In this document: piece after piece, positions 1 through 64,000 of the stretch
Layout: each line of letters begins with the position of its first letter
Numbering within the stretch: the first letter of the stretch is position 1
Assembly (NCBI RefSeq): GCF_024502345.1
Contig: NZ_JALDNN010000001.1
Reading direction: 5' to 3' (one strand)
Source of the DNA: Escherichia coli
Lineage (GTDB): Bacteria > Pseudomonadota > Gammaproteobacteria > Enterobacterales > Enterobacteriaceae
Length of the DNA: 64,000 nt
Position numbers and translations under genes: made by a program
The notes under the pieces: model-generated
Seen by the model: only the letters and a program-made list of their open reading frames with translations
The model's database searches: none
Told to the model about the DNA's origin: nothing

Positions 1-624
1 CATGCAATCGCGCAACGATAAACCTAAATGTTGGGTCAGCACCGTCAATGCAGCGCCTTTATTGCAGCCCACCGGCAGCACTTCGAGGCAATCCGTGGCG
101 GAAAAACACAAATGTGCACGCTCGCCTAATGCTTCGTATAGCTGGATCTGCAAGCGTGTAAGATCGTCGTGATCGCCACAGAAGCAGATCTTGGTGACGC
201 TGCCGAGTGGCATTTTTTTGACATCGATTATCTGATAACGAAAACCGCTATAGACAAATGCCTGCAACAACGCAGGGATCTCTTTCCCGGTAAACCAACC
301 GTCGTCATTGAAGATATGCATGCTGGCTCGGGTATCCCATTGCTGATACAGCACCAGCTCCGCGACATCCGCAGGTAAATCATCACGATGTAAAAGTTCA
401 CCTTCCAGAGAATGCACGCGCGTTCCGTTGCCGGTAATCAAATATGCATCCAGCGATAGCGCCCCGAGAATATGCTGCATCTCCAGCGCATGACGCCCCG
501 TGGCAAAAGTGAGGGTAATGTCGCGTTCACGCAGTCGCGCCAAAGTAGAGAGGGTTTTCTCACCTAAATGATGGTCAGGCATCAATAAAGTGCCATCCAT
601 ATCAAATGCTGCCAGACGAGCCAT
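1..624 (-). CDS. cof: HMP-PP phosphatase Cof (HAD family); 3' end lies beyond window start
   Basis: Minus-strand ATG at 622-624 with GGAG Shine-Dalgarno upstream; N-terminus MARLAAFD read from reverse complement; open frame runs off the window edge. Confidence 0.8.
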
Positions 625-723
625 TTCTTTCTCCACTCTGTGACACGGTTAATGGAGATTGAGTATCACCTGATATATACGGAAGTAATAGTGAATAGTT
701 AAATAATATTGTTCCGGGTTTAT

Positions 724-2424
724 ATGCGATTGCTCAACCGTCTTAACCAGTATCAACGTCTGTGGCAACCTTCAGCCGGAAAGCCGCAAACCGTCACCGT
801 CAGCGAACTGGCCGAACGCTGTTTTTGCAGCGAACGCCATGTTCGTACGCTGTTGCGTCAGGCACAGGAGGCGGGATGGCTGGAGTGGCAGGCGCAGTCA
901 GGACGCGGAAAGCGCGGACAATTACGCTTTCTGGTCACGCCGGAATCGCTACGCAATGCGATGATGGAACAGGCACTGGAAACCGGAAAGCAGCAAGATG
1001 TGCTGGAGCTGGCGCAACTGGCCCCAGGTGAGCTGCGCACTCTGTTACAGCCGTTTATGGGCGGACAATGGCAAAACGATACACCCACGTTGCGTATTCC
1101 CTACTATCGCCCGCTCGAACCGCTACAACCAGGCTTTTTGCCCGGCCGTGCCGAGCAGCATCTCGCCGGGCAGATATTTTCCGGCCTGACCCGCTTCGAT
1201 AATAATACTCAGCGCCCGATTGGCGATTTAGCGCATCACTGGGAAACCTCTACTGACGGGTTACGCTGGGACTTTTATCTTCGTTCAACCCTACACTGGC
1301 ATAACGGCGATGCAGTAAAAGCCTCACACTTACACCAGCGATTATTGATGCTGTTACAACTGCCAGCACTGGATCAATTATTTATTAGCGTGAAGCGTAT
1401 TGAAGTCACCCATCCGCAGTGTCTGACCTTCTTTTTACATCGCCCCGATTACTGGCTTGCGCACCGGCTGGCGAGCTATTGCAGCCATCTGGCGCATCCG
1501 CAATTCCCACTGATCGGCACTGGTCCTTTTCGCTTAACACAATTCACAGCGGAGCTGGTGCGCCTGGAGAGCCATGATTATTACCATTTGCGTCATCCGC
1601 TGCTTAAAGCGGTTGAGTACTGGATAACTCCGCCGCTTTTCGAAAAAGATTTGGGAACCAGTTGTCGGCATCCCGTGCAAATCACCATCGGCAAACCGGA
1701 GGAGCTGCAACGGGTCAGCCAGGTCAGTAGTGGCATCAGTTTAGGTTTTTGCTATTTAACGTTGCGCAAAAGTCCCCGACTCTCCCTCTGGCAGGCGCGA
1801 AAAGTGATCTCCATTATTCATCAATCCGGTTTATTACAAACGTTAGAAGTCGGAGAAAACCTGATCACCGCCAGTCATGCATTACTGCCAGGCTGGACTA
1901 TTCCGCACTGGCAAGTACCGGATGAAGTCAAACTACCGAAAACCTTGACGCTGGTTTATCACCTACCGATAGAACTTCATACCATGGCAGAACGCCTACA
2001 GGCGACACTGGCAGCGGAAGGCTGTGAACTCACAATTATTTTTCATAACGCAAAAAACTGGGACGACACGACCCTACTGGCACACGCAGACCTCATGATG
2101 GGCGACAGATTAATTGGCGAAGCACCGGAATATACTCTGGAGCAATGGCTACGTTGCGATCCACTATGGCCACATGTTTTCGACGCTCCAGCATATGCAC
2201 ATCTGCAATCGACGCTGGACGCGGTGCAAGTAATGCCTGATGAGGAAAACCGATTTAATGCCCTGAAAGCGGTTTTTAGCCAGTTAATGGCAGACGCGAC
2301 GCTGACGCCGCTGTTCAACTATCACTATCGCATTAGTGCCCCTCCCGGCGTGAACGGTGTGCGACTGACACCGCGCGGCTGGTTTGAATTTACCGAAGCC
2401 TGGCTTCCCGCGCCGTCGCAATGA
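724..2424 (+). CDS. ybaE: YbaE, solute-binding-protein-like uncharacterized protein
   Basis: ORF track 709..2424; start placed at the second in-frame ATG (MRLLNRLNQY) to give 566 aa; position between cof and queC. Confidence 0.85.
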   Translation: MRLLNRLNQYQRLWQPSAGKPQTVTVSELAERCFCSERHVRTLLRQAQEAGWLEWQAQSGRGKRGQLRFLVTPESLRNAMMEQALETGKQQDVLELAQLAPGELRTLLQPFMGGQWQNDTPTLRIPYYRPLEPLQPGFLPGRAEQHLAGQIFSGLTRFDNNTQRPIGDLAHHWETSTDGLRWDFYLRSTLHWHNGDAVKASHLHQRLLMLLQLPALDQLFISVKRIEVTHPQCLTFFLHRPDYWLAHRLASYCSHLAHPQFPLIGTGPFRLTQFTAELVRLESHDYYHLRHPLLKAVEYWITPPLFEKDLGTSCRHPVQITIGKPEELQRVSQVSSGISLGFCYLTLRKSPRLSLWQARKVISIIHQSGLLQTLEVGENLITASHALLPGWTIPHWQVPDEVKLPKTLTLVYHLPIELHTMAERLQATLAAEGCELTIIFHNAKNWDDTTLLAHADLMMGDRLIGEAPEYTLEQWLRCDPLWPHVFDAPAYAHLQSTLDAVQVMPDEENRFNALKAVFSQLMADATLTPLFNYHYRISAPPGVNGVRLTPRGWFEFTEAWLPAPSQ

Positions 2425-2488
2425 ATAGCTGGTCCGGGTTAATCGCAGGCGTTACCATAACGCTTTTATTGTTCAAGCAGGATTATCT

Positions 2489-3184
2489 ATGAAACGTGCT
2501 GTCGTTGTGTTCAGTGGAGGCCAGGATTCCACCACCTGTCTGGTGCAGGCATTACAACAATATGATGAAGTCCATTGCGTGACGTTCGATTACGGTCAGC
2601 GACATCGCGCAGAAATCGACGTGGCACGCGAACTGGCGCTGAAACTGGGAGCACGCGCGCATAAGGTTCTTGATGTAACGCTGCTCAACGAGCTGGCGGT
2701 CAGCAGCCTGACACGTGACAGCATTCCGGTGCCTGATTATGAACCTGAAGCCGATGGCATCCCGAATACGTTTGTCCCAGGGCGTAATATTTTGTTCCTG
2801 ACGCTGGCGGCAATATATGCGTATCAGGTAAAAGCAGAAGCCGTAATTACCGGCGTCTGTGAAACGGATTTCTCCGGCTACCCGGATTGCCGCGATGAGT
2901 TTGTGAAAGCACTAAACCATGCCGTCAGTTTGGGCATGGCGAAAGATATTCGTTTTGAAACGCCGCTGATGTGGATTGATAAAGCGGAAACCTGGGCGCT
3001 GGCAGATTATTACGGCAAACTGGATTTAGTCCGTAACGAAACGTTGACCTGCTATAACGGCATTAAAGGCGACGGTTGCGGTCATTGTGCGGCATGTAAT
3101 TTACGCGCCAACGGTTTGAATCATTATCTGGCCGATAAACCGACGGTGATGGCAGCGATGAAGCAGAAAACCGGGTTGAGGTAA
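2489..3184 (+). CDS. queC: 7-cyano-7-deazaguanine synthase QueC
   Basis: 231 aa ORF with PP-loop motif VVFSGGQDS and C-terminal Cys cluster CGHCAAC. Confidence 0.95.
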
Positions 3185-3198
3185 TTATTCCGGGTGTC

Positions 3199-3223
3199 GC
3201 CGGATGCGGCTTGAGCATCCGGC
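3199..3223. terminator. GC-rich hairpin between convergent queC and fadM
   Basis: gccggatgc...gcatccggc inverted repeat. Confidence 0.4.
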
Positions 3224-3235
3224 ACCACAAAACGT

Positions 3236-3634
3236 TTACTTAACCATCTGCTCCAGCTTTTCGCGCAATTCCCCTTCCAGAGCTAATGCTTTCTGCGTTT
3301 TAAGATCAATACAAACAAACGTAATAAGCGCATCCGCTACCACCTGCCCTTCCGGCTCCAGTGTAATGACCTGGCTTAAGATGCCGCTTTTACCGTTTAA
3401 TTGCTGCAACTGACTGGTAATAGTTAACAGGTCACTTAATACCGCTGGGCGACGATAGTTAATATTGATATTGACCACGACGAAGGCGATGTTATGGGCC
3501 GTCATCCACTGAAAACTGTCGCTATTTTCCAACCCATCCCAGCGGGCTTCTTCGAGAAATTCAAGGTAGCGGGCGTTGTTGACGTGCTGGTAAACGTCGA
3601 GATGATATCCACGAACTTTGATTTGTGTTTGCAT
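3236..3634 (-). CDS. fadM: long-chain acyl-CoA thioesterase III FadM (YbaW)
   Basis: 132 aa ORF of hotdog-thioesterase size; conserved position downstream of ybaV. Confidence 0.85.
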   Translation of the reverse strand: MQTQIKVRGYHLDVYQHVNNARYLEFLEEARWDGLENSDSFQWMTAHNIAFVVVNININYRRPAVLSDLLTITSQLQQLNGKSGILSQVITLEPEGQVVADALITFVCIDLKTQKALALEGELREKLEQMVK

Positions 3635-3675
3635 AGCGCAATAACCTTACGTTGTTGTTATAAGTACAGAGGTCA

Positions 3676-6121
<2,446 letters not shown>

Positions 6122-6312
6122 GGTGTAACAACACTCCGCTGTAGATGACTGTGTACCTCACGCAACGTATCGATGCGCGCAAAGGCCTATTGTGACAAGA
6201 AACGGGGGCAATTGTCAGCCCACAAGACGCAGAAAGTCACCGAATACAAATAAAAAAGGCACATCAGTAGATGCGCCCTTGAACTTCGTCACATCCCCAC
6301 CGGGGACAACGC

Positions 6313-6585
6313 TTAGTTTACCGCGTCTTTCAGTGCTTTACCTGCACGGAAGCTCGGTACTTTAGCAGCAGCGATGGTGATCTCTTTACCGGTCTGCGGG
6401 TTGCGGCCAGTACGGGCAGCACGCTCTTTAACGGCAAAAGTACCAAAACCTACCAGTGCTACATCATCCCCTTCTTTCAGAGATTCAGTTACAGAAGCAA
6501 TAATAGCATCTAACGCACGGCCAGCCGCAGCTTTAGAGATATCAGCCCCTGCAGCAATCTTGTCGATCAATTGAGATTTATTCAC
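6313..6585 (-). CDS. hupB: DNA-binding protein HU-beta
   Basis: 90 aa [35 protein letters not shown]..., matching HU-beta as I recall it. Confidence 0.97.
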
Positions 6586-6723
6586 TCTTCTCTTCCTCTT
6601 TATAATTTATATCGCACTTGAATCCTTCAAGGTACGAACGCGCAGCAGTTATATCAGGCCAGCCATCCCCTTACAACACCCCTTAATAAGGGCAAGCCCG
6701 ATCCGTCATCTAACTTAGCGAGA

Positions 6724-6769
6724 CAAAAAAAGGCTGGCAAGCCCGAATTAGCCTGCCAGCCCTGTTTTT
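6724..6769 (-). terminator. lon rho-independent terminator (bidirectional hairpin)
   Basis: A-run, ggctggcaagccc...gcctgccagcc hairpin, T-run. Confidence 0.5.
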
Positions 6770-6793
6770 ATTAGTGCATTTTGCGCGAGGTCA

Positions 6794-9148
6794 CTATTTT
6801 GCAGTCACAACCTGCATGCCAGACGGTTCATTTTGCAGCGCCAGAGTCAGAACTTCCTCAATGCGCTTCACAGGATGAATGTCCAGATCGGCAATTACGT
6901 TGTCAGGAATCTCTTCCAGATCGCGTTTATTTTCGAACGGAATTAGCACTGTTTTAATCCCGCCGCGATGCGCTGCCAGGAGTTTTTCTTTCAAACCACC
7001 GATCGGCAGTACCTGACCACGCAGAGTGATCTCACCGGTCATTGCCACATCGGCACGAACCGGGTTACCGGTCAGGCAAGAAACCAGCGCGGTGCACATA
7101 GCAATACCGGCACTCGGACCATCTTTCGGCGTCGCACCTTCCGGTACGTGGACGTGGATGTCACGTTTTTCGTAAAAATCAGGGTTGATCCCCAGTTTTT
7201 CCGCACGCGCACGAACCACCGTTAACGCCGCCTGAATAGACTCCTGCATCACTTCGCCGAGCGAACCGGTATAGGTCAGTTTGCCTTTACCAGGAACACA
7301 TGCGGTTTCAATGGTCAGCAAGTCACCGCCCACTTCCGTCCACGCCAGACCGGTTACCTGACCGACACGGTTTTCGTTATCAGCGCGACCATAGTCGAAA
7401 CGCTGAACACCGAGGTAGTCATGCAGGTTATCGCCGTTAATTTCGATATGTTTTAATGACTTATCGAGCAGTAACTGCTTAACCGCTTTGCGGCACAGTT
7501 TGGAGATTTCACGCTCCAGACCACGCACGCCCGCCTCACGGGTGTAGTAACGAATAATGCCGATAATGGCGCTATCGTCGACGGTCAGCTCACCTTTTTT
7601 CAGTGCATTACGTTCAATCTGCTTCGGCAGCAGGTGACGTTTGGCGATGTTCAGTTTTTCATCTTCGGTATAACCGGAGAGGCGAATCACTTCCATACGA
7701 TCCAGCAGCGGTGCCGGAATGTTCATGGAGTTCGACGTCGCGACAAACATCACGTCGCTGAGATCGTAATCCACTTCCAGGTAGTGGTCGCTGAACGCTA
7801 CGTTCTGCTCTGGATCCAGCACTTCAAGCAGTGCAGAGGCCGGATCGCCTCGCATGTCAGAAGACATTTTGTCGATCTCATCGAGCAGGAACAGCGGGTT
7901 TTTCACGCCCACTTTCGCCATTTTCTGGATCAGTTTACCCGGCATAGAACCGATGTAAGTACGGCGGTGACCACGGATTTCCGCTTCATCACGCACGCCG
8001 CCCAGCGCCATACGGACATATTTACGCCCGGTGGCTTTGGCAATGGACTGACCAAGAGAGGTTTTACCTACCCCCGGCGGCCCTACCAGGCAGAGGATCG
8101 GTCCCTTGATTTTGTTGACACGGCTTTGAACCGCAAGGTACTCAAGGATGCGATCTTTCACGCGCTCCAGACCATAATGGTCGGTATCAAGGATTTCCTG
8201 CGCCTGACGCAGGTCTTTTTTGACCTTGCTGCGCGCATTCCACGGTACCTGTACCATCCAGTCGATATAACCACGCACTACGGTCGCTTCTGCCGACATC
8301 GGAGACATCATTTTCAGCTTCTGCAACTCTGCTTCCGCTTTCTCTTTTGCCTCTTTCGGCATCTTCGCCGCGTCGATTTTGCGCTTCAGGGCTTCGTTTT
8401 CGTCCGGCGCGTCGTCCATTTCACCGAGTTCTTTCTGAATAGCTTTCATTTGCTCGTTCAGATAGTACTCACGCTGGGATTTCTCCATCTGCTTTTTAAC
8501 GCGGTTGCGAATGCGTTTCTCAACCTGCAGCAGATCGATTTCCGATTCCATCATTGCCATCAGATATTCCAGACGTTCGTTAACGTCGGACATCTCCAGA
8601 ACGGACTGTTTGTCAGCCAGTTTCAGTGGCATATGTGCAGCAATGGTATCCGCCAGACGCGCCGGATCGTCGATGCTATTCAGCGACGTCAGCACTTCTG
8701 GTGGGATTTTTTTGTTCAGCTTGATGTAGCCTTCGAACTGGCTGATTGCAGTACGCACCAGCACTTCCTGTTCCCGCTCATCAATGGTCGGCGACTCCAG
8801 ATACTCCGCCTTCGCAGAAAAGTGTTCGCCATTGTCAGAGAGCGCAGAAATACGCGCGCGCTGTAACCCCTCGACCAGCACTTTGACGGTGCCGTCAGGC
8901 AGTTTCAGCATCTGCAATATAGAGGCCACGGTCCCGACGGTGAAAAGATCGTTTACACCCGGCTCATCCGTTGAAGCTTCTTTCTGCGCGACCAGCATAA
9001 TTTTTTTATCATGGTCCATCGCCGCTTCCAGACAACGGATAGATTTTTCCCGCCCGACAAATAAGGGGATGACCATGTGCGGATAAACCACCACATCGCG
9101 CAGCGGCAATACGGGGATTTCAATGCGTTCAGAACGCTCAGGATTCAT
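6794..9148 (-). CDS. lon: ATP-dependent protease Lon
   Basis: ORF track 6794..9193; start placed at [13 protein letters not shown] (ATG 9146-9148) for 784 aa; Walker [10 protein letters not shown] and catalytic PSAG motif present. Confidence 0.97.
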
Positions 9149-9250
9149 AGAGCTCTCTCTTAGTTTAATTTCCGCCAGGTAATCAGATGACACGACTGTG
9201 CTTCACGCCATCTATTAACATGTACGTCAGTATATGGGGATGTTTCCCCC
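9149..9250 (-). promoter_or_regulatory. lon: lon promoter region (heat-shock sigma-32 dependent)
   Basis: Upstream of lon start; sigma-32 control of lon is established; exact -35/-10 not mapped here. Confidence 0.4.
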
Positions 9251-9251
9251 A

Positions 9252-9308
9252 CATTCAACGCCGAGAATAGAGGAAAAATTAAAGGGGAGATAAAATCCCC
9301 CCTTTTTG
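9252..9308 (+). ncRNA. sraA: candidate small RNA SraA antisense-orientated in the clpX-lon spacer
   Basis: Placed from recalled literature location in the clpX-lon intergenic region on the opposite strand; the sequence ends in a GC hairpin plus T-run (9281-9308) that would terminate a plus-strand transcript. No covariance model was run. Confidence 0.3.
9281..9308 (-). terminator. clpX terminator hairpin (bidirectional)
   Basis: ggggag-ataaaat-cccccc with flanking T-runs on both strands. Confidence 0.5.
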
Positions 9309-9335
9309 GTTAACTAATTGTATGGGAATGGTTAA

Positions 9336-10610
9336 TTATTCACCAGATGCCTGTTGCGCTTCCGGCTTACCATAAATCAGCAACGGTTTGCTTTGACCAT
9401 CAATTACCGACTCGTCGATAACCACTTTTTCGACATCTTCCATGGACGGCAGATCGTACATGGTATCGAGCAGTGCGGCTTCTACGATGGAACGCAGGCC
9501 ACGGGCACCGGTTTTACGCGCCATCGCTTTCTTAGCGATAGCATCCAGCGCCTCGTCACGGAATTCCAGATCCACGCCTTCCAGATTAAACAGCGCCTGA
9601 TACTGCTTGGTCAGGGCGTTTTTCGGCTCTTTGAGGATCTGAATCAGAGCTTCTTCGCTCAGTTCATTCAACGTTGCGACAACCGGCAGACGACCAATAA
9701 ACTCAGGGATAAGACCAAACTTGATCAGATCTTCCGGTTCAACCTGCGCCAGCAGCTCGCCTTCGCTTGCTTTGTCGGACTTCGCTTTTACCGTCGCGCC
9801 AAAACCAATGCCGGAGCCGGTTTCTACACGGTGGGAAATCACTTTATCCAGACCGGCAAACGCACCGCCACAAATAAACAGGATCTTGGAGGTATCAACC
9901 TGCAAAAATTCCTGCTGCGGATGCTTACGCCCGCCCTGCGGTGGAACGGCAGCAACAGTACCTTCGATCAGTTTCAACAGTGCCTGCTGTACGCCTTCAC
10001 CGGAAACGTCACGGGTAATAGACGGGTTGTCCGACTTACGAGAAATCTTGTCGATTTCATCGATGTAGACAATACCACGCTGTGCTTTCTGGACATCGTA
10101 GTCGCATTTCTGCAACAGCTTCTGAATGATGTTTTCAACGTCTTCACCCACATAACCGGCTTCGGTCAGTGTAGTCGCGTCGGCCATGGTGAACGGAACA
10201 TCCAGCAGGCGCGCCAGCGTTTCAGCCAGCAGCGTTTTACCGGAACCGGTCGGACCGATCAGCAGAATGTTACTTTTGCCCAACTCGACACCATTGCTGG
10301 TATCGCCGTTGCGCAGACGTTTGTAATGGTTGTATACCGCGACCGCCAGCACTTTTTTCGCCTGTTCCTGGCCGATAACGTAATCGTCCAGGTGGTTGCG
10401 AATTTCATGCGGCGTCGGTAGCGCACTGCGTTCACGATGCGGTGCAACTTCTTTAATCTCTTCGCGAATGATGTCGTTACATAAATCAACACATTCGTCG
10501 CAGATATACACGGATGGACCGGCAATCAGCTTGCGCACTTCATGCTGGCTTTTGCCGCAAAAAGAGCAATACAGCAATTTGCCTGAGCCATCTTTGCGTT
10601 TATCTGTCAT
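9336..10610 (-). CDS. clpX: ATP-dependent Clp protease ATP-binding subunit ClpX
   Basis: 424 aa ORF with N-terminal zinc-binding CSFCGK...CDEC and Walker A GPTGSGKT. Confidence 0.97.
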
Positions 10611-10735
10611 GGGTCAAAACCTCTTCTTTGTTCTTTGTGCCGCACACGACGACGCAAATGCCATTCTCAGGCGCAAGCCGCTTACAGCGTTGTGCCGCCC
10701 TGGATAAGTATAGCGGCACAGTTGCGCCTCTGGCA

Positions 10736-11359
10736 TCAATTACGATGGGTCAGAATCGAATCGACCAGACCGTATTCCACCGCTTCAGGGGCGGAAAGGA
10801 AGCGATCGCGCTCGGTATCACGTTCAATCTGTTCTAATGATTGACCCGTATGAAGCGCCATAAGTTCATTCATGCGCCCTTTAACTTTCAGAATTTCACG
10901 GGCATGAATTTCGATATCGGTCGCCTGGCCCTGGTAGCCGCCCAACGGTTGGTGAATCATCACGCGCGAATTCGGCAGGCAAAAACGTTTACCTTTTGCC
11001 CCTGCGGTCAGCAAGAAAGCGCCCATCGAGGCCGCCTGGCCCATACAGATGGTGCTGACATCAGGCTTGATAAACTGCATGGTGTCATAGATAGACATCC
11101 CGGCAGTGATCACCCCGCCTGGGGAGTTAATGTACAGATAGATATCTTTTTCTGGGTTTTCCGCTTCCAGGAACAGCATCTGCGCCACAATCAGGTTAGC
11201 CATGTGGTCTTCAACCTGGCCAGTCAGAAAAATGACGCGTTCCTTAAGTAGACGAGAATAGATATCAAAAGAGCGCTCACCGCGTGAGGTCTGTTCAATG
11301 ACCATCGGCACCAGCGCCATATGGGGTGCAAAGTTATCTCGTTCGCCGCTGTATGACAT
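10736..11359 (-). CDS. clpP: ATP-dependent Clp protease proteolytic subunit ClpP
   Basis: 207 aa ORF with active-site region [11 protein letters not shown]; immediately upstream of clpX. Confidence 0.97.
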
Positions 11360-11374
11360 TTCCGTCTCCTGGAT

Positions 11375-11460
11375 AAAATTGAAAAAACCTGCTGTACCGA
11401 TTGTAACCTTATGGACGGATTATCAGCTAGTCCCTGTGTTATGGGTACGGCATCACCATA
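11375..11460 (-). promoter_or_regulatory. clpP: clpP promoter region (sigma-32 type: CTTGAAA ... CCCATAACA)
   Basis: Reverse complement contains cttgaaatatggtgatgccgtacccataacac upstream of clpP. Confidence 0.45.
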
Positions 11461-11540
11461 TTTCAAGCATAACAATCTTTTGTTGTTACGCTAACACCGA
11501 AAGAGGCTTTTCGCACGGTTCCATGCAAAATTCATGACAA

Positions 11541-11575
11541 AAAAAAGCCCACCACCTGGCGGTGACGGGCCTTTG
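11541..11575 (-). terminator. tig rho-independent terminator
   Basis: Reverse complement gcccgtcaccgccaggtggtgggc followed by T8. Confidence 0.55.
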
Positions 11576-11604
11576 TGCGAATTTAGCGCGTTATGCTGCG
11601 TAAA

Positions 11605-12912
<1,308 letters not shown>

Positions 12913-13164
12913 TCAAAAAATCACAGTGCTCGGTCAACTCTTACCCCGCAAGCACAGGTTGTTGGCTTCGCGGAACCGGGATGTTCTTATAATCAATCAC
13001 ATTCCCTGTTACCAGAATCATCCCGAAAGCATTCAAATAGGACGCGGCATTATAGCGGCATCACTTTTATGAGTCGAGAACGGTTATTGCGCGCTGTCGC
13101 GTATTTTTTCACAATTCCCGGGCAATTTTCGTCTGAATGCTGGGCAAAAAGCGCAAAATCCAGA

Positions 13165-13195
13165 CAAAACAAAACGGCCCGCAGGCCGTTTTTCA
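13165..13195 (-). terminator. bolA terminator hairpin
   Basis: aaaacggcccgcaggccgttttt symmetric hairpin with A/T flanks. Confidence 0.5.
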
Positions 13196-13246
13196 TAAAA
13201 TCTTTAGCAACATACTGGAAAAGCGCCGACAGTTGCAAATGCGTTT

Positions 13247-13564
13247 TTACGCGATGCTTCCTGCTCCACGACAGGGAGGAGAGGCAAAGACGGTGTCCTG
13301 CAACCCTTCCCACTCCTTAATAGTGTAAGTATGCAGAGCCAGCGCATGAACGGTAGTAGAGAGTTCCTCCGCTAAAGTACTGTAAATCATTCGATGACGA
13401 TTCAGAAAACGTTCACCCGTAAAACGATCGCTGACCAGCACAACTTTAAAATGGCTTTCAGAGCCGGCTGGGACATTGTGACGATAGCTTTCATCCACTA
13501 CTTCGAGGAATACGGGTTGGAACGCCGCCCTTAATTTTTCTTCTATCCGCTCACGTATCATCAT
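13247..13564 (-). CDS. bolA: stress-induced morphogene transcriptional regulator BolA
   Basis: ORF track 13247..13597; start placed at [10 protein letters not shown] for 105 aa. Confidence 0.9.
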
Positions 13565-13868
13565 GAAATATCTCCTCCGACAACGCTGAGATGTCATCCA
13601 TCCCTTTAAATACTAGCCGCTTTTACCGTTTCCATTGCAGCTTAACAACAAATATTTAGGTTTCGTCCTGGTTTTTCCGTCAAGCGTATGAAGTTTACTG
13701 ATTTAAAGATTGAAACACAGGCCTCGCATCAGCGTTTCTTTTACCAGGGGTGATTATTTCGTCAACATGATGAATTTACATGCCTTACCCACTTCCCCTC
13801 GCCGTTGGCAATGTTATGATGGCGGGAATTTTTACCAAACACGCTTAAGAGTCTCTGAGAGCCCGAAC

Positions 13869-14447
13869 ATGTTCAAAAAAATCCTCTTCCCGTTAGTTGC
13901 TCTGTTTATGCTTGCAGGATGCGCAAAACCGCCAACAACTATTGAAGTTTCCCCGACGATTACACTGCCACAGCAGGATCCAAGCCTGATGGGCGTCACC
14001 GTAAGCATTAATGGTGCCGATCAGCGTACCGATCAGGCGCTGGCAAAAGTCACCCGCGATAATCAAATCGTTACCCTGACCGCCTCCCGCGATCTGCGTT
14101 TCCTGCTGCAAGAAGTGCTGGAAAAACAGATGACCGCGCGTGGTTACATGGTTGGTCCGAATGGCCCGGTTAATCTGCAAATCATCGTTAGCCAACTGTA
14201 TGCTGACGTGTCCCAGGGCAACGTGCGCTACAACATCGCTACCAAAGCGGATATCGCCATCATCGCTACCGCGCAGAATGGCAACAAAATGACCAAAAAC
14301 TATCGTGCCAGCTACAACGTTGAAGGTGCGTTCCAGGCCTCCAACAAAAATATCGCCGATGCGGTTAACAGTGTGCTGACCGATACCATCGCTGATATGT
14401 CTCAGGACACCAGCATTCACGAATTCATCAAGCAGAACGCGCGTTAA
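13869..14447 (+). CDS. yajG: lipoprotein YajG
   Basis: ORF track 13710..14447; start placed at MFKKILFPLVALFMLAGC (lipobox LAGC) for 192 aa. Confidence 0.85.
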   Translation: MFKKILFPLVALFMLAGCAKPPTTIEVSPTITLPQQDPSLMGVTVSINGADQRTDQALAKVTRDNQIVTLTASRDLRFLLQEVLEKQMTARGYMVGPNGPVNLQIIVSQLYADVSQGNVRYNIATKADIAIIATAQNGNKMTKNYRASYNVEGAFQASNKNIADAVNSVLTDTIADMSQDTSIHEFIKQNAR

Positions 14448-14490
14448 TTTCTGCCCTCTGGCCCGGTGCAAACCGGGCCTGTAGACGCCC

Positions 14491-31323: not shown

Positions 31324-32278
31324 ATCCTTTCCAGTCAAACGTGACAGGTTCGCCGTCACGAATAAAACAAAGCCCTTCGATATCGGCGGTCATTTGCCCG
31401 ATACAGGTAAACGGTACGCCAAGGTGTCCGAGAGCAACATCCAGCGCGCCACGGTTCAGTTCCGGCACCGTGAAACACAACTCGTAATCTTCACCGCCAG
31501 AGAGCGCCCAGCGCAGCGCCTGTTCCGGTTCAACATGGCGAGAAAGCGCATCAGAAAACGGCAGCAATGCCAGGTCAATACGTGCGCCGCAGTCGCTGGC
31601 TTTCACGATATGCCCGAGATCGGAAATCAGACCGTCAGAGAGATCGATAGCTGAATTTGCCAGATCGCGCAGTGCCTGCCCCTGTAAAATACGCGGCGAT
31701 GGACGGAGATGACGTTTGATCAAGTAGTCAGCATCTTTAGCATCGGCAACCTGCAAACGGTTTTGCAAAATCGCCAGCCCGGCGGCGCTATCGCCCGGTG
31801 TACCGGTCACATAGATCCAGTCACCCGGTTTCGCCCCAGAGCGCGTTAAGGCTCGTCCCATCGGAACAAAGCCGTGGATACCCAACGTCATTGATAATGG
31901 CCCACGCGTGGTATCGCCGCCAATGAGTTGCATATCGTAATAATTGAGAAGATCAAACAAACTGTCGCTGAAGGACTCAAGCCACGCTTCGTCTACGTCC
32001 GGTAAGGTTAATGCCAGCGTCAGCCAGGCCGGATCGGCCCCCATCGCTGCCAGATCGCTTAGGTTCACCGCCAGTGCTTTATAAGCCAGATCCGCAGGAT
32101 CGATATCAGGGAGGAAGTGGTTGCCCGCCACCAGCGTATCAGTGCTGATCGCCAGGGTCTGTTTCTCGGGGATATTGAGAAGTGCGCAATCGTCGCCGAT
32201 GCCCAGTTCGACATCAAGACGAGAACTTCTTACACGGTCAAAATAACGGGCAATCAGGGAGAACTCGCCACATGCCAT
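31301..32278 (-). CDS. thiL: thiamine-monophosphate kinase
   Basis: 325 aa [16 protein letters not shown]..., AIR-synthase-like fold. Confidence 0.95.
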
Positions 32279-32355
32279 ACGTTATGCCTCAGCAGGTAAA
32301 AAAGAAAAGGCCGGCGATCATGGAACGGTCTTCCGTGAATCTACCGGCCTGGATA

Positions 32356-32775
32356 TTACTTTTTGTTAGGGCGAATCACAGGTGCTGCTTTATCGAGTAC
32401 ACCGTTGACGAACTTATGGCTGTCTTCTGCGCCGAACGATTTCGCCAGTTCGATCGCTTCGTTAATGGCCACTTTGTATGGCACATCGCTACGTTTAGAC
32501 AGTTCGTACAGCGCAATGCGCAGTACTGCTTTTTCTACCTGTCCCAGTTCTTCCAGCAGGCGGGACAGGTATGGCTTCATCAGTCCGTCGAGGTATGCGG
32601 TATTAGTCGCCACCCCGGCCAGCAGCTCACGGAAGTACAGGACGTCAACGTCTTTTACATCCTGTTCAGCCAGGAACTGGTATTCAACATCAGCGATGTC
32701 GTTCTGGGACAACTGCCAGGAGTAGAGCGCCTGGACGGCACACTCACGAGCGCGGCGACGAGCAGCAGGTTTCAC
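32356..32775 (-). CDS. nusB: transcription antitermination factor NusB
   Basis: 139 aa [26 protein letters not shown]. Confidence 0.97.
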
Positions 32776-32794
32776 GGATTTCCCCTTACTAATT

Positions 32795-33265
32795 TCAGGC
32801 CTTGATGGCTTTCAATACATTAATCATTTCAAGCGCGGTCAGTGCAGCTTCTGCACCTTTGTTGCCAGCTTTGGTGCCAGCACGTTCGATCGCTTGTTCA
32901 ATGCTTTCAGTGGTCAGAACCCCAAAAGCAACCGGAATTTCGCTGTCCTGGGCAACATGCGCCAGGCCGTTGCTTGCACCACCAGCGACATATTCAAAAT
33001 GGGCAGTGCCACCACGAATAACCGTACCCAGCGCAATCACCGCGTCGTATTTACCGGTTTTAGCCAGTGCACCCGCCGCCAGCGGCAGCTCATAGGCACC
33101 AGGCACCCAAACAACGGTAATGTTTTCATCTTTTACCTGACCGATACGTTTCAGTGCATCAATTGCACCTTCCAGCAGGCTGTCATTGATAAAGTTGTTG
33201 AAACGCGCGATGGTGATGGCGACGCGAGCGTCCGGGGTAGCAACGTTAGCTTCAATAATGTTCAT
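32795..33265 (-). CDS. ribE: 6,7-dimethyl-8-ribityllumazine synthase (RibE/RibH)
   Basis: ORF track 32795..33361; start placed at [17 protein letters not shown] for 156 aa. Confidence 0.93.
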
Positions 33266-33353
33266 TTTCTTCCTTCGGGTTCGAGTATGGCCCCGCAGGG
33301 GGGCGGATTTTAGCATAATATTTCGTGCGCTGCTTCCCTTTCGAGCCGGGAGA

Positions 33354-34457
33354 TCATGCACCCACTAAATGCAGGCAAACATCCGGGCCTACATGACGTA
33401 TCTCTTTGAATTTAAATTGGGGGGCGTCAGCTAATTTCTCAAGCCCTGGCAGTGTGCATAATCCACGGGCGTCGCTGCCTAATAGTTTAGGTGCGATATA
33501 GACAATCAGCTCATCGACTAAACCCGCCTGCAGCAATGCGCCAGCGAGCGTTGGCCCCGCTTCCACCCAGATGCTGTTAATCTGCTGTTTACCCAGTTGC
33601 ATCATCAGTACAACCAGATCCAGATGACCTTTATGCTCTGGAATCAGCAAGGTACGCACCGTTTCCGGCCACTCACGAGAATCTTCCTGCGTACGCGCGA
33701 ACCAGGTTTCGCCGGGCTGCTGCACAATGTGATGTTCCGGCGTCACGCGATTTTGGCTATCAATCACAATACGTACCGGCTGGCGGAGATTTTGTTGCGG
33801 GTAGAGCGCCTGAGTTTGTTCATCCAGTTCAGACCAACGCACCGTTAAGGCAGGATCATCCGCCAGCACCGTAGCGCTGCTGGTTAAAATGGCATGACTT
33901 TGTGCGCGCAGTCGTTGTACGTCGCGCCGCGCCTGAGGCGAAGTGATCCACTGGCTTTCGCCGCTCGCCATCGCCGTGCGGCCATCAAGCGATGCGCCAA
34001 GTTTTAACTGAATATAAGGAAAGCCGGTGCGCATCCGCTTGAGAAAGCCTTTATTCAATTGCTCGGCTTCACTCATCATCAGCCCGTGGCTGACGTCAAT
34101 GCCAGCCTGTTGCAAACGGTAAAGTCCACGCCCAGCGACCTGCGGGTTCGGGTCCTGCATCGCAGCGACCACGCGCGCTACACCAGCGGCGATGAGTGCG
34201 TCACAGCACGGTGGCGTACGACCATGATGGCTACAGGGTTCGAGTGTGACATAGGCGGTCGCACCTTTGGCTTTTTCACCCGCCATTCGCAATGCGTGTA
34301 CTTCGGCATGTGGTTCACCCGCTCGTTGGTGGTAACCTTCACCGACAATTTCGCCATCTTTGACGATGACGCACCCGACATTCGGGTTGGGGTGGGTGGT
34401 AAAACGTCCTCGTTGCGCCAGCTTTAGCGCCCGCGCCATGTAATACTCGTCCTGCAC
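33354..34457 (-). CDS. ribD: bifunctional riboflavin biosynthesis deaminase/reductase RibD
   Basis: 367 aa ORF with zinc deaminase motifs HAEVHAL and [11 protein letters not shown]. Confidence 0.96.
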
Positions 34458-34460
34458 GGC

Positions 34461-34946
<486 letters not shown>

Positions 34947-35060
34947 TTACCCTGAACTGACGATACAACAAAGGCGCAACGCTTTTGAGATAAAGGATCG
35001 ATGCTTTCGCTGCTTTTACCCTCTACCATTAGGCTAATTGCGACGAGAAAGGGACGACCT

Positions 35061-35600
35061 ATGAATATTAACGTTTTTCGACTGATCCTGCTGGGAAGCC
35101 TATTCAGCCTTAGCGCCTGTGTGCAGCAAAGTGAAGTGCGACAGATGAAACACAGCGTCAGCACGCTGAACCAGGAGATGACGCAACTCAATCAAGAAAC
35201 AGTCAAAATCACTCAGCAAAACAGGCTGAATGCAAAATCCAGCAGTGGGGTTTACCTTCTGCCTGGAGCGAAAACACCGGCAAGACTGGAAAGCCAGATC
35301 GGTACTTTACGTATGTCGCTGGTGAATATTACGCCTGATACAGATGGCACCACCCTGACACTACGTATTCAGGGTGAGTCGAATGATCCCTTGCCCGCAT
35401 TCAGCGGAACTGTTGAATATGGGCAAATTCAGGGAACAATAGACAACTTTCAGGAAATCAATGTACAGAATCAATTGATTAATGCCCCTGCCAGCGTCCT
35501 CGCCCCCAGCGATGTTGATATTCCGTTACAGTTAAAGGGGATTTCTGTGGATCAGTTAGGCTTTGTACGTATCCACGACATTCAACCTGTTATGCAGTAA
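35061..35600 (+). CDS. yajI: lipoprotein YajI
   Basis: ORF track 35001..35600; start placed at MNINVFRLILLGSLFSLSAC (lipobox) for 179 aa. Confidence 0.85.
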   Translation: MNINVFRLILLGSLFSLSACVQQSEVRQMKHSVSTLNQEMTQLNQETVKITQQNRLNAKSSSGVYLLPGAKTPARLESQIGTLRMSLVNITPDTDGTTLTLRIQGESNDPLPAFSGTVEYGQIQGTIDNFQEINVQNQLINAPASVLAPSDVDIPLQLKGISVDQLGFVRIHDIQPVMQ

Positions 35601-35754
35601 ACGTATAGCGGGGCGATTTTGTGCGTCCCGCAACATCCTTCCCCATCATTTTGTTACTCCGCTTACATAACCCAGATTGATAGTAAAAGTTTGCAACAAG
35701 GGCGAAAGTCAGTACAATCCCCGCCCGAATGTGTGTAAACGTGAACGCAATCGA

Positions 35755-35850
35755 TTACGTAAATGATAGAACTGTGAAACGAAACATATTTTTGTGAGCA
35801 ATGATTTTTATAATAGGCTCCTCTGTATACGAAATATTTAGAAACGCAAT
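35755..35850 (+). promoter_or_regulatory. tsx: tsx promoter region with CRP/CytR-type sites
   Basis: TGTGA-containing motifs (tgtgaaacgaaacatatttttgtgagc) upstream of tsx; CRP/CytR regulation of tsx is established. Confidence 0.35.
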
Positions 35851-35898
35851 TTGCGCCTTTTTCACTCCCGCAAGGGATTTTCAAACAGTGGCATACAT

Positions 35899-36783
35899 AT
35901 GAAAAAAACATTACTGGCAGCCGGTGCGGTACTGGCGCTCTCTTCGTCTTTTACTGTCAACGCAGCTGAAAACGACAAACCGCAGTATCTTTCCGACTGG
36001 TGGCACCAGAGCGTTAACGTTGTCGGAAGCTATCACACCCGTTTCGGACCGCAGATCCGCAACGATACCTACCTTGAGTACGAAGCATTCGCTAAAAAAG
36101 ACTGGTTCGACTTCTATGGTTATGCGGATGCGCCGGTATTCTTCGGCGGTAACTCCGATGCAAAAGGTATCTGGAACCACGGTTCTCCGCTGTTTATGGA
36201 AATCGAACCACGTTTCTCCATCGACAAGCTGACCAATACTGACCTTAGCTTCGGTCCGTTCAAAGAGTGGTACTTCGCGAACAACTACATTTACGACATG
36301 GGTCGTAATAAAGATGGTCGCCAGAGCACCTGGTACATGGGTCTGGGTACCGATATCGACACTGGCCTGCCGATGAGCCTGTCCATGAACGTCTATGCGA
36401 AATACCAGTGGCAGAACTATGGCGCAGCGAACGAAAACGAGTGGGACGGTTACCGTTTCAAAATTAAATACTTTGTGCCGATTACCGATCTGTGGGGCGG
36501 TCAGCTGAGCTACATCGGCTTTACCAACTTCGACTGGGGTTCCGATTTAGGGGATGACAGCGGTAACGCAATCAACGGTATTAAGACCCGTACTAATAAC
36601 TCTATCGCTTCCAGCCATATTCTGGCTCTGAACTACGATCACTGGCACTACTCTGTCGTAGCTCGTTACTGGCACGACGGTGGTCAGTGGAACGACGATG
36701 CAGAACTGAACTTCGGCAACGGCAACTTCAACGTTCGCTCTACCGGCTGGGGTGGTTACCTGGTAGTAGGTTACAACTTCTGA
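35899..36783 (+). CDS. tsx: nucleoside-specific outer-membrane channel Tsx
   Basis: ORF track 35851..36783; start placed at [22 protein letters not shown] for 294 aa; beta-barrel with C-terminal F. Confidence 0.95.
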
Positions 36784-36787
36784 TTAT

Positions 36788-36818
36788 GAAAATGCCGGGA
36801 TTTATTCCCGGCATTTCA
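36788..36818 (+). terminator. tsx rho-independent terminator
   Basis: aaatgccggga-tttatt-cccggcattt hairpin with T-run. Confidence 0.6.
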
Positions 36819-36844
36819 GATTGTTAACAACGTGCGCTTTGTTC

Positions 36845-36955
36845 ATGCCGGATGCGGCGTAAACGCTTTGTCCGGCCCACAAAAGCACGTAAATTCAATA
36901 TATTGCTGAAATAACGTAGGCCTGATAAGCGTAGCGCATCAGGCAATTTTACGTT
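36845..36955. repeat. REP/BIME cluster between tsx and yajD
   Basis: gccggatgcggcgtaaacgctttgtccggcc and taggcctgataagcgtagcgcatcaggc units. Confidence 0.6.
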
Positions 36956-36959
36956 TTAA

Positions 36960-37307
36960 TCACTTCTTCTTGTTCATCATCGCTTTCAGGTCAGCGAATG
37001 GGTTGTACTTCGCTTCACCGACATCTTTCTGCGCATCTTCCCCTGCGATAACGGTCGTACCATACTGATCCGCTTCGGTATATTTCGAATGCTCATGATC
37101 GTGGCAATAGAGACAAAGCAATTCCTAGTTACTGCCATCTTCCGGGTTATTGGTATGGTCGTGATCAATGTGGTGAACAGTAAGTTCACGCAGGTTGGAA
37201 TAGACAAACTCGCGGGAACAGCGACCGCAGACCCACGGATAGATTTTTAATGCTTTTTCGCGATAGCCGCTTTCTAACCGCGCATAGTTTTTTGGGATGA
37301 TAGCCAT
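36960..37307 (-). pseudogene. yajD: yajD (HNH-nuclease-family protein) interrupted by an in-frame TAG after codon 60
   Basis: ATG at 37305-37307; 60 codons to TAG at 37125-37127 (plus strand cta); the same frame continues ELLCLYCHDHEHSKY...NKKK to TGA at 36960, giving 115 codons in total. Confidence 0.75.
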
Positions 37308-37382
37308 GAAAAGTTACCTGGATGAAATGTAGAGTTACGCGCAGTTTCCCAAGATGCGGGGATTATCGCAATCTCCATACAT

Positions 37383-37415
37383 CAAAAAAAATCCCGATCT
37401 TCTGACCGGGATTTT
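37383..37415 (-). terminator. secF (yajC-secDF operon) terminator
   Basis: Reverse complement gaaaatcccggtcagaagatcgggatttttttt. Confidence 0.5.
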
Positions 37416-37435
37416 CAACATCAACGGGAAATTGA

Positions 37436-38407
37436 TTAAGGCAGAATTGACGGCTGATCCGCTCCTTCTTTTTCCACTTTCTGCTGCAACATGTGTTCGC
37501 GCTTCATACCCAGTTTCAGAGCCAACGCAGATGCTACGTAGATGGAAGATGCAGTGCCGATGGAAACACCGATAAGCATGGTCAGCGAGAAGCCTTCCAG
37601 TACCGGACCACCGAAGAGATACAGCATCAGGATAACCATCAAGGTAGTACCGGATGTGATCAAGGTACGGTGCAGCGTCTGGGTCAAGGACACGTTAAAG
37701 ATTTCGTAAGGCGTACCGCGACGGATCTTGCGGAAGTTTTCACGAATACGGTCCGATACCACGATACTGTCGTTAAGCGAGTAACCGATAACCGACATCA
37801 ACGATGCCACAATGGTCAGGTCAATCTCGATATGGAATAACGACAAAATACCCAGCGTAATGATAACGTCGTGCGCCAGCGCAATAACCACCCCTGCCGC
37901 CAGTCGCCACTCAAAGCGGAAACCTACGTACACAAGGATAGACAGCAGCGCTGCCATCAACGCCATCGCACCGGTTTGCGCAAGGTCTGCCCCCACGCTC
38001 GGACCGACGAACTCAATACGCTTCACTGCTGCATTCTGATTGGTGGATTCGTTAATCACCTTCAGAACCTGGCTGCCCAGCACCTGACCGCCGGTTTCGC
38101 CTTCAGCAGGCGGCATACGGACCATGATGTCGTGGCTGCTACCAAAGTTTTGCAGCATCGGCTCTTCAAAACCGGCTTTTTGCAATGCATCACGCATTAC
38201 GTCAATTTCAGCCGGTTTTTCGAGCGTAATTTCGATAACCGTACCACCGGTGAAATCCAGCCCCCAGTTAAAGCCGCGCACGCCCATAATAACGATAGCA
38301 GCGATTAACAGCAGACCAGAGATGCCAAAAGCCCAGTAGTCCCAGCGCATAAAGTCATAGACTTTACGGCCGTGGTTTAGTTGTTCAACAGTATATTCCT
38401 GTGCCAC
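37436..38407 (-). CDS. secF: protein translocase subunit SecF
   Basis: ORF track 37436..38452; GTG start at 38405-38407 gives [19 protein letters not shown], 323 aa. Confidence 0.93.
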
Positions 38408-38417
38408 ATCGCACTCC

Positions 38418-40265
38418 TCAGATTGACAGCTTCTTGACGCGCTTGCCGCCATATAGCAGGTTTACGATGGCACGCGTACCGACAATCGCGGTAAACATCG
38501 ACGTCGCCACACCGATACCGGTAGTAATCGCGAACCCTTTAATTGCCCCGGTACCCACTGCGTACAGGATGATGACTTTAATCAGCGTGGTGATGTTCGC
38601 ATCGAAGATAGAACTGAATGCGCCACGATAACCTTCATCAATTGCCTGTTGAACAGTACGTCCGTTGCTCAACTCTTCTTTAATACGTTCGTTGATCAGT
38701 ACGTTCGCATCGACCGCTACCGCAAGGGTTAAGACGATACCCGCGATACCTGGCATACTCAGTGTTGCGCCTGGCAACAGCGACATAATACCGACGATCA
38801 AGATCAAGTTGGCAATCAGAGCACTGGTCGCAATCAGACCAAACTTCTTATAGAAGATGATCATGAACAGAATAGAAACCAGCAGACCGGCAAGGCAAGC
38901 CTCCAGCCCCTGCTCAATGTTCTGCATACCCAGGGTCGGGCCAATTGTACGTTCTTCAACAATCTGAATCGGCGCGATCAACGCACCGGCACGCAGCAGC
39001 AGTGACAGCTGACGGGCTTCGTTCGGGTTGTTGATGCCGGTGATACGGAAGCTGTTACCCAGACGAGACTGGATGTTGGCGATGTTAATCACCTCTTCCT
39101 GTTTCACCAGAACCGCACGACCATTTGCATCTTTCTTACCGCTGTCTTTGTACTCCACAAACAGGGTTGCCATCGGTTTGCCGATGTTGTCCTTGGTGAA
39201 GTTAGACATAATGTTGCCACCAGCGCTATCGAGCGAGATGTTAACCTGCGGCTGGTTGTATTCGTCCTGGCTGGAAGTGGAGTCGGTGATATGGTCACCG
39301 GTAAGAATTACGCGTTTGTACAGCACAACCGGCTGACCTTCGCGGGTCTGTTTCACTTCAGAGTCGCCCGGTACGCGACCGGATGCCGCAGCGGCCTGAT
39401 CAACGTTGGTGTTTACCAGACGGAATTCCAGCGTTGCCGTCGCACCCAGAATCTCTTTCGCACGCGCAGTGTCCTGAATACCTGGCAGTTCAACAACGAT
39501 ACGGTCAGCACCCTGACGCTGAACCACCGGCTCCGCCACGCCAAGTTGGTTTACACGGTTACGCAGGATATTGATGTTCTGCTGCACCGCATATTCACGC
39601 GCTTCACTCAGACGAGCATCGCTCATTACCGCACGCAGCTGGTTGCTGCCCTGGCTACTAATCACCAGGTCCGGATGGCGCTTGCTCAGATACGCAATGG
39701 CTTCATCACGAGCTTTAGCATCGCGGAAAGTGATGCTCAGGCCGTAGTTGTTTTCTTTACGAACGGTGGTATACGGGATGCCCTTTTCGCGCAGGTCGCT
39801 GCGCAGGCTATCGATATTTTGTTCCTGGAGTTTGCCAAGCGCGGTGTCCATATCCACTTCCATCAGGAAGTGAACGCCGCCACGCAGGTCAAGGCCGAGC
39901 TTCATCGGCTCAGCGTGAATAGCTGCCAGCCAGCGCGGCGTTGCCGGGGCAAGGTTAAGCGCCACGACGTATTTGTCACCCATAACGCCCATTAATGCTT
40001 CACGAGCGCGCAGCTGGGTGTCAGTGGAGTCGAAGCGCGCAAGAATAGCGCCCTCTTCCAGTGCCACAGACTTAGCAGTTATTTTTTCTTCTTGTAACGT
40101 TTTCTGGACCTGGATCAGCGTTTGCTCACTGGCGGCGACTCCGCGCGCACCAGTGATCTGAACAGCCGGATCCTCACCAAACAGGTTGGGAAGCGCATAC
40201 AGCAGACCGATGACAATCACCACGATCAGCATGACGTACTTCCACAAAGGATAACGGTTTAACAC
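38418..40265 (-). CDS. secD: protein translocase subunit SecD
   Basis: 615 aa [33 protein letters not shown]. Confidence 0.97.
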
Positions 40266-40292
40266 GGCAATTCCCTTAGGGAAAAATTTTAA

Positions 40293-40625
40293 TTACAGCG
40301 CCTTCATGGTGCCTTTCGGCAGGACGGCAGCTACGAAGTCACGTTTAATAACTACTTCAGTGGTGTCATTCAGCGCGATAGCAATGTAGCCGTTTTCCGC
40401 TACTTTGGTTACGCGACCAACCAGGCCACCGTTCGTCAGAACTTCATCACCTTTGGCAATGGAGTCCATCAGCTTTTTGTGTTCTTTGGTGCGCTTCTGC
40501 TGTGGACGCAGGATCATGAAATAGAAAATCAGACCGAATACCACCAGCATCAAAATCAAAGACATCGGGCTACCTTGCGCCGGTGCACCCGTTGCCGCTA
40601 CCGCATCAGAAATAAAAAAGCTCAT
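40293..40625 (-). CDS. yajC: Sec translocon accessory subunit YajC
   Basis: ORF track 40293..40655; start placed at MSFFISDAVAATGAP for 110 aa. Confidence 0.93.
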   Translation of the reverse strand: MSFFISDAVAATGAPAQGSPMSLILMLVVFGLIFYFMILRPQQKRTKEHKKLMDSIAKGDEVLTNGGLVGRVTKVAENGYIAIALNDTTEVVIKRDFVAAVLPKGTMKAL

Positions 40626-40647
40626 TAAATTTCCCTCATTATTAATA

Positions 40648-41790
<1,143 letters not shown>

Positions 41791-41830
41791 TCAGAAAAAC
41801 AGTCCAACGTTTTAAACCAGCGCCGCGGAA

Positions 41831-42901
41831 TTACTCCCCGACGCGCTCATTAATTGCCTGCGGATTGTACGTGATAAACATCGCATCACCGTAACTAAAA
41901 AAGCGATATTTCTCTTCTACCGCTGCTTTATAGGCGTTCATGGTGTGTTGATAACCGGCAAAGGCCGAAACCAGCATAATCAGCGTCGATTCCGGCAGGT
42001 GGAAGTTTGTCACCAGCGCATCGACCACTTTGTACTGGAAGCCCGGATAGATAAAGATTTGGGTATCGTCAAAGAACGGTTCGATAAGATCGTTTTTCGC
42101 CGCCTGAGCCGCGCTTTCCAGCGAACGTACTGAGGTGGTGCCAACCGCAATCACCCGGTTACCGCGCGCTTTCGCCGCCAGTACCGCGTCTACCACATCC
42201 TGCGGCACTTCAGCGTATTCCGAGTGCATGATGTGATCTTCAATGGTGTCGACGCGCACCGGCTGGAAGGTGCCCGCACCAACGTGCAACGTCACAAACG
42301 CCATCTCCACGCCTTTGGCGCGTAATTTTTCCAGCAAAGGTTCGTCAAAATGCAGACCTGCGGTCGGGGCTGCAACCGCGCCCGGTTTTTCGCTATAAAC
42401 GGTTTGATAAAGTTCGCGGTCAGCGTCTTCGTCCGGACGGTCGATATACGGCGGCAGCGGCATATGGCCGATGCTATTGAGAATATCCAGCACCGAGCGT
42501 TCATCATTAAATTCGACTTCAAACAGTGCGCCGTGGCGCGCGGTCATTGTTGCGTTAATACTTTCGTCATCGCCCAGCAGCAGTTCTGCGCCAGGTTTTG
42601 GCGCTTTCGAGGCGCGAATATGCGCAAGAATGCGTTTGTCGTCGAGCATCCGTTCAACCAGCACTTCAATCTTGCCGCCGCTGGCTTTACGCCCAAACAG
42701 GCGCGCCGGGATCACGCGGGTATTATTAAAAACCAGAAGATCGCCGGGGTTGAGCTTATCAAGTAAATCGGTGAAAGTACCGTGCGTCAGCGCGCCCGTC
42801 GGCCCGTCCAGCGACAGTAAACGACAGCTACTGCGTTCAGGCATGGGATAGTGGGCAATCAGGGATTCGGGCAATTCAAAGGAGAAATCGGTAACGCGCA
42901 T
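41831..42901 (-). CDS. queA: S-adenosylmethionine:tRNA ribosyltransferase-isomerase QueA
   Basis: 356 aa [22 protein letters not shown]. Confidence 0.97.
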
Positions 42902-42993
42902 GACACTGACTCAGACTAAAATAAGAGGCGGGTAGTCTAGTGCCGGGGCGCTCTCCCTGCAACCTTTACCCCCTTTTGGATAGAATATAATCG

Positions 42994-43575
42994 ATGAATT
43001 TTTTAGCTCACCTGCATTTAGCCCATCTCGCGGAAAGCTCGCTTTCCGGCAATTTACTGGCTGATTTCGTACGCGGAAATCCTGAAGAAAGTTTTCCGCC
43101 CGACGTCGTGGCTGGCATTCATATGCATCGACGTATCGACGTATTAACCGACAATCTGCCGGAAGTCCGCGAAGCACGGGAATGGTTTCGTAGTGAAACT
43201 CGCCGCGTTGCGCCTATTACGCTGGATGTCATGTGGGATCACTTTCTTTCCCGCCACTGGTCGCAGCTGTCGCCGGACTTTCCGCTACAGGAATTTGTCT
43301 GTTATGCCCGCGAGCAAGTGATGACGATTTTGCCGGACTCACCGCCACGTTTTATCAATCTGAACAATTACTTGTGGTCAGAGCAGTGGCTGGTGCGCTA
43401 TCGCGATATGGATTTCATCCAGAACGTGTTAAACGGCATGGCAAGCCGCCGCCCACGTCTGGATGCCCTGCGTGACTCCTGGTACGATTTAGACGCTCAT
43501 TATGACGCCCTCGAAACCCGCTTCTGGCAGTTTTATCCGCGGATGATGGCGCAGGCGTCACACAAGGCGTTATAA
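42994..43575 (+). CDS. acpH: acyl carrier protein phosphodiesterase AcpH (YajB)
   Basis: 193 aa [28 protein letters not shown]. Confidence 0.93.
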
Positions 43576-43579
43576 AACG

Positions 43580-45397
43580 TTAGTTCATCCATACCGTAGC
43601 CGAAATGGCAGGCAAAGCCAGAATCCCGTCAGTCAGTTGCCCATGCCCTTCTTTGCATTGCCATTGCACGGCATTGAGCAACGGTGACGCGGGTAGCACG
43701 ACTTCACAAGCTTCGCCACGGTTGATTGCCACCAGTACACGCTGCTGATTCAGCATGCGGACAAATACCACCACGTTATCTTCCGCATACAGCACCTGAC
43801 AGCCGCCATGACGTAGCGCCTGACTTTTCTTACGCAGCGCAATCATTCGCTGGTACAGCGCGAATAACGCCGTATCCTGCTTTTCCACCTGCCAGGGGAA
43901 CGGTTTACGGCAAAACGGATCGTTTTTGCCATCCAGTCCTACTTCATCACCGTAATAAATGCACGGTACACCAGGCCAGGTGAACAGCCAGACCACCGCC
44001 AGCGGCAGGCGCGCAATATCCCGACCGAGCAGCGTTTTAAATCGCGCAGTATCGTGGCTGTCGAGCTGATTAAACATACGTAATTGTTGTTGATGAGAAA
44101 GCCCTGCGCGGTAATTATCCATCCAGGCCATACAGGTTTGGGCATCAATTTGCTGCGGATCGTAAGAGATATCGGTATTGGCAAGAAATCCCCACAACGG
44201 GAATGTGAAGCCACGATAGTTCATGGCGGCATCTTCCACATCGGCCTGTAACCATTGCCGTGCATCGCCAAAATGTTCGCCGACAATATACGCTTCCGGC
44301 TGGGTTTCTTTCGCCGCTTCGGTGATCCCAGCAACGTGCTGCATATTATTGCGCGCCCCACCCGCCTCCCCTAGCATATGCACCACATCCAGCCGCCAGC
44401 CGTCCATACTCCACGGCGCTTTCAGCCAATGGCGGACAATACTGTCTTCCCCGCGATAAATTTCATTCACCAGACTTTCCGACTGATAATCCAGCTTCGG
44501 CAAGCTGGCATAGCCAAGCCAGTCGAGCGCCGTGCCATCATCACTAAACGAGTACCAGTCGCGCCAGGGCGATTCAGGGTTGTGACAAGCTCCCCCCGTG
44601 CCACGATTGTGCCTGTCAAACCAGGCATGGGAATCGCCACTGTGGTTAAACACGCCATCCAGCACCAGCCGCATTCCCAGCTGCTGCGTATTGTGGCGTA
44701 AGCGCAGCAACGCCCCATCACCGCCAAACTGCGGATCGACATGGCGATAATCCTCGGTATCGTATTTATGTACGCTGGGAGCTTTAAACACCGGATTGAG
44801 ATACAGCGCCGTCACGCCAAGCTTTTTCAGATACGGCAGTTTTTCGCTTATCCCGTCCAGATCGCCGCCATAGAACGTTGATCCGCCCGCCTGCGCCGTG
44901 ACCGGTTCATCCCAGTCACGCAAGATGATCTCTTGTCCGGCTGCATGATGGTAATAGACATGATCCTGTTCAGCTTCACGAGGAAGACTACGCGCAAAAC
45001 GATCAGGGAAGATCTGATAAAAAATCTGATCCGCAGCCCATTGTGGGCCGATATCCGGTACATCGACGGCAAACTGCTCCAGTCGTGCCGGCGGCATTCG
45101 GCTGAAGCCCTGCGGTGTAAACCAACGCTGGCGATCGTGCCACAGCAGTTTGAAACTGTAACGCCGCCGGGGTTGTCCGCTGGAGAGATCAATCGCCGCA
45201 CGCCATGCGGTGACGCCTGGCTGCGGCTGACTGCGCTGCTTATGCATTGGTACTGACATTTCTTCGTTATCGTGTTCTGTACGCAGCATAATGCGCTGCG
45301 GTGGGTCTTCGCCCGTCAGCCACAGTGTAATGAGCAGTTGATCTTTGCTTTGTTTAACAAATGGGGGCACCGGCAGGTGCCATGCATTTAACATCAT
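43580..45397 (-). CDS. malZ: maltodextrin glucosidase MalZ
   Basis: ORF track 605 aa ([10 protein letters not shown]); GH13 alpha-amylase-family motifs; true start may be the second Met. Confidence 0.95.
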
Positions 45398-45552
45398 AAT
45401 TCCCCTGTGATGAAAATCTGATCACCTTGCCATAGCCTAATGCAGGATCACTCATCATCTGAAGGATATTTGGGGGAGGAGGACGGGGGCGGATAACTTT
45501 CGGAATAGCCGGATCAGGATTTCCTCCTGAACCGGCTTACAGAACGCAAGTA

Positions 45553-46929
45553 TTATTGGTTTTCAGCCAGCTGACGATCGTGGCGACGCTTAAACATCCA
45601 GCCAATCAACAGCACAACAATCCACGCGAAACCGACATACAGCGAGATACGCGTATCCGGGTGATAACCAATCAACCCGATAATAAAGAGCAGGAAAATC
45701 AGCCCGCCGATGGTCGTTGCTACCCCACCCGGCACTTTAAATTTCAGCGCATTAACTTCTTCTGGCGGCAAACGGCGACGGAAGGCAATTTGCGACAGCA
45801 GGATCATAATCCACACCCACACCGTGGCGAAGGTTGCCAGCGAAGCGATCACCAGGAAGACGTTTTCCGGCATGATGTAGTTCAGATACACCGCAAACAG
45901 CAGCGCGGTAGTCATCACCAGCACCGTAACCCACGGAATACCGCGACGCGACGTTTTGCTGAAAATTTTCGGCGCGCTGCCCTGCTCTGCCATACCGTGG
46001 AGCATACGGCCTACGCCAAATACATCACTGTTAATTGCCGACAGCGAAGCAGTCAGCACAACAAAGTTAAGAATGCTGGCGGCAAAGGTAATGCCCATAT
46101 GCTGGAACGTCAGCACGAACGGGCTACCGGCAGTGCCAACCTGATTCCACGGGTAGATAGACATAATGACGAACAGCGTACCGACGTAGAACACCAGAAT
46201 ACGCATCGGCACGGAGTTAATCGCACGCGGTATCGATTTCTCAGGATCTTTCGCTTCACCGGCGGTAATCCCGATAATTTCGATCCCACCGTAAGCAAAC
46301 ATCACCATTTGCAACGACATTACCATGCCAAGCCAGCCGTTACTGAAGAAGCCGCCGTTGCTCCACAGGTTATGAATACCGGTCGGTTGCCCGCCGTTGC
46401 CAATCCCCCAGATGATGATGCCGAAACCGGCGACAATCATGATGATGATGGTGGCGACTTTAAAGAACGAGAACCAGAATTCCAGCTCACCGAAGACCTT
46501 CACGCTCATCAGGTTTACGGCGCAAATGATCAGCACCACGCTCAGTACCCAAATCCAGTGCGGCACCGTCGGGAACCAGACACCCATATAGATACCAAAA
46601 GCGGTCACATCGGCGATGGCGACAATAAGGATTTCAAAGCAGTAGGTCCATCCGGTAATGTAACCTGCCAGCGGGCCGAGGTTTTCCTGCGCATAACGCG
46701 AGAAAGAGCTGGCGGCCGGGTTATGTACCGACATTTCCCCCAGCGCACGCATAATGATATACGCCGCGATACCACCGATAATATAGGCCAACAACACGCT
46801 CGGACCGGCCATTTTGATGGCGTCTGCCGAACCGTAAAACAGCCCGGTGCCAATTGCTGAACCCAGTGCCATAAAGCGTATGTGGCGGGTACTTAGCCCA
46901 CGCTTTAGCTTGTTCTTACTTTCCATCAA
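45553..46929 (-). CDS. proY: proline-specific permease ProY (APC family)
   Basis: ORF track 458 aa ([23 protein letters not shown]); true start probably the second Met. Confidence 0.95.
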
Positions 46930-47001
46930 TTCCTAACCCATCAACACAATAAAAAACCACGGGGCATCGCAGCCCCGTGGTTAAAACAAATGTTCAGTGA
47001 T

Positions 47002-48321
47002 TTAGTGAGCGCTGGAGGTCACCTGACGACCTGCCGCGCGATCCCAGATAATGGCCAGAACCACCATCACCACTGTTGGCATTAACCACGCCAGACCTTG
47101 TTCGGCCAGCGGTAAACGCTGCGCCCAGGACGGTAAGATATCGCTGAATGCAGATGCTTTGATCCCGTCGAGAATACCAAAAAGCAGGCTGATAAACATC
47201 GGCGGAGCAATCACGCGGGACGAATTATGCCACCATGAGCGTGTAAAACTTAATACAACCAGTGCGATACACGGCGGATAAATAGCGGTCAGCACCGGTA
47301 CGGAGATCTGGATCAGCTGGCTTAAGCCGAGGTTAGAAACCACCATCGAGAAGCCGCCGAGGATAAACACCAGCGTACGATAAGAGAGCGGTACGTACTG
47401 GGCAAAGAATTCTGCACAAGCACAGGTCAGGCCAACTGCCGTTACCAGGCAGGCGATGAAGATTAACGCCGCCAGCAGGAAGCTACCGCCGCCGCCAAAG
47501 GTGTGCTGAACGTAAGCATGCAGAATAGCAGCGCCGTTTGCAGACTGATCGACCAGCGACGCGCTGTCTGAACCCAGACGGAACAGCGCCAGGTACAGCA
47601 GAGTCAGACCAACACCCGCCATCAGGCCAGCCCAGACGGTATAACGGGTCAGCAGACGCGCTTCGGTAACGCCACGAGAACGCGCCGCGTTAACAATAAC
47701 GATACCAAACACCATTGCGCCCAGCGTATCCATGGTCAGATAGCCGTTAACGAAGCCGTTAGAAAACGCAGCGTTTTGATAAGCCTCAGTCGCCGTGCTG
47801 ATAGAACCCGCCGGCCAGACAATCGCGGCAACAGACAGGATGACCAGCGCGATAATTTTCAGCGGCGCAAGGAAGTTGCCCACGGTATCCAGCAGCTTGC
47901 CCGGATAGAGCGAAACCAGAATAACGATAGCGAAATAGACCAGGCTGTAGATAAACAGCGGCAGCGCGGAATCACCAGTCAGCGGCGCAATCCCCACTTC
48001 AAAGGAAACGGTAGCTGTACGCGGCGTAGCGAAAAGCGGCCCCACCGCCAGGTAACAAACCGTTGCCAGCAGCACGCCAGCGACTTTACCGATTGGCGTG
48101 CTGAGGCTGTCAACACCGCCGCCAACTTTTGCCAGCGCCACTACCGTTAATACCGGCAGGCCAACGGCAGTAATGAGGAAGCCGAATGCCGCAGTCCAGA
48201 CGTGTTCGCCTGCCTGCAAGCCGACCATTGGAGGGAAAATAATGTTACCTGCGCCGACGAACAACGCAAATGTCATAAAGCCCAGAGCGATGATATCGCG
48301 CGATCTTAATTGATGGGTCAT
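47002..48321 (-). CDS. brnQ: branched-chain amino acid transporter BrnQ (LIVCS family)
   Basis: 439 aa polytopic [34 protein letters not shown]. Confidence 0.96.
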
Positions 48322-48674
48322 AAATCATACTGCCTGTGGATGTGGTGTTGTAACGTTAAATTTTTGTGCCAATCCCTGGGGATGATACAGCGGTATATTT
48401 AAACAATTTTAGCGGGAAATACTCCCAACCAGGCGCGGCGAAGAATAGTTTTTCGATTTACCGCGTTAATGCAGTCAGTATGACAGCACCTGAAGCGCAA
48501 TTTAAACGCTTATAACGTTTTAAAGCAAGGAGGGATCTAAAAACCAGAGGTATATAGCGATAAGAAATCACCAACCAGTATAAAACACTATTTCCGTGAA
48601 AAAGACATGGCTAATCATGCGAACAAAAAATCACCAACCGTTGTAAAATCTAACGCCCGTATTTTGACTGCAAA

Positions 48675-48702
48675 GAAAATAAGCCAGCATCGGCTGGCTT
48701 AT
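48675..48702 (-). terminator. phoR terminator hairpin
   Basis: aagccagc-atcg-gctggctt with T-run on the minus strand. Confidence 0.5.
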
Positions 48703-48727
48703 GGCAATAAAAGATGACAAAGGCGGA

Positions 48728-50023
48728 TTAATCGCTGTTTTTGGCAATTAAACGTTCCGGGATAACAAAACTGAAACGTGTTCCTTTTCCTACTGTACTC
48801 TCAATATTCAGGCGACTTTCGTGATGATTCACAGCATGTTTCACGATCGCTAACCCTAATCCGCTACCGCCGGTTTGCCGGGAACGCGCTTTATCAACGC
48901 GATAAAAACGCTCGGTCAGGCGCGGAATATGCTCCGCTGCAATGCCCGGTCCGTTATCTTCAACGCTAAATTCGGCACCGTGCGGCACTCGCTGCCAGCG
49001 TACGGTGATATGCGTGCCTTCCGGCGTATGATTCACGGCGTTATAGACCAGGTTCGAAATCGCACTGCGTAGCTGATCTTCGTTGCCAGACACCTTGAGG
49101 CCGCTATCTATCTCAAAGGTAAATGTCTGTTTTTTCTGACTCAGAGTCTGAGCCTCACGCTCAACAACGCGCAGCATCATCGGCACATCAACCTTTTCAT
49201 TGAGCAAATGCGTCGGTGCGGCTTCTATTTTCGACAGCGTCAGCAATTGCTTCACCAGCCCTTCCATCCGCTGGGTCTGCTCGCGCATGGTGTGCAACGC
49301 TTTTTCACGTACAGCCCCCTCCAGGGGTTGCTCATCCATCATCTCCAGGTAACCCTGTAACACGGTCAATGGCGTACGTAACTCATGGCTCACGTTGGCA
49401 AAAAAGTTACGCCGCGCCCCTTCCAGTTGATGCATTTGCGTGACATCACGCGCCACCATCAGCAACTGTTTGTGGGTATAAGGCATGACACGAATTTCCA
49501 GATGCCGCCCGGTGTTGAGCACCAGATTGAGCGGGCGAGAAAAATCACGCGTTTTCAGATATTGCGTAAACTCCGGGTAACGCAGCAGGTTAAGGATGTT
49601 CTGCCCATTATCTTCCGGCCAGCGCAAACCAAGAATCTGTTGCGCCAGACCGTTACACCAGAAAATACCGCCCTCTTCCGTGGTCAGCACCACTGCGTCG
49701 GGTAGCGACTCCGCGCCGCTACGAAAGCGTTTAATCAGATTGCCCAGTTCACGGCGGCGTTTTTTATTTCGCAGCTGCATCTGGTGTAAGCCGTATAGCA
49801 GCGGTTCCCAGCTACCACGCCCCGGTGGTGGGGTCATACTACGATCCACCCACAGCCACCATGAAAGGCGCAATAAATTCCAGAAATGCCAGATAAGCAG
49901 TCCCGTTACCGATGCCAGCAAAAACCAGGGTAGGTAACCAAAAAATGCACCCAGGATGAAAGCCGGGAGGCAGCAAAGTAGCAGCTCCAGCACCAGCCTT
50001 TTCCACGACAGCCGTTCCAGCAC
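48728..50023 (-). CDS. phoR: phosphate regulon sensor histidine kinase PhoR
   Basis: 431 aa ORF with H-box (HELRTPL) and HATPase domain; downstream of phoB. Confidence 0.97.
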
Positions 50024-50080
50024 GTAAGATACTCCAGTTAAGAAATCATAAGCCCTGCTCTGCGTCCGATGAGCAAGGCG

Positions 50081-50770
50081 TTAAAAGCGGGTTGAAAAAC
50101 GATATCCTGTACCGCGCACGGTCTGCACCATGCGGTCATGCCCGCCGGGCTCCAGTGCTTTACGCAGGCGACGAATGTGGACATCGACCGTGCGGTCTTC
50201 CACATACACGTTAGTTCCCCAGACGTGGTTTAACAGCTGCTCGCGGCTGTACACGCGCTCAGGATGCGTCATAAAAAAGTGCAGCAGTTTAAATTCTGTC
50301 GGCCCCATCTCCAGCGGCTCTTCGCCCGCCATCACCCGGTGAGATGTCGGGTCGAGACTTAATCCCTGCATCTCAATCACCTCTTCCACCGCCATTGGCG
50401 AAATACGGCGCATTACCGCTTTGATTCGCGCCACCAGCTCCTTCGGCGAAAACGGCTTGGTGATATAGTCATCCGCGCCGGTTTCAAGGCCGCGCACGCG
50501 ATCTTCTTCTTCCCCTCTGGCGGTCAACATCACCACTGGAATATCCCGGGTCATCGACTCGCGCTTGAGGTGTTTGATGAACTGGATACCGGAGCCGCCA
50601 GGTAACATCCAGTCAAGGAGAATTAAATCCGGCCAGGGTTCATTCAGTTGATTCACAGCACTGTCATAATCTTCCGCTTCGACCGGCTGAAAGCCATTTT
50701 GTTCGAGCACGAAGCAGACCATTTCGCGAATTGGAGCTTCATCTTCTACGACCAGAATACGTCTCGCCAT
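50081..50770 (-). CDS. phoB: phosphate regulon response regulator PhoB
   Basis: 229 aa [21 protein letters not shown] with receiver and winged-helix domains. Confidence 0.98.
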
Positions 50771-50811
50771 GATTTGCCCTGTTGTAATAAATAGGTTGCG
50801 ATCATTAATGC

Positions 50812-50845
50812 GACGTCATTATGCGTCAGATTTATGACAGATTTA
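50812..50845 (-). promoter_or_regulatory. phoB: pho box of the phoBR promoter
   Basis: Reverse complement reads TTTTCATAAATCTGTCATAAATCTGACGCATAATGACG: tandem CTGTCAT-type 7-mers followed by a -10-like CATAAT upstream of phoB. Confidence 0.6.
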
Positions 50846-50959
50846 TGAAAAGCTCGTCGCACATATCTTCAGGTTATTGATTTCCGTGGCGCAGAAAAAA
50901 GCAAATGGCACATCTGTTTGGGTATAATCGCGCCCATGCTTTTTCGCCAGGGAACCGTT

Positions 50960-52162
50960 ATGCGCATCCTTCACACCTCAGACTGGCATCTCGGCCAGAA
51001 CTTCTACAGTAAAAGCCGCGAAGCTGAACATCAGGCTTTTCTTGACTGGCTGCTGGAGACAGCACAAACCCATCAGGTGGATGCGATTATTGTTGCCGGT
51101 GATGTTTTCGATACCGGCTCGCCGCCCAGTTACGCCCGCACGTTATACAACCGTTTTGTTGTCAATTTACAGCAAACTGGCTGTCATCTGGTGGTACTGG
51201 CAGGAAACCATGACTCGGTCGCCACGCTGAATGAATCGCGCGATATCATGGCGTTCCTCAATACGACCGTGGTCGCCAGCGCCGGACATGCGCCGCAAAT
51301 CTTGCCTCGTCGCGACGGGACGCCAGGCGCAGTGCTGTGCCCCATTCCGTTTTTACGTCCGCGTGACATTATTACCAGCCAGGCGGGGCTTAACGGTATT
51401 GAAAAACAGCAGCATTTACTGGCAGCGATTACCGATTATTACCAACAACACTATGCCGATGCCTGCAAACTGCGCGGCGATCAGCCTCTGCCCATCATCG
51501 CCACGGGACATTTAACGACCGTGGGGGCCAGTAAAAGTGACGCCGTGCGTGACATTTATATTGGCACGCTGGACGCGTTTCCGGCACAAAACTTTCCACC
51601 AGCCGACTACATCGCGCTCGGGCATATTCACCGCGCACAGATTATTGGCGGCATGGAACATGTTCGCTATTGCGGCTCCCCCATTCCACTGAGTTTTGAT
51701 GAATGCGGTAAGAGTAAATATGTCCATCTGGTGACATTTTCAAACGGCAAATTAGAGAGCGTGGAAAACCTGAACGTACCGGTAACGCAACCCATGGCGG
51801 TGCTGAAAGGCGATCTGGCGTCGATTACCGCACAGCTGGAACAGTGGCGCGATGTATCACAGGAGCCGCCTGTCTGGCTGGATATCGAAATCACTACTGA
51901 TGAGTATCTGCATGATATTCAGCGCAAAATCCAGGCATTAACCGAATCATTGCCTGTTGAAGTATTGCTGGTACGCCGGAGTCGCGAACAGCGCGAGCGT
52001 GTGTTAGCCAGCCAACAGCGTGAAACCCTCAGCGAACTCAGCGTCGAAGAGGTGTTCAATCGCCGTCTGGCACTGGAAGAACTGGAGGAATCGCAGCAGC
52101 AACGTCTGCAGCATCTTTTCGCCACGACGTTGCATAGCCTCGCCGGAGAACACGAAGCATGA
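50960..52162 (+). CDS. sbcD: exonuclease SbcCD nuclease subunit SbcD
   Basis: ORF track 50918..52162; start placed at [12 protein letters not shown] for 400 aa; Mre11-like phosphoesterase motifs. Confidence 0.95.
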
Positions 52163-55100
52163 AAATTCTCAGCCTGCGCCTGAAAAACCTGAACTCATTA
52201 AAAGGCGAATGGAAGATTGATTTCACCCGCGAGCCGTTCGCCAGCAACGGGCTGTTTGCCATTACCGGCCCAACCGGTGCGGGGAAAACCACCCTGCTGG
52301 ACGCCATTTGTCTGGCGCTGTATCACGAAACTCCGCGCCTCTCTAACGTTTCACAATCGCAAAATGATCTCATGACCCGTGATACCGCCGAATGTCTGGC
52401 GGAGGTGGAGTTTGAAGTGAAAGGTGAAGCGTATCGCGCGTTCTGGAGCCAGAATCGGGCGCGTAACCAGCCCGACGGTAATTTGCAGGTGCCACGCGTA
52501 GAGCTGGCGCGCTGCGCCGATGGCAAAATTCTCGCCGACAAAGTGAAAGATAAGCTGGAACTGACGGCGACGTTAACCGGACTGGATTACGGGCGCTTCA
52601 CCCGTTCGATGCTGCTTTCGCAGGGGCAATTTGCTGCCTTCCTGAATGCCAAACCAAAAGAACGCGCGGAATTGCTCGAGGAGTTAACCGGCACTGAAAT
52701 CTACGGGCAAATCTCGGCGATGGTTTTTGAGCAGCACAAATCGGCCCGCACTGAGCTGGAGAAGCTGCAAGCGCAGGCCAGCGGCGTCGCGTTGCTCACG
52801 CCGGAACAAGTGCAATCGCTGATAGCGAGTTTGCAGGTACTTACTGACGAAGAAAAACAGTTACTTACCGCGCAGCAGCAAGAACAACAATCACTAAACT
52901 GGTTAACGCGTCTGGACGAATTGCAGCAAGAAGCCAGCCGCCGTCAGCAGGCCTTGCAACAGGCGTTAGCCGAAGAAGAAAAAGCGCAACCTCAACTGGC
53001 GGCGCTCAGTCTGGCACAACCGGCACGAAATCTTCGTCCGCACTGGGAACGCATCGCAGAACACAGCGCGGCGCTGGCGCATACTCGCCAGCAGATTGAA
53101 GAAGTAAATACTCGCTTACAGAGCACAATGGCGCTTCGCGCGAGCATTCGCCACCACGCGGCGAAGCAGTCAGCAGAATTACAGCAGCAGCAACAAAGCC
53201 TGAATACCTGGTTACAGGAACACGACCGCTTCCGTCAGTGGAACAACGAACTGGCGGGTTGGCGTGCGCAGTTCTCCCAACAAACCAGCGATCGCGAGCA
53301 TCTGCGGCAATGGCAGCAACAGTTAACCCATGCTGAGCAAAAACTTAATACGCTTGCGGCGATCACGTTGACGTTAACCGCCGATGAAGTTGCTAGCGCC
53401 CTTGCGCAACATGCCGAGCAACGCCCACTGCGTCAGCGCCTGGTCGCGCTGCATGGGCAGATTGTTCCCCAACAAAAACGTCTGGCGCAGTTAATGGCCA
53501 CTATCCAGAATGTCACTCTGGAACAGACGCAACGTAATGCCGCACTTAACGAAATGCGCCAGCGTTATAAAGAAAAGACGCAGCAGCTTGCCGATGTGAA
53601 AACCATTTGCGAGCAGGAAGCGCGCATCAAAACGCTGGAAGCCCAGCGCGCGCAGTTACAGGCGGGTCAGCCTTGTCCACTTTGTGGTTCCACCAGCCAT
53701 CCAGCGGTCGAGGCGTATCAGGCGCTGGAACCAGGCGTTAATCAGGCCCGGCTATTAACGCTGGAAAAAGAAGTGAAAAAGCTCGGCGAAGAAGGTGCGG
53801 CGCTGCGCGGGCAACTGGATGCATTAACGAAGCAGCTTCAGCGCGATGAAAACGAAGCGCAAAGCCTCCGACAAGATGAGCAAGCACTTACTCAACAATG
53901 GCAAGCCGTCACGGCCAGCCTCAATATCACCCTGCAGCCACAGGACGATATTCAACCGTGGCTAGATGCACAAGATGAGCACGAACGCCAGCTGCGGTTA
54001 CTCAGCCAACGACATGAATTACAAGGGCAGATTGCCGCGCATAATCAGCAAATTATCCAGTATCAACAGCAAATTGAACAACGCCAGCAGCAGCTCTTAA
54101 CGGCATTGGCGGGTTATGCACTGACATTGCCACAGGAAGATGAAGAAGAGAGCTGGTTGGCGACACGTCAGCAAGAAGCGCAGAGTTGGCAGCAACGCCA
54201 GAACGAATTAACCGCGCGGCAAAACCGTATTCAGCAGCTGACGCCGATTCTGGAAACGTTGCCGCAAAGTGATGAGCTCCCGCACAGCGAAGAAACTGTG
54301 GCGCTGGAAAACTGGCGGCAGGTTCATGAACAATGTCTCGCATTACACAGCCAGCAGCAGACGTTACAGCAACAGGACTTTCTGGCGGCGCAAAGTCTGC
54401 AAAAAGCCCAGGCGCGGTTTGACACCGCGCTACAGGCCAGCGTCTTTGACGATCAGCAGGCGTTCCTTGCGGCGCTAGTGGATGAACAAACACTAACGCA
54501 GCTGGAACAGCTCAAGCAGAATCTGGAAAACCAGCGCCGTCAGGCGCAAACGCTGGTCACTCAGACAGCAGAAGCGCTGGCACAGCATCAGCAACACCGA
54601 CCTGACGGGTTGGCTCTCACTGTGACGGTGGAGCAGATTCAGCAAGAGTTAGCGCAAACTCACCAAAAGTTGCGTGAAAACACCACGAGTCAAGGCGAGA
54701 TTCGCCAGCAGCTGAAGCAGGATGCAGATAACCGTCAGCAACAACAAACCTTAATGCAGCAAATTGCTCAAATGACGCAGCAGGTTGAGGACTGGGGATA
54801 TCTGAATTCGCTAATAGGTTCCAAAGAGGGCGATAAATTCCGCAAGTTTGCCCAGGGGCTGACGCTGGATAATTTAGTCCATCTCGCTAATCAGCAACTT
54901 ACCCGGCTGCACGGGCGCTATCTGTTACAGCGCAAAGCCAGCGAGGCGCTGGAAGTCGAGGTTGTTGATACCTGGCAGGCAGATGCGGTACGCGATACCC
55001 GTACCCTTTCCGGCGGCGAAAGTTTCCTCGTTAGTCTGGCGCTGGCGCTGGCGCTTTCGGATCTGGTCAGCCATAAAACACGTATTGACTCGCTGTTCCT

Positions 55101-55302
55101 TGATGAAGGTTTTGGCACGCTGGATAGCGAAACGCTGGATACCGCCCTTGATGCGCTGGATGCCCTGAACGCCAGTGGCAAAACCATCGGTGTGATTAGC
55201 CACGTAGAAGCGATGAAAGAGCGTATTCCGGTGCAGATCAAAGTGAAAAAGATCAACGGCCTGGGCTACAGCAAACTGGAAAGTACGTTTGCAGTGAAAT
55301 AA
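52159..55302 (+). CDS. sbcC: exonuclease SbcCD ATPase subunit SbcC
   Basis: 1047 aa ORF with Walker [10 protein letters not shown], long Q-rich coiled coil, CxxC hook (CPLCGS) and C-terminal signature/Walker B; start overlaps sbcD stop (ATGA). Confidence 0.97.
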
Positions 55303-55427
55303 CTATTCAGCAGGATAATGAATACAGAGGGGCGAATTATCTCTTGGCCTTGTTGGTCGTTATCCTGCAAGCTATCACTTTATTGGCTACGGTGATTGGT
55401 AGCCGTTCTGGTGGTTGTGATGGTGGT

Positions 55428-56612
55428 ATGAAAAAAGTCATTTTATCTTTGGCTCTGGGCACGTTTGGTTTGGGGATGGCCGAATTTGGCATTATGGGCG
55501 TGCTCACAGAGCTGGCGCATAACGTAGGAATTTCGATTCCTGCTGCCGGGCATATGATCTCGTATTATGCGCTGGGGGTGGTGGTCGGTGCGCCAATAAT
55601 CGCACTCTTTTCCAGCCGCTACTCACTCAAACATATCTTGTTGTTTCTGGTGGCGTTGTGCGTCATTGGCAACGCCATGTTCACGCTCTCTTCGTCTTAC
55701 CTGATGCTTGCCATTGGTCGCCTGGTTTCCGGCTTTCCGCATGGCGCATTTTTTGGCGTCGGAGCGATCGTGTTATCAAAAATTATCAAACCCGGAAAAG
55801 TCACCGCCGCCGTGGCGGGGATGGTTTCCGGGATGACAGTCGCCAATTTGCTGGGCATTCCGCTGGGAACGTATTTAAGTCAGGAATTTAGCTGGCGTTA
55901 CACCTTTTTATTGATCGCTGTTTTTAATATTGCGGTGATGGCATCGGTCTATTTTTGGGTGCCGGATATTCGCGACGAGGCGAAAGGAAAGCTGCGCGAA
56001 CAATTTCACTTTTTGCGCAGCCCGGCCCCGTGGTTAATTTTCGCCGCCACCATGTTTGGCAACGCAGGTGTGTTTGCCTGGTTCAGCTACGTAAAGCCAT
56101 ACATGATGTTTATTTCCGGTTTTTCGGAAACGGCGATGACCTTTATTATGATGTTAGTTGGGCTAGGGATGGTGCTGGGAAATATGCTAAGTGGCAGGAT
56201 TTCAGGACGTTATTCACCACTGCGCATTGCAGCAGTGACTGACTTTATAATTGTACTGGCACTGCTGATGCTCTTTTTCTGCGGCGGCATGAAAACAACG
56301 TCGCTTATTTTTGCTTTTATTTGTTGCGCGGGATTATTTGCCCTTTCAGCACCTCTGCAAATATTGTTACTGCAAAATGCCAAAGGCGGAGAGTTATTAG
56401 GTGCCGCAGGTGGGCAAATAGCGTTTAACCTCGGTAGCGCTGTCGGCGCATATTGCGGAGGTATGATGCTGACGCTGGGGCTGGCATATAATTACGTGGC
56501 GCTGCCTGCCGCCCTGCTTTCGTTTGCTGCGATGTCATCGTTGTTGCTGTATGGTCGCTATAAGCGCCAGCAAGCGGCGGATAGTCCGGTGCTGGCGAAA
56601 CCACTGGGGTAG
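55428..56612 (+). CDS. araJ: MFS transporter AraJ
   Basis: ORF track 55344..56612; start placed at MKKVILSLALGTFGLG for 394 aa. Confidence 0.9.
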   Translation: MKKVILSLALGTFGLGMAEFGIMGVLTELAHNVGISIPAAGHMISYYALGVVVGAPIIALFSSRYSLKHILLFLVALCVIGNAMFTLSSSYLMLAIGRLVSGFPHGAFFGVGAIVLSKIIKPGKVTAAVAGMVSGMTVANLLGIPLGTYLSQEFSWRYTFLLIAVFNIAVMASVYFWVPDIRDEAKGKLREQFHFLRSPAPWLIFAATMFGNAGVFAWFSYVKPYMMFISGFSETAMTFIMMLVGLGMVLGNMLSGRISGRYSPLRIAAVTDFIIVLALLMLFFCGGMKTTSLIFAFICCAGLFALSAPLQILLLQNAKGGELLGAAGGQIAFNLGSAVGAYCGGMMLTLGLAYNYVALPAALLSFAAMSSLLLYGRYKRQQAADSPVLAKPLG

Positions 56613-56640
56613 ATTACTGTCACGGTGCGCGTTGCTTATT

Positions 56641-56730
56641 GCCGGATGCGGCGTGAACGCCTTATCCGCCCTACGCGGTTCTGGCACATTTTGTAGGCCT
56701 GATAAGACGCGGCAAGCGTCGCATCAGGCA
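56641..56730. repeat. REP/BIME cluster between araJ and mak
   Basis: gccggatgcggcgtgaacgccttatccgccctac and taggcctgataagacgcggcaagcgtcgcatcaggc. Confidence 0.6.
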
Positions 56731-56754
56731 TGATGCGCCAATTGCCTACGTTTT

Positions 56755-57663
56755 TTACTCTTGTGGCCATAACCACGCAGCGCCGCGTACGCCGCTGGAA
56801 TCACCGTGCTTCGCCTTACGCACCGGCGTTTCACATTCGCCGCCGAAGACAAATTGTTTAATCAACTGCGGAACCGTTTGATATAAACGGTCTACATTGC
56901 TCATCCCGCCCCCCAGGACAATCACATCCGGATCGAGAATATTCACGACATGTGCCAGCGATTTTGCCAGCCGCAGCTCGTAGCGACGCAATGCCAGTTC
57001 CGCTACCGGATCGCTTTCTTCAACCAGGCGGATAATTTCACTGCCTTTCAGCGCATGTCCGCTCAAACGACGATAATCCGTCGCGAATCCCGTGCCCGAA
57101 ATAAAGGTTTCAATACAACCTTGTTTACCGCAATAACAAGGGACTTCCTCGCGATAACGCAGTTCGTCTTCGTCCATCCACGGTAGCGGATTGTGTCCCC
57201 ACTCACCTGCCGTGCCATTGCCGCCGATATGCGCCCGCCCATTGAATGCCACGCCCGCGCCGCATCCCGTGCCGATAATCACGGCAAATACCGTCTGCGC
57301 TCCCGCTGCCGCGCCATCTACTGCTTCTGAAACCGCCAGACAGTTGGCGTCATTTGCCAGCCGCACTTCCCGCTGCAACCTCGCGCTTAAGTCTTTATCG
57401 AATGGCTGACCGTTGAGCCAGGTTGAATTGGCATTCTTCACCACACCGGTGTAAGGCGAAATTGAGCCAGGAATGCCCATACCTACCGTTCCGCGCTGCC
57501 CTGTCGCCTGCTCCGCCATATCAACCAACGTGGCGATCGTTTCAATAGTCTGCCGGTAATCATCACGCGGCGTGGGCAGACGATGGCGGTACAACTGCTC
57601 CCCTGCATCGCCCAGTGCAATCACTTCAGTTTTGGTGCCGCCTAAATCGATACCTATACGCAC
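56755..57663 (-). CDS. mak: manno(fructo)kinase Mak (ROK family)
   Basis: ORF track 56755..57801; GTG start at 57661-57663 preceded by AGGAGA gives (M)[13 protein letters not shown], 302 aa. Confidence 0.9.
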
Positions 57664-57787
57664 GGTACTCTCCTTATTTTTTTCAATATCAATAGCGTAG
57701 AGACGGACAACCGGATTGGCAATGCAAGGCCGCCGACAATTCGTTATCATGCCCGCTAAATTTAACGACAAGGCCGTGGAAATTATC

Positions 57788-58699
57788 ATGCTGTGGTTCA
57801 AAAATTTAATGGTTTACCGTCTTAGCCGCGAGATTTCGCTGCGTGCAGAAGAGATGGAAAAACAGCTAGCCTCGATGGCATTTACCCCATGCGGCAGCCA
57901 GGACATGGCGAAGATGGGCTGGGTTCCTCCGATGGGATCGCACAGCGATGCGTTAACGCACGTTGCCAATGGTCAAATTGTTATCTGCGCGCGCAAAGAA
58001 GAAAAAATCCTCCCGTCTCCGGTGATTAAACAGGCGCTGGAAGCGAAAATCGCCAAACTGGAAGCGGAACAGGCGCGTAAGCTGAAGAAAACCGAAAAAG
58101 ATTCGCTGAAAGACGAAGTGCTGCACTCTCTGCTGCCGCGAGCTTTCAGCCGTTTTAGCCAGACAATGATGTGGATCGACACGGTTAATGGTTTGATTAT
58201 GGTGGACTGCGCCAGCGCCAAAAAAGCGGAAGATACGCTGGCACTGCTGCGTAAAAGCCTGGGGTCGTTACCTGTTGTACCATTGAGCATGGAAAACCCG
58301 ATTGAACTGACGCTGACCGAATGGGTACGTTCCGGTAGTGCGGCACAGGGCTTCCAGCTGCTTGATGAAGCCGAGCTGAAATCGTTGCTGGAAGATGGCG
58401 GAGTGATCCGCGCGAAGAAACAAGATCTGACCAGCGAAGAGATCACCAATCACATTGAAGCCGGAAAAGTGGTGACTAAACTGGCGCTCGACTGGCAGCA
58501 GCGCATTCAGTTTGTGATGTGCGACGATGGTTCGCTCAAGCGTCTGAAGTTCTGCGACGAGCTGCGCGATCAAAACGAAGATATCGACCGTGAAGATTTC
58601 GCCCAGCGTTTTGATGCCGATTTCATCCTGATGACTGGTGAACTGGCAGCGTTAATTCAAAACCTGATTGAAGGATTAGGTGGCGAAGCACAACGTTAA
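57788..58699 (+). CDS. rdgC: recombination-associated protein RdgC
   Basis: ORF track 57716..58699; start placed at [18 protein letters not shown] for 303 aa. Confidence 0.95.
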
Positions 58700-58717
58700 T
58701 TGCTGATTTTCCTTTAA

Positions 58718-58762
58718 TGCCGGATGCGACGCCTGCCGCGTCTTATCCGGCGTACAAAGCCA
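58718..58762. repeat. REP-like unit between rdgC and the ykiA-region ORF
   Basis: tgccggatgcgacgcctgccgcgtcttatccggcgtac. Confidence 0.5.
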
Positions 58763-58776
58763 CACCAGGCATATAA

Positions 58777-59232
58777 TTATTCGCTACGGCGGGCAATAAT
58801 TTTTAGCGCAGCAATATTATGCGTTTTACGCCGTAACTGATCGAATCGTCTCATCCCTATTCGCCTGTCAGCAGCACGCAGAATATTCACTAACCCCCAT
58901 TTATCGCTGGTAAATTGTTTTGTTAACAGCTCCGCTTTTGGGGTATCAATATATTCACGCAATAAATCAGAAATTGAACAAATATCCGTCAGGTAAGGAT
59001 ACCAGCAAGTTTCACCGTGAAAATTACGCACTCCACCGTTACCTGCAATAAAGTCTTTCGGGTAATCCCAGATCACGTTTTTATCCAACGTGATCCAATA
59101 ACGCGGTAAATCGGTGCTTCCACCATTTAGGCTGCGCATGGGGTAACGGGTACAGTGAATTTGCAGGTTGATCGTTGGCGTCAGTAAGTCATAGATCTCC
59201 CGCTGTAACTTGCTCCAGGGGCGTTGTGTCAT
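58777..59232 (-). CDS. hypothetical protein, 151 aa (ykiA-region ORF)
   Basis: ATG at 59230-59232 preceded by GAGGA; overlaps the upstream ORF stop as ATGA. Function not recognised. Confidence 0.55.
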   Translation of the reverse strand: MTQRPWSKLQREIYDLLTPTINLQIHCTRYPMRSLNGGSTDLPRYWITLDKNVIWDYPKDFIAGNGGVRNFHGETCWYPYLTDICSISDLLREYIDTPKAELLTKQFTSDKWGLVNILRAADRRIGMRRFDQLRRKTHNIAALKIIARRSE

Positions 59233-59579
59233 TGTTTTTCCTCAAGCCGGTGACGCGCTTCACTGCGAATTTTCCGCATTGCCCCGGTTTTCACTAAATC
59301 CCGTAACAGCGAAAGATCGGGTTGTTCGACAAATAAGAGTAATGATGGATCCTCTTTTAACCACGTCGTTTTCACATCGGCAGCGAGCTGTGGATTATTC
59401 ATAGCTAGCGACCGATGCCGAGACTCGGTCAATGTCGTTAACAACGACGCCGGGGTATGTGCGTTGCGTAATGCCGTTTGGCGCAAATGATCATTGCGAC
59501 TTTGCAGCAATGCACGCCACCATTCATCATCTGATTTATCTTTTATCGTAGCCAGTTCCGCAACAATATCTGGAGATCT
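59229..59579 (-). other. start-less open frame (at least 116 codons) upstream of and coupled to the 151-aa ORF; possible gene remnant
   Basis: Frame is open from the stop at 59580-59582 to TGA at 59229-59231 with no in-frame ATG or GTG; the only candidate start is TTG at 59508-59510; leucine-rich helical-repeat-like sequence. Confidence 0.35.
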
Positions 59580-59717
59580 TCACTGATATTTATATCAACC
59601 TTGATAAATTATGAATATATCGGAAATTGAAAAAATCGCAGCAAAGGAAATATTATTATGGGTTAAAGAAAGGATATTTCAGAAAAATGCCCTCCCGTTC
59701 AAGGGGAAGGCGAGGAA

Positions 59718-60002
59718 TTACAGATAGCGGCACAGATAAGAGGTGGGTTCGGCAACTTGCAGATGAAACTCACTGTGACCGGGAACATTAAACACCGAAC
59801 CGGCTTCATACACCTGCCAGTCGGTCGCGTCAGGCAGTAACACATTCAGCGCGCCACTGATTACCGTCATCTCTTCCGGCTCAGCGGTGCTGAAGGTGTA
59901 TTCGCCTTCAACCATAACACCCACGCTGGCGCGACCAGTGCTGCTGCTGGAAAAGCCGATTGATTTCACTTTGCCGGAAAAGTACTCATTACTTTGAAGC
60001 AT
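59718..60002 (-). CDS. ppnP: pyrimidine/purine nucleoside phosphorylase PpnP (YaiE)
   Basis: 94 aa [20 protein letters not shown], cupin-like. Confidence 0.93.
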
Positions 60003-60073
60003 AAACTGGCCCTGTCTGGTAGTTGAACATCTACTTCACTATAGGGGCCAGAGGCGCTGGCTGTCACGCAAAA

Positions 60074-60751
60074 TTACACCAGTAATTCCGCAGCCAGCCG
60101 TGCAATCAATACGTTAGACAGCAAGACAGGAACATCGAGCTGTTTTTGCAGTAAATCGCGATGACGTTGGTGAAATCCTAAACAATCCAGCATGATGACA
60201 TCAGCCCCTTTTGCCAGTAATTCTTTCCCGGCATCAATGATTTTTTGTTCTGAATCATGAATGGGGTTACCCAATGAAAATACCGGCGATTTCTGCAAAA
60301 TTTGCCATTTTTGCGCCTGAACGGTCAGCATCTCCTCAACCGGTACGATAACCCCCACCTGATGATCTTCAACAATAGAGGAAACCAGCGGTGGCAATAT
60401 CCGCGACGGCTCAAGAAAGATCGTATTACGCGCAGTCATACTACTAATGTTTGCCGTACTCATTAATATAATGACGTCATAACCCTGATTATCGAGCACT
60501 TCAACCACACCTTGCAGGTCACGCTCTACTTTGCGACGCGAAACATGGGCCAGATGGTTGTCATTTAATAATGTGAGAATTGTGTCTTCGCCTGCTTCTG
60601 GCGCGTACTCCGCCATCACTTCTTCGCGGCTTAACTTCCCCAGCAGGCTATGATGGGAAATATTATCTTCGTCAATGTATTCTGTCAGGAGCGGCAAAAC
60701 TTCCTGCATAGGTACAATGCCGATGGTCAGGATCGCCAACGACGCACTCAT
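60074..60751 (-). CDS. aroM: AroM protein
   Basis: 225 aa ORF at the end of the aroL-yaiA-aroM cluster. Confidence 0.9.
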
Positions 60752-61008
60752 TGTTCTTCCACCTTACTTTTATTTCGTCGTTAATTACCGGGCAAGTGTT
60801 AAGCACCACTGCTGACACTTACTTGTGCTACAAATGACAAAAAGCGTAGCAGCAGACGTGCACGGCATAATGTAAAGATTCCAAATGATTCCAGTAATGG
60901 ATTGTTATTGTTTAATATTCTAATTATTTGAAAAACATGAATTATGAAAAATGTGACGCAGATCCCTTGTAGTGGCACTCAGAATCCCTTCCGAGCAGTC
61001 TGATGCGG

Positions 61009-61209
<201 letters not shown>

Positions 61210-61249
61210 TTATTTCACGGGATGAACGTTAAGTATAGGCGCTCGAAAA

Positions 61250-61774
61250 TCAACAATTGATCGTCTGTGCCAGGGCGCTGCGAATTTCAGAAATCACCTG
61301 GCTGGGTTCGTTTGTTGCGTCGATGATAATATGCGCAACTTCGCGATATAGCGCATCGCGTTCTTCCAGCACTTCCTGAACTTCTTCGCTCAGCGGTTTT
61401 CCCGTTAAGGTTGGCCGTAAATCTTCTTCCGGTGCAGCTTGCAGTCGGTTAACCAGGACTGATACTGGCGCACACAAATAAACCACGATCCCGTTATTTT
61501 GCATGAAGTGACGATTAAATTCCGTCAGAATAATGCCGCCGCCTGTAGCGATAACGGTGGATGGCGCAGTTACCGCTTCCAGCGCCGCCGTTTCTCTGGC
61601 TCGGAATCCCGCCCACTCTTCCCTTTCGACGATCTCCGCGACCGTCATATTGAGCTGTGATTGCAACCACTGATCGGTATCGACAAACCGACGGTTAAGC
61701 GAATCGGCAAGGGCCATTCCGACCGTTGTTTTACCACAGCCCCGAGGCCCGATCAGAAAAAGAGGTTGTGTCAT
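61250..61774 (-). CDS. aroL: shikimate kinase II
   Basis: 174 aa [26 protein letters not shown] with P-loop. Confidence 0.97.
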
Positions 61775-61839
61775 CGTGGGTTTTCCCCAATAGGTCGCAA
61801 TGCGGCGAAAGCCGGTGTCATGAGAATAGCGATCATACC

Positions 61840-61856
61840 ATCAAACTAGTACAATT
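61840..61856 (-). promoter_or_regulatory. aroL: TrpR operator-like half-site (AACTAGTAC) in the aroL leader
   Basis: caaactagtacaattt resembles the trp operator half-site. Confidence 0.3.
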
Positions 61857-61937
61857 TCGATTGTAAAGAAAAAATTCCACTTAAAGTGAAAATCTCAATA
61901 CATCCCTTACTATACCAATAAATATTCAAGAATGAAG

Positions 61938-61955
61938 TGTAAATAATAAATTACA
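61938..61955 (-). promoter_or_regulatory. aroL: TyrR-box-like motif TGTAAATAATAAATTACA upstream of aroL
   Basis: Close to TGTAAA-N6-TTTACA; aroL is TyrR/TrpR regulated. Confidence 0.4.
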
Positions 61956-61956
61956 T

Positions 61957-62415
61957 TTAGCCACGACTACGTTGCACTTCCAGCCACCACTTCTCCAGCT
62001 CCGCGGCAAATGCCTGGCGGTCACGTTGTGAAAGGCTATCTGGTCCGCCAGTCTGGATCCCACTGGCACGTAAGGTATCCATAAAATCGCGCATCGTCAG
62101 GCGCTCACGAATGGTCGCTGGCGTGTAACGTTCACCGCGCGGATTAAGCGCCGCAGCGCCTTTCTCGATGGCTTCAGCAGCCAAAGGTATATCTGCGGTG
62201 ATCACCAAATCGCCCGCTTCACACTGCCGGACAATTTCGTTATCGGCAACGTCGAAACCTGCCGCGACGCGCAGCGTACGAATAAATCGCGATGGCGGCA
62301 CGCGTAAACTCTGGTTTGCTACCAGTACCAGCGGCATCTGCATACGTTCCGCCGCGCGATACAAAATCTCTTTAATTACATTGGGACACGCGTCGGCGTC
62401 CACCCAAATTGTCAT
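61957..62415 (-). CDS. yaiI: UPF0178 protein YaiI
   Basis: ORF track 61957..62535; start placed at [12 protein letters not shown] for 152 aa. Confidence 0.85.
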
Positions 62416-62534
62416 AAAGTCATCCTTTGTTGGGTAATCCTCTATTGTGTCGCGCTTTTGCCTTCCGGCATAGTTCTGTTTATGCTTCTGCCAGCGATTA
62501 TCAAAACAATGAATTTCACGGCAGGAGTGAGGCA

Positions 62535-63344
62535 ATGGAAAAGAAAATCGGTTTTATTGGCTGCGGCAATATGGGAAAAGCCATTCTCGGCGGTCTGATT
62601 GCCAGCGGTCAGGTGCTTCCAGGGCAAATCTGGGTATATACCCCCTCCCCGGATAAAGTCGCCGCCCTGCATGACCAGTTCGGCATCAACGCCGCAGAAT
62701 CGGCGCAAGAAGTGGCGCAAATCGCCGACATCATTTTTGCTGCCGTTAAACCTGGCATCATGATTAAAGTGCTTAGCGAAATCACCTCCAGCCTGAATAA
62801 AGACTCTCTGGTCGTTTCTATTGCTGCAGGTGTCACGCTCGACCAGCTTGCCCGCGCGCTGGGCCATGACCGGAAAATTATCCGCGCCATGCCGAACACT
62901 CCCGCGCTGGTTAATGCCGGGATGACCTCGGTAACGCCAAACGCGCTGGTAACCCCAGAAGATACCGCTGATGTGCTGAATATTTTCCGCTGCTTTGGCG
63001 AAGCGGAAGTAATTGCTGAGCCGATGCTCCACCCGGTGGTCGGTGTGAGCGGTTCTTCGCCAGCCTACGTATTTATGTTTATCGAAGCGATGGCCGACGC
63101 CGCCGTGCTGGGCGGGATGCCACGCGCCCAGGCGTATAAATTTGCCGCTCAGGCAGTAATGGGTTCCGCAAAAATGGTGCTGGAAACGGGAGAACATCCG
63201 GGGGCACTGAAAGATATGGTCTGCTCACCGGGAGGCACCACCATTGAAGCGGTACGCGTACTGGAAGAGAAAGGCTTCCGTGCTGCAGTGATCGAAGCGA
63301 TGACGAAGTGTATGGAAAAATCAGAAAAACTCAGCAAATCCTGA
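62535..63344 (+). CDS. proC: pyrroline-5-carboxylate reductase
   Basis: ORF track 62427..63344; start placed at [21 protein letters not shown] for 269 aa. Confidence 0.96.
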
Positions 63345-63360
63345 TGACTTTCGCCGGACG

Positions 63361-64000
63361 TCAGGCCGCCACTTCGGTGCGGTTACGTCCGGCTTTCTTT
63401 GCTTTGTAAAGCGCCAAATCTGCCGATTTCAACCACTCACGATAGTGACTCATTTGTGGGTTCAGCGGCGCAACCCCCACACTAATCCGTAAAGTTACCT
63501 GTGGCGTATTCGGCAAACGTAATGTATTTAGCCCTTCATGCACCCGTAACATGGCGGTAATGGCGCTCTCAGCTGGCGTACCGGACATGATTACTGCAAA
63601 CTCATCGCCGCCAAACCGACCAATCACATCGCTACCGCGCAGGGTAATTTGTAACTGTCGGGTAAGCGCCACAATCGCTTCATCGCCCACATCATGGCCC
63701 CAGGTATCGTTGATGCTCTTGAAATGGTCGATATCGATAATCAGTAACGTTGCATCGCGATTATGCCGCCGACAGTTATCAAATTCATTGCGTAACATAG
63801 TTTCCCAATGACGTCGGTTATACACGCCCGTCATGCCGTCGCGGGTACTCATGACCTGCAACCTGCGTTTATGTTCCGCCAGTTTGGTTGCCGTCTGGTA
63901 GCTGACCCAGCCAAACAGCAGAGGATAAATGACAATAATGGGAAGGGAGAGCCACCATTCCAGCGGCGCACTATTGAACGACACGGTAATGCCCGTCAGC
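63361..64000 (-). CDS. dgcC: diguanylate cyclase DgcC (AdrA/YaiC), C-terminal GGDEF part; 5' end beyond window
   Basis: Frame open to the window end; GGDEF motif RFGGDEF and membrane-spanning upstream segment. Confidence 0.88.
   Translation of the reverse strand, partial: LTGITVSFNSAPLEWWLSLPIIVIYPLLFGWVSYQTATKLAEHKRRLQVMSTRDGMTGVYNRRHWETMLRNEFDNCRRHNRDATLLIIDIDHFKSINDTWGHDVGDEAIVALTRQLQITLRGSDVIGRFGGDEFAVIMSGTPAESAITAMLRVHEGLNTLRLPNTPQVTLRISVGVAPLNPQMSHYREWLKSADLALYKAKKAGRNRTEVAA

Follow-up and report, generated by a model that had tools for sequence, protein, structure and literature searches.

SraA is said to have been first reported by Argaman et al. in 2001 from a northern blot, for which strand-specific probes were reportedly used, and the band is reported to have been roughly 120 nt long, at odds with the annotated length of 57 nt. 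A Salmonella review (PMC3384567) counts it among the E. coli-type sRNAs and locates it between clpX and lon, and in 2025 it was still among the EcoCyc sRNAs (PMC12306157). Overexpression of SraA produced no biofilm, motility or fimbriae phenotype in a screen of E. coli sRNAs (PMC4606813), and a Salmonella sraA deletion that scored in a mouse pool was not reproduced individually (PMC2698986). Also, a scoring scheme for Tn-seq data picks out the Salmonella locus (PMC9176671), an RNA-seq study reports SraA in all conditions (PMC12266141), and a study of Yersinia ruckeri describes regulated reads at the locus (PMC12112432); in both RNA-seq studies the reads may come from either strand. Deletions of lon have been designed to spare 'the overlapping coding region for SraA' (PMC11251521).

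Our study concerns this locus in a window of 64,000 nucleotides, an E. coli chromosome segment in reverse orientation, with the order tig, clpP, clpX, lon, hupB on the minus strand. Both clpX and lon thus run in one direction; the start codon of lon is the ATG at 9148 (-), in place of the GTG of the longest ORF, and the gene ends at 6794. Measured from the ends of both genes, the spacer covers 9149..9335 and has the 187 bp that an earlier, sequence-only reading had given it. Its identity to the MG1655 spacer is 100%, and of the 5,425 E. coli records that match it, 5,411 do so at 99% or more. The Rfam family RF02029 (sraA) matches the plus strand of the spacer with 106.7 bits (E = 6e-17, model positions 1-95 of 95, gathering threshold 56 bits) and is the sole family above its gathering score in the window, which bears out the claim that an SraA locus lies here on the strand opposite to clpX and lon. 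The interval proposed for it, 9252-9308, stood in part: it equals the classic 57-nt annotation, whose coordinates 457952..458008 (old MG1655 numbering) we take to correspond to these positions, while the Rfam match is wider (9220-9315) and has 32 more nt on its 5' side, where it comes within a base of the lon TSS. This correspondence is consistent with records that have the spacer at 457925..458111 (W3110-type coordinates), and also with the 'antisense to sraA' labels assigned under a +/-50 bp rule in the supplements of PMC7815308. We found no feature in the spacer, sraA included, in the RefSeq record NC_000913.3, which does carry chiX as ncRNA, and none in W3110 or in 60 PGAP RefSeq genomes sampled at regular intervals along the ranked hits. 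The locus is already known and has been catalogued since 2001; the small RNA itself is weakly supported. The features discussed below are collected in Table 1.

Table 1. Features in and around the clpX-lon spacer (window positions; arrows give the reading direction on the minus strand).
Feature	Position	Strand	Remark
Rfam RF02029 (sraA) match	9220..9315	+	reaches from the lon TSS to slightly beyond the clpX terminator
Interval of the sequence-only reading, equal to the classic 57-nt sraA annotation	9252..9308	+	presumed coordinate correspondence
Terminator hairpin AAAGGGGAGAT-AAA-ATCCCCCCTTT	9281..9305	both	11-pair stem, 3-nt loop; core GGGGAGAT/ATCCCCCC plus AAA/TTT pairs
clpP-clpX terminator U-tract TTTAATTTTT	9274..9283 (9283->9274)	-	RNA 3' end mapped at 9278
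Plus-strand T-run, TTTTT then GG	9303..9307	+	putative SraA termination site; equals the clpX terminator A-tract read backwards
lon -35, TTGAAT	9253..9258 (9258->9253)	-	invariant ATTCAA block in the alignment; promoter scan
lon -10 region, sigma-32-type CCCCATAT	9239->9232	-	invariant ATATGGGG block; whole region 9229..9239
Sigma-70-like TATACT	9234->9229	-	overlaps the sigma-32-type -10 of lon; promoter scan
lon transcription start	9221..9224	-	Cappable-seq and SMRT-Cappable-seq
lon 5' leader	9149..9220	-	near-invariant block CCTGGCGGAAnnTAAACTAAGAGAGAGCTCT directly upstream of the ATG; alignments
clpX CDS	9336..10610	-	ORF list; position identical to b0438 of NC_000913.3; stop codon 9336-9338
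GGGG-N6-CCCCC palindrome (GGGG-ATGTTT-CCCCC)	9236..9250	both	in the lon promoter spacer, between -35 and -10; 5' hairpin of the Rfam model

The primary identity of the hairpin in this spacer is that of the clpP-clpX intrinsic terminator. It begins 31 nt past the clpX stop codon, and its GC-rich stem-loop is followed directly by a U-tract, as in intrinsic terminators. Term-seq by Adams et al. lists a 3' end at 458758(+), which is window position 9278, in two of three conditions (PMC7815308, supp. 1), and in SMRT-Cappable-seq the clpPX transcripts from three clpP promoters all stop at 458758/9 (PMC6131387); the mapping of the window to NC_000913.3 coordinates was checked. Because both the Term-seq signal and the full-length reads end at 9278, the hairpin is the terminator of clpPX in vivo. 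In the same Term-seq work this 3' end is flagged 'Rho: Yes' (PMC7815308), and a bicyclomycin-sensitive (Rho) termination region is placed in the lon 5' leader, at about window position 9205 (-) (NC_000913.3 458831, score 1.78; PMC7815308 supp. 2). These flags hint that Rho may attenuate read-through, or the lon leader, to some extent.

The sequence-only reading had described a hairpin plus T-run readable on both strands, and with respect to shape we confirmed it: the hairpin stands between an A-tract and a U-tract, which gives each strand a hairpin followed by a U-run, and a consensus scan calls it on both strands. The same scan found five terminator-like sites in 8900-9600, against 0.7 +/- 1.0 from shuffles. 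The minus-strand face has 11 pairs including a G.U (-14.5 kcal/mol) and 8 U in its 10-nt tail; the plus-strand face contains an A.C mismatch (-10.6 kcal/mol) and has 7 U of 10, just 5 of them contiguous before GG. With respect to use, a 3' end is listed on the clpX strand only, and the flanking genes run in the same direction. No plus-strand (sraA-strand) 3' end occurs in 4587xx in the Term-seq table over three growth conditions (PMC7815308), a table that is thresholded and that a weak 3' end could escape. The strand-specific data examined, having the clpX-strand end (9278) and lacking the sraA-strand end, go some way against the earlier proposal of a discrete plus-strand RNA of 55-60 nt that ends at this hairpin, and they do not back it. 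SMRT-Cappable-seq size-selects long RNAs. Its operon tables hold no reverse-strand unit at the locus (PMC6131387), and the method is probably blind to an RNA of 60-120 nt.

How general the two-faced shape is was seen in 80 gammaproteobacterial clpX-lon loci, each with its spacer delimited, of which 40 were scanned with Rfam; 25 Enterobacterales spacers were aligned with MAFFT. A terminator-like hairpin follows clpX in 76 of the 80 loci, and its reverse face is systematically weaker (mean -14.7 vs -16.4 kcal/mol; 6.2 vs 8.0 U of 10). RF02029 matches half of the scanned loci (20/40), belonging to Enterobacteriaceae, Pectobacteriaceae, Yersiniaceae and Erwiniaceae, and all 20 keep the position between clpX and lon and the opposite strand; the scanned loci of Photorhabdus, Providencia, Arsenophonus, Budvicia, Rosenbergiella, the Pantoea-like symbionts, Vibrionales and Shewanella gave no match. 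The antisense face is terminator-like in Vibrio and Shewanella loci, and those that were Rfam-scanned have no sraA match. Yersinia loci match RF02029 at about 80 bits, yet their plus-strand tail has 3-4 U, and the tail is also degenerate in Klebsiella sp. Since the antisense face occurs in Vibrio and Shewanella without sraA, and sraA in Yersinia without the tail, the two-faced shape is a general property of terminators: it is an A-tract mirroring the U-tract, and not the signature of an antisense gene. Three Colwellia species (loci L079-L081) conserve, as the hairpin after clpX, a perfect palindrome of unusual length (about 54 nt, -35 to -39 kcal/mol), in contrast to the short terminators elsewhere; this palindrome may represent a repeat element or another type of terminator.

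The remainder of the Rfam match lies over the lon promoter. The motif TTGAATGTGGGGGAAACATCCCCAT at 9258->9234 (-), upstream of the lon TSS, has the form of a sigma-32 promoter. We take the -10 and -35 elements of lon to be of the sigma-32 type from the known consensus, so that the dependence on this factor is a predicted one. TTGAA-N13-17-CCCCAT is found in 65 of the 80 gammaproteobacterial spacers and in 0 of the shuffles. Cappable-seq places the lon TSS at 458039 of U00096.2 (window 9221, score 188.9; PMC4782308), and SMRT-Cappable-seq at 458812 (window 9224; PMC6131387). In these two data sets minor minus-strand TSSs surround the main start, at 9155, 9177, 9204, 9256-9257 and 9312, with scores of 1.5-6.5 against 189 for the main one; one of them falls inside the -35 region and another upstream of the terminator hairpin. 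Downstream, the leader block CCTGGCGGAAnnTAAACTAAGAGAGAGCTCT (9149-9179, -) is near-invariant from Escherichia to Photorhabdus, beyond the needs of a Shine-Dalgarno sequence, and RNAalifold gives for the lon leader merely a trivial 4-pair helix, without covariation.

Between the two promoter hexamers lies a GGGG-N6-CCCCC palindrome that is the known insertion hot spot of IS186. Its stem, GGGG(A)/(U)CCCC, is complete in Escherichia only, and the promoter spacer varies freely in other genera. Among 5,424 matching E. coli genomes, 55 are without an intact one-piece spacer. In one record, NZ_CP137696.1, the spacer breaks at about 9233, abutting an IS421/IS186-family transposase, with the entD/fepA region in place of lon. 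In agreement, IS186 insertions beside sraA and the lon TSS were described in phage-resistant mutants of MG1655 (PMC12844343).

Scored by halves, the Rfam match gives 48.7 bits for 9220-9268 (promoter) and 44.8 bits for 9269-9315 (terminator), neither of which reaches the threshold alone. Within the match, just two blocks are invariant over the 25 Enterobacterales spacers, ATATGGGG (9232-9239) and ATTCAA (9253-9258), and these are the -10 and -35 of lon read backwards; the other invariant blocks of the spacer are the ribosome-binding region and start codon of lon. The terminator helix shows compensatory changes, on both sides, in 10 of its 11 pairs. In the same alignment none of the 9 pairs of the two 5' helices of the model covaries and shuffling has no effect, one arm being invariant because it is the lon -10 element. 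On the plus strand 83-88% of the cells of the 5' helix still pair through G.U, above slid controls, an excess that is expected, according to the warning of the tool, when the structure derives from one of the aligned sequences. What is catalogued as 'sraA' or RF02029 consists of two elements, the promoter of lon and the terminator of clpX, seen from the other strand, and, as far as the aligned spacers tell, conservation at the locus is that of the terminator and the promoter, not of an RNA gene.

These observations bear on the idea that SraA is a trans-acting sRNA gene, between 57 and about 120 nt long, which has a promoter of its own, acts on targets elsewhere and overlaps the lon promoter by chance. 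The listing in E. coli and Salmonella sRNA catalogues (PMC12306157, PMC3384567), the spread of RF02029 over four enterobacterial families and the Tn-seq score of the Salmonella locus (PMC9176671) would agree with it. However, every invariant base belongs either to the lon promoter elements or to the terminator stem, with no separate conserved single-stranded seed, the 5' helix lacks covariation, and there is no conserved plus-strand promoter. In comparison with Hfq-type sRNAs, no conserved block other than the lon promoter hexamers was found, and the plus-strand tail is 5 U followed by GG. Additionally, mutations at the locus would necessarily strike the lon promoter or the clpX terminator and may in this way confound Tn-seq and deletion signals, the deletion phenotype was not reproduced (PMC2698986), and overexpression had no phenotype (PMC4606813). 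A trans-acting gene is for us the least probable of the explanations considered, and a very remote one.

No plus-strand sigma-70 promoter passes the consensus scan. A relaxed search gave ATGACA-18-TCTATT (+; TCTATT at 9211-9216), with 9 of 12 matches and a predicted start at about 9223, which is weak and without the key A at position 2 of the -10, and TTAACA-18-GATGTT (+; TTAACA at 9215-9220, GATGTT at 9239-9244), with 8 of 12 matches and a predicted start at about 9251, whose -10 has 3 of 6 matches and whose -35 is confined to the closest genera. These relaxed candidates show no conservation beyond Escherichia, Citrobacter, Kluyvera and Enterobacter. A divergent start from the symmetric -10 of lon (GTATAT/TATATG at 9230-9236) was considered as a further candidate and may occur. 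Because the candidate start at about 9251 coincides with 9252, the 57-nt annotation can be read as a predicted promoter-to-terminator span; in this sense, the sequence suggests that the annotated 5' end is the promoter prediction of the original screen and not a mapped end. On the plus strand, an ORF of 16 codons (MYVSIWGCFPHIQRRE; ATG at 9220, TAG at 9268-9270) shares its first base with the Rfam match. It lacks a Shine-Dalgarno sequence, its ATG is kept in the closest genera only and it carries a 1-nt deletion in Kluyvera, and it is most likely due to chance.

The coincidence at 9252 is also what one would expect if there were no discrete plus-strand RNA at all, and SraA had come from a prediction of promoter plus terminator together with a northern signal of ambiguous origin, such as a fragment of the clpX 3' end or of the lon leader, or imperfect strand specificity. 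The annotated 57 nt disagree with the band of roughly 120 nt that was reportedly seen, Term-seq has no plus-strand end, and the feature is absent from the RefSeq records that were checked; abundant minus-strand RNA, in turn, has a 3' end (9278) and a start (9221-9224) precisely at this locus. Nevertheless, the original authors are said to have used strand-specific probes, and complete absence is unlikely given that low-level antisense transcription is pervasive in E. coli. Later RNA-seq papers also count SraA reads (PMC12266141, PMC12112432). We regard the absence of any discrete RNA as unlikely, while taking it seriously.

A different reading gives the plus-strand RNA a role in cis. SraA would start at about 9220-9251, cross the -10 and -35 of lon and stop at the reverse face of the clpX terminator; as the polymerase footprints overlap, initiation of SraA and of lon would be mutually exclusive, tuning basal Lon levels. 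The start of the Rfam match at 9220, abutting the lon TSS at 9221-9224, fits this geometry, and the two relaxed candidates stand face to face with the lon promoter. The plus-strand terminator face would be usable in E. coli, with 5 U after a GC-rich stem, and constitutive detection was reported (PMC12266141). However, both candidate promoters are weak for the reasons given above, Term-seq is without a plus-strand 3' end, Yersinia keeps the lon promoter but loses the plus-strand U-tail, and no phenotype was reported (PMC4606813, PMC2698986). A functional cis-antisense RNA of this kind seems to us quite improbable. In its narrower form, a real promoter-antisense RNA would have its start sites within a few bases of those of lon (about 9220-9224), the promoters would compete for RNA polymerase and set basal Lon, and the reverse terminator face would be kept to confine transcription; we hold this to be very improbable.

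The explanation that we consider most likely, with some reserve, takes SraA to be an antisense by-product, made at a low level and stopped at the reverse face of the clpX terminator, the weaker of the two. The clpPX terminator (-), like many strong terminators, owes its terminator look on the plus strand to an A-tract upstream that mirrors the U-tract, and the predicted sigma-32/sigma-70 promoter of lon (-), at 9229-9262, immediately adjoins it. A plus-strand RNA, if made, would be promoter-proximal and of low abundance, and may arise from weak or spurious initiation in the AT-rich leader and promoter region of lon; it would then be halted by the reverse face of the clpX terminator before running antisense into clpX. 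We infer no independently selected function of SraA. Against the by-product reading we count the northern blot attributed to Argaman et al. in 2001, the EcoCyc listing, the RNA-seq reads, the G.U pairing of the 5' helix and the thresholds of the Term-seq tables.

The biological stakes are small, and nothing suggests a new mechanism. If it were true that an antisense transcript regulates lon, it would add an extra layer of control on a major protease, which is at present unsupported. Since 'sraA' mutations damage the lon promoter or the clpX terminator, SraA phenotypes from Tn-seq and pooled mutants need caution. Furthermore, the case calls for care in annotation, as an Rfam sRNA family passes its threshold in four enterobacterial families while its conserved bases all belong to a promoter and a terminator of the opposite strand.

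Compared with the described systems, the locus is the type locus of RF02029 itself, E. coli sraA (psrA, t15), with the same position, strand and synteny and without difference in sequence. Unlike a typical sRNA family, sraA owes half of its score to the promoter of lon, and its covariation is confined to the terminator helix. With bidirectional intrinsic terminators it shares the symmetric A-run/hairpin/T-run architecture, readable on both strands; these, however, usually lie between convergent genes, whereas here clpX and lon point the same way, so that there is no convergent gene to require the second face, which is weaker and without a mapped 3' end. With the clpP-clpX intrinsic terminator the agreement is complete, the GC-rich hairpin, the U-tract and the mapped 3' end all coinciding. 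The same holds for the lon heat-shock promoter of the sigma-32 type (TTGAA-N14-CCCCAT), whose exact motif is present at 9232-9258 (-) and lies across from the 5' half of the sraA model, which is on the opposite strand.

Follow-up and report, generated by a model that had tools for sequence, protein, structure and literature searches.

A likely recent, spontaneous amber mutation interrupts the HNH nuclease gene yajD in an Escherichia coli genome

Nucleases of the HNH or beta-beta-alpha-metal type have a structural zinc site that a second Cys pair completes and a catalytic metal that is held in part by the residue after this pair. A PDB search for a close structural homologue of YajD returned only a marginal match to one such enzyme, T4 endonuclease VII (PDB 1e7d/1en7; HNH/beta-beta-alpha-metal, four-Cys zinc site), together with spurious matches to C2H2 zinc fingers. 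The match to endonuclease VII is weak (E = 0.008, YajD residues 15 to 73). In the alignment, the HHIDHDH and LLCLYCH stretches of YajD lie opposite NHLDHDH and LLCNLCN of the phage enzyme, and C65/C68 fall on its second Cys pair, a correspondence to be read at the level of this marginal similarity. Unlike endonuclease VII, YajD is much smaller, is without a known substrate, and is no phage resolvase. We claim no membership for YajD and use the match solely to place what a truncation of the protein would remove.

The lesion described here also has a familiar genetic counterpart in the classical amber (UAG) mutants of E. coli, in which the same Trp TGG-to-TAG transition leads to a shortened polypeptide. 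Such mutants are in principle suppressible by supE- or supF-type tRNAs. In contrast to the classical mutants, the yajD amber codon is of natural origin, in a lineage from the wild, and affects a gene without a known phenotype.

On YajD itself, our literature search found almost nothing, with no data on nuclease activity and a deletion study in Salmonella as the sole source. In Salmonella Typhimurium, deletion of yajD left growth unaffected at stressful temperature, pH, salt, and H2O2 (PMC3878590). Virulence of the single mutant in mice was likewise unchanged (competitive index, 1.2), and sensitivity to H2O2 appeared only in the double mutants cbpA/yajD and ychN/yajD (PMC3878590).

The interrupted yajD frame and its surroundings

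The window, that is, the whole 64-kb stretch of E. coli DNA analysed here, carries yajD on the minus strand (37307..36960), with the order secF-yajD-tsx and the spacing found in strains TUM13936, Ec-U9-1, and E110019. Translation of the window and the list of open reading frames (ORFs) place the start ATG at 37307-37305 and an in-frame TAG at 37127-37125, after 60 sense codons ending in ...HTNNPEDGSN. Past the TAG, the frame remains open for another 54 codons (ELLCLYCHDHEHSKYTEADQYGTTVIAGEDAQKDVGEAKYNPFADLKAMMNKKK) up to a TGA at 36962-36960. The sense positions total 115, the length of RefSeq WP_000974813.1, "HNH nuclease YajD." This is the arrangement proposed in the initial annotation, a yajD gene truncated by TAG after residue 60 with the downstream frame intact and a full-length protein of 115 amino acids; translation and the ORF list bore out all of its coordinates, and the RefSeq protein its length.

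Aligned base by base, the gene agrees at 347 of 348 positions with the wild-type yajD of E. coli TUM13936, which shares its start and stop codons and encodes WP_000974813.1 (YAJD_ECOLI; 115 amino acids). The sole difference lies in codon 61, where TGG (Trp61) is replaced by TAG, corresponding to C to T on the plus strand at 37126. The 3' half of the gene is thus base for base the same as in the functional allele, with no secondary decay, and it is because of this identity that the frame 3' of the TAG is open. The relevant features are as follows.

36960 to 37307, minus strand: whole yajD frame of 115 codons and a TGA, now a pseudogene with its interruption in codon 61 (translation, alignment, NF008448)
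37125 to 37127, minus strand: amber TAG replacing Trp61 (TGG); the mutated base is 37126, plus-strand T versus C in relatives (alignment)
37125 to 37307, minus strand: shortened ORF of 60 amino acids plus stop, retaining the first CxxC (C27, C30) and the HHIDHDH stretch (ORF list)
36960 to 37124, minus strand: orphaned 3' part, 54 codons plus TGA, with the second CxxC (C65, C68), His69, later His residues, and an acidic/basic tail (translation)
37387 to 37416, minus strand: terminator-like hairpin with a run of T, in the spacer that separates the stop codon of secF (37436) from the start of yajD (consensus scan, in which one match equals the chance expectation)

The orphaned 3' part is untranslated unless the TAG is read through. 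Re-initiation at a TTG just past the stop (ORF 37121..36960) was considered and set aside as improbable, since the end of the sole purine-rich motif, AGGA, lies 1 nt ahead of the TTG, which would be too near for a Shine-Dalgarno sequence.

Position 37126 lies outside any homopolymer and within neither a Dcm (CCWGG) nor a Dam (GATC) motif (plus strand, TTCCCAGTT). In the whole of yajD, only six transitions can create a stop codon, two at W25, two at W61, one at Q81, and one at Q93. The mutation also generates a CTAG tetranucleotide, normally infrequent in E. coli, within CTAGG (minus strand ACTAGGA, window 37124-37128).

The hairpin suggests that transcription of secDF is, at least in part, kept from running into yajD. 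The tsx gene is convergent, and since no gene of the same orientation lies downstream of yajD, its stop codon should be without polar effect. The yajD-tsx intergenic region contains a REP-like palindromic sequence at about 36850-36950 (gcctgatgcgctacgcttatcaggcctac), and a 501-base query including this region had a median of 16 matching places per E. coli genome.

The interruption of yajD is an isolated event within the window. When 48 coding sequences of strain Ec-U9-1 were mapped to positions 13,247-62,415, an internal stop was found in yajD alone and the 47 others were intact, nusB differing merely by its use of another stop codon. No gene that is intact in Ec-U9-1 had an indel in the window, and the larger ORFs in the first 13 kb had the lengths expected. 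The 47 intact genes and the lack of indels rule out both genome decay and an assembly of poor quality. Decay of the Shigella type, which the distance of the window from complete genomes (see below) had led us to suspect, was rejected in view of these 47 of 48 mapped genes and of the occurrence of the exact SbcC and MalZ proteins of the window in E. coli records. 

Identity to the best complete genome is mosaic, at about 97.6-98.2% in yajR-thiI and dxs-yajO, 96.5% in yajI, and 99.3-100% in most neighbouring genes, with the mosaic segments at window positions 21371-30751 and 35061-35600; this pattern suggests past recombination. The yajI gene, intact in the window, is frameshifted in E110019 (L020:11708-12246), and an SF0329-family gene (58777-59232, minus strand) that is annotated as frameshifted in Ec-U9-1 forms an intact 151-amino-acid ORF in the window.

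The part of the nuclease domain that is lost

NCBIfam NF008448, the equivalog profile "YajD family HNH nuclease" (cutoff, 87), gives the protein with Trp61 restored a score of 210.3 bits, over profile positions 2-113 of 113. On this profile match, the gene is a yajD orthologue at the DNA level. The 60-amino-acid product covers positions 2-60 of the same profile only. The HNH domain (Pfam PF01844) occupies residues 27-75 of the restored protein, with the entire 47-position model covered, such that the stop cuts off about 15 of 49 domain residues, the last third of the domain.

A complete HNH domain would have both Cys pairs and the terminal His; the encoded product lacks C65, C68, and H69. The Pfam domain bounds and the alignment with endonuclease VII agree on this point, in line with the earlier proposal that the truncation removes the CxxC-H half of the HNH module. 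Since the second Cys pair and the following His are both located 3' of the stop, the fragment would be expected neither to fold nor to cut DNA, and the allele would be a null. From the domain architecture we infer a loss of yajD function, the 60-amino-acid product being almost certainly inactive.

Age and distribution of the stop codon

Compared with 5,426 complete E. coli genomes, the window showed an identity of at most 99.2% over 15 kb, and it is hence not from a K-12, B, C, or W laboratory strain. A 71-mer carrying the TAG had an exact match in none of the 4,897 complete RefSeq E. coli genomes in which the site was matched, every one of them showing at least one mismatch. In a scan of JGI metagenomes, a 43-mer with the TAG gave no matches, but the wild-type control gave three only, too few for the scan to carry weight.

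Closer relatives were found among assembled contigs. The exact SbcC and MalZ proteins of the window are present in a few dozen E. coli assemblies, and as a sister set we used six contigs carrying the exact MalZ protein (L010-L015), at all of which a 115-amino-acid YajD had been called. Five of them (L010-L013 and L015) align end to end with the window at 99.91-99.98% identity over 21.8 kb, and L014 aligns in two pieces at about 99.86%. The four sisters that align without gaps, L010-L013, all have TGG at codon 61 and differ from the window at 4-11 positions in about 9.3 kb and at 5-19 of 21,818 positions. Across the 21.8 kb, the window has a base found in none of the four at position 37126 only. 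On these comparisons, the TAG is private to the window genome, or to a very small clade, and is brand new in evolutionary terms. Such a young age also explains why the downstream frame is without decay. Both the alignment with TUM13936 and the near-identical TGG-bearing sisters thus favour a recent single-base nonsense change, for which TGG to TAG had been suggested at the outset as one possibility.

Some further variation was seen among the sisters. At 37333, 26 nt upstream of the yajD ATG, the plus strand has A in the window and in L010 and G in L011-L013 and in more distant strains; up to 1.5 kb from where yajD starts, L011 departs from the window at this site and at the TAG only. In L010, 8 of the 19 differences from the window are clustered in 112 bp of queA (window 41990-42101), as if a short patch had been recombined into this sister. 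In L015 (18615-19493), a 6-bp deletion shortens the Tsx nucleoside channel from 294 to 292 amino acids.

The same shortened protein is present in public records. A product identical to the 60-amino-acid fragment has been deposited as STK37146.1, "putative endonuclease [Escherichia coli]," and as a TPA entry marked "partial," and it occurs on 83 contigs. Among the records that we looked up for this product, a true TAG at codon 61 was present in three (L002:10181-10183, L003:7258-7260, and L004:10181-10183), whereas the contigs L006-L009 simply end after codon 60 (locus position 10180). Since the records include such contig ends, most of the 83 contigs are uninformative, and their count overstates the frequency of the allele. 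In one further record, L005, codon 61 is a TGA that stands 11 bases from the tip of the contig and may be an error.

Contig ends of this kind are common. Many public contigs of Escherichia, Klebsiella, Enterobacter, Salmonella, and Yersinia break within yajD, between codons 57 and 71; one 61-amino-acid form of YajD is found on at least 1,000 contigs, and the proteins P0002-P0015 belong to such breaks. Our guess is that they stem from branching of the assembly graph in a stretch conserved across species. Whatever their origin, breaks inside yajD inflate the counts of "truncated YajD" proteins. Two of the contigs with short YajD products also differ in gene content. In L005 (9397-10194), a parD/parE toxin-antitoxin pair is inserted between secF and yajD, giving a spacer of 755 bp versus 128 bp in the other loci, and L005 (1641-3086) and L009 (2255-3712) have an additional gene of 481-485 amino acids between malZ and acpH, with no recorded Pfam match, that is absent in the window.

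The three records with a true TAG share the 60-amino-acid product and the amber codon with the window but not the genetic background. L002, L003, and L004 are the same as one another over 9.3 kb and differ from the window at 112 sites (1.2%) in 9.29 kb, which rules out a clone shared with the window. Two of these differences are synonymous sites inside yajD, located 116 and 77 nt 5' of the TAG, and on the downstream side the next one is found at 206 nt. The complete genome nearest to the clone is that of the aEPEC strain E110019, with 6 differences in 11.7 kb, among them the TAG itself; E110019 has TGG, and its yajD is intact. The distinct background of the clone and its closeness to a TGG-bearing strain mark a separate origin; the identical W61 TAG has thus arisen at least twice, independently. 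Recurrence of this kind is unsurprising because so few transitions in yajD create a stop. The finding of the same nonsense codon in three independent samples of this other clone means that the allele is viable in nature.

The possibility that the short protein is a natural form of YajD, which had been named at the outset as an outcome that would overturn the reading of a truncated gene, can now be judged in two parts. The 60-amino-acid product is indeed public, and an unrelated clone carries the same TAG. A natural short form, on the other hand, is ruled out, given that the TAG was found in 0 of 4,897 complete genomes and that several of the 60-amino-acid records are contig ends; the TAG marks a rare null allele.

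Origin of the amber codon and its consequences

We consider it very likely that a spontaneous and recent amber nonsense mutation has turned yajD into a null pseudogene in the window strain. A G:C-to-A:T transition at 37126, in the isolate or its immediate ancestors, would have changed codon 61 from TGG (Trp) to TAG. Translation would then halt after residue 60, keeping the first Cys pair and the His-rich strand and losing C65, C68, and H69, which would leave an HNH nuclease with neither a complete zinc site nor a complete beta-beta-alpha-metal active site. The fragment is expected to be unfolded and inactive, in other words a null allele, and if YajD is dispensable, the lesion would be tolerated and would drift or decay further. 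The two features that mark a recent nonsense pseudogene are both seen here, a sense codon at the site in the closest relatives and no decay downstream of the stop. Presumably, the null is neutral and the base call is correct. Traces of full-length YajD could still arise by low-level natural read-through of UAG.

The most serious competitor, which we nevertheless think unlikely, is that the T at 37126 is an error made in sequencing, in the consensus, or in assembly, or became fixed in laboratory culture, and that yajD is intact in nature. The site is a singleton, the one position in 21.8 kb at which the window stands apart from all four close sisters, and the TAG is absent from every matching complete genome. 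However, a private single-nucleotide difference is also what a genuine recent mutation is expected to look like, and other signs of poor base calling were missing, the 21.8 kb aligned with the sisters being free of indels and the 47 other genes free of frameshifts and stops. The site is not a homopolymer, nor does it lie in a Dcm or Dam motif, and a second clone genuinely carries this very change, as at least three independent samples show. Far less probable still is a locus from which full-length YajD continues to be made, either with an amber-suppressor tRNA or by read-through favoured by the UAG-G context. The fully intact frame 3' of the TAG would suit this reading, but it is equally typical of a very recent null. 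Natural isolates seldom carry strong amber suppressors, and E. coli reads through UAG at a very low basal level. Positive evidence for suppression is lacking, the 64-kb window containing 0 tRNA genes, and its distance from all complete genomes means that it does not derive from a K-12 strain with supE44 or supF. A programmed event would, moreover, call for a stop that is conserved in orthologues, and this TAG is conserved in no relative, the complete genomes having none and the sisters and E110019 having TGG.

The recurrence of the stop raises the question of selection. Conceivably, the loss of YajD is adaptive, or codon 61 is a mutational hotspot, with stops recurring through selection for nulls. 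In favour of this are the W61 TAG on two backgrounds 1.2% apart and the TGA at the same codon in L005. A search by the exact 60-amino-acid product will, however, reveal stops at codon 61 only, which amounts to ascertainment bias, and two of the six stop-giving transitions in the gene fall at W61. On a rough assumption, one or two neutral recurrences would be expected among the hundreds of thousands of public E. coli assemblies. The L005 codon, so close to a contig tip, may be an error, and the absence of the TAG from complete genomes indicates that the allele is not spreading. A hotspot driven by methylation was rejected, there being no CCWGG or GATC at 37126. We regard this alternative as quite improbable and hold equally low the more specific idea that W61 stops recur because inactivation of an orphan HNH nuclease brings a niche advantage or because the codon serves as a conditional, suppressor-dependent switch. 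If true, yajD would be under recurrent loss-of-function selection in natural E. coli. Least probable of all, to the point of being nearly negligible, is import of the TAG by homologous recombination from the other TAG-bearing clone. Between +105 and +386 of the gene region, the TAG included, L002 matches the window at every base, but import would require a tract of less than 282 bp that is free of any other marker, the flanking L002-specific differences at +65, +104, and +387 are absent from the window, and a single transition is far more parsimonious.

We thus return to a recent spontaneous nonsense mutation as the preferred reading. The yajD allele of the window is a private nonsense pseudogene of an ordinary, known kind and not a new biological feature, an error in base calling being less likely. 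In the annotation of this genome, yajD should accordingly appear as a pseudogene with an internal stop, not as a 60-amino-acid "putative endonuclease." We infer that loss of YajD is tolerated, in keeping with an allele that is null and neutral or close to neutral. With this locus, nature supplies a knockout of an HNH nuclease that is widely conserved but uncharacterised, and it weakly supports the view that wild E. coli can do without YajD, in agreement with the Salmonella deletion. Together with its TGG-bearing sisters, the strain offers a ready near-isogenic pair in which a phenotype of YajD may be sought.

Follow-up and report, generated by a model that had tools for sequence, protein, structure and literature searches.

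The repeated sequence upstream of brnQ in the Escherichia coli DNA analysed here (one stretch of 64,000 nt, termed the window) is best read as part of the upstream control region of a sigma-70 brnQ promoter. This region carries four Lrp-type boxes, and Lrp bound there most likely tunes brnQ transcription; we give this reading a probability of about 0.6. The region is an ordinary and largely documented regulatory region, and its connection with Lrp has been published before. According to a paper from 2025, the regulation of branched-chain amino acid import in E. coli lacks definitive attribution (PMC12708883). With four phased boxes placed relative to a mapped transcription start site (TSS), a low-resolution SELEX peak becomes a promoter model that can be tested directly, which represents a modest gain.

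The genes at this locus, proY (45553–46929), brnQ (47002–48321), phoR (48728–50023) and phoB (50081–50770), are all on the minus strand, and the 406-bp phoR-brnQ spacer (48322–48727) is therefore 3′ of phoR and 5′ of brnQ. The spacer is found in 5,424 of 5,426 complete E. coli genomes, many at 100% identity, and RefSeq has no annotated features within it, either in K-12 or in other RefSeq genomes. For comparison, 80 loci were retrieved with BrnQ as the query, one per enterobacterial species. phoR is immediately 5′ in nearly all of these, and most spacers are 397–426 bp in length. Longer spacers of 480–630 bp, compared with about 410 bp, are present at loci L041, L062, L076, L079 and L081; the genera with spacers of this length are Phytobacter, Intestinirhabdus, Cedecea and Buttiauxella.

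The spacer is conserved across more than 25 enterobacterial genera, both in its length and, for long stretches, in its sequence. Conservation is strong in a 25-bp block (48630–48606), in a block at 48559–48532, throughout the core promoter, over a large part of the leader, and in a CA-rich stretch that precedes the start codon. Conservation on this scale exceeds what Lrp and GcvB explain.

The phoR intrinsic terminator hairpin was located by a terminator scan and as an inverted repeat at 48679–48702 (minus strand), which is about −188 to −211 relative to the brnQ TSS. It has a 10-bp stem (ATAAGCCAGC cgat GCTGGCTTAT) with TTTCTTT after it. In the alignment, the stem shows covariation between genera (AAGCCAGC / GGGCCAGC / AGACCAGC), in keeping with an intrinsic terminator. 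Escherichia sp. MOD1-EC7003 has a 746-bp insertion (locus L004, 1889–2634) within the loop of this hairpin, at the equivalent of window positions ~48687–48693. The insertion consists of about six tandem units of ~114 nt, and its spurious translation (…RRERLIRPTKHA…) is of the type usually seen with REP/BIME arrays.

One brnQ TSS has been mapped in K-12, at position 418645 of U00096.2, with 54 reads and a 170-nt 5′UTR (Kim et al., 2012; PMC3415461, supplement). It corresponds to 48491 on the minus strand of the window, and the K. pneumoniae brnQ TSS aligns to it within 1 nt. A consensus sigma-70 scan called no promoter in the phoR-brnQ spacer, and the brnQ promoter was located via the published TSS data. 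This sigma-70 promoter (48500–48528, minus strand), placed by its position 5′ of the mapped TSS and by conservation, has a −35 element TTGCTT (48528–48523), a 17-nt spacer and a −10 element TTAAAT (48505–48500). Across more than 25 genera, the 34-bp core promoter (48500–48533), with the 17-nt spacer included, hardly varies. Inside the 17-nt spacer is an inverted repeat, AAACG-N7-CGTTT, which has a single occurrence in the window. The presence of this palindrome in the core promoter suggests an operator for a further, putative factor.

A second promoter was considered at a TATAAT-like conserved block (48556–48551). It was rejected because there is no −35 element, because the table of Kim et al. 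(2012) has no TSS for it, and because the block fits the Lrp-type box centred at −61, described below. E. coli also has a perfect sigma-54 −24 element, TGGCAC-N5-TTTAA, at 48371–48355 (minus strand), and an RpoN+NtrC SELEX peak (418832) has been published at a distance of about 65 bp. As a sigma-54 promoter this sequence was discarded, because the −12 GC is missing and other genera do not share the sequence.

The first-pass annotation drew attention to a pair of direct repeats in the spacer. The sequence AAATCACCAACC is indeed present exactly twice in the 64-kb window, with the copies 63 bp apart, but its coordinates had been set 1 nt too far left. The proximal copy is at 48565–48576 and the distal copy at 48628–48639, both given on the plus strand; with the brnQ TSS at 48491, the copies are therefore at −74 to −85 and −137 to −148. 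The similar flanks that were reported around the copies are real, since the likeness reaches 24 nt at 83% identity (48562–48585, AAGAAATCACCAACCAGTATAAAA; 48625–48648, AAAAAATCACCAACCGTTGTAAAA).

An exact 12-mer direct repeat appears in 1.6% of Markov-1 resamples of the spacer. In the window, four exact 12-mer direct repeats less than 100 bp apart are observed vs 0.36 expected from a first-order Markov model, the other three being at 4994/5036, 17286/17340 and 53871/53970. The brnQ repeat is therefore unusual relative to random sequence, but by the standard of real genomic DNA it does not stand out.

Within E. coli, this exact 94-nt version is present in 3,329 of 5,423 complete genomes, and an imperfect distal copy, AAATCACCAATC, is found in 344 genomes, K-12 among them. 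Beyond E. coli, the exact 12-mer is absent from about 70 Enterobacteriaceae spacers, save for one copy in one Escherichia lineage. The proximal copy sits within the least conserved segment of the spacer and is altered in E. albertii and in another Escherichia species; the distal copy is conserved only in its promoter-proximal T/A tract. When the two 24-nt segments are compared in 64 Enterobacteriaceae spacers, Escherichia included, the within-species likeness is 10.9/24 vs a cross-species control of 10.4 ± 2.0. The similarity is 17–20/24 in all four Escherichia lineages and about 10–11 elsewhere.

A check of the repeats for conservation across Enterobacteriaceae had been proposed, and its outcome is that the 12-mers are not kept outside Escherichia; the relatives show neither retention nor co-variation of both copies, as would be seen with a conserved tandem operator. 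Parallel changes are found in two lineages: A>G at position 6 of both copies (48570, 48633) in about 141–151 E. coli genomes, e.g. 042 and ECA64, and C>T at position 11 of both copies (48575, 48638) in E. albertii. These could be due to gene conversion, to paired constraint, or to coincidence together with linkage; such parallel substitutions are not predicted if the core is functionless. As judged by these comparisons, the 12-mer core is specific to Escherichia and appears to have no conserved role of its own and not to be an operator. An exact repeat in a single genome has thus flagged a real regulatory region, and comparative data put the conserved signal in the flanks, not in the repeat.

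The conserved signal in the flanks consists of matches to the Lrp SELEX consensus, YAGHAWATTWTDCTR, which was scanned from −200 to −35, anchored on the TSS, in 69 canonical-length spacers. The consensus string is attested in the Lrp literature and is said to go back to work by Cui and colleagues in 1995; it is degenerate and AT-rich. The mean per-position score from −200 to −35 is 6.61 ± 1.21 over the 69 spacers, and the background probability of a score of at least 11/15 is 0.0185 per position. Four of the five top-scoring positions in this interval are those centred at −61, −92, −124 and −157. Adjacent centres are 31, 32 and 33 bp apart, about three helical turns, a phasing of the kind expected of an Lrp-bound region.

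The boxes have the form YRG-N9(AT-rich)-CYR. Box −61 (48545–48559) scores 10/15 in E. coli (CGCTATATACCTCTG) and 12–14/15 in most other genera (e.g. CAGATGATTATGCTA). Box −92 (48576–48590; TAGTGTTTTATACTG), with 13/15, is the top match in the E. coli spacer. Box −124 (48608–48622; TGGCTAATCATGCGA) scores 11/15 and is inside the conserved 25-bp block, and box −157 (48641–48655) scores 11/15 in E. coli (CGTTAGATTTTACAA) and is the weakest of the four across species. Scores of at least 11/15 are found in 90% of species at box −61, 77% at box −92, 58% at box −124 and 30–42% at box −157, and scores of at least 12/15 in 74%, 38%, 0% and 3%, with means of 12.0, 11.3, 10.4 and 9.2, respectively; because the species are related, these fractions are not independent counts. 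Box −92 keeps T1, G3, C13, T14 and R15 in 80–97% of unique sequences, and its cores are 53% identical pairwise (examples are the E. coli sequence given above, TGGCATATTATTTTG and CAGTTAATACGTCTG).

Shuffled spacers contain 1.06 matches of at least 12 per spacer, vs 3 observed in the E. coli spacer. As a positive control, the upstream region of ilvIH gives scores of 10–14 in the same scan, with the strong site TAGAATTTTATTCTG included. The E. coli brnQ boxes, at 10–13, and those of other genera, which reach 14/15 at −61, are thus comparable matches to the Lrp consensus.

The 12-mer copies abut the promoter-proximal edges of boxes −92 and −157. From the peaks of the consensus scan it follows that the flanks pointed out earlier, AGTATAAAAC at the proximal copy and GTTGTAAAAT at the distal copy, are boxes −92 and −157 themselves, and the repeat amounts to the likeness of box −92 and its promoter-proximal flank to box −157 and its flank. 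The 12-mer core has no match to the Lrp consensus. The proposal that the repeats are tandem sites for a regulator of brnQ is therefore right in part: the repeat overlaps the edges of two Lrp-type boxes, but its core is not a binding motif and is not conserved.

The near-invariant 25-bp block (48606–48630; TTTTTTGTTCGCATGATTAGCCAT in the brnQ sense) comprises box −124 and an A6 tract, and its anchor was found in 70 of 79 spacers. Neither this block nor the promoter palindrome has further copies in the window. The −124 block is far more conserved than recognition by Lrp, with its degenerate site, requires; this hints at a second factor or constraint, and a second factor is therefore possible. 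For the 12-mer and the −124 block, manual comparison with the consensus sequences of CRP, PhoB, NtrC, PdhR, ArcA, OmpR, PhoP, Fur and IHF gave no convincing match. The BaeR box consensus is TTTTTCTCCATDATTGGC (PMC3799227), and the −124 block agrees with it at 13/18 positions by manual count, which is a weak lead.

Lrp is the best candidate regulator for the phoR-brnQ spacer. It had been put forward as a plausible regulator of brnQ from the repeats, and the idea is right in substance, since a published Lrp peak falls in the spacer and consensus matches are beside each copy, although the 12-mer core is not the site. In the genomic SELEX-chip study of Lrp (Shimada, 2015; PMC5320599, supplement), a peak at 418534 is assigned to ‘phoR > > brnQ, brnQ-proY’. 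This position is equivalent to ~48602 of the window, or about −111, and is between the 12-mer copies and near the middle of the array of boxes. The screen was performed in vitro with ~100-bp resolution and is permissive: it yielded 314 spacers and took in 81% of amino acid transporter genes (PMC5320599). Physical binding of Lrp to the spacer is documented by this published in vitro SELEX peak. A search of the available literature for an in vivo effect of Lrp on brnQ expression found none. In an RNA-seq table, Lrp-controlled liv genes were down 3–7-fold on cystine exposure and brnQ was unchanged (PMC7373191); this may be taken as an indirect hint against strong Lrp control.

It is inferred from the box positions and the in vitro peak that Lrp contacts these particular boxes, with a resulting change in brnQ expression. 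Boxes about three helical turns apart are the layout for cooperative assembly of Lrp multimers, as at ilvIH and pap. At brnQ, Lrp multimers would occupy the four phased boxes upstream of the promoter, with box −61 at a class-I-like position, and bound Lrp would most likely tune brnQ transcription to nutrient status and to that of branched-chain amino acids. The low score of box −61 in E. coli, just 10/15, and the weakness of box −157 across species are caveats to this model.

Several features of the brnQ region resemble those of known systems. Both ilvIH of E. coli and brnQ are branched-chain amino acid genes with several degenerate Lrp-consensus boxes 5′ of a sigma-70 promoter, and in both the sites extend from about −40/−60 to beyond −150. 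ilvIH is activated by Lrp and has six upstream Lrp sites, whereas brnQ has four boxes, which are putative Lrp sites placed by sequence; unlike ilvIH, brnQ is already equipped with good −35 and −10 elements in its core promoter. With pap (and fim/daa), brnQ has in common a regular distance of ~31–33 bp between adjacent Lrp sites, and the pap spacing was reportedly found by Nou and colleagues in 1995 to be about three helical turns. In contrast to pap, the brnQ boxes contain no GATC/Dam switch sites, and brnQ has neither phase variation nor a PapI-like co-factor.

Operators of the OmpR/PhoB type also have direct repeats 5′ of the promoter, but these are 10–11 bp apart and conserved, whereas the brnQ repeats are 63 bp apart and Escherichia-specific. 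In manual comparison, the PhoB, BaeR, NtrC and CRP consensus sequences were poor matches to the brnQ repeats. Transport by LIV-II is classically less regulated than that by LIV-I. The LIV-I genes, livJ and livKHMGF, and brnQ belong to the same pathway, branched-chain amino acid uptake, and both are GcvB targets (PMC9299463). Like brnQ, livK (livKHMFG) is among the Lrp SELEX targets (PMC5320599). The livJ and livKHMGF promoters are repressed by Lrp and leucine. However, it was the liv genes that moved 3–7-fold in the RNA-seq data while brnQ did not (PMC7373191).

It is conceivable, though unlikely, that the conserved boxes and blocks are bound by a factor other than Lrp and that AT-rich dyads give rise to the Lrp-consensus matches incidentally. 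Such a factor might be a nucleoid-associated or AsnC-family protein, or a dedicated regulator of the −124 block and the core-promoter palindrome. Over more than 25 genera, the 25-bp −124 block and the 34-bp core promoter vary so little as to go far beyond what the Lrp motif needs; this speaks for such a protein, as do the agreement of the block with the BaeR box at 13/18 positions and the failure of brnQ to follow the liv genes in one Lrp-related perturbation (PMC7373191). On the other hand, the box array is where the published in vitro Lrp peak has its centre, and the 31–33-bp phasing, like the conservation of the YRG...CYR positions, is a fit to Lrp in particular. As to BaeR, the match requires a register shift of 2 nt upstream and is no better than sites that the authors themselves call putative (PMC3799227). 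The parallel changes in the 12-mers raise the question of whether the two 24-bp units are kept alike in Escherichia, either as paired sites for one multimeric protein or by short-patch gene conversion, with a lineage-specific function for the core. This is doubtful. The A>G change in both copies in about 141–151 E. coli genomes, the C>T change in both copies in E. albertii, and the similarity of 17–20/24 in four Escherichia lineages vs about 10–11 elsewhere would all be accounted for, but there are just two events, recognized post hoc, and the G alleles are 63 bp apart and may simply be linked in one clade. In addition, 344 genomes, K-12 included, have an unmatched change in one copy, concerted similarity is absent over the Enterobacteriaceae set as a whole, and the core is without a match to the Lrp consensus.

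A further explanation is that the repeat is a coincidence in AT-rich intergenic DNA and that nothing in 48563–48716 is functional but the phoR terminator. Four exact 12-mer repeats less than 100 bp apart in the real window sequence, and the lack of conservation of the 12-mers, agree with coincidence. Nevertheless, the spacer length (about 400–420 bp) and the internal blocks are conserved across genera in which BrnQ is only 83–95% identical, and Lrp binds to the spacer in vitro, which makes the absence of any function quite improbable. It is also very hard to credit that the 36-codon plus-strand open reading frame, MANHANKKSPTVVKSNARILTAKKISQHRLAYGNKR, encodes a real small basic protein. The frame exists and has the 36 codons and the translation originally given, but it had been placed 1 nt off and its true span is 48607–48717. 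It is intact in E. coli, E. albertii and one other Escherichia lineage, has been called a hypothetical protein in some older GenBank annotations, and has its first 8 codons within the conserved block. These codons, the shared ‘MANHANKK’, are the −124 DNA block read on the opposite strand. When anchored on that block, the frame is open for 7–51 codons across species, 12–13 in most genera, and the ATG is replaced by CCG, ACG, CTG, GCG or CCC in Kluyvera, Raoultella, Klebsiella and others, such that neither length nor start codon is conserved among relatives. Substitutions at codon positions 1/2/3 number 2/8/5 relative to E. albertii, the opposite of a coding pattern, and 3/6/2 and 5/6/2 relative to the other two Escherichia lineages; in none of these does the third position change most. 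As the first-pass annotation observed, there is no Shine-Dalgarno sequence, with no GGAGG-like motif in GTGAAAAAGAC upstream of the ATG, and the frame runs into the phoR terminator, where it crosses the hairpin antisense to it. The frame is unannotated in current RefSeq K-12 and other RefSeq genomes, and the plus strand has no known promoter or TSS. The variable length and start codon and the non-coding substitution pattern bear out the earlier opinion that the frame is probably spurious; it appears to be a chance open frame and not a gene.

The brnQ 5′UTR (48322–48490, minus strand) is a 170-nt leader, and just 5′ of the start codon it has an invariant CA-rich stretch, CAACACCACATCCACAGGC (48350–48332, minus strand). 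brnQ is a GcvB R1 target, verified in Salmonella and conserved in E. coli (PMC9299463). The CA-rich stretch is the probable target, where it would pair with the GU-rich R1; we infer the exact site. Rfam 15 covariance models gave no match within 48000–49000 at E ≤ 1, and RNAalifold gave no consensus structure for either strand of the upstream region, nor for the leader. Thus no RNA explanation fits the upstream region. A 16-codon leader peptide frame on the minus strand (48618–48568, MISHVFFTEIVFYTGW) was rejected, because it is 5′ of the TSS and in an unconserved segment.

The minimum free energy of the E. coli leader is no better than that of shuffled sequences (z = −0.16). Three candidate hairpins can be drawn by hand in the leader at 48393–48491 (minus strand), around a near-invariant 22-nt loop, UAAAUCGAAAAACUAUUCUUCG. 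With these hairpins, 76.7% of cells pair vs 38–51% when the partners are slid. Compensatory pairs are also present: at pair 36-64, 45 sequences have UA and 19 have CG, and at pair 12-28, 26 have AU and 21 have GC. Perhaps the near-invariant promoter and leader constitute an as yet undescribed operator, or an RNA element in the leader, by which Enterobacteriaceae control the uptake of branched-chain amino acids, but this is put forward tentatively and is on balance unlikely.

The leader also has a 12-nt inverted repeat that is 92% complementary (48472–48483 and 48325–48336), by which the 5′ end of the brnQ mRNA (GUCAUACUGACUG) can pair with the region just before the start codon (CAGGCAGUAUGA). 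The minimum-free-energy fold of the E. coli leader contains this long-range helix, and in the folded form predicted, the helix could mask the brnQ ribosome-binding site.
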